Assembly: GCF_030144855.1 (NCBI RefSeq) | Contig: NC_082710.1 | Location: forward strand, 151,404,001-151,468,000 | Reading direction: 5' to 3' | Source of the DNA: Hypanus sabinus | Taxonomy: Eukaryota | DNA: 64,000 nucleotides | In this document: positions 1-64,000 of the stretch, piece by piece | Layout: every line of letters begins with the position of its first letter | Numbering within the stretch: the first letter of the stretch is position 1 | Program-made: the position numbers and the translations under genes | The notes under the pieces: generated by a model | Told to the model about the DNA's origin: nothing | Seen by the model: the letters and a program-made list of their open reading frames with translations, nothing else | Database searches by the model: none

Positions 1-190
1 GTGCTCCCAATGAGTCCTCATTTGCACCAGTGAAACTTCAAGCACCTGTGCTCTATCTGCAAAATGCATGATTGCCTGGTAGGTAGCTAGTTTCATTTCT
101 ATACCCATTCCCATATGTCAATCCATACCTTCCATGATCTGCCATGATGAGACTACTCTCAGGTTGTAGGAGTAACACCTCATTTTCTCT
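1..190 (+). mobile_element. Decayed Penelope-like element 3' (GIY-YIG end) fragment
   Basis: Resembles the better-preserved in-window Penelope end at 17120-17400 (gccatgatgagactactctcaggttgtaggagtaacacctcat vs gagatgaagccacactctggctggaggaacagcaccttat). Confidence 0.5.
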
Positions 191-484
191 ATCTATGCTT
201 GCAGTTTAAGGTGCTGCTGTTGTGTAATGTAATCGATGAAACGTGCATAATTCAGAACCACCAACATTGAGTTGGCATTCAATCTAAAAGGATGGTTTGA
301 CATGATAACCCAATTACATGAAGTTTTTTTTACTCCGCAGTCTGTTCTGTGTTTGGAGGACAATAATGAGTTGTTACAGCTTTCCTTCAAATTTAAACCG
401 CTCTGCTGTTTTATTTCTGAGAACTGGTGACCACGAGTTATTCCAGAGTTATTGAACACACATCAGCTAATCATTTCTTCAAAA

Positions 485-1260
485 CTGCTGGAGATTTGGG
501 AGTAAAGTGTTGCTGCTTGGTTTGTGCAAGCTGAAGCCCTATCTCTGTGTGTGTCACCAGATAATGCTACATAGTAGATTCACTCAGGAGTTCCATGGCT
601 GTGAGAGTAGTGAGTTTACTTGAATACCAGCCTGAAATCTCGCCTTTTACAATCTTTGGGCTCATTGGACTCAAGCTTGCCAGATGCCTGGGGGATGCTC
701 AGCCTTCAGAACTAATGAACCATAAGCAGTCTCTTCTGGGAAATCACCATCCTTGCTTAATTTTTAAAGAACCGTTTATGCAGCAAATGTTTGATCAAGT
801 TCACATAGCCCCCGTTAATGCATGCACAGAGGACTATAGGGAGATGGCTAAAATGCCTGATGGTCGAAACTCATCCAGGCAGAGGTGCATGATTCCTCCT
901 CTTTTCCCTGCCTCAATAAGCCCAGTCAGCAGGACCACCAACACATGCACACCCCTGGCTGTGAAAACTCTGAGTCTGTGCTTTTGGCATGCTTGCTCTG
1001 GTATGAACTCTAGGATGTGTCAACTGCCTTGCAGCTTCAACAGTGCCAATGCATTGGGGTATCAGAGGTCTGTGAACACTATGCGTTCTAGCTGCCAGTC
1101 TCATTTACTATTCATTACAGACACCCTTTCAGGGCAATGCTTCAATATGACGCAGGTGCTCAAGTGAGTGTGCTGGCAGCATGAATGATCAATCAGAAGG
1201 CAAAGAGTGAGGAAACCTCACTGGAGACCACCAAAGGCAGCTGGATTCAGACTTTAACTT
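485..1260 (+). mobile_element. Ty3/Gypsy LTR retrotransposon gag-protease relic
   Basis: ORF 595..1167 contains LGDAQPSELMN...HHPCLIFKEPFMQQ and a Cys/His motif CFWHACSGMNSRMCQLPC. A frameshifted aspartic-protease motif follows (gac gca ggt gct caa gtg agt gtg = DAGAQVSV near 1150-1175). No LTR or RT is adjacent. Confidence 0.72.
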
Positions 1261-2575
1261 AAAGCCCTTTGTTTAGACATTTACTCTGTGACATTTGCTT
1301 TGTTCTCCTCAGCGCTGAGGCTGTGCCCTGCTCTGGGCTTCACGTCTGTGAACTTTGCAACAATTTGCCCCTGCTGTGTGATGATCTGAGGCTGAGTCTA
1401 TGAACCTGCTCCAGGCATCACACTTATGGGTTAAATTTAATTCTGAATGATGTTGATTGCTTTATTGTTTGCATGATTTGTGTGTTTCTTTCTCCCTCTG
1501 CACATTGGGTGTTGGTCCTTTTTTAAAATTGTGTTCTGTCTGGTTTTGTGTTCTGTGGCTGCCTGTAAACAGACAAATCTCAAGGTTATCTAATTTATAC
1601 ATTTTCTGATCATAAATATGCTTTCAATTTTGATATCTTATGGTCTTATTTCCACATGGACCACTCTTTTGTCTTTTCAGATTCCTTCTTCTCCAGCCCT
1701 GTACCTTTTCCATCTATCATCTCCCAGCTTCTTACTGTACTTCACTTCCACTCTCCAACCCACCTGTCTTCATCTACAACCTTTCAAGCTTAGACTCCAG
1801 CATTTTCAGTGTGCTGTTCTAGATTTTCAGCATCTGCAGAATCTCATATTTATAACCTACTGTCCTGCGTGCTTTTGCGGACCTGTAGGAAAGCAAGGCA
1901 GCAACATTGTCACATGAAGGAAATGCAAACTCCACAGAGGTAGCATTAGAGGGCAGCATTGAGCTTATGTAACTGGAGCTATAAACTAATAGCTCTACAA
2001 GCTAAAAATGTACTTCTGCTGTAGATTAAATCTCCACCATGAATAAAACATAAAAATTTTACATTTAATAATGGAAACATATTGATGTTATTCGTGGTAA
2101 TTAACCTGATAATAATTCAGTGAATATCTTATTGACATTACTTAAAAATTATATTACTACTAGATCTGAAGGTTGACAGAAATTGTGACTATGCAATAAT
2201 AATTTGCTGCAGATATGAATCTTGTTCAATATGTTCAGAGTAAATTACTATTTCAGTAAAAATTTACTAAATACATAATTAAATATCATATGATAAAAAA
2301 CAACATTATGAAAAATAATCAGTTATACAACACCATTGTCAACCAATGTCAGCTGTGGCAGAATGAATTTCACAACTTACGGTGGGAGTTATTGGTAAAT
2401 CAATTGCCCAAGTTATGTTATGTCTGACCTTCAAAATCCTCATGCACCATAGCTCGGGCATCCAACTCTGCAATTAGTTCATGCCATTTCAGATTTCCAG
2501 CATGTGTATTTTTCTTAATGTTCATTCTCATTGACCTAGAACACCCTCCAAGTTCATTCAACAGAGTAAGTTTAC

Positions 2576-2836
2576 CTGTAGTTGTGTTATGCTCCTGCAG
2601 CCATTCTGTAGCCTGTCCCTTTATGATTCCATGGATACTATGTTCAGTCATTGTATCTTTTGCCCAATAAGACTTGTCAAATGCAGACGCCATCCATCTT
2701 TGTCTTGGGACTGTCATTTCCATAGTTTTGTCATAGTACTGGATCTCACAACCATCCAGGACACCAACGACACTATACTCAGGTAGATCAGCATTCCCAA
2801 GATTCAGAGTGTAGTAATAGATCAGCGAGTGAGACA
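2576..2836 (-). CDS. MHC class I-like gene, exon encoding the alpha-1 domain (phase 1-1, 261 nt)
   Basis: Acceptor ttttgttctctctAG|TG at 2837/2836 and donor ACAG|GTAAAC at 2576/2575. Translation SHSLIYYYTLNLGNADLPEYSVVGVLDGCEIQYYDKTMEMTVPRQRWMASAFDKSYWAKDTMTEHSIHGIIKGQATEWLQEHNTTT has class I alpha-1 hallmarks: SHSL.YY.T, PE...VG..DG....YD, PRQRW, YW and a terminal N-glycosylation sequon. Confidence 0.93.
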
Positions 2837-3162
2837 CTAGAGAGAACAAAATAATAGAAATATGTTAGTGAGCGGTGACTCGAAATAGCTTAAAATAATA
2901 TATTCAGAGAATAAGACATCCCAAACTCAGCTGGGTTGGTTAATTGGCAATGGTAACCTTCCCATAGTGTGGAACTGAGTGGTGAAATTTGGGTGTAGTA
3001 GTTGGGAATAACCAGAGAAAATGAGTCATTGCAGGATATGTGCAAATGGTCAGCACAGGTTTCCATACCAATCTATTCTGATTAAGTTACATCACATTAT
3101 GCTTATGTAAAGTGAGACCTACCATTTTATTATACAATATTGATTCAATCAATTACAGTATT

Positions 3163-3432
3163 TTATTTTATTTAGCAATGCAGCATGGAGTAGGCCCTTC
3201 CAGCCATGCTGTCCCAGCAACACCAGACAAATATGATTAACCCTAAAGTAATCTCAGGATGATTTACAGTAACAAATTAACCTACCCAGTATATCATTAG
3301 GCTGTGGAGAGAAACCAGAACACCCAGGAAAACCCATACATTCCACAGGAAGGACATATAGACTTCTTATAACTGGTACTAGAATGGAACTCCAAATCAC
3401 CAGGTTGTAATAGCATTGAGCTAACGGCTACA
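3163..3432 (-). mobile_element. tRNA-derived V-SINE (HE1-like)
   Basis: The reverse complement has a tRNA-like head (tgtagccgttagctcaatgctattaca), a V-domain-like gggttttcctgggtgttctggtttctctccaca, and a CR1-like tail (gaagggcctactccatgctgcattgctaaataaaataaaa). Confidence 0.72.
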
Positions 3433-3499
3433 TTATTGAGGAGAGTGTTATCTGCCACTAACACTCTCCTCCACCTAGCAGAACATGTTTAATCTAGAC

Positions 3500-4218
3500 C
3501 AGAGGTCGGCCACCCGCGGCTCTTTCATCTCTGTGATGCGGCTCCCCGTGGTTTGTTAGTTTTTGAAATGTAATTCGAAATTTGAAGATTATGGTGATCT
3601 TGTACAATCTAAAAACTTTGTGGAGACCCCATTTCCTGGCACATCCGAACCGGCTCACAATTAGGCACTGTTCCGGCTAAGGGAGATAGCCTTCGGGGGT
3701 TTGTGAGTACGTGTCTTTTGGAGCATCCGTGCCCACAGGGACAGGTTGAGGGAGGCTTTAAAGCAAGGCTGTTTAGTTCGAATAAAGCTACCTTTGACTG
3801 CAGTGTCTTTATTTTAGCGCTGCGTGTAGCACACCGCTACAACGTGTTTTTTTATCGCTATTAATATACATCACCACTGCCAATGCCTGACACCCGCCAG
3901 TGCGTGCTTTCTTTTAATTCTTCGATCCAAGGTAGGCTAACTATGGAGTAACCTTCAACCCAACGTCTTTTTTTCGGAGTTCAAAATGTTTTTGTTGCAT
4001 GCAGCAATGTAATTTCGTTTTCTCTGCAGGAGTTCATCAATTTCATAAATGCAACACATTATAGTTTGTTTATACATAGCATAAAGGCAAAAAAAGCCAT
4101 TGTGTGCAGTGTTACTTCATTTTAAATGTCAAACAGGTTTTGTGGCTCCCAGTGTTTTCTTTTCTGTGGGAAATGGGTCCATATTGGCTCTTTCAGTGGT
4201 AAACGTTGCCGACCCCTG
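3500..4218. mobile_element. Non-autonomous hAT (Charlie/Buster-type) element, 719 bp
   Basis: TIRs CAGAGGTCGGCCAC / reverse complement CAGGGGTCGGCAAC. Perfect 8-bp TSD ATCTAGAC at 3492-3499 and 4219-4226. Confidence 0.9.
3619..3841 (+). mobile_element. Solo LTR-like insert inside the hAT element
   Basis: TGTGG...CTACA termini, AATAAA at 3781-3786, flanked by ACTT/ACGT (imperfect 4-bp TSD). Confidence 0.55.
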
Positions 4219-4439
4219 ATCTAGACAAACTTTTTTTTTATTCTTCTCATTTTATACAAACAATACCTGAAGCCATGGGCACCCACATGAGCTCCAGCCG
4301 TGCATCCTTTTTTGATAGCAACTTGGTATAGTACTTATTGCTGGCTCCACTCCCCCTTTCTTTCTCTAGTACACCAGTAACTGCATTGGTACTATCTCTG
4401 CGTGGAGCTCACCTGTTTTGTCAATTTTTCTACTAACCC

Positions 4440-6300
4440 ACTCAGTACTCAAATTCATATAGAACATTTCTGATACATTTCCCCTCCATCCAGATCATCT
4501 CAGAAGATGAACATAAAGGGAACATTTACTATAAACACATCAAATCCATCAACTACCTAGACTACACCTTCACCCACCCAGTCTCATGTAGTGATACCAT
4601 GGCTTTCTTGGTACCTCTATGTCTAATACATCTGTTCCAAGAGATGGTTTTCCATTCCAGAACTTTGGCTTCCAACTGTCTGAAATTGATGACTCCTCAG
4701 TGACATCTCCTCCATTTTCCCACACTTCTAGTGCTGCACTGCCTCCTCCCAGAGAGGCAGAATTCCTTTAACCTCATCTTTCATCATATCAGCCCCCGCA
4801 TCTAGAATATCATTCTTCATCATATCCATCCATTGCTACATTACCAGACCACCCGTCATACTTTCCCATTCTCACATCACTCTGCTTTTCACAGGGATCA
4901 CTTTCTGCATGGCCACCTGCATCATTCACCCATCCCCACCAATTCCTCCATATTCCAGCACTATTTTCCCCTACTGCAGTAAGAAATACAACTCTTGTCC
5001 CTACAACATCACGATCATCCACTGACCTGAACTGGCCTTCCTAATGAGGCAGAGATGTCTTCATTTCATGGTCCAGTACATAAACTCCACGTTCCGGTTC
5101 ACGGTCCAGTCTGTGGACTCTGGACTCCAGGTCTTCTGGCTGTCCGTTGTTTCATTTGGGCTTAATCACAGGTACCTGATTCTCATATTGGGCCTGGAAT
5201 ATATTGGCCCTGGGTTCAAGTGTGGTGGCTGGTTTGTCTTGTTAGAGTCCTTGCCTCTGTGGGGTAAGTCAGGCCGTCCTTGCTGTTGCCCTATGATGGG
5301 ATCTGTCCCTTCCTGTTCTTGCCTCCATTGGGTAAGCCAGGCCATATTTGCTGTTACCCTGAGGCTGGACTGCTCCCTTCTTTCCCTCTGAAGCCTGGCT
5401 TGAAGCCCTGCTGGCTACACATCCCTGTGTCCTCGCCTGTATTGCCATCGAGTTCAGCCGCTGGAGTGAGACCAGACCCTTGCCACGCAACAGAAGGAAC
5501 TATCTATTGTTGAGCTTGGAACTGTCTCTTTATGTCCGTGTTTATTGTCCATGTACGAGTCCCAGCCCTATGTCCTGTTCCCATGGAGGGGTCCCAGCTC
5601 TGCGTTCTGTGTTCCTGTGCTTAAGTCCAAGGCTCCGAGGAGGTTCCAGTCCATGTCCAAGTCGCAGCCTAGACCCTGTCCTGGTCTTGTCCAGGGCTAG
5701 TGTCGGTGTCCAGTTATGCATGTCTCCGCCCCTGCTTTGCTCTCCCTCGACCTAGGCTCTGCGTTCCTCCTCTCCCTTGATCAAGACCTAGTCTGAACTT
5801 CATGTCCTTGTCTAGCCCTGGAGTCCCGCATCATGCCCCACATCCAGTCCTGTTGCCTTGCCACGTTCAGTCCTCGCCTGGATCCGGAGTCTGAGCCCGA
5901 GTCAAGACTCTGGTCCCAGGTCCCTGTCCAGTCACTGGCTCAGAGTCCTTTTCCAAGCTCCTAGTTCCTCATCTGGGTCCCACTTCCCTGCTCTAGTCCT
6001 AGCCCATGCTCTGTATCCTAGTCTTGTCCAGCATTGTTCCTCCGCCACTTCGCTTGCTTTCTTGATATGCCTAGTCCTCTCCCTAGTACTTCACCATCTG
6101 TGTCTTGCATTTGGGTCCGTCCCCAACGCCCACCTTATGACACTTCCAATGTGGCCTGCTCAATGTGACCTGTGCTCTGTCCATAGTGGACACTTCAAGC
6201 TCCCATTCACAAGCCATTTCATTTCTCCTTGTATTCCCACTGGGATGCATTTGTCGTTGGCCTTCTGCACTGCCAGCATGGTGCTACGTTGAAGCTGCAG
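4440..6300 (+). mobile_element. Decayed Penelope-like element interrupted by a solo LTR
   Basis: 4440-5063 and 6143-6300 are collinear with the Penelope RT/GIY-YIG copy at 16440-17400, e.g. aactacctagactacaccttcacccacccagtctcatgta vs agctaccttgactattcctcttcccaccctgtcacttgta. Confidence 0.62.
5064..6142. mobile_element. Solo LTR-like insert, ~1.08 kb
   Basis: Termini T(T)TCAT...ATGACA (TGTCAT inverted repeat with one change), flanked by CTTCA/CTTCC. It splits a Penelope fragment and is rich in short ccaagtc/cctag-type repeats. Confidence 0.62.
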
Positions 6301-6317
6301 GATTGGAAGCTCTTAAA

Positions 6318-9300
6318 ATACCATAAGACATAGGAGGAGAGTAAGACCATTTGTACCATTGGGTCTGTTCCACCATTTCATTCTAGCTGATCCATTTCCC
6401 TCCCAGACCCAATCTCCTGTCTTTTCGCGATACCCACCTATGCCCTGACTAAACAAAAGCCTATCAACTTCATAAGTATCTCCAATAACTTGGCCTGCAC
6501 AATCGCCTATGGCAATGAATTCCAGAGATTCATCAGTCTCAGAAGAATTTAATTGATCTTCCTTTGCAACTGCTCCAATATCAGTGCATCCTTTCATAGA
6601 TATAAGGTCCAAAACTGCTCACAATACTCCACCTGAGGCCTCACCAGTGTGTTATAAAGCTTCAATATTACCTTCTTACTTTTATCTTCTCAAAATAAAT
6701 GCTAACATCACATTTGCCATCCTGACTACCGACTCAACCTGCAAATTAAGCTTTGTTGAACCCTAATTGAAGACCCAAAAATCCCTTTGCACCTCAGATT
6801 TCTTTTAATTTTTGCTCTGTTTAGTAAATAGTCAATGCTTTTATTTCTTCCCCCAAAGTTCATGACTATGCACTTCCCCGCACTGGATTGTATTTGCCAT
6901 CTCTTTGCCCATTTTCTTAATCTTTAAGTCTGTCTGTAGCCTCCATTCTTCCTCAAAACAACCTGCCCCTCCACCAATGTTCATATCATCAGCAAATCTA
7001 GTCTCAAAGCCATCAATTCTGTCATCCAAACCATTGACGTATCACATAGAAAAACAGTCTCAAAACAGACTAGACACTGGTAGCCAACCTAAAATGGTTT
7101 TCATTATCCCCACTCTTTGCCTGTTGCCAAGCAGGCAATGCTCTGTCTATGCTGATATCTTTCATACAATACCATGGATTTGTTAAAAGCCTCATGTGTG
7201 GCACCTTGTCAAAGGCATGCTGAACAATCCAAGCACCCTGAAGGGAACCATATTGACTGTGGCTCACAAAGTACCCCAAAACCACATCCTTAACAATCAA
7301 CTTCAACATATTCCCATCCACTGACGTCTGACTAACTGACCTATAATTTTATTTCTTCTATCCCTCTCCCTTCTTGAAGAGTGAAGTGACATTTGTAATT
7401 TTCCAGTCATCCAAATGCAAGCCAGAATCTGCAAATTCTTAAAGGATCATTACTGATATCTCCACAATCTCTGCAGCCACTTCTTACACTACACTAGTGT
7501 GTAGTCCATATGGTACAAGTAATTTATCTACCTTCAGACTTTTCAATTACCAACTTCACACACTTCTGCTCCCTGACACTTTCAACCTTCCACCATAGAT
7601 CTAGTATATTCCACAGAAAAGACTTATGCAAAATACTTGTTCAGTTCATCAACCATTTCTGTGCACCCTCCCCCATTACTACCTCCCCAGCACCATTTCA
7701 AGCAGTCTGATATCTACTCTTTCATCTCTTTTATACTTAGTACATCTGAAGCAGCTTTTGGTATCCCCTAGCATTATTGGTTAGCTTGTTCTCCATTGTT
7801 CCTTCTTAATAACATTTTAATTGTCTTCTGTTGGTTTTAAAAGCTGCCCAGTCCTCTAACTTTCCATTATTTTTTGTTCTATAATATGCAATATCTTTGA
7901 CTTTTTTCATATTTGATTTAATTTATCTTGCCAGCCACTGTTGCATCATCCTGCCTTAGGTATATCTCCTGCACCTTCTGAAGTGCTCCTGGAAATTCCA
8001 GCCATTGCTTCTCTGCCATCATACCTGCTTCCTTACAATCAATTTTGGCAAGCTCTTTTCATCTTTCTGTAATTCACTTTACTCCACTGTAATACTGATA
8101 CATCTGTCTTTAGCTCTCCTTCTCTAGTTGCAGAATGAATTCTATCATACTATTATCACTGGCCCTAAAGTTTTGCTTTACCTTAAGCTCTCTAAACAAT
8201 TCTGGTTCATTGCACAACCCCAATCCAGAATAGCAGATCCTTGAGTGAGCTCAACCATGAGCTGCTCTAAAAAACACTGCATAGGAATTGTACAAATTCC
8301 CCACTTGAGATCCAGCACCAACCCATTTTTACCCGCAATTTCTCTGCATAAGGAGATACCCCATAATTATCGCAACATTGCCCTTTTAACATGCATTTTG
8401 AATCTCTCATTGTAATTCGTAGGTCACATATTTGCTGCTGTTTGGAGGTCTGTATATATCTCCCATCAGGGTCATTTTAACCTTGCAGTTTCTTTGCTCT
8501 GCCTACAATGATTCTACACCTTCTGATCCTATGTCACCTCATTCTAATGATTTTATTTATTTATTTGTTTATTTTTATTTTTTTAAATGAACAGAACTAC
8601 CCAAACCCCCTCTATCTACTTGTCTGTCGTTTTGATATGCTGTGCATGCTTGGATGTTACGCTCCCAGCTATAATCTTTCAGGCATGACTCAGCGATGCC
8701 CAGACTTCATAACGTCAACCTCTAACTGTGTTACAATTTCATCTGCTTTATTCCATAAAACTGTGTGCATTCAAATACAACACCTTTAGTTCTGTATTCA
8801 CACTTTTCGGATTTTCTCTGTCAATTACAATGGAATTCATCCCATTCACTGAAAACTTTGCCCTAACATCAGCCTCCCTTTGCTTGCAGATTCACTACAC
8901 ACAACCTCTAATTGCAAACCAGATACCCCATCCTCAGCACAATCACTCAGGTTCCCATCCTCCTATCAAATTAGCTCAAACTCTCCTGAAGAGGTCCAGC
9001 AAACCTGCCCACAAGAATATTGATTCCTCCTTAGGATTCAGGTATAATTCATCCCTTGTGTACAGTTGGTACCTTCCCCAGAGGAGATCCCAATGATCCA
9101 TAAATCTGACACCCCTGCCCCCTGCACTAGATCCTAAGCCACACATTCAGCAGCTGAACCATCCTATTCTTGCACTCACTAATGCGTGGCCCAGTCAGCA
9201 GTCCAGAGATTACTATCCAGGAGGTCCTGTTTTACAATGTTTTACCTAAAATAATTTTCCTAAAGTTCTTTTCAGGACCTCCATACATTTCCTATCCTTG

Positions 9301-9960
9301 CAATTAGTGCAAATATGTACCAAGACTTCTGGCTGCTCACCAACCCCCCCCCCCCCCACCCCCACTCCTTCAGAATGCCATGGACCCGAGCTGAGACATC
9401 TCTGCCCCTGACAGCTGGGAGGTAACATGCCATCCAGGTGTCTCTGTCGCTCCCACAGAATCTCATCTCTGTTTCTCTGACTATAGAATCTCCTATCACC
9501 ACTGCAGTCCTCTTCACATCTGTTCTCTTCTGAACCACAGTGCCAGTGGTAAGTGCTGTAGATGCAATTGCTGCACTTACCCCCAGTAGGTCATCCTTTT
9601 AAAAGTATCCAAAGTGGTATACTTAATATTGAGGGAAACAACACAGAGATGCTCCACACTGGCAGCCCATTCACATTCGTTCTCATGACAGTCACCCAAT
9701 TACATGCCTCCTTCAATCCAGGGGTGACTGCCTCTCATTAGTTCCCATCTATCACTTCATCAGTCTCCTGTATGAGCCAAAGTTCACCGATCTGCACCTC
9801 AGGTTTGCTTAACACATTCTCTGAAGAGATGCAGCTCGGTGCACCGAATGCAGATGTGATTATCTGAGAGGGTAGAGGTTTTCCAGAATTTGCACACCTC
9901 ATCCAGAAAACAAAACATTTCCCTTGAGTCATTCTCACTGCACTATCTGTTGCCTAGGAG
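6318..9960 (-). mobile_element. Near full-length decayed CR1 LINE
   Basis: 3' tail ccataagacatagg. RT relics in ORFs 6841..7029 and 7070..7321 (AFDKVPHMRLL). ORF1 SGNH esterase relic AVVIGDSIVR at 9272..9538 and an N-terminal Cys/coiled-coil relic at 9738..9938. Confidence 0.85.
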
Positions 9961-11915
9961 TAATGGAATGAAAAAATAAAGTGGCTCAAGACTGATCTTG
10001 CCTAAGCCTGCTAAGCACTCCACTGCTGGCTCACTCACTCAATGCACCATATTTACCTGTCTTATTTTTATTCATTATTTCTAATTAATCCACTTCATTG
10101 ATTGGGTGCAGTCCAACTCTCTCCTATGTAGTCTACAACCCAATGTTACAAAACAGGGAATATACCAGATCCCAGCAAACTGCATCCTGTGATCTGTTTT
10201 CCCCTCTTCTGCTTGACCTAGGTCTTCTCAACACTATTCCTTCCAAATTACCTCACTAGCTGTCTGCCACCCAGATCCTTTCTCCTTTCTGAACTGCTCC
10301 CATCTGCCCAACATCCTTCCTTTATCTTGTGCCACTCATGAGCTTCTTTTATCAGAATTCATAATTTGCAGCCTGCTGTTGTTTGCACATCACCTGCCAG
10401 TCTGAAACTACCTCAACCTTTCCTATCCCACCTATCTGTACTGGCCCCTTCCCTGGATCTGCCTATCACTTTACAGATCCTGTCTCACCCTCCCCTTTTC
10501 TTATTCTTAATGGCTGTCTCTTGTCAAAACCCTCAGTTCCACTGCAAAATATAGATCATAAGATGGGAATTGATCAAGACTAGAGCAGAGTGCACATTGG
10601 TGTCTGACACTGTCTGCCTGTATTTGACCAGTCTTTCTCTCCCTTTGGCTAGCTGCTGTCAGAGGAAGGCACCAGAACCTTGGGCTCCATGATGCAAGGA
10701 TTGATCAGCAAGACTTGTGGCCATGGACTCATCTTGGGGGATTTTGAGGTTCATGTTGCGTGCATTTCTGGATCCTGATTACACTCTTGATATATTTCAG
10801 TAGTTTGATTGGGGCAGTCAGAGCAGACAAGGGTACCTCAGTGAATTCTGGCTCTACAGCCTACAGTCAGCTAGCAACAGAGAACTGGACTTAATCGAAT
10901 AAATTGAATACTCATAGTTTGATGTTGAGATTCTAGGAGTTGCTCGATCCCTTTTTGCTATTTGTATAAATAGTTCTTTTATTCATTCATTGGATGTATC
11001 ATGTTTTCTTTGAAAAAATTCCATGGTGTTTCTTTGTTTTGCAGCTGCTGCGGGAGGATGAATCTCAGAGGTGTATTCAGTATACATACCTAGATAATGA
11101 GTATACATTGATTCTTTGAAATTGACAAAAGCATCCTCCCTTGAGAGATGCTGTCTGATGCACTATCTTTCTATAGTAACAAACAAGAGAAAAATCTGCA
11201 GAAGTTGGAAAAGCTTACATTTTTTTCACGAATCATCTTCCCAGCTCTTTCCATTGTTTCAGCTTGCTCCTGCCCCACCAAATACATTTCTGCATACCTC
11301 GACACTGATTTATACCCCCTTGTTCAATCCTTTCCCACCCATGTTCATGACACTTCCCATGCTCTAGATTTTTTCAATTATTTCAAGTTCCTTGGTCCCC
11401 ATCATATTTTCTCCATGGACGTTCAGTCCTAATATACATTCATCCCCCACCAGGAAGGTCTCAAAACTCTGCATTTATTTTTTGGATTTCAGACTCGACC
11501 AGTTCCCCTTAATAATTTCTCCTTCGGCTCCTCCCACTTTCTTCAAACTAAAGGTGTAGCCATGTGCACCCATATGGGTCCCAGCTATGCCTCCCTTTTT
11601 GTTGGCAATATGGAACTTCCCATGTTCCATATCCATCCCCTACTTTTCCTTCATTAAATTGATTACCACATTTGGCACTGCTCCCTGCACGCATGCTGAG
11701 CTCATTGACTTCTGCAACTTTGCCTCCAGCTTCCACCCTGCCCTCAAATTTACCTGGTCCATTTAGACAATAGACAATAGGCAATAGGTGCAGAAGTAGA
11801 CCATTCGGCCCCTCGAGTCTGCACCGCCATTCTGAGATCATGGCTGATCATTCACTATCAATACCCAGTCCCTGCCTTGTCCCCATATCCCTTGATTCCC
11901 CTATCCATCAGATAT

Positions 11916-24499: not shown

Positions 24500-24790
24500 C
24501 ACCTTCCTTTTACTTGACCTTGCTAGTGATTGGGGTACAATAATTTGACTTTCAAAGTATTTCATCACAGCAGATGCGGGTGCCACTGTGTGACAGTTAT
24601 TGAGGAAACTCAATCTGCTCTTCTTGGGCACAGGTATGATTGTTGCAGTTTTGAAGCAGATGGGAACTTCTGACTGCAGCAGTGAGAAATTGAAGATGTC
24701 CTTGAACAAACTTGCCAGTTGGTTGGCAGAGGATTTTAGCACCCTTACAAGCATCCCACCAGGACCTTACACCTCTTGAAAGATGTTCTG
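24500..24790 (-). mobile_element. Rex1/Babar-like LINE RT fragment
   Basis: ORF 24479..24754: QLASLFKDIFNFSLLQSEVPICFKTATIIPVPKK...VMKYFE. Confidence 0.8.
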
Positions 24791-24936
24791 AAGTTGGCCT
24801 CCAAGACACAGACCACATGCTCAATAGATGCTACATGGATTCAGAGAGGTGTAGTTTTGGAATCCCTTTCAAAATTTTATACTTCCTTTCAAAGCCATTC
24901 ATGATGTTAGGTTTTACCTTGTAGGAAGTTTCATTT

Positions 24937-25238
24937 GTGGTGGCATTCGTCAGTCTCGAGAGACCATGGATCTGCGCCTGGAGTTTCCAGGGTGCAGGCT
25001 TGGGCAGGGTTGTGTGGGAGACCGGCAGTTGCCCAAGCTGCAGGCCTCTCCACGCCACCGATGTTGTCCAAGGGAAGGGCACTAGGACCCATGCAGCTTG
25101 GCACCAGTGATGTCACAGAGCAATGTGTTGTTAAGTGCCTTGCTCAAGGACACAAACACGCTCCCTCAGCTGAGGCTCGAACCAGTGACCTTCAGGTTAC
25201 TAGACTGATGCCTTGCCCACTAGGCCATGCGCCAACAC
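24937..25238 (-). mobile_element. tRNA-derived CORE-type SINE with 11-bp TSD
   Basis: Reverse complement: A box TGGCCTAGTGG, B box GGTTCGAGCC, CORE-like GTGTCCTTGAGCAAGGCACTTAAC. TSD AAGTTTCATTT (24926-24936) / AAGTCTCATTT (25239-25249). Confidence 0.85.
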
Positions 25239-25639
25239 AAGTCTCATTTACTGCCCATTTAATGCTGAAACAGAGTCATGGAAGCAGAACATTCTGCTCA
25301 CTGTGTCCATGGCAACCATGAAGCACCCAGTTTTACACTAATCCAAACTTAACCCATTTTTATTCTCCCTACATTCCAACATTTCCCTCCAGATTCTACC
25401 ACATATATCATAACCAGTCAATTTACTGTGACCAATTAAACTACCAACTTACATGTACCTTGGAAGTAAAATAAGGAAGAGCATATTGAGGAAGAACATT
25501 TAAGTTTCAAATAGATTGCCTGGTGATCAATTGAGTTAGACATGAACAGGCAATTATGCAGGTTGTGCCTCTGTTAATGTTTGATGACAATTATGCCAGC
25601 ATCATTCGATCCCCCTTACCCTGTAGAACCTTATTACCA

Positions 25640-26195
25640 ATAAGATAAGACTGTAAGAATGAGGACTACAATTGTGTCACTCAGCCCATCAAGTTTGCTC
25701 CATATTCAATGATATGAACATTATCTTTCTTTCTGCTAGCCATGCCCACTGTAACCCTTATAGATCAAGAAATTATTAAATTCTGCCTTGAATACACCCA
25801 GACATTTAACATCAACTACTCTGAGGCAATGAATTCCACGGATCTGTCAATCTGGCTGAAGTAAATCCTCTTCATCTCAGCATCTAATGTCTTCTATTTA
25901 TTCTAAGGCTGTCCACCCAGATCATAAATTCTCCTAATAATGGCCAAATTTTCTCCAGTTGTACCCTACCCAGGCCTTTCAGTATTTAGTGGCTTTCAGT
26001 GAGGACCCCACCCCCCACCTCATCCTTCTGAACTGCATTGAGTACAGACTCAGAAATATCAAGTGTTCCTCATATGTTGAGGCTTTCTTTCCTGGGACAA
26101 TTCTTGTGAACTTTATCTGGACCCTTTCCAGGGCTAACATATCTTTCATTAGATACAGGGCCAAAAATTATTCAGAATATTCCACATACAGTTAT
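25640..26195 (-). mobile_element. CR1 3' fragment
   Basis: ORF 25979..26164: ALERVQIKFTRIVPG...LYSMQFRRMR, a typical CR1 ORF2 C-terminus. Confidence 0.7.
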
Positions 26196-26479
26196 CCTGT
26201 TACATTTACTCCTTTTCTACTTAAAAAGTCAGTACAATCAGATTTTAGGTTTAAAATCTCTAGTGTCATGGTAGTCCTCCCTGTGTTGACCAAAGTATTC
26301 AATCAACCTCTATCAGCTCTGACTTCCTGATTCTCCAGAATTTACATCCTTTGTTCAGATCTAGAAAGTTGAATGACATCCTCTAATCCTTCCTTTAAGT
26401 TACTTCTTAAAATACTCATTTAGTTACATGTTATAATATTGCATTTAAAATTAGGGTAGATGAAACTTCATCAATTGTT

Positions 26480-27075
26480 CAGAAATAGGGGGAGCAGCTT
26501 CAATTTCCTGGGTTCAAATATCTCTGAAGATCTATCCTGGGCCCTAGCATATTGATGCAATTACAAGGAAATTACATTAGGAGCTTGAGGAAAATGGGTA
26601 GGTCACCAAAGACATTTGCAGATTTCCACAGGTACACCATGGAGAGCATTCTATATGGATGCATCACTGTCTGGTAAGGAGGCACCATACCACAGGAGCA
26701 GGAAAAGCTGCATACAGAACTCTGCCATCTCCATCATGGGTACTAACCTCCCTAGTATTGAGGACACCTTCAGAAAGGTGGCATCTGTCATTAAGAACCC
26801 ACATCACCCAGGACATAGCCTCTTATCAATGTGACATCAGCAAAATGGTACTGGAGCCTAAAGACATGGACTCAACATTTCAGGAACAGCTTCTTCCACT
26901 CCACTCTCAAATTTCTGATTAGTTGATAGACCTATGAACATTTCTTGCACTGTTCCTCTCTTTTTGCACTGCTTAACTTATTGTACTACTTTTTGTAATT
27001 TATTGCTCTATTATTATGTATTGCAATGTTCTTCTGCCACAAAGCAAGAAATTTTAAGACATCTGTTTGATATTT
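26480..27075 (+). mobile_element. Rex1/Babar-like LINE 3' fragment
   Basis: FKFLG...LSW-type relic, IIK.PHHPGHSL motif (ORF 26616..26834) and AT-rich 3' UTR. Confidence 0.6.
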
Positions 27076-28239
27076 TAAACTTGATTCTGATTTTTTTCAC
27101 AATATGAAGTAAAATTGTGTATGCTAACAGTCTCAAAAGCTCTTTAACTTAACTTCATTAACAGAATTGCAATAACTATGTTACTGTTTACTTCCCCCAA
27201 ATTAGATTGTCAAGGAGAATATAATTGTTTCATACATAGCTGTCACTTCTGGCATCAATACTGAATTTTATTGCCAAGTTTATTGAACTTATCCTGTACC
27301 TTGGGTTTGTCTTGTAGAGTATCTGCCATACAAACATAACATGAGCAGGATGATATCATTTCACTCTGTTCTTGTTTACCATTCTATAAGATCATAGCTA
27401 ATCTTTGCAACACTTTTATATCTAATCCAAGTCTCCAACTTTTTCTAAAGCTGCATCGATCATTGTATTGAGTAATTGAATGATAAGAGCTCCCCTCAAA
27501 TTCCTGGGAGAACACATCACTCACAACTTTTCATAGTCCCAGAATGCATCCTGCACAGTCAAGACAGCTCACTAATGCCTCAAATTTCTGAGTAGGCTGA
27601 ATAGAGATAGACTTTGCACAGACATGCTCAGCATTCTACAGATATGCAATAGAGAATATCTTAACAGGCTGCATCACTGCATGGTATGGAAACTAAATGG
27701 CATCAGACAGAAAGGCAATGTGATCTGTAATCAATACTTCCAAATGAATCACTGGCAGTAGCCTACCAAAGGTCATGTATGCAGAAAGGTGTCAGAAAGT
27801 GGCCAGTAACAACATAAAAGATACCACAAATGCTGTTCATGGACTGTTCATCCTGTTGTTATCAGGAATGATTGTTGGGTTTTATCAGATTGAGGGTAAC
27901 AATTATTTCATTCTCCTTATACTTGTGTACAAGAAATAACATAAAACAATATTGAATCTTATACCTTGCATCAGTTAGAGATTGGCAATTGTGAAATTGT
28001 GAGCATCACTGAGCCTTAGCTGAGAGAACATTATATTTAGGAGCTCAGTATTCAAGGATACATTTATACAGAGAGAACAGGCAGTTAAGCATGATGGTAT
28101 GGGTTGGCTTAGTTAAGTAAGAAATTAAATCAAGTCCTTAGCAAGCGGTAATAGAAGATCAGAAAATGCAGAATACTTCTGGTGAGAGTTAATATAGGAT
28201 GAAAGACCATGATGCAAATTATATACAGACATCTGAATG

Positions 28240-29900
28240 TTGGCTAGGATGTGGAATATAAATTACAATGCAAGAAGGAAAAGGCATGTAATAAGGGCAA
28301 TGTTATCAAAGTCATGGGGGATTTCAATATGCAGGCGGATTGAGAAATTCAGGTTGCTACTGGATCCCAAGAGAGGGAACTTGTAGAATGCCAAAAAGAT
28401 GACTTTTTAGCTTGTTTTGACCCACTTGGGGAAATGCAATTTTGGATCAGGTGTTGTGTAATTAGCCAGATTTGATTAGGGAGTTTAAGGTAAAGGAACT
28501 CAAAGGAGTAGTGATTATAATATTATAGAATTCACCCTGCAGGTTCAGAGGGAGAAAATGAGGTCAGATATATTAGTATTGCAGTGGAATAATAGGAATT
28601 ATAGAAAAGAAATGAGAGGAAGGAAACTGGAGTTTCTGGGGACAAGGTACAGGATAGACACAAACCAAAGATGAATAATAAGTATTATAAAGGGGGGGAT
28701 GAGGCTCATAAGAGAAGACAAAGAGTGCATATAATATTGTAAAAGTCACTGGGAAGTGAGAGGATTGGGAAATTTAAAAACAGAAAGCAATTGGAAAGCC
28801 GTAAAGAGAAAAAGATTGAATATGAATGGAAGCTGGCTAATAATATAAAGATACAAAACATTTTTTTTCAGATATATAAAGAGTAAAAGATAGGTATGTG
28901 GACAATGAACCATTGGAAATTAATGCTGAAGGGATAGTAGAATGAAATAGTGGATGAAAATAATCAGTATTTTGCAACAGGTTCACTGTGGAATACACCA
29001 ATGGTATGTCAGAAAATCGAGTGCCGGGGGCATAAGTGAGTTTTAGTTCCTATTAATATGGAGATGCTGCTAAGGAAGTTGAAAGGTCTGAAAGTGGATA
29101 AGTCACCAGATAGAGTATATCACAGGGTTCAGAAACGGATAAATGAAGAGATTATGGAGATACCAATGATCTTTCAAGAATCACTAGATTCTGGAATGGT
29201 TCCTGAGCACTTAAAATTGCAACTGTCACTCCACTCTCAGAAGGGAGGGAGCAGTAGACAGGAATTAAAAGCTCAGTTATCCTGACTTCAGTGGTTAAAA
29301 AGATGTTGAAGTCTATTATTAAGGATGAAGTTTCACGGTACTGGGAGGCACATGATAAAATAGGCCAAAGTCAACATGGTTTTCGAAAGGGAACTTTTTA
29401 ATGAGGAGAAACCCAATCAAGGTAGACAAAGAATCAACTTGGATTTTCTGAAGGCATTTGACAAGGTGCCACATATGAGGTTGCTTAACATGAGTCCATG
29501 GTATTACATGAAAGATACTGACATGTATAGAAAAGTGGCTGGCTGGCAGGAGGCAAAAAGTGGAAATAATAGGTTCCTATTCTGGTTAGCTGCGAGTGAC
29601 TTGTGTGTATTGTGAGTGATTATTTTCATGTATTATTTCAATGATTTGGTTGATGCAATTTTACAGCTTTGTGGCTGTTCGCAGATGGCATAGCGATAAA
29701 TAAGGGGGAATATAGTGTTGTTGAAGTGAGGAGCCTGCAGAAATGCTTAGACAGACTGGGAGAATGTGCAAAGAAATGGAAGATGGAATATAGAGAATTG
29801 TTGCTTCCAATCTAGCAACAGAGACTAAGGGAAGATCTGATAGATGTTTATACAATTATGAGAGGCGTAGACAGAGAGACCAACTGATAAACTTTTTCCA
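28240..29900 (+). mobile_element. Heavily decayed CR1 (endonuclease to RT)
   Basis: VMGDFN relic at ~28310. ORFs 29058..29285 (LKGLKVDKSPD) and 29376..29615 (DFLKAFDKVPHMRLL). Confidence 0.72.
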
Positions 29901-30667
29901 GTGTCAAGCTTTCTAATGTTGCCCCCCAACACCACACGATAAGCCATTTCTGTATGTTCCAGAGCACACAAAATGAATGCCAACATTGCATTTGTCTTCC
30001 CTACAACTGATGAAACCTTTTGGGAATTCTGCACAGCAACTTCCAAATCATTATGCTCTTCTGATTTTTTAAATTTTCTAGCCATTTTCTAGTTTTCTAG
30101 TCTATGCTTTTATTCGTTCTACCAAAGCATAAATCCTTCTAACAAAGTACACCCCCCAAGATTCACCTATCGTCTGACATTCCTCATTCCTCACACCATT
30201 CAAATTTACTCAGTTTTTTTCTTCTTCCAGTGCTTCAAAAGGGTTTCATCCTGAAACTTTGACTGCACTTTTTTTTCTGATAGATGCTGCCTGGCCTGCT
30301 GTGTTCCTCCATCATATTGTGTGTGTTGATCAGATTTCAAGCGTCCACAGACTTTTTCTTGAAAATAATTGAGTTTATTTGAAGTGGAGCTGGATAGGTT
30401 CTTCATTAGTCAGAGCTTCAAAGCACAAGGCAAGTTGGGAGAAGAACATGTTTGAGAGGGAGAATAAATTGGCATGGTGGAACATCAGTGCCCTAATTCT
30501 GCCCCTATGTCTTATGGCCTTTTTTAACTTCTGTTGCTTTTTTGTTGTTTCCAAAGCAGCAGCAGAAACTGAGGGAAGATCTGACAGATATTTCTATAAT
30601 AATGAGATGTATAGACAGAGAGGGCAGTTGATAACCTTTTCCCACGGTCATGCTGTTTAATATTGAC

Positions 30668-30703
30668 ACCCCCCCCCCAAACACACACACACACACACAC
30701 ACA
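30668..30703. repeat. Poly-C run plus (CA)n microsatellite
   Basis: Seen directly. Confidence 0.9.
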
Positions 30704-31550
30704 AAATAGACCCTCTGTCATGCATCTCCTTTAAAATTACCTTCTCTCATACAGCTAAATAGAAAGGAAAGTTGTGCGGGGAGCAGGATGTTATTTTTAA
30801 AGAGAATGGAGGGTGTCTGAAATTTGTTGTCAGGATAGCAGTTGATGTAGAAATAATACAAGTATTTAAAACTCTACTGAATAGGCATATTAATTACATA
30901 GAACGGAGGAATATAGACCATATTCTGGACAAATGTATTAGATCTCTTCTATTTAATTACTTCCTCACAACATTTCAGGGCAAAGGGCTTGATCCTGCAC
31001 TACACTGAATTATGTTTAAATGCTCATGACTGATCTATTACTCTCTTCTAAGAAGAGAAAATCTGCAGATGCTGGAAACCCAAGCAGCACACACAAAATG
31101 CTAAAGGGACTCAGCAGACCAGGCGACATCTATGGAAAAGATGTTTCAGGCCAAAATCTATCTGGGAAGTAGTTGTAAGTTAGAGATTTCACTTCTCTTT
31201 CTGATAACATTTTGCCAACAAACATCGTTCTGTAAGTGATGAAGATGCAAGGTACGGCTTTCCGACTCTTTCACGTTGTATCCCCATTTTAATGAATAGA
31301 AATTAACATTGAGCGCAGTTTATGTTTCAGTCTTACGCTCCGGTAAAATGATGCCTAATGAAACCCGAAATGTTGTAAAACCAAAACAGGAGCTCCATTC
31401 TGGTGATAGATCAGTCTTAAGAGATTAAACACTACACTTACACAAACCTGAGCGCACTTTGCAGAGCACAAGCGGTTTGGACTACGAGCTCACTTCTGTT
31501 CAGTGGTGGCACTTCATTCAGTATAAATAAAACTAGTAAAGTGTACTTAC

Positions 31551-31602
31551 TGGATAGAACCACTTGCAAGTGGAAGAAACCCAGGACCACGCACAGGAAC
31601 AT
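31551..31602 (-). CDS. Leader (signal peptide) exon, most plausibly exon 1 of the MHC class I-like gene
   Basis: ATG at 31602, hydrophobic MFLCVVLGFFHLQVVLS, phase-1 consensus donor A|GTAAGT at 31551/31550. Joins in frame to the phase-1 alpha-1 exon (A+TG = Met, then SHSLIYY). An X-Y box lies immediately upstream. Confidence 0.75.
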
Positions 31603-31688
31603 CCTGAACTGTGCACTACGACTCACCAAGACTGGAGCGGAACTGAATCGGACTTCTCTCTCAAAGAGTCGGTACGGAAGCTTATGAC

Positions 31689-31731
31689 CCAATCAGAATG
31701 TAACTATAGTGTTTCGTCATCAGCCTCTAGG
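31689..31731 (-). promoter_or_regulatory. MHC-type X1/X2-Y promoter module
   Basis: Minus strand CCTAGAGGCTGATG (X1-like) overlapping TGACG (X2/CRE half-site), then 21 nt, then CTGATTGG (Y box, inverted CCAAT), 87 nt before the ATG. No convincing S box was seen. Confidence 0.68.
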
Positions 31732-33639
31732 CGGGCTGATTAGAATCTAACCTGCCTCAAATTTAAATTGTTATCTTTCACAGTAGTGTCATGAAACCAA
31801 GGGCTGAAAAATGTTCACGATAGCGCTCTTTAGCTGGAACGCTACTTGATCGGTATTGAAATCACACTTGGTCGTCGACAATGGGCAGAGCATGGGCTGC
31901 ACACTGTTGCATGGTCAATTAGCGAGAACCTACTCAATAGGATATTGGGATAAATCATACGACGGAGAAAATTATTAAATACTTGAAGCAAGTACTCCCC
32001 TGTAAATCACAATTCATTTCGTTCTTGCTGTATCAAGAGTTTCCATTTAAATCGTATACTTTAATGCCAGATTCGCAAATAGTTAGTGTCCACTTCAAAA
32101 CAAATTTCACGTCACATGCTGGTGATAATATACCTGATTCGGATTCTAATATAATGCGTGGCCCTTTTTTTTGTGGTGGACTGGGGGATATTGTATGCAT
32201 ACTCGCCCGCCTTGTAAAAACGATCTTTCTACATAATCTGCACCTGATGATCATATAAGATACTTTTAAAACCAAGAGAGAGGACGGCCGGCACTGTTTC
32301 CTCGGCAAGGTACTAAAATAAAGGCGGCATACCATGGCACCACTTTTTTTTTCAAAACCAGCTCAAGCAAATTATACAATCCAGAAAATCCCGGAATCAC
32401 ACAAAAAGCTGGAGAAGCTCGGTACGTTAAGTAGCATCGATGGAGGGAAATGACCTGTCGGCGTTTCAGATCCAAGTCCTTCACTTGGGCAGACTCCCTC
32501 GAACTTTTGTGTGTTTGTTTGGCCAATTATGGAAACGAATAATTGAAGAACTGGTGGCGTGTCTACAGATCTATCATCTATCAGTGAAAAAAAGGCCATT
32601 TCGCTGGGCACCCTTACCAGAATCTAATCGTAAAAATTGTCAGCGGTCCAACTTTGACAACGGATTCGGCACACATCATTCCCCAACATTTCAACACAGG
32701 CGAAAGCATTGGACTTAGTATTTCCTATTCCAACAATTAAGGAACAGATGCAAGTTTCATCCCATGCCATATACAAAGACAAATTGGCTGCGGACAACAC
32801 AGGTATGGAGTAAAGAAGCCAAGCAAAAGCGAACCGAAATGGTAGCAACGAAAAGTGAGCTGAAGTGGGACCTGTCCGAGCTAGTCGTAAATGAAAGTTC
32901 CTGGCTGTCAGAAATAAAAAAAGTGGCACTCTTCCCCCCTCGAAATTGCATCAACATCAAGTAGAAACATTTTCACTATAGAAGACTATAGATCTGGTAT
33001 CTCTCGAAAACAGAAACAAGAACTAAATTCTGGAAGAACTCTACGAACCTAGTAGCACAGGGGGCAGTGTCTGTGGGGGGAGGGGGATTGAGGAGAAATG
33101 ACACAGATCGGGTCGACATTCTGTAACTTTGCTAAGTCAGGAGAGGAAAGGAACTCAACTAAAGTCAGTGAAAGGGAGAAGAGTGGTGAGAGAGGGGCCA
33201 GTATGTGTCCGAGGCTTGCAATAGCATGAAGGGCTGATGAGGCCAGGTATGGGAGAGCTGGAGTCGGAGAGAAAGAGAGGCGGGGACAGGCGAGAACAGA
33301 AAAAGGAAAATGGACATGTGTGGGCGGAGGATTGTGGGATAGGCTAGGTGAAGTTGAAAAGTGATAAGCGTGAAACAAACCTTATGTTTGCGAATCTGAC
33401 GCCTCTATCGGACTTTATTTCCTGCACGTTCTTAAACTACCCCAGAAGTCGTTAAAATGCTGGTGAAAATAATTTTATACTTACTCCGCTCATACTGTTT
33501 CTTAGCACTTTTGCATGTTCACAATTAGCCACACCCCTCCAGTTCCAATAATTCGCGATTTATTACATCATTGAGTCACGCAGCGCGGAAACGACACCTC
33601 CGGTACAGAGCCCACCCCGACCATAAAGCAATTATTAAC

Positions 33640-33880
33640 ACATATCCCATCTCATTCGACCCACATTCCCAACAATACCCCCTCTACCTTTCGAATCCTC
33701 CCACTTACCCGCACATCAGGGGCAATTTGCGGTCATTTAACCTAGCAACCAGGACGCCTTTGGAATTTGGTAGGCAAACAAAGTAAACGACAAAATCCTC
33801 TACAGCAATGCACAAGGTTTACATTTGACATGAGGGCTGCGGCAGCACCCCCACTGTCTGTGTCGCTGCATTCTCAGTTG
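33640..33880 (-). mobile_element. Decayed SINE relic retaining CpGs
   Basis: Collinear with the relic at 25335-25500 and with the tail of the V-SINE at 3163-3432. Confidence 0.5.
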
Positions 33881-34174
33881 TTTTTGAACTGTGTATAGCG
33901 AGAAAAAAGTGAACACATCTGGTTCAATGATCGGGAAAAAAAGCAAACTAGCAAAGATAGTTAGTTGGGGGAAACGGCTTTGAAAAATATGAAAATGTTG
34001 AGGGCTTCACCGGTTGAGGCAGCGTTTAGTTACGGAGCCCAGGCTGCCCCTGAGAATGTAATGCTGAGCTGCTCTCTTGAAATGCTAAGTTATTTGAACT
34101 CTGCGTACACCCACATGTTGTTACGAAGGAGTTCCAGGATTTCGGTCCTGTGATGGTTTGGCGATGATGATATT

Positions 34175-34210
34175 CACTCGGTGGCCACTTCATTAGGTAC
34201 AACTGTACAC
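34175..34210. mobile_element. Tc1/mariner-type terminal repeat relic
   Basis: cactcggtggccacttcattaggtacaactgtaca resembles a Tc1-type TIR I recognise (CACTCAGTGGCCACTTTATTAGGTACA). No partner TIR was found. Confidence 0.45.
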
Positions 34211-34670
34211 GAGCTTACAAATGAAACTATCTCTACACCAGCTCACAACTCAATAGAATGTGGGAGTGGGAGACTGTTTAAGAAGAATACTGTGCATGTA
34301 AAACAGAACGGAGTCAATAGACGATAGACTATAGGTGCAGAAGTAGGCCATTCGGCCCTTCTAGACAGCACCACCAATCACTGTGATCATGGCGGCAGAT
34401 TATCCACAAACAGCACGCCGTTCCTGCCTTCTCCCCATATCCCTTGACTCCGCCATCTTTAAGAGCTCTATCTAATTATTTCGAAAGCATCCGGAGAATT
34501 GGCCTCCACTGCCTTCTGAGGCAGAGCATTCCACAGATCCTCAACTCTCTGGGTGAAAAAAAAAAATTCTCAACTAAATCGCCTACCCCTTATTCTTAAA
34601 CTGTGGTTCTGGACACCCTCAACATCAGGAACATGTCTCCTGCCTCTAGCGTGTCCAATCCATTAATAAT

Positions 34671-34766
34671 GAGTCTTGACGAAGGGTCCTGGCCCAAAAC
34701 GTCGACAGCGCTTCTCCCTATAAATGCTGCCTGACCTGCTGCGTCCCACAAGCATTTTGTGTGTGT
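34671..34766 (+). mobile_element. 96-bp hammerhead-headed Penelope terminal fragment with 11-bp TSD
   Basis: GAGUC-UUGACGA-A-GGGU(CCUG)GCCC-AAAACGUC-GACAG...tgtgtgtgt. TSD CCATTAATAAT (34660-34670) / CCCTTAATAAT (34767-34777). Confidence 0.85.
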
Positions 34767-35062
34767 CCCTTAATAATCTTATATGTTTAAATCAGATCCC
34801 CTCTCATCCTTCTAAGTTCCAGTGTATACAAGCACAGTCGCTCCAACCTTTCAACATATGACAGTCCTGCCATCCCAGGAATTAACCTCATGAACCTACG
34901 CTGCACCCCCTCAATAGCAAGAATGTCCATCTTCAAATTTGGGGACGAAAACTGCACACCATGCTCCAGGTGTGGTCTCACCAGGGCCCTATACAACTGC
35001 AGAAGGACCTCTTTGCTCCTATACTGAACTCCGGTTGCTTTGTTTTCTGCCTGCTGTACCTG

Positions 35063-35278
35063 TGTGGTGAACTACGTGTGCCTGTCTGGACACGCCCCCT
35101 TCTGACTACTCCTGTGGCTCCTCCCACAGGCCCCTGTATAAATGCGATCGAGGTCTGATGCTCGGCCTCAGTCTCCAGGATGTAGTATGATGGTCACTCA
35201 CTGCTGGTTCCTTCTTCCAGTCAATAAAAGCCGATATCTCGCCTTTACATCTCAGAGAGAGTTATTGATGGCGCATCA
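35063..35278 (+). mobile_element. Solo LTR, 216 bp
   Basis: TG...CA termini, perfect 5-bp TSD ACCTG (35058-35062, 35279-35283), TATAAA at 35137 and AATAAA at 35223. Confidence 0.92.
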
Positions 35279-37749
35279 ACCTGCATGCTTACTTTCAGTG
35301 ACTAATGAACAAGGACACCTGGATCTCATTGTACTTCCCCTTTCCCTAACTTGACACCATTCAAGTAGTAATCTGCCTTCCTGTTCTTGCCACCACAATG
35401 GACAATCTCACATTTACCCACATTAAACTTCATCTGCCATGCATCTGCCCTTTCACCCAACCTGTCCAAGTCACCCTGCATTCTCATAACATCCTCCTTA
35501 CATTTCACACTACCATTCAGCTTTGTGTCATCTGCAAACTTGTTAAAGTTACTTTTAATCCCTTCATCGAAATCGTCAATATATATTTTAAATAGTTGCT
35601 GTCCCAGCACCGAGCCTTGTGGTACCCCACTAGTCACTGCCTGCCATTCTGAAAAGGACCCGTTAATCCCTGCTCTTTGTTTTCTGTCTGCCAAACAATT
35701 TTCTTTCCATGTCTGTACCCTACCCCCAATACCATGTGCTCTAATTTTGCCCACTAATCTCCCATGTGGGACCTGATCAAAGGTTTTCTGAAAGTCCAGG
35801 TACATCCACTGGCTCTTCCTTGCCTATTGTCATAGTTACATCCTCAAAAAATTCCAGAAGATTAGTCAAGCATGTTTCCCCTTTTGTAAATCCATGTTGA
35901 CTCAGACTGATCCTGTTACTGCTATCCAAATGTGGCGCTATTTCGTCTTTTATAATTGACTCCAGCATCTTCCCCAACACTGCTGTCAGGCTAACTGGCA
36001 CATAATTCCCTGTTTTCTCTCTCCCTCCTTTCTTAAAAAGTGGGATAACATTAGCTATCCTCCAACCCTCAGCAACCAATCCTGAATCTATAGAACTGTA
36101 GAAAATGATTACCAACGCATCCATGATTTTTGCAGCCATCTCTTTAAGTACCCTGGGATGCAGACCATCAAGCCCTAGGGATTTATCAGCCTTCAGTCCC
36201 ATCAATATACCCAACATCATATTCTGACTAATGTGAATTTCCTTCAGTTCCTCTGGTACCTAGGTGCTCTTGCACTATTACATCTGGGAGATTGTCTGTG
36301 TCTTCCCTAGTGAAGACAGATCCAAAGTACCTGTTCAACTCGTCTGCCATTTCCTTGTTTCCCATAATAAATTCACCCATTTCTGTCTTCAAGGGCCCAA
36401 CTTTGGTCTTAACTAATGTTTTTCCTCTTCACATTCCTAAAGAAGTTTTTACTATCCTCCTTTATATTCTTGGCTAAGTTACCTTCGTGCCTCATCTTTA
36501 CTCCCTGTATTGCCTTTTTAGTTATCTTCTGTTGTTCTTTAGAAGTTTCCCAATCCTATGGCTTCCCACTCATTTTTGCTATGGTATACTTCTTCTCTTT
36601 TATTCTTATACTCTCCTTGACTTCCCTTGTCAGCCATGGTCACCTCCTTAGAATCTTTCTGCTTCTTTGGAATGAACTGATCCTGCACCTTCTGTATTAT
36701 TCCCAGAAATACCTGTCATTGTTGTTCCATTGTTCCACTGTTAGGGTATCCTTCCAGTCAACTTTGGCAACTTCCTCCCTCGTGGCTCCATAGTCCCCTT
36801 TGTTCAACTGTAATACTGACACTTCCGATTTTCCCTTCTCCCTCTCAAATTGTAGATTAAAGCTCATCATATTATGGTCACTACCTCCCAATGGCTCCTT
36901 TACCTTGAGTTCCCTTATCAAATCAGTTTCATTACACAACACTAAATGCAGAATTGCCTTCTTCCTGGTAAGCTGCAGTATAAATGCTCTAATAATCCAT
37001 CTCAGAGGCAGTCCACAAACTCCCTTTCTTGGAGTCCAGTCTACCTGCATGTTGAAATCCCCCATTACCTTTGCAGTCAGTGTAGGATGGGCCAGCACAG
37101 ATTACTGAGTTGAAGGTCCTGCTTCCAAGCCCTGAAACTGTGACTATGTCATCAAGCAGTGTCTGTGAAGATAGGGGTAAGCTGTGTTAAAGTGGCAGGT
37201 TGACGACCTTCAGAACCTGTCAGTTCTGAAAGAAACAGAAATTATAGGTTGCTTAAATGTTTTGAATTCACTGTAGAGGAGCCCCAAGCTGCAGCATCCC
37301 TAGAAGAAAGCTGAATCTGCATTACTTCAGCTTGTATTTTGCAGACAAACCAAAAGAGGCCAAAGAGATGGATGGGGAAGTAAATTGACAGGGAACTAGA
37401 AACTCACAGCTACTGCATCTCCACAAAATTGCAACCTCAGCCCTGCAGTCTGCTTCCTGTACATATGTACAGTAACTCTGTGGCTAGACTCTGATATAAC
37501 TCCATCTACATGATACCACCATAGTGGGCTGTCCCTCATTTAATAATTAAAGGATGGGGATACAGACTTTAGTGGCATGGTGTCATGGCACCAGTATTTC
37601 TTGCAGTATCAACAAAACAAAAAAATTGGTTATTGACTTCAGGAAGTGGATGATGCACATGGTCCTGGCTATACCAACAATATTAAGAGTGAGAGGGTTG
37701 AGAGCTACAAGTTTCTAGTAGTGAATATCACCAATAGCCTGTCTGGATT

Positions 37750-39190
37750 TAATCCCCCTGTGTTGAAAGGACAAGGCTGAGGATGAGCCCAAGTGCAGAG
37801 ACAGTCAGGAGACATTCTTCATGTAGCATGTGTGGAAATGGTATTGAGGAGCGATGCGAGGGTATAAATTGTTCCTATCCTGGTTGGCTGCCAGTGTCTA
37901 GTCTGTATTCTGATCACTTATTTTTATGTAATATATCAACAATATGAATGGTGCAATTGACACCTTTGAGCCCAAGTTTACTGATAAAGTGAAGGGGCAG
38001 GTAGTGCTGATGAATCAGGGTGTCCACAGAAGGACTAGATAGGTTGGGAGAATAGGCAATGAAATGGAAGATGGAATGCAGTGAAATGAATGGTTATGCA
38101 CTTTTGTAGAAAGAATAAAGAGATAGATTATTTTCTAAATGGGGAAGTGCAAGGAGACTTGGGAGATCCTGTGCAGGATTCCCTAAAGTTTTTATGTACA
38201 GGCTTCGTTGGTGGAAGGGAAGACAAATGCAATGTTAGTATTCATTTCAAGAGGACTTGAACATAAGACAAGAATAACGCTTTATAAGGCATTTGTTCGG
38301 TGGCACCTGGCATATTGTCAGCAGTTGTGGGTGTCATGGTCCCATCTGGCAACTCCCTATCTTGCTATTACCTCCTTAATTTGGCCCTAATCCCCTTGTC
38401 TGATTTCCAATCATTCCGGTTCCACTATTGCACACCTATTTCCCATTAGTGAACATAGGATAAAATTCGGGCATCAACAGCGATGCTTTGTCAGTTTGTT
38501 AGATGACTTTAGTGTGAGTAAACCTTGTTTCCTGATTCCTTAGGACAGGCAGTTCTAAGCTCTGCATCATTTCCTGGATGCTGTACATAAATCTTGTCTA
38601 CTTATAAAGACTCTCCTGGATACCGGTTCCCCATTTATGATGGTGCTAACACCGCATGACTCTGCTGCTGTACCTGTGTCCTGTACTTGGGTTCATCCTC
38701 AGCCTCGTCGTTGCAACAGTCGGCCTCTTATCTAAGAAAAGAAATGCTGCCATTGAAGAGGGTCTAGAGTAGATTCACAAAAATGATTCTAGGAAAGAAA
38801 GGGTTAATGTATGGCTCTGATGGCTCTGAGCCTGTACTCAGTGGAGTTTAGAAGAATGAGAGAGAATATCAATGAAACCTGTTGAATATCAAAAGGCCTA
38901 TATAGAGTGAATGTGGAGAGGATGACTAGGATAAAACTGAGCAGCCTCAGAATAGAGTTAAGAAGAAATTTCTTCAGCCAGAGAGTGGAATTCAATGCCA
39001 TGTATGGTTGTGGATGAAAAGTATTTGAGTATATTTAAAATGGAACTTGATGAGTTCTTGATTAATCAAGCATCAACGTTTAAAGGGAGATGGAAGGAGA
39101 ATGTGGCTGAAAGGGATAATTAGCATGATGGAATGTCAGTGTAGAATTGATGGACCAAGTTGCCTATCTCTGTTCCTATTCCATATGGTC
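37750..39190 (+). mobile_element. Decayed CR1 3' half
   Basis: RT/C-terminal relics (e.g. ORF 38208..38390, KTNAMLVFISRGLE) and a CR1 3' tail at ~39170. Confidence 0.7.
38332..38718. mobile_element. Solo LTR-like insert, 387 bp
   Basis: TGTCA...CAACA termini, flanked by GTGGG/GTCGG, interrupting collinear CR1 sequence. Confidence 0.7.
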
Positions 39191-40113
39191 TTAAAAACTT
39201 CAATTGTCCTTATTTTTGGATCCAATAAAGTAACAAAGACTGAGGGAAGATCTGATAGAAGTGTATGTAATTATGAGAGACAAAGAAACAGTGGGCAATG
39301 AATAAACTTTTCTCCAAATTCATGCTGTTGAATATTTCCCTCCACAAAAAAAAACCTCTGTCTCACACATCTCCTTTAAAATGAGACCCTTTCATTGGGA
39401 TAAGTTCAAAGGAGAGTTGTGTGGGATTTTAATGAAGTCCATATGGACAGCATTAGGTTAGGATACGACATGAGCCATGAGGCAACTACCCACTCATTCT
39501 GTCACTGACTTCTCAGGCATATTTCAACTGCGCATGGCACAAACCAAAGTGCACACAGTTGAATATCTGATCTGGGACAATTATCAGAGAAAAAAAAAAC
39601 AGCAGACAACCAACCAGCAAAGCTAGCCAGTTGGAGGCAACCACAGTCTGATGGATTTGACTAAAAAAAACATAACATTCAAAATTTGTGTGCTTCACTT
39701 TCTGAAAAAGTGTTTGAAGGAAACACATATATTTCACCATATTGAACCCTGGGATCAGATACGGAATCAGATTCAGGTTTAATATCACCAGTATATGGAA
39801 AGAAATTTGTTAACTTTATGACAGCTGTACAATGCAGTACATGATGCATATAGAAAAAACTGAATACATTAAGTGTACATTAGTATATTGAATTATTAAA
39901 ATGATTAGTGTAAAAAGAGAAATTTAAAAAAATAGTGAGATTGGGTTCGATGTCCATTTAGAAATTGGATGGCAGAAGAGAAGAAGCTGTACCTGAATCA
40001 CAGGGTGTGTGCTTTCAGCTTTCGTACCTCCTTCCTGAAGGTAACATTGAGAAAAGCGTGTGTCCTGGGTGGTGGGGTTCCTTGATGATGACCTACTTCT
40101 GCTCCTTTGTCTT

Positions 40114-43100
40114 ATGAAACGTAGAAAACCTACAGCACAATACAGGCCCTTCAGCCCAATAAGTTGTGCCAAACGTGTTCCTACCTTAGAAATTACTAGG
40201 CTTACCCATAGCCCTCTATTTTACTAAGCACCATGTACCAATCCAAAAGTCTCTTATAAGACCCTATCGTATCTGCCCACCACAATTGCCAGCAGCCCAT
40301 TCCACACACTCACCACTCTCTGAGTAAAAAACTTACCCCTGACATCTCTGTACCTTCTCCCCAGTACTTTAAACCTGTGTCCTGTTGTGGCAACCATTTG
40401 AGCCCTGGGAAAAAGCCTCTGACTATCCACAAAATCCATGCCTCTCATCATCTTATACACCTCTATCAGGCTACCTCTCATCCTCCTTCACTCCAAGGAG
40501 AAAAGGCTGAGTTGACTCAACCAATTCTCATAACGCATGCTCCTCAATCCAGGCAACATCCTTGTAAATTTCCTCTGCACCCTTTCAAAGGCTTCCACAT
40601 CCTTCCTGTAGTGAGGCAACCAGAACTGAGCACAGTACTCCAACATGGGTCTGACCAGAGTCCAATATAGCTGCAGCATTACCTCTCGGCTCTTAAACTC
40701 AATCCCACAATTGATGAAGACCAATACACAATATTCCTTCTTAATCACAGAGTCAGACTGTGCAGCTGCTTTGAGCATTCAATGGCCTTGGACCCCACAA
40801 TCTCTCTGATCATCCTCACTGCCAAGAGTCTTACCATTAATACTGTATTCTGCCATCATATTTGACCTCATACTGGGTTGAACTTCATCTGTCACTTTTC
40901 AGCACAGTTTTGCATCCTATCAATGTCCCACTGTAACATCTGACAGTCCTTCCCACTATCCACAACACCTCCAATTTTTGTGTCATCAGCATACTTATTG
41001 TCCAATCCATCCACTTCCTCATCCAGGTCATTTATAAAAATCACAAAGAGGAAGGGTCCCAGAACAGATCCCTGAGGAACTGCATTGGTGGCTGATCTCC
41101 ATGCAGAATCTGACCCATCTACAACCATTCTTTGCCTTCCGTGGGCAAGCCAGTTCTGGATTCACAATGCAATGTCCCCTTGGATCAGATGGTTTCTTAT
41201 TTTCTTAATAGGCCTTGCATGGGGTACCTTAACAAATGCTTTGCTGAAATCCATATATAGAGCTATAGAACATTACAGCACAGAAACAGGCCCTTTGGTC
41301 CTTCTTGCCTGTGCCGAACCATTTTTCTGTCTACTCCCACTAACCTGCACCAGGACCAAATCCCTCCATATTCCTCTCATCTGTGTACATGTCTAGGTTT
41401 TTCTTAAATGTTAAAAGTGAGTCAACATTTACAACTTCATCTGGTAGCTCATTCCACACTCGCACTACTCTCTGTGTGAAGAAGCCTCCCCTAATGTTCC
41501 TTTAAACTTTTCCCCATTCATCCTTAACCCATGTCCTCTGTTTCTTTTTCCTCCCATAGCCTCAGTGGAAAAAGCCTGCTTGCATTCACACTATCTATAC
41601 CCATCATAATTTTATATACCTCAGTCAAATCTCCCCTCATTCTTCTATGCTCCAGGGAATAAAGTCATAACCTATTCAACCTTTCTCTGTAACTCAGTTT
41701 CTCAAGTCCCAGCAACATCCTTGTAAACCTTTTCTGCACTCTTTCAACCTTATTACTATCCTTCCTGTAATTAGGTGACCAAAACTGTGCACAATACTCC
41801 AAATTCAGCCTCAGCAATGTCTTATACAACCTCAGCATTATATTCCAACTCTTATACATACACAATACTTTGATTTATGAATGCCAATGTACCAAAAGCT
41901 CCCTTTACAACTCTATCTACCAGAGGCCACACTTTTAAGGAATTATTTATCTGTATTCCCAGATCCCTCTGTTCTATTGTACTCCTCAGTGTCCTACCAT
42001 TTACCTTGTATGTTGTATCTTGGTTTGTCCTTCCAAAGTGCAATATCTCACACTTGTCTGCATTAGAATCCATCTGTCTGCACAAAATCCATCTGACATT
42101 TTTCAGCCCATTTTTGCAACTGGTCCAAATCCCTCTGCAAGCTTTGAGAACCTTCCTCACTGTCCACTACACCTTCAATCTCTGTATCATCAGCAAATTT
42201 GCTGATCCAATTTACCACATTATCATCCAGATCACTGATATAGATGAGAAATAACAATGGACCCAGCACTGATCGCTGTGGCATACCACTAGTCACAGGC
42301 ATCCACTCAGAGAAGCAATTGTCCACTACCACTCTCTGGCTTCTCCCATTGAGCCAATGTCTAATCCAATTTATTACCACTCCATGTACATCTGGCAACT
42401 GAATCTTTCTAACTAACTTCCCATGCAGGACCTTGTCAAAGGCCTTACTGAAGTCCATGTAGACAACATTCACTTCCTTTCCCTTCATCCACTTTCCTGG
42501 TAACCTCCTTGAAAAATTCTAATTGATTGGTTAAACATGACCTACCACACTCAAAGCCATGTTGACTCTCCCTAATAAGTCCCTGTCTATCTAAATACAT
42601 GTAGATCCTATCTCTTAGTACTCCTTACAATAATTTGCCTACTACTGGCATCAAGCTTCTCAGCCTATAAATTCCAAGATTACTTTTAGAGCCTTTAAAA
42701 AAAAACAGAACAACATGAGCTGTTCTCCAATCCTCCAGCACCTCACCTGTAGATACCAACATTTTAAATATATCTGCCATGGCCCCTGCAATTTCAAAAC
42801 TAGTCTCCTTCAAGGTCTGAGGGAATGCCCTGTCAGGTTCTGAGGATTTATCTACTCTGATTTTCCTCAAGACAGCAAGCACCTCCTGCTCTTCAATCTC
42901 TATAGGTTCCATGACTTCACTACATGTTTGCCTTGTTTACATACCTCCATACCAGTTTCCTTAGTAAATACAGATGCAAAAAAAAAACATTTAAGATCTT
43001 CCCCATTTCTTCTGGTTCCATACCTAGCCGACCACTGACCTTCAAGAGGACCAATTTTATTCCGTACACTCCTCTTGCTCTTAATATACCTGTAGAAGCA

Positions 43101-45775
43101 CTTTGGATTATACTTCACCTTGGCTGCCACAGCAACCTCATGTCTTCTTTCAGCCCTCCTGATTTCTTTCTTAAGCAGTTTTTGCACCTTTTTGTAATCC
43201 TCAATCACCTTACTTGCTCCCTATTGCCTATGCATGTTATACATTTCTTTCTTTTTCTTTGTCAGAGTTCCAATATCTCTCGAGAACCAAGGCTCCTCAG
43301 TCTTATTCACTTTGCCTTTAATCCGGACAGGATCATACAAACTCTGCACGCAAAATTTCTCCTTTGAAGACCTTCCACTTACCAAAGACATCCTTGCCAG
43401 ATAACAGCCTGTCCCAATCAACACTTCTTAGATCCTTTCTCATTTCTTCAAACTTGTCCTTTTTTTCCAGTTTAGGACCTCAACCGGAGAACCAGATCTA
43501 TCTTTATCCATGATCAAATTGAAGTTAATCGTGTTATGATCACTGGATCCAAAGTGTTCCCCTACACACACTTCTGTCACCTTTCCTAACTTGTTTCCTA
43601 ATAGAAAATCTAATATTGCATCCTCTCTAGATGGTACCTCTATATATTGATTTAGAAAACTTTCCTGGACACATTTTACAAACTCTAACTCATCTAGACC
43701 TTTAACAGTATGGGTGTCCCAATCAATATGTGGAAAATTAAAATCTCCTACTATCACAACTTTATGTTTCCTGCAGTTGTCTGCTATCTCTCTACAGTTT
43801 TGCTCCTCTAATTCTCACTGACTATTGGGTGGTCTATAATCCGACCCCACTATTATTGTCATACCTTTCTTGTTTCTCAGCTCCACCCATATAGCCTCGG
43901 CAGACAAGTCTTCTAATCTGTCCTGTCTGAGCACTGCTGTAACATTTTCCCTGACCAGAAATGCTACCCACCCCCTACACCATGCTTCATCCCTCTGCCT
44001 CTATCACGTCTGAAACATCAGAACCTTGGAGCTTTAAGATGCCAGTCCTGCCCTTCCTGTAGGCAAGTTACACTAATGGCTATAATGTCGTAATTCCATG
44101 TGTCAATCCACACCCTCAGCTTGTATTCTTTCCCCACAAGTCTCCTTGCATTGAAATAGACACACTTCAGAAGATTATTACCACCATACACAAACCTTCC
44201 GTTTGTAAACTTGCATGAACTTTTAACATCATTTATTTTCACCACTGCTCCACTATTTGCTCTGTCACTCTGGTTGCCATCCCCCTGCCAATCTAGTTTA
44301 AACCCTCCCTAATAGCACTAACAAACCTCCCTGCAAGGATATTGGTCCTGCTGTAGTTCATGTGTAATCTTTCTCTCTTGTACAGGTCCCACCTGCCCCA
44401 GAAGAGGTCCAAATGACCCAAAAATCTGAAACCCTGCCCCCTACACCAGTTCCTCAGCCACGTGTTCATCCTCCAGGGCATCCAACTCTTACCCTCACTG
44501 GCACATGGCACAGGTAGCAATCCTGAGATTATCACCCTCTACTACAGCTACTCCTCTTCCTTCATCAATGTGTTTAGCGACATCCTCAAAAACTTCGATC
44601 AGGATTATAAGGCATGACTTGCCCTGGACAACACCATGCTGACTATTCCTTGTCATATTATACCTCTCCAAATGTTCATAAATCCTGCCTCTCAGGATCT
44701 TCTCCATCAACTTACCAACCACTGAAGTAAGATTCACTGGTCTATAAATTCCTGGGCTATCTCTACTCCCCTTCTTGAATAAAGGAACAATGTCTGCAAC
44801 CCTCCAATACTCTGGAACCTCTCCCATCTGGATTGATGATGCAAAGATCATTGTCAGAGGCTCAGCAATCTCCTCCCTTGCCTCCCACAGTAACCTGGGG
44901 TACATCTCATCTGGTCCTGGTGACTTATCCTACTTGATGCTTTCCAAAAGCACCCAGCACGTCCTCCCTCTTAATATCTACATGCTCAAGATTTTCAGTC
45001 TGCTGCAAGTCATCACTGCTATCACCAAGACTCTTTTCCATGGTGAACACTGAAGCAAATTATTCATTAAGTACCACTGGTATTTCCTTCTGTTCCATAC
45101 GCACTTCCCCACTGTCACACTTGATAGGTCCTATTCTTTCCTGTCTCATCCTCTTGCTCTTCACATACTTGTAGAATGCCTTGGGGTTTCCCTTAATTTT
45201 GCCCTCCAAGGCATTCTCATGACCCCTTCTGGCTCTCCGAATTTCCTACTTAAGCTCCTTCCTGTTCAGCTTATAATCTTCTAGATCTCTAACATTACCT
45301 AGCTGTCTGAAGCTTTTGTAAGGTTTTCTTTTCTTGACTAGATTTATTACGGCCTTTGTACACCACGGCTCCTGTACCCTACCATAGCTTCCCTGTTTCA
45401 TTGGAACGTACCTATGCAGAACTCCATACAAATATTTCCTGAACGTTTGCCACGTCTTCCATACTTTTCCCTGAGAACATCTGTTTCCAATTTAAGCCTC
45501 CAATTTCCTGCCGAATAGCCTCATAATTCCCCTTACTCCAATTAAACTTTTTTCTAACTTGTCTGTTCCTTTCTCTCCAAAGCTATTTAAAAGAGATAGA
45601 ATTATAATCATTATCTCCAAAATTCTCTGCCACTGAGACATCTGACACCTGACCAGGTTCATTTCCCAATAACAAATCAAGTACAGCCTCTCTTCTTTAG
45701 GCTTGTCTACATATTGTTTCAAGAAACCTTCCTGAACACACCTAACAAACTCCACCCCATCTAAACCCCTTGCTA
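40114..45775 (-). mobile_element. CR1 (HER1-type tail) split by a second CR1
   Basis: RT relics at 40254-41128 stop at aaatccatata (~41256) and resume at ~44540 (ctactacagctactcc...); further relics at 44495-45833. Confidence 0.82.
41257..44538 (-). mobile_element. Nested CR1, 5'-truncated in ORF1
   Basis: Has its own 3' tail (atagagctatagaacattacagc), RT 42063..42488, endonuclease 43440..43757 and an esterase relic 44293..44535. Confidence 0.85.
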
Positions 45776-46309
45776 TGGTCTTATGTGCTTGGAAGTGAAA
45801 GGGACTGGGGACAGAGTTAGGACACTGTATCATGTTAATAGTAAATGGATACAGGCAGAGAAAGAAAAAATATCAAAAGGTTGGAGACAGCTGCTGGAGA
45901 GTGATGCAAACAGAGTACTACACTTAGACCATAAGACATAGGAGCAGAATTAGGCCACTGAGCCCATATAGTCTGCTGTGCTATTCCATCATGGCTGATC
46001 CTGGATCCCACTCAACCTTCTCTCCCTATCCTTGATGCCCTGACTGATCAGGAGATGATCATCTTCTGCCTTATATATACGCAAGGACATGGCCTCCACC
46101 ACAGACTGTGGCAGGGCATTCAATACATTTACTAGCTCTGGCTTAAAAAAAATCCTCCTTACTTCTGTTGTAAAGGATTGCCCCTCAATTCTGAGGTTGT
46201 GCCCTCTAGTTCTGTATACACCCACCAGAGGGTGTACACCCTCTCCACATCCAACCTATTTAGTCCTTTCAGAATTCGGTAGGTTATATTGAGAACACTA
46301 ATAAATTCC

Positions 46310-47262
46310 AGTCCGTACAGCTGTCAAAGCTGCCAAACATTCTTGATAGTAAATTTGCAGATGGCACAATGGTTGGGGGTGTTTTGCATAGTGTGGAGGG
46401 CTGTCAGAGATTACAATGGGACATGTATAGGATGGACAACTGAGCTGAGAATTGGCAGATGGAATTCAACCCACATAAATGTGAGGTGGTTCATTTTGGT
46501 AGGTCAAATATGATAGCTGAATATGGTATTAATGGTAAGACTCTTGGCATGTGGAGGATCAGAGGGGTCCTGGTGTCCGAGTCCATTAGACACTTAAAGC
46601 TGCTGGGCAGGTTGACTCTGTAGTTACAAAGGCATATGGTGCATTGGCCTTCATCAATCTTGGGATTGAGTTTAAGAGCCGAGAGGTAATGTTGCAGCTA
46701 TATAACAACCTGGTCAGACCTCACTTGGAGTACTGTGCTCAATTCTGTTCGCCTCACTACAGGAAGGATGTGGAAACTATAGAGAAGGTGCAGAGAAGAT
46801 TTACAAGTATGTTGCCTGGATTAGGGAAAATGCCTTATGAGAATAGTCTGAGTGAACTCAGCCTTATCTCTTTGGAGAGACAAAGGTTAAGAGGTGACTT
46901 GATAGAGGTGTTCAAGATGATGAGAGACATTGATCATGTGGATAGTTACAGGCCATTTCCGGGCTGAAATGGCTCGCACAAGAAGGCCGAGTTTTAAGGT
47001 GCTAGGAAGTAGGTACAGAGAAGATGTCAGAGATCGGTTTTATACGCAGAGAGTAGTGAGTGCGTGGAATGGGCTGCCAGCGGCTGTGGTGGAGGCAGAT
47101 ACTATAGGGTATTTTAAGAGACTCCTGGATAGGTAAATAGAGCTTAGAAAAATAAAGGGCTATCTATAAGTCTAGGTAACTTCTAAGGTAAGGACATGTT
47201 CAACACAGCTTTGTGGGCCGAAGTCCCTTAATTGTGCTGCAGATTGTCTATGTTCTATGTTC
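46310..47262 (+). mobile_element. CR1 3' fragment
   Basis: ORF 46644..46967 (LVRPHLEYCAQF...RFTSMLPG); tail tctatgttctatgttc. Confidence 0.85.
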
Positions 47263-48299
47263 AATATGTTAACTGCTTCATTCCCAGAATCATCCTCTTG
47301 AAAATCCTCTGGACTCTTTCTAATGACAACACATATCTTCTGATATGTGGGACCTAAAACTGTGAATAGCAAAGGAGATGACAATGGAGGTAATGTTTTA
47401 GAGGTAACTAGCAAATGAAACAGAACTTTGTGGGCGTGGTGTGAAGAATTTTTGATGAACTGTCTGCATATAATGGGTGAATGGAATCAGGGAGAGTCAG
47501 ATGAAGAGAGTTGAAAGTGGACTGGACTTGTATGAGATAAAGGGGACAAGAATGGGCAGATCAGAAGACTGGAGTGACCGACAACATCTTTCTTGTGAAT
47601 TTCTTCACAGACTTGTTAGATAAAAATGTATGTTTATGAAAACCAGGGAAATCAGCAAGGGTAGAACACCTTTGCGTCAATACTTTGCACTATTCTACTG
47701 CATTTTAAACTTTTGCATTGGTCCTAGAGATGATCCAGGCTTTGGGGGCAAAGCTCAATTTCAGTTGATTTTGAATTACCCTTTAAGGTTTTTAATACAA
47801 CCATAGATAAGTTCATAAGTTTCTATGGCCTATTGAGTCTGCTCTGCCATTTCATCATGGTGGATCCATTTCCCCTCTCAACCCCAATCTCTGGCCTTCA
47901 CCCCATATCATTTCATATCATAACTAATCAAGAATCTACCAACCTCTGCCATAAAAAGACATAAAGACCTGGCTTCCACAGATGCCTGTGCCAATGAATT
48001 ACACAGATTTACCACTCTGGTTTAAGAAATTCCTCCTAATCTTAATTGAAAAATGATGGACCTCTATTTTATGGCTGTGTCCTCTGGTCTTGGACACTCA
48101 CATATCCTCTCCATATCCACTCTATAACAAGGCCTTTCACTATTCAATATGTTTCAACAAGGTCACCTGTGATTCTTCTGAATATTCGTGAAAACAGCCC
48201 AGAACCATCAAAAACTCATTACATGACAAGTCATTTAATCCTGGAATAATTTTCATGACCCTCTTTTGAACCCTCTCCAACAAATCCTTTCTATGAATT

Positions 48300-48880
48300 G
48301 AATTGAAATGTATTTATTTCTTACATCCTTCACATACATGAGGAGAAAAAATCTTTACATCTCCATTTAATTGTGCAATTTATAGTAAATTTTATAAATA
48401 GTATGTATAACAGGATAGACAATATAGCACAGAGATACAATTGTATCAGTGTGAGTTGGTCAGTCTGATGGCCTGGTAGAAGAAGCCATACTGGAGGCTG
48501 TTGGTCCTGGTTTTAATGCTGTGGTACAGTTTCCCAGATGGCAGCAGCTGAAACGGCTTGTGATTGGATTGATTCAGGTCCCTTTAAATGTACCTGTCTT
48601 TGTAAATGTCCTGAATACTGGGAAGTTCACATCTACAGATACACTGGGCTGTCTGCACTATGTGCAGAGAGCTGCAACACAGGGAAATACAGTTCCCATA
48701 CCAGGTAGTGATGCAATGACTCAGCAAACTTTCAATTGTGACCCTGCAGAATGTCCTTAGGATTTGGAGAACAATATCAAACTTCTTCAACTGCCTGAGT
48801 TGAAAGAGGTGCTGTTGTGCATTTTTCACCACACAGCTGGTATGTACAGACCACATGAGATCTTCATATTTAACCATATA
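48300..48880 (-). mobile_element. Rex1/Babar-like LINE 3' fragment
   Basis: ORF 48584..48877: VVKNAQQHLFQLRQLKKF...TIESLLSHCITTWYGNC. Confidence 0.75.
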
Positions 48881-49479
48881 ACAATTACATCATGAAAACA
48901 GGCCATCTTGGCCCTTCTAGTCTGTGCCGAATGCTTACACAGATGGACTAGCCTACACAATGGTCTAGTCCCACTGACCCGCACTCAGCCCATAACTCTC
49001 CATTCCTTTCCTGTCCATATACCTCTCCAATTTTACTTTAAATAACAATACCAAACCTGCCTCCACCACTTCTACTGGAAGCTCGTTGCACATAGCTACT
49101 ACGCTCTGAGTAAAGAAATTCCCCTCGTGTTACCCTTAAACTTTTGCCCCCTAACTCAACTCATGTCCTCTTGTTTGAATCTCCCCTACTCTCAATGGAA
49201 AGACTATCCACGTCAACTCTATCTATCCCCCTCATAATTTTAAATCCCTCTATCAAGCCCCTCCTCAACCTTCTATGCTCCAAAGAATAAAGACCTAACT
49301 TGTTCAACCTTTCCCTGTAACTTAGGTGCTGAAGCCCGGTAACATTCTAGTAAATCTTCTTTGTATTCTCTCTATTTTGTTGACATTGTTCCTATAATTC
49401 AGTGACCAGAACTGTACACAATACTCCAAATACAGCCTTACTAATGGCTTGTACAATCTTATATCCTCCTTGTTGCCTA

Positions 49480-51722
49480 TACATGTTGGAATGATGTTTT
49501 TGCAGAGGAATGTACTGTGGACACGTGGTCAATGTTTTTGGATCTCTTGCAGTATCTTAGGGATAAATTTGTCCTGGTGAGGAAGATAAAGAATTGTAGA
49601 GTGAAGGAACTACGAGTGACAAGTGAGGTGGAAAATCTAGTCAGGTGGAAAAGGCAGCATACATGAGGTTTAGGAAGCAAGGATCAGATGAGCCTATTGA
49701 GGAATATAGGGTAGCCAGAAAGGAGCTTAAGCAGAGGCTGAGGAGAACAAGAAGGGGGTATGAGAAGACCTTGGCCAGTAGGGTAAAGGAAACCCTCAAG
49801 GCATTTTTCAATTATGTGAAGAATGAAATAATGACAGGAGTGAAGGTAGGACCGATTAGAGATAAAGGTGGGAGGATGTGCCTGGATGCTGTGAAAGTGA
49901 GCGAGGTCCTTAATGAATACTTCTCTTTGATATTCACCAATGAGAGGGAACTTGATGATGGTGAGGAAAATATGAGTGAGGTTGATGTTCTGGAGCATGT
50001 TGATATTAAGGGAGAGGAGGTGTTGGAGTTGTTCAAATACATTAGGACAGATAAGTCCCCAGGGACTTGATGGAATATTCCCCAGGCTGCTCCACGAGGC
50101 GAGGGAAGAGATTGCCAAGCCTCTGGCTAGGATCTTTATGTCCTTGTTGTCCACAGGAAAGGTACCAGATGATTGAAGTGAGATGAATGTTGCCCACATG
50201 TTCAAAAAAGGTAGTAGGGATACTCCGGGTAACTATAGACCAGTGAGCCTTACGTCTGTGATGGGAAAGCATTTGGAAAACATTCTTAGAGGGAGGATCA
50301 ATGGACATTTAGAGAATTATAGTCTGATCAGGGACAGTCAGCATGGATCTGTCAAGGGCACATCATGTCTAACAAGCCTGATAGAGTTCTCTAAGGAGGT
50401 GACTAGGCATAGGTTGTGCAGTGGATGTGATATACATGGATTTTAGTATGGCACTTGACAAGGTTCCACACAGTAGGCTTATTCAGAAAGTCAGAAAGCA
50501 TGGGATCCAGAGAAGTTTGGCCAGGTGAATACAGAATTGGCTTGCCTGCAGAAAGCAGAGGGTCATGGTGGAGGGAGTAAACTTGGATTGGAGGGTTGTG
50601 ACTAATGGTTTCCCACAAGGATAGGTTCTGGGACCTCTACTTTTCATGATTTTTATTAACGACCTGGATTTGGGGAGAGAAGGGTGGGTTGGCAAGATTG
50701 CAGATGATACAATGGTTAGTGGTGTTACGGATAGTGTATAGGATTGTCGAAGATTGCAGAGAGACAATGATAGGATGCAGAAGTTGTTTGAGAAGTGGCA
50801 GATGGAGTTCAACTCAGAGAAGTGTGAGGTGGTAAACTTTTACAGCGGGGAACTAGACAAGGTTGCCCTCTTAGTCCTTTACTTTTTGCTTTAGCTATAG
50901 AACCCTTAGCAATAGCATTTCGAAAATTTAAGGACATTTCTAGTATACTAAGGGAAGGTATGACTCATAAAATTTCATTATACGCTGATGATATTTTACT
51001 TTTTATCTCTAACACTGAAACTTCTTTGCCTTCGGTTCTTTCTTTAATCTCCCAGTTTAGTTCTCTTTCAGGATATAAGCTGAACTTACATGAAAGTGAA
51101 CTATTTCCTTTAAATGACCTAATGTCATCAAATGCCGAATTTCCGTTCCAAGTTGTTACAAGTCAATTTACATATCTAGTTGTAACAATTACTAAAAACT
51201 TCAAGAATTTATTTAAAGAAAACTTAAACCCCTTATTGAATTCTGTGTCCAGTTCTGATCGCCTCACTATAGGAAGGATGTAGAAGCATTGGATAGGGCA
51301 CAGAGGAGATTTTATAGGATGTTGCCTGGTTTAGAGAGTATGCAGTATAGGGGAGCTATGGCTTTACTCTTTGGAGAGAAGGAGGATGAGAGGAGACATG
51401 ATAGAGGTACACAAGATATTAAGATGCATAGATAGAGTGGACAGCCAGCGCCTCTTTTCAATACAAGAGGATATGGCTTTTAGGTAAGGGGTGGGAAGTT
51501 CAAAGGAGATATTAGAGGAAAGTTTTTTACTCAGAAAGTGGTTGGTGCGTGGAATGCACTGCCTGAGTCAGTAGTGGAGGCAGAAATTTAAGAGACTGCT
51601 AGGCAGGTATACAGAGGAACTTAAGGTGGGTGTTATATGTGACGCAGGGTTTAAGCATTGGCACAACATTGTGGGCCAAAAGGCCTGTACTGTGCTGTAC
51701 TATTCTATGTTCTATGTTCTAA
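49480..51722 (+). mobile_element. CR1 ORF2/3' region containing an L1 fragment
   Basis: RT relics 49645..50446; CR1 3' end with (tctatgt)n tail at ~51705-51722. Confidence 0.85.
50840..51240 (+). mobile_element. L1-clade reverse transcriptase fragment (open frame)
   Basis: LQRGTRQGCPLSPLLFALAIEPLA...HKISLYADDILLF...FSSLSGYKLNL, with no stop across ~133 codons. AT-rich relative to the CR1 flanks. Confidence 0.92.
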
Positions 51723-51759
51723 TCTGTTTGAGTCATGTTGTAGCCTCCTTACTTCCTCA

Positions 51760-53700
51760 AACCTACCTGCCCCACAGCTATCTTCATAATGTCTGCAAAC
51801 CTTGCAACAAAGCCATCAATTCTATCATCCAGATCATTGACATATAACATAAAAAGAATGAGTGCATAACACAGAGCCCTGTGGAACACCACTAGTCATG
51901 GGCAGCCAGTCAGTATGGCTCCCTTTATTGTCATTCTTTGCCAATCAGTCAATCAGTTTCTTTGCCTCCTGCCAATCAGCCAATACTGGAATCTATCCTG
52001 TGATAAGATGGGCTTGTAGCTTGTGTGGTAACTTGTATAAGGCCTTCTGTAGATCCAAGTACAGAACATCAACTAATTATCCTTTGTCTAGCCTGTTTGT
52101 TTTTTTTTAAGATTTGTCAGGCAATATTTTCCCTAGCTATGGCCTATTTTATAACATGCTTCCAAGTACCATGAGACCTCATCCTTAATATTTGACTCCA
52201 ACACCTTCCCAACCACTGAGGTCAGACTAACTGGCCAATAGTTTCTTTTCTTCAGTGTCTCTCCCTTCATGAAGAGAGAAATGTCAATTGCAATTTTCCA
52301 GTCTTCCAGAATCATTCCAGAATCTAGTGATGTTTGGAAGATCATTAGTAATGCTTCCATAATCTCCTCAGCAACCTCTTTCAGAATTTGGTGTACACAA
52401 TCTGGTTGAAGTGACTGATCCACCTTCAGACCGTTCTGTTTTCCATGCATCTTCTCTCTAGTTATGTTACCTTCACACACTTCATGTCCCCTGACACCTA
52501 GAACTTCCACCATACTGCTACTGTCCTCTACAATAAGGATTGAGGAAAATCAGTTCATTTGCAATTTCCTTGTCCTCTATTACTGCCTCTCCAGAATAAT
52601 TTTCCAGTGGTCAAATATCCACTCTCGCCTCTCTTTTACACTTAATATATTTGAAGTGACTTTTGGTATCCTCTTTAATATTATTGGCTAGCTTACTTAC
52701 ATATTCCATCTTTACCTTCATAATGACCTTTTAGTTACATTCTGTTGGTTTTTAAAAGCTTCCCGATCCTCTAACTTCCCACTAATTTTTGCAGTATTAT
52801 ATGCCCTCTCTTTGAATTTTATGTTGGCTTTGACTTCTCTTGTTAGCCACAATTGTGTTATTTTTCCTTTAGAATACTTCTTTCTCTTTGGGATGTAAAC
52901 TGTATATCCTGTGCCTTCCAAATTGCTTCCAGGAATTCCAGCCATTGCTGCTCTGCCATCATCCCTGCCAGTGTTCTTTTTCAATTAATTCTAGCCAACT
53001 CCTCTTTCCTGGCTCTGTAATTTCCTTTTGTCCACGGTAATAATAATACAACTGATTCTAGCCTCTCCTTCTCAAATTTCTAGGTGAATTTGATCATCTT
53101 ATTATCACTCTCCTCTCAGAGTTCCTTTACCTTAAGTTCTCTAATCAATTCTGGTTTATTGTACAACATCTGATCCAGAGTAGCTGATCCTTTAGTGAGC
53201 TCAGCCTTGATCTGCTCTGAAAAAAGCTGTCTCGTGGTCCTATAAAAATTCCCACTTCTGCAATACAAAACCAGTCTGATTTTCCCAATCACCCTGCAGA
53301 TTGAATTCCCTCATGACTGTTGTAACATTGTACTTCTGGCATGCCTTTTAAATCTCTCATTGTAATTTGTATGTCACATCCTTACTACTATATTGTTGAG
53401 AGGTATGGCTACATGAGTACTTTGATCTGGTACCTTAACACCCTTTCCCTTCCTGATTGTCATAGTGTTTCCTGTGTCCTGCACCTTGGGTGTAACTACC
53501 TCTCTATATGTCCTATCTATCACACTTTCAGCCTCCGGAATGATCCAGAGTTCATCCAATTCCAGCTCCCTAATACAGTTTGTTAGATGCTGCAGCTGGA
53601 AACACTTCTCACATTCAAGTGGACAGAGATACTGGAGGTCTCTCTGCCTTCCCATATCCCACAAGAGGAGCAATGCAATATCCTGCCTGACATCTCTACT
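51760..53700 (-). mobile_element. Decayed, internally deleted CR1
   Basis: RT relic 52133..52513 (NYWPVSLTSVVGKVLES); ORF1 N-terminus 53374..53673 (CEKC...IRELELELDEL). Confidence 0.8.
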
Positions 53701-55460
53701 GCCCTCAGTGAGCAGATATAGAGAAAAGGGGGAAAATAGCTTTTCTTTCTTTTGCTTTCTCTGAGTGTGGCACCTCTTTGTTGCAACTTCAAAGAGCTAA
53801 AGCCTGAAGACCACAATTGATTACCTCCAATGTCCAGATCGGCTGATAATCAAAGCTCTATTATGTTGCTGTGAACTGCTCCTGCCTTTTCTCCTTGGGC
53901 AGTGAAAATGATTAAAGTCCTCTCCTCTCCAAACTTCTGATGTTCAGATTGGCTGCGGATCAAAGCTCTATTCTCTGGCTGTCCATTAAATATGTGCCAT
54001 TTGTCATATTGTACCTTTCTACCAAGACACCACTTATCCTCCATCTGCACAGAGAGAAAAGCCCAACCTTTTCTCACATGATATACTCTCTAATCTAGGC
54101 AATATCCTGGTAAATCTTCTCTGCACCCTCTCTAAACTTCTATATCCTTGTTTTAAGGATCAGGACTCAACTCAATACTCCAAGTGTGGTCTAAGCAGAA
54201 TTTTATAGAGTTGCAACATTATCTCATGGGTCATGAATTCAATCCCCCAATTCAGAACAAGAAAGCTTGCAAGAATAACGGCTAGGGGTTTCTGGAGTGA
54301 AGGCCTTTTAGTACTCGGGGTAAAGAGAGGCAACACTGCACAGTTGCATGACATCAGCGAGCAGTGAGGGAAAAGTTTATAAAGAAGACCACCATTTGCA
54401 GCGGGCAGCAGAGTGAGAGGTAGCAGAATGATAGGGCTTTGGCTCAATGGGCTGAGCTGGTAATGAGGCGAGGTAGGTCGACCTGTGTTAATTGCAGAAA
54501 GGAAGTATGTGTGTGAGGCCAGTTTTATGTGCTTGGAATCAGATGAGGGAGGTCCTGGAATCTCCCAGTCACCCAGTTGGCCTTATCTGCACCTGGTGTA
54601 TCGAGCTGCAGATCCTAAGGGACCATGTTAGGGAACTCAAGTTGCAGATCAATGACTTTCATCTCGTCAGGGAGAGTGAGGAGGTGATAGAAAGGAGTTA
54701 TGGGCAGGTGGTCACACCAGGACCAAGGGAGACAGTGGGTAATAGTCAGGAGAGGAAAGGGCAAGAGTCAGGTACTAGAGAGTACCCTGTGACAATACAT
54801 GCTCATGTTTGAGTACTGTTGGGGAGCAGAGCCTACCTTGCGGAAGCAATGGTGGCCGTGCCTCTGGCAGAGAGTCCTGCCCTTTGACTCAGAAGGGCAG
54901 GGAAAGGAAGATGAAGACAGTAGCAATAGGGGAATTTATAGTTGGGGGTCAGACAGGAGGTTCTGCGAATGCAGGAAAGAAACTCGGATGGTAGCTTGCC
55001 TCCCAAGTGCCAGGGTCCAGGATGTATCAGATCGCGTCAATGATATCCTGCAGTGGGAGGGAGAACTGTCAGAGGTCATGCTACATATTGGTACCAATGA
55101 CATAGGTAGGAAAATGGAAGAGGTCCTGAAACTAGACTGCTAGGGAGTTTGTAAAAAGTTGAGAAACAGGACCACAAATGTAGTGATCTCAGGATTACTG
55201 CCTGTGCCACATGACAGTGAGTAGAGGAATAGAATGAGGTGGATGATAAAGGTGTGGCTGATGGATTGCGGCAGGGGCCAGTCATTCAGAATTCTGGATC
55301 ATTGGGACCTCTTCTGGGCAGGTGTGACCTATAAAAAAAGGACGGGTTGCACTTGAATCTCAGGGGGATCAACACCATTGCAGGGAGAGTTTAAACTGGA
55401 ATTGTTAGGGGGTGGGAACTGAACTGAAGAAACTGGGGAAGAGGCAGTTGGCTCACAAGT

Positions 55461-56532
55461 AGAAACATAGAAACATAGAAAACCTACAGCACATTACTGG
55501 CCCTTCAGCTCACAAGATTGTGCTGGACGTATCCATACCTTACACATTACTAGGCTTACCGATAACACTCTATTTTACTAAGCTCCATGTACGTATCTAA
55601 AAGTCTCTTAAAAGACCCTATCTTATCAGCCGTCACCACCGTTGCCAGCAGCTCATTCCATGCACTCACCACACTCTGAGTAAAATACATAACCATGACA
55701 TTGCTTCTATACCCAATCCCCAGCACTTTAAACCTGTGTCCCCTTGTTGCAACCATTTCAGCCCTGGGAAAAAGCCTCTGACTATCCACATGATTAATGA
55801 CTCTCATGATCTTGTACACCTCTATCAGGCCAACTCTCTTTTTCCTTTGCTCCAAAGAGAGAAGGCTGAGTTCACTCAAACTATTCTCATGAACTATGCT
55901 CCCCAATCTAGGCAACATCCTTGTAAATCTCCTCTGCACTCTTTCTAAGGTATCCATAACTTTCCTTTAGTGAAGCGACCAGAACTGAGCGCTGTAATCC
56001 AAGTGAGGTCTGAACAGGGTCCTATATAGCTGCAACATTAATTCTCAGCTCATAAATTCAATTCCACTATTGATGAAGGCCAATACGCCATATGCCTTCT
56101 TAACCACAGAGTCAATCTGTGCAGCTGCTTTGAGTGCTCTATGGTCTCGGACCCCAAGATCCCTCTGATCCTCCACACTGCTAAGAGTCTTACCATTAAT
56201 ACTATATTCTGCCATCATATCTGACCTACCAAAATGAACCAATTCACACTTATCTGGGCTGAACTCCATCGTCACTTTTCAGCCCAGTTTTGCATCCCAT
56301 CAATGCCCAGCTGTAACCTCTGACAGCAACTCCACACTATCCACAGCACCTCCAACCTTTGTGTCATCAGCAAACTTACTATCCCATCCCTCCAGTTCTT
56401 CATCCAGGTTATTTATAAAAATCACGAAGAATAACGATCCCAGAGCAGATGCCTGAGGTACCTCACTGTCACCAACCTCTATTCAGAGTATGACCTATCC
56501 ACGACCTATCCTTCTGTGGGCAAACCAGTTCT
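55461..56532 (-). mobile_element. Nested 5'-truncated CR1
   Basis: (agaaacat)n tail at 55461; ORFs 55556..55957 and 56045..56275. The host resumes at aaaaagcttggagacag. Confidence 0.85.
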
Positions 56533-57430
56533 GGAAAAAGCTTGGAGACAGTGTGTCAGGGAGGATAGCCATGTGATCGAGAAGGGATATGCTCAGACCG
56601 ACGGTTTAAGGTGGGTCTATTTTAATGCAAGGAGTATTATGAACAAAGCGGATGAGCTTAGACCATGGATCAGTACTTGGAGCTACGATGTGGTCTCCAT
56701 TACAGAGAATTGGATGGCTCAGGGACAGGAATGGTTACTTCAAGTGCCGGATTTTAGATGTTTCAGAGAGGACAGTGAGAGAAGCAAAAAAGGTTGGGGC
56801 GTGACACTATTGATCAGAGGTAGTGTCATGGCTGCAGAAAAGTTGGACATCATGGAGGGATTGTCTATAGAGAACCTGTGGGTGGAGGTCAGGATCAGGA
56901 AGGGGTAAATAACTTTACTGGGTGTTTTTTAAAGGTCATCCAATAGTGACAGGGATATCGATGAGCAGATAAGGAAACAGATCTTGGAAAGGTTTAATAA
57001 TAACAGAGTTGTCATGATGGGAGATTTTAATTTCCCAAATATCAATTGGCATCTCCCTAGAGCAAGGGGTTTAGATCAGGTGGCGTTTGTTAGGTGTTTT
57101 CAGAGAGGTTTCTTGACTGAATATGTAGATCAGGCCTATAAGAGGAGAGACTGTACTTGATTTGGTTTTGGAAAATGAACCTGGTCAGGTGTCAGATCTC
57201 TCAGTGGAGAACATTTTGGAGATTGTGATCATAATTCTATCTCCTTTACAACAGCATTGGAGAGAGATGGGAATAGACAAGTTAGGAATGCGTATAATTG
57301 GAGTAAGGGGAATTATGAGGCTATCAAGCAGGAAGTTGGAAGCTTAACTTGGGAACAGATGCTCTCTGGGAAAAGTACAGAAGAAAATGTAGCAAATGTT
57401 CAGGGGATATTTGTGTGGAATTCTGCATAG

Positions 57431-59477
57431 CCCTTGCATGCTGTTCATCTTTTTATACCTTCCTAGTATGGTCAGGGTCAATTTTGACCCCGGCCCAAGA
57501 AACTCCCTATAACAAGAGTCTATACCAAATTTTGAGCCACTTAACTATTTACATTGTCAAATAGCCTATCTGACTTTAATAGAAGGGTCATTAATCCTTA
57601 ATTAATGTATCAGAGATGAGGGACAATATATTTTTTAGCTTTTTTCCACCACTCATCAGAGAATAAACATACACTGTCACACAATACAATGTCCTCTTTT
57701 ACCTAAGACATGGAAACATAACAGCCATAAAGAATTAAATATATTTTATTGAAACGGAAAATGCAAGCACTTTCTGAAAATGTGGGGTTTATGATATAAC
57801 TATTTGGAACAATTACCACCAGCAAACACTGTCCTCATTGCTATATCTTAAAAAATCCTACTAACCAGTATCTAACTAAAACTATTAACTATTAATTCAA
57901 CATTAAATAACATTTAACCAACAAACTAACCAGGAAAAAGTAGTTGCTATTTGCAAACTGGTCTTTGCATTCAAAGCAGTGGTGGGAAACCTTGCATGTG
58001 TGGCCCTTGCATATGAGTCTGCCACATTTGCTGCAAGTAGTCAACGTTTTGCAGTCCTTTTTTGCAGGACAGAAATTGCATCTCCTTCTCTTTTGTCCCC
58101 CGGTTTGACCTATTGTGGGATTTGTTGAGCTGGGCCAGGTTCAGATTGCTGCACTGCAGCTGAAAATGCTGCATGGGGAAGGTGTTCTTGCCTTTGCATA
58201 GAAGGAATCACAAAGTCCTATCCAAGCTCCTCCAAAAAGAACCTCCTCCAGTTCCTCTTGCTTGCCCTCCAGGAAAGGCTCATGTCACTCCAGATGACAA
58301 AGACCACGTATGTGGAAACATTAATGATCTTATGAAATATAGCGAGAGTGCAGTTCTCTTCTTGCAACAGTATGTGCCAGTGACTTTGTAAAGGTTGTCA
58401 ACCCTCACCCCTTTTGTTGGCATTATAGTTCAGGATGATGGCTGGTTTTCTGCACCTTGATCGCTTACCTCTGCAGCCTTATTTAAAGTGCTCATGAGGA
58501 TCACATTCTTGTTCTTTGCCATATACAACACAACTATGGTGTCATGGGTGAACACAAACTTAGAAGACAAAACAATTCTCCCCCTTCTTTCAGTCAGAGC
58601 AGGTGGCAGCTCTGGCTTGTTCTGCCTTATAGTACCCACCATTGTGATTCTCCTCTTCAGGAGTATATAACCTAACTCATGAGCCATGAAGAAGTTGTCA
58701 CAGGTCACGTAGTGTCCTTTAAGCTTTTCTGTCATGACCAACACAACGTACGTGCCTTGCTTTCTCTGGGGGCCTCCCACAGCTGGCTTCGCAGGAGAGC
58801 AGGAAAGTAGATAAAATGTCAAATGCATGTGATACAGCCAGTCTTGTGGGTCCAGGAGTATTTTGAATGATGTTTTCTACTACCATCCTGCCTGCAGCTT
58901 AATTGGAAGTGAGAACCACCAGATCTTGTTGTCCTTGGACATAAATGTCACCCTTGTTTCTTCCTCCTCTCTCACAGAGTCAACTTCATCTGAGGGGCTG
59001 TAATCAGAGTCTTTGTCCATGTAGTCCTCCTGCTCTGAAACTTCCTCCTCGAATTTGCTGTCTGTGTCTTCATTTTCGAATACCTGATCAATTACCTCCT
59101 GAAAACAAAGCCTACGTCTTTCTTCCATAACTGCCATCACTAAAATGGATGCTCAGCACATCATGTGCTTGCAGATGCAGATCTTGTGAAAGGGTCTAGG
59201 CTTCTATGACCTTTTCAGGAGTTCCATGTAACATTCGACCCCCAATAGCCGTTGCTATCGGTAGGGGTAAAACTTGACCCGGAACAGCTTCCGTGTTGCA
59301 AAAATTGTAGCACCTGTACAAGAGTCTAATTTATCTTTAAGCTTTTCATTTTTGCATATTTAGGGTCACATTAGGAAAAGTCATAAAATTTCAGCTGGAA
59401 AAAAACAGCATTTAGGGAATATTAACTGCAGTCAAATGTCAAAAAGGGTCAAAGTTGACCCGAAGAGTATGTAAGGG
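57431..59477 (-). mobile_element. piggyBac-family DNA transposon, 2047 bp, internally deleted transposase
   Basis: 16-bp TIRs CCCTTGCATGCTGTTC / CCCTTACATACTCTTC and a 4-bp TSD ATAG. Transposase relics: acidic N-terminus and SKDNKIWW (58880..59140), TCDNFF...MVGTIRQNKPELP (58430..58828), YNA...VDNLYKV, and a C-terminal CRD CNFC..CSKC..CKGH..CFEC. Confidence 0.93.
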
Positions 59478-60771
59478 ATAGGTACGTTGCAATGAGACAA
59501 GGAAATTATAGAATGGTACAGGAACTGTGGTGTACAAAGGCTGTAATAAACCTAGTCAAGAAGAAAAGCTTACAATAGGTTCAGAGATCTAGGTATTGCA
59601 AGAGATTGAGAAGATTATAAGGCTAACAGGAGGAGCTTAAAAAGGAAATAAGGAGAGGCAGAAGGGGCCATGAGAAGTCCTTGGTGGGCAGAAATGGTGG
59701 GAAAACGTCAGGACATTCTACAACTGTGTGAAGAGCAAGAGGATAAGATGTAAAAGAATTAGAGTGTTAAGTGTGACATTGGGAAAGTGTGTATGGAACA
59801 TGAGGTAATAGCAGGGGTACTTAATGAATACTTTACTTCAGTATTCACCAGGAACAGGATCTTGGTGATTGTAGTGATGATTTGCAGTGGACTGAAAAGC
59901 TTGAGAATGTAGATATCAAGAAAGGATGTGCTGGAGCTTTTGGAGAGCATCAGGTTGGATAAGTTCCCGGGACCAGATGAGATTTACCCCAGGCTACTGT
60001 GGGAGGTGAGAGAGTAGATTGCTGAGCCTCTGGCAATGATCTTTGCAACATCAATGGGTATGGGAGAGGTTCCAGAAGATTGGAGGGTTACAGCTGTTGT
60101 TCCCTTATTCAAAAAAGTGGGTAGAGATAGCTCAGGAATTTATAAACCAGTGAGTCCTACTTCAGTGTTTGGTAAGTTGATGGGGAAGATCTTGAGAGGC
60201 AGGATTTATGAACATTTGGAGAGATATAATATGATTAGGATTAGTCGTGCCTTACGAGCCTGATTGAATATTTTGAAGATGGCAATAAGCTTATTGATGA
60301 AAGAAAAGCAGCAGATGTAGTGTATATGGATTTCATTTGATAAGGTACCCCATAGAAGGCTTTTGAGAAAGTAAAGAGGCATGGGATACAAGGGGACATT
60401 CCTTCATAGATCCAGAACTGGCTCGCCCACAGAAGGTTGTAGTTGGGTCATATTCTGTATGGAGGTCGCTAACCAGCTGTGTGCATCAGGGATTTGCTAT
60501 GGGACCCCTACTCTTCGTGATTTTTATTATTGACCTGGAGGAAGATGTGGAGGGATCAGTTAGCAAATTTGCTGATCACACAAAGGATAGAGGTGTTGTG
60601 GATAGAGTGGAGGACTGTCAGAGGTCACAGCGGGACATTGATATGATGCAAAACTGGTCTGGGAAGTGGCAGATGGAGTTCAACCCAGATAAGTGTGAAG
60701 TGGTTCATTTTGGTAGGTCAAATACGACGGCAGAACATAGTATTAAAGGTAAGACTCTTGGCAGTGTGGAA

Positions 60772-61033
60772 TGTGGTAACTTCCACTTTAGAAAAGACCA
60801 CTCAACAATTTTGTGGCCAAAAGAACATCTTTATCTGGGACAGCAAATTACATTTATAATACAGAAGCTTCCAGGTACCTCGTGTGGCATGGGTGGTGGA
60901 ACTATATACAATGCATACTTGGAGTAGAAAGAGCAGAAGTAAAAAAAAACTGCCAGCCCTGGAACCTGTTTCTTGTTACCAACAGCTTCCTGATTAGTAT
61001 TAACTTACTTTTATTAATACTCACATTACAACA
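60772..61033. mobile_element. Solo LTR-like insert, 262 bp
   Basis: TGTGG...CAACA termini flanked by TGGAA/TGGAG. The empty site gtgtggaggatcagagg is seen in a paralogous CR1 (reverse complement near 56160-56180). Confidence 0.72.
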
Positions 61034-62624
61034 TGGAGGATCATAGGGACTTAAGGGTCCAAGTCCATCGGATGCTCAAACCAGCAGTGTAGGTTGACTC
61101 TATGGTTAAGAAGGCAGACTGTGTTTTGCTGTTCATCAATCGTGGAATTGAATTTAGGAGCCGAGAGGTAATGTTGCAGCTAAATAGGACCCTGGTCAGA
61201 ACCTACTTGGAGTACTGTGCTCAGTTCTGGTCTCCTCACTACAGGAAGGGTGTGGAAATCATAGAAAGGGTGCAGAGGAGATTTATAAGGATGTTGCCTG
61301 GATTGGGGATCATGCCTTATGAGAACAGGTTGAGTGGACTATGCCTTTTCTCATTGGTGTGTTGGAGGATGAGAGGTGACCTGATAGAGGTGTATAAGGT
61401 GATAAGAGGCATTGATCATGAGGATAATCAGAGGTATTTTCCCAGGGCTGAAACAATTGCCAGATAAGAACACAGGTTAAAGGTGCTCGGGATTGGGTAC
61501 AGAGGAGATGTCCGGGGTAAGTCTTTTATGCAGAGAGAGGAGCATGTGTGGAATGGGCTGTCGGCAATGGTGGTGTAGGCAGATAGAATAGGGTTTTTTA
61601 AGAGATGTCTGGATAGGTACATGGAGCTGAGAAAAATAGAGTGCTCTGGGTAAGCCTAGTAATTTCTCAGGTATGGACATGTTTGGCACAACTTTGTGGG
61701 CTGGAGGGTGTGTATTGTGTTGTAGGTTTTCTTTGTTTCTATGTTTTTCTATGTTTCTAATTAATGAAGATTAAGACATCATGCCAACTACTTAACCACA
61801 CTATAAACTTGCACTGCAATTTAGAGGTGTCTATGGATGTGAACCTCCAGATCCAGGTGTTCCTCCACAATGTTAAGAATTCTGTTATTGACCCTGTATT
61901 CTGTCTTCAGGTTCAACCTTTTAAAGTGAATCACTCTATACATTTCTGAGTTGGAACTTTTGTATCAGCTGAAAACTTACTGACTCACCATTTCACTTCC
62001 TCATCCATGTCATTTATAAAATTCATTAAGTGGAGGGTCCCAGAACTGGTCCTTGTAAAACACCATTGATCACTGACTTCAATGCAGAGTATGATCCAAA
62101 TACTACCACCTTCTTCTGCCTGTGAGCAAGCCAGCTCTGATCCACACAGTCAAGTTTCCCTGGATCCCATGCCTCCTGGGAAGTTTATAAAACAATGAGC
62201 AGCATAGATTCATTACACAGCCAGAACCTTTTTCCCAGGATTAAAATTTGAGAAGCTATTTAAACAAGTGGAGAACTGGATGTGAAAGCTCCCATATCAA
62301 ACCACAGATTGGTCAGTTCTGCTTCCAGTTTTGTTTTGTTCTGATGTTATTTTCGTTGGCTCACATTTCCTTATGATGCAGAATGACTTTGTTTATTCTA
62401 TTTATTTAATTGCACGGATGATCATTAATCCTCTTGTTTAGCTCTTTAAATAATCTCTTAACATATCTGTGAGTCAGAATTCCCCATGCAGTCAGCTGTG
62501 CTCACAAATACTTTTGAACAAGGCCACCATAGTTCCTTCCATAGCTTCTCACAAGGTGTTAGGAGGCACTTAGTCAAGCCTTGAGGACTTAAAGTGTTTC
62601 AAAGCACCTAATACATCACTTTGG

Positions 62625-63570
62625 TTGTTTGGTGATTGTCTATTGTCAAGAAATTACATTTTATTTGCTTCTTCCATGAACATACTTAATATTTTTGCCT
62701 CCACCACTTTCTGTGGGAGAGTACTGCCTCTTATAAATGTCCTTGATGGTGATCATGATGGAGCTGACTACTCTATGACCCTCTGCAGCATCTTTGAAAC
62801 TGGTGCAATGGAGCCTCCATACCAGGGTGTAATGCAGCCAGTCAGAATGCTTTCCAACATACATCAAAATAAATTTGCAAGCGACGTTGGTGACAGAGCA
62901 ATTCTCAAACTGCTAATGAAGTAGAACTACAATGTATTGGACAGAGGACAGATCTGCTGAAATTTGACACCTAGAAACTTGATGCTGCTCTTCCTTTCAT
63001 CCACTGAACCATCAATGATGGCTGGTGCATGTTCTCCTGACATACCCTTTCCAAGTATCAGTCAATTTATTGTTCCTTCTGATGATGAGTGCAAAGTTGT
63101 TGTTAATACCGCAGTCCGATACAACACAGTATTGCCAACTGAGGTTCAGAGGCCCAGGTTTAAAGCTTGTTGATTAGTACTGAAGGTACTTAATATTGTG
63201 GAACACTGAACAGTAATTGGTCAGCAGCAGCCTGTCATATTTTTTGATGTTATCTTGGTGCTCCAAAGCAGAGTGAAGTGGCAGTGAGAATTTAGCTGTT
63301 GAGAGCTATTGTGGCAGTCGGCAAAATGTAGCACATCCAGGTCACTGCTAAAATAGGAGTTATTTCTAGCAAAAGATTATTTCACAAAGCATTTCATCAC
63401 ATTGGATATGAGTACAGCCAAGCAATAATGATTCAGGCAGCACACCTTGTTCTTCTGGGGCATCGGTATGATTGCTGGCCTTTTGGAGCAGTGAAAGGTT
63501 ATTGAAGATGTACTTGAGAACTCCATCCATTTGGTCATGACTGGTTTTTAGTAGTCAGTCAGAGGCTTAG
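62625..63570 (-). mobile_element. Rex1/Babar-like LINE RT to C-terminus, decayed
   Basis: Reverse-strand relics: LHYTLVWRLHCT.., KSIIKD (ORF 62661..62867), and TTLALIIRRN/GCVLSP-type remnants at 63050-63450. Confidence 0.65.
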
Positions 63571-63659
63571 ATAGGGCCGTTTGGAGTTTCACCCTTTAGA
63601 AGAATGGATATTCTTACATTGGAATCCTAATAGGGTCATGGGATGATATGGGGATTTAT

Positions 63660-63990
63660 AAGATCATAAGATGTAGGAGAAAATTAGGCCAGTTGGCTCA
63701 TCGAGTCTGCTGTCCTATTCCATCATGGTTGATCTATTTTGCCGCTTAACTCAGCCCCAATTTCCTGCCTTCCCCCCATATCTCTTCATGCTCTAGCCAA
63801 TCAAGAATCTAACCTCCACCAGATTCACCACTCTCTGGCTTAGGAAATTCCTCCTTATTTCCATTCTAAAAGGATGACACTCTATTCTGAGGCTGAATAC
63901 TCTTATCTTAGACAGTGCCACCATAATAAACATCCTCTCCCCATCCATTCTATCAAGGCCTTTCACCATTCCCCAATAGTTTTCTATTTG
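63660..63990 (-). mobile_element. CR1 3' tail fragment
   Basis: cataagatgtaggagaaaattaggcc... same tail as at 6318 and 45925. Confidence 0.7.
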
Positions 63991-64000
63991 GTCTCGCTTC

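What the first reader, a model, noticed from the sequence alone, without database searches (positions are those of the whole stretch)
2576..2836. Divergent, probably non-classical MHC class I alpha-1 domain with Glu84 and an extra Cys
Seen: an intact exon with no stops in an otherwise decayed landscape. Aligned by hand to HLA numbering (gap-free from W60 to N86), it keeps Y7, Y59, W60, acidic 63 and the N86-T-T sequon. It has E84, V27, W81 and a Cys at 31. Established: classical class I molecules use Y7/Y59 for the peptide N-terminus and R84 (non-mammals) or Y84 (mammals) for the C-terminal carboxylate, and alpha-1 normally has no Cys; sharks and rays have several non-classical lineages (UBA-UEA and others). 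Inference: an A-pocket-like end is retained but the F-pocket end is charge-reversed, suggesting an unusual ligand or open groove end. The free Cys could form an inter-chain bond. I cannot assign the lineage, so it may be known or new.
Basis: partly seen in the sequence, partly recalled or inferred. Interest (0 to 1): 0.75.

Follow-up and report, generated by a model that had tools for sequence, protein, structure and literature searches.

The report
Stingray UGA class I alpha-1 exon
This is a real, intact exon of an already annotated Atlantic stingray immune gene of the known shark-and-ray "UGA" family of non-classical MHC class I molecules, which has a solved structure and reportedly binds lipids, so it is correct but not new.

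Summary
Window 2576-2836 (minus strand) is a 261-nt phase-1 exon with a good AG acceptor and GT donor, encoding an MHC class I alpha-1 domain.

It matches residues 19-104 of XP_059826626.1 at 100% identity. That is a 334-aa Hypanus sabinus RefSeq protein with leader, alpha-1, alpha-2, alpha-3, transmembrane and tail. The leader exon is also in the window (31551-31602), behind a 28.7-kb intron. The other exons lie beyond position 1.

The gene falls in a fully supported clade found in sharks, skates, sawfish, mantas and stingrays. That clade includes the close orthologue of PDB 9CH4, titled "shark nonclassical MHC class I, UGA". So the lineage is known, with a structure, and a review reports it as CD1-like and lipid-binding.

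- **Residue calls:** all are correct (Y7, V27, C31, Y59, W60, D63, W81, E84, N86-T-T).
- **E84:** this sits at a variable position (E/Q/K/R across UGA, Q in the nearest relatives), so it is not a lineage trait.
- **Lineage-wide losses:** residue 143 is hydrophobic and residue 159 is Leu.
- **Cys31:** present in 17 of 19 members. Its bonding state was not testable here.
- **Expression:** contigs from four related species end exactly at the exon borders, which indicates splicing.

The scan had earlier noted the neighbouring gene as lying "beside UGA". Novelty is low.

The parts
2576..2836 (-). Exon 2 (alpha-1 domain) of the Hypanus sabinus UGA gene. It is 261 nt, phase 1 at both ends, with AG acceptor at 2838-2837 and GT donor at 2575-2574.
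   Evidence: Sequence read. 100% identity to residues 19-104 of XP_059826626.1. E = 2.4e-37 to PDB 9CH4. Contigs of four related species end exactly at these borders.
31551..31602 (-). Coding part of exon 1 (leader peptide). ATG is at 31602-31600. The last base, A at 31551, joins TG of exon 2 to give Met18. The GT donor is at 31550-31549.
   Evidence: Exact 8-mer peptide matches to residues 1-17 of P0179; sequence read; tblastn hit.
2837..31550 (-). Intron 1, 28,714 bp, rich in repeats.
   Evidence: It follows from the two exon positions. No other class I exon is found by tblastn. The gene span on record is 68.8 kb.
1..2575 (-). Start of intron 2. The alpha-2, alpha-3, TM and tail exons lie beyond the window start.
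   Evidence: No tblastn hit to residues 105-334 of P0179 anywhere in the window. The gene range of 68,784 bp is longer than the roughly 29 kb held here.
31689..31731 (-). Putative X-box / Y-box (CTGATTGG) promoter module, about 90-130 bp upstream of this gene's ATG.
Evidence: Function not tested.

Best explanation
The exon encodes the alpha-1 half of the ligand-binding platform of the Atlantic stingray (Hypanus sabinus) orthologue of UGA. UGA is a single- or low-copy, MHC-linked, non-classical class I (class Ib) lineage of sharks and rays.

**Shown here**
- The exon is spliced between a leader exon 28.7 kb upstream and alpha-2, alpha-3, TM and tail exons downstream. The product is a 334-aa type I membrane protein with the class I domain order.
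- It is an orthologue of the crystallised shark UGA.
- The groove-lining residues are almost frozen across elasmobranchs.

**Inferred**
- Like shark UGA, it pairs with beta-2-microglobulin.
- It holds a hydrophobic, probably lipid, ligand rather than a peptide pinned at both termini. The floor and walls are largely invariant and greasy (G97, F99, L114, L/F116, hydrophobic 143, M152, F156, L159, L160, L167, W81). The C-terminal carboxylate anchors 84 and 143, and the N-terminal anchor Y159, are gone.
- A conserved cytoplasmic Y-x-x-I/V motif suggests endosomal recycling, as in CD1, where lipid loading would occur. The complex would then be shown to a restricted T-cell or NK-type population.

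E84, L13 and I143 are stingray or species-level substitutions on this conserved scaffold. Cys31 is a lineage-typical, probably unpaired, floor residue.
For: **Identity**
- 86/86 identity to XP_059826626.1.
- The full protein has MHC_I and C1-set Pfam hits and a 68.8-kb gene range in GCA_030144855.1.
- The leader exon is in the window.

**Lineage**
- P0179 matches 9CH4 at E = 1.2e-111 over residues 19-285.
- The 9CH4 title reads 'Crystal structure of shark nonclassical MHC CLASS I, UGA'.
- Zebra shark P0172 matches 9CH4 at E = 6.7e-170, a near-identical alignment.
- P0172 shares a 19-row clade with the window gene at SH-aLRT 100. The batoid subclade has support 99 and the stingray+manta subclade 100, and the topology largely follows the shark/batoid split.

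**Non-classical groove**
- Y7, Y59, K146, W147 and Y171 are kept.
- Position 84 is variable, 143 is F/I/L/M, and 159 is Leu in 19 of 19.
- Most of the 36 groove positions are invariant or nearly so across the clade.
- Alpha-1 is no more divergent than alpha-3, unlike classical genes.

**Tail**
- A Y-x-x-I/V motif is present in 12 of 19 members, including this one (YESI).

**Expression and splicing**
- Contigs of 354, 243, 1305 and 1550 nt come from four runs of four organisms, at 93-96% identity.
- Three of them cover 2574/2576 to 2835/2836 and then continue in sequence unlike the introns. The 243-nt contig reaches only the 2834 border.

**Reported ligand**
- A review states that UFA and UGA of sharks and rays are CD1-like, and that crystal structure and mass spectrometry suggest they bind lipids like those of CD1d (PMC12562908). 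UFA is also mentioned in PMC10751288.
Against: - Lipid binding is second-hand. It rests on a personal communication cited in a review and on a PDB title. I could not read the primary paper or the coordinates.
- A crude count of aliphatic/aromatic residues at 36 groove positions barely separates this protein (20) from a classical-type shark sequence (18).
- By sequence the nearest solved structures after UGA are MR1 and classical class I. No CD1 is among the best 60.
- Five of the eight classical anchors are retained, so a peptide-like or small polar ligand end is not excluded.
- No RNA run of H. sabinus itself was laid. The runs are only guessed to be RNA, and all come from relatives.
- The AlphaFold model was poor (mean pLDDT 65.8).
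Confidence: 0.85

Rival explanations
1. It is a UGA orthologue, but the ligand is not a lipid. It could be a small metabolite (as in MR1), a peptide bound mainly through its N-terminus, or nothing at all (a ligand-free recognition or transport molecule such as FcRn, HFE or ZAG).
For: The A-pocket-type residues Y7, Y59 and Y171, together with K146 and W147, are retained. MR1 chains are the best non-UGA sequence matches, at E about 1e-52. HFE, ZAG and MR1 follow 9CH4 in the structural ranking. The hydrophobic residue count does not discriminate.
Against: A review reports lipid binding for UGA from a crystal structure and mass spectrometry. The invariant greasy floor and the Y-x-x-hydrophobic tail fit a CD1-like route. 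The structural ranking comes from a low-confidence model, and all its non-UGA hits are tied at Z about 16.
Confidence: 0.12
2. It is an isolated or decaying exon (a pseudogene remnant) that is not used in this species.
For: It lies between very long repeat-filled introns. No other class I exon lies within 28 kb. No RNA run of the same species was found.
Against: The frame is intact and the splice sites are canonical. It is part of a complete 334-aa RefSeq model with two isoforms. It is 91% identical to the Hemitrygon orthologue, and groove residues are conserved across the clade. Relatives carry it in spliced contigs of up to 1550 nt.
Confidence: 0.02
3. It is a classical UAA-type allele with an odd residue 84, or E84 is a sequencing error.
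For: Y7, Y59 and the N86 sequon look classical. E84 differs from Q84 of the nearest relatives, which one base change could explain.
Against: The tree places it far from the sequences that carry the classical signature (P0211, P0022), in a clade with support 100. T143 and Y159 are absent in all 19 members. An error at codon 84 cannot be excluded, but it would not change the lineage.
Confidence: 0.01

Closest known systems
Shark UGA (PDB 9CH4, 'shark nonclassical MHC class I, UGA', released 2026-03-18), whose closest match here is the zebra shark orthologue
   Same: They share a 100%-supported clade. The match is E = 1.2e-111 and gap-free over the whole 267-residue ectodomain. The conserved groove residues are the same, as are Cys31, W81 and the N86 sequon.
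   Different: The stingray has E84 (K in 9CH4), D63 (C in 9CH4 and several sharks), L13 for the near-invariant His, I143 for Phe, and Cys for Trp at position 168. That Cys is shared only with Hemitrygon and Mobula. The gene is spread over 68.8 kb.
The neighbouring sister lineage (H. sabinus P0196, skate XP_055486430.1), annotated 'MR1-like'
   Same: It is the sister clade of UGA, with support 99 for the pair. In little skate, a UGA-cluster protein and the sister protein carry consecutive accessions on one 127-kb contig. It shares L159, L160, D163, M152, Y155, F156, G97 and Y171.
   Different: It matches 9CH4 only at E = 3e-51. It has H59, F7, C99 and W167, has no Cys31 in most members, and lacks the N86 sequon.
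CD1 (mammals, birds, reptiles)
   Same: The reported function is the same: UGA is described as CD1-like and lipid-binding (PMC12562908). Both have a cytoplasmic Y-x-x-hydrophobic motif. The CD1 tail motifs are from my own knowledge.
   Different: They are not close in sequence: no CD1 chain is among the 60 best PDB matches. UGA keeps the alpha-2 disulfide and many classical-type residues. Orthology is not shown.
Classical elasmobranch class I (UAA; PDB 6LUP)
   Same: The domain order and alpha-1 length are the same. Both have Y7, Y59, K146, W147, Y171, the N86 glycan site and the C101-C164 disulfide.
   Different: R84, T143 and Y159 are lost. It forms a separate clade. Alpha-1 is not more variable than alpha-3.

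Membership tests
UGA (elasmobranch non-classical class I lineage) | Groups with the reference UGA sequence (9CH4) to the exclusion of other class I lineages | tested here: met
   The 9CH4 title names UGA. P0172 matches 9CH4 at E = 6.7e-170. P0172 and the window gene share a 19-row clade with SH-aLRT 100. P0179 matches 9CH4 at E = 1.2e-111.
UGA (elasmobranch non-classical class I lineage) | Single- or low-copy gene in both sharks and rays | tested here: met
   The searches recovered one to three copies per species across 17 species. H. sabinus has one gene with two isoforms.
UGA (elasmobranch non-classical class I lineage) | MHC-linked, in a class Ib cluster | tested here: inconclusive
In skate the two are adjacent on one contig. 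I did not see MHC framework genes in this window.
UGA (elasmobranch non-classical class I lineage) | Binds lipid in the groove | not testable with these tools
   Known only from a review statement. No coordinates or primary paper were available.
Classical MHC class Ia (UAA) | Eight conserved peptide-terminus anchors: Y7, Y59, R/Y84, T143, K146, W147, Y159, Y171 | tested here: not met
   Position 84 is E (variable in the clade), 143 is I (F/L/M in the clade) and 159 is L (19 of 19). The other five are kept.
Classical MHC class Ia (UAA) | High polymorphism concentrated in alpha-1 and alpha-2 | not tested
   No population data were available. Between species, alpha-1 is as conserved as alpha-3.
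CD1 | Sequence or profile membership in the CD1 family | tested here: not met
   The best PDB sequence matches after UGA are MR1 and classical class I. No CD1 is in the best 60.
CD1 | Tyrosine-based endosomal sorting motif in the tail | tested here: met
   The H. sabinus tail has YESI. Y-x-x-I/V is present in 12 of 19 UGA members. Its function is inferred.

The most novel reading that the evidence does not exclude
Stingrays and mantas have remodelled the N-terminal (A-pocket) end of an otherwise frozen UGA groove. Only they replace Trp168 on the alpha-2 helix with Cys, while keeping the lineage's floor Cys31. This could create a new disulfide stapling the helix end to the floor. H. sabinus adds L13, I143 and E84. 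Together these could change which ligand UGA holds in this group.
Probability: 0.12. Interest if true: 0.4.

Novelty: already known. Interest (0 to 1): 0.2.

Why it matters
UGA is one of two shark-and-ray class Ib lineages (with UFA) reported to be CD1-like. Those reports would push lipid presentation back to the origin of jawed vertebrates.

This finding adds only a clean genomic placement of the stingray orthologue's first two exons and promoter, and a list of stingray-specific substitutions. The gene is already annotated in RefSeq (as 'MR1-like'), and the lineage already has a crystal structure.

Its practical value is corrective. The exon should be labelled UGA, and residue 84 should not be read as a functional signature.

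Tried and rejected
- **Pfam on the exon alone:** no family at E up to 1, because it is only half of the MHC_I model.
- **Fetching the rest of the gene as DNA:** this failed because the sample file is too large. The alpha-2 and alpha-3 exons were therefore judged from the annotated protein only.
- **RNA evidence:** no run is on record as RNA and none is at least 99% identical. The four runs laid are relatives, held as contigs, so they give no expression level, strand or same-species proof.
- **AlphaFold model of the full protein:** it was poor (pLDDT 65.8, with alpha-1 residues 47-83 under 50). I used it only to pull PDB titles and did not interpret pockets from it.
- **Hydrophobic residue count at groove positions:** not discriminating.
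- **Literature searches:** five searches for a primary UGA or 9CH4 paper found only one review sentence. PMC8454915 is not held.
- **Nonsynonymous excess among stingray alpha-1 differences:** 7 of 8, 4 of 5, 7 of 10 and 9 of 12 changed codons alter the amino acid. The numbers are too few, partly overlapping, and exclude the exon ends, so I draw no conclusion about selection.
- **Apparent terminal inverted repeat around 3493-4222:** not confirmed by the repeat finder.

Full report
**1. Observation**

The minus strand of window 2576-2836 is a canonical internal exon. A pyrimidine tract and AG (2838-2837) precede it, and GT (2575-2574) follows it. It is 261 nt long and phase 1 at both ends, the usual layout of class I domain exons. 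Its 86 complete codons have no stop.

Pfam finds nothing with the exon alone. phmmer against PDB sequences gives E = 2.4e-37 to 9CH4 chain A and 1e-12 to 1e-6 to shark, fish, frog and bird class I chains. A search of 1.84 billion representatives gives three hits at about 1e-31 and 275 hits at or below 1e-3.

**2. What gene it is**

The three best representatives are skate and sawshark class I-like proteins. A full-length search with the skate protein recovered the same family in skates, sawfish, manta, red stingray and eight shark species.

The 90% cluster of the red stingray protein contains XP_059826626.1 and XP_059826627.1 of Hypanus sabinus. The window exon is 86/86 identical to residues 19-104 of the former. 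So the window is Atlantic stingray DNA and the exon belongs to an annotated gene.

The 334-aa product has a leader, alpha-1, alpha-2 with the C101-C164 pair, a C1-set alpha-3, a transmembrane helix and a short tail.

The gene range on record is 68,784 bp. No DNA could be fetched for it. Within the window:
- The leader exon lies at 31551-31602 (ATG 31602-31600, donor GT 31550-31549).
- Intron 1 is therefore 28,714 bp.
- tblastn with eight class I proteins finds no other class I exon in the 64 kb. Alpha-2 and the rest lie beyond position 1.
- The X/Y-box note of the scan (31689-31731) sits 90-130 bp upstream of this gene's ATG, so it is this gene's promoter region.

**3. Is the exon used?**

No RNA run of the same species was found. 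I laid Logan contigs of four runs from four different organisms on 2000-3400.

Contigs of 354, 1305 and 1550 nt cover 2574/2576 to 2835/2836 at 93-96% identity. They then continue for up to about 1200 nt in sequence unlike the flanking introns. A fourth contig of 243 nt covers 2657-2834.

Breaks exactly at both splice sites, inside contigs of mRNA length, are what spliced transcripts of orthologues look like. One of them translates like the Hemitrygon protein.

This supports exon usage in close relatives. It does not prove expression in H. sabinus.

**4. Lineage**

- The full protein matches 9CH4 at E = 1.2e-111 over residues 19-285 without gaps.
- A structural second look returned the entry title 'Crystal structure of shark nonclassical MHC CLASS I, UGA', released 2026-03-18. 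The AlphaFold model used for this was poor (pLDDT 65.8), so I use only the title and the top rank.
- The zebra shark family member P0172 matches 9CH4 at E = 6.7e-170, in a near-identical alignment.

I built a maximum-likelihood tree of 59 elasmobranch and chimaera class I proteins:
- The window gene, P0172 and 17 others form a clade with SH-aLRT 100.
- Inside it the batoids (99) and the stingray+manta group (100) are recovered, so the broad topology follows the shark/batoid split.
- The sister clade (pair support 99) is the lineage of the neighbouring stingray gene P0196. That lineage matches 9CH4 only at E = 3e-51.
- Sequences with the classical signature (P0211, P0022) and a large clade lacking Cys101 lie elsewhere.

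**5. Groove and other residues**

Against the eight classical peptide-terminus anchors, UGA differs as follows:
- Kept: Y7 (Y17/F2), Y59, K146, W147 and Y171.
- Replaced: position 143 by a hydrophobic residue (F12, L3, M2, I1, S1; Ile here).
- Replaced: Y159 by Leu in 19 of 19.
- Unfixed: position 84 (Q8, K6, E3, R2).

E84 is therefore a local change. Hemitrygon and both Mobula species have Q84. Lineage-wide features are W81 (18 of 19), G97, F99, L114, L/F116, M152, Y155, F156, L159, L160, D163 and L167.

Such near-invariance over the whole of Elasmobranchii, with alpha-1 no more divergent than alpha-3, is the pattern of a monomorphic class Ib molecule with one kind of ligand. A crude hydrophobic count (20 of 36 positions against 18 in a classical-type sequence) does not by itself prove a lipid groove.

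Cys31 is present in 17 of 19 members. It is Tyr in one sawfish paralogue and Ser in whale shark. No second extra Cys is conserved across the clade: Cys63 occurs in five sharks, and Cys168 only in stingrays and mantas, replacing Trp. An obligatory disulfide or inter-chain bond is thus unlikely, but this was not tested.

The tail carries Y-x-x-I/V in 12 of 19 members (YESI here). From general knowledge this resembles the endosomal sorting motif of CD1b, CD1c and CD1d.

**6. Function**

[quoted passage not shown] It adds that crystal structure and mass spectrometry suggest they bind lipids like those of CD1d, citing a personal communication (PMC12562908). UFA is called CD1-like in PMC10751288. 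I found no primary UGA paper in the library.

The most likely mechanism is a beta-2-microglobulin-associated, endosome-recycling presenter of a hydrophobic ligand. This is inferred by orthology and by the residue pattern. It is not shown for the stingray protein.

By sequence UGA is not a CD1 family member. MR1 and classical class I chains are its nearest solved relatives after 9CH4.

**7. Verdict**

The 'non-classical' reading is right. The emphasis on E84 is not supported, and the lineage is known and has a structure. The gene is already annotated, though named 'MR1-like'.

The scan had earlier described the adjacent gene as lying 'beside UGA' (s1-146640). This report identifies the UGA gene itself.

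What remains mildly interesting is the stingray/manta Trp168-to-Cys change next to the retained Cys31, and the H. sabinus-specific L13, I143 and E84.

Noticed in passing
window 31689-31731 (-): X-box-like (CCTAGAGGCTGATGACG) and Y-box (CTGATTGG) motifs lie 90-130 bp upstream of the UGA start codon. This means the scan's separate 'class II-like X-Y box' note concerns this same gene's promoter. In mammals, SXY modules are shared by class I and class II promoters (from general knowledge).
   Followed up: partly
window 3159-3360: Short stretches (about 3160-3207, 3250-3291 and 3300-3356) match dozens of unrelated contigs in all four related-species runs at 85-95% identity. This suggests a widespread transcribed interspersed repeat (SINE-like) in intron 1.
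   Followed up: no
window 3493-4222: By eye, imperfect terminal inverted repeats (about 18 of 22 bases) flank a stretch of roughly 730 bp, like a small non-autonomous DNA transposon. The repeat finder with a 9-base seed reported none.
   Followed up: partly
P0179 residue 182 (HLA-type position 168), outside the window: Trp168 of the UGA alpha-2 helix is Cys only in Hypanus, Hemitrygon and Mobula. Several sharks instead have an extra Cys at position 63.
   Followed up: partly
window 2799-2801 (codon for residue 13 of alpha-1): H. sabinus has Leu where the other 18 clade members and all four related-species contigs have His. It is either a species-specific substitution or an allele.
   Followed up: partly
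Related proteins P0178 (Hemitrygon) and P0171, P0174 (Pristis): These extra UGA copies in red stingray and sawfish have lost the tail Y-x-x-I/V motif. One (P0174) has also lost Y59, W60 and Y171. This suggests duplicates that are diverging or decaying.
   Followed up: no
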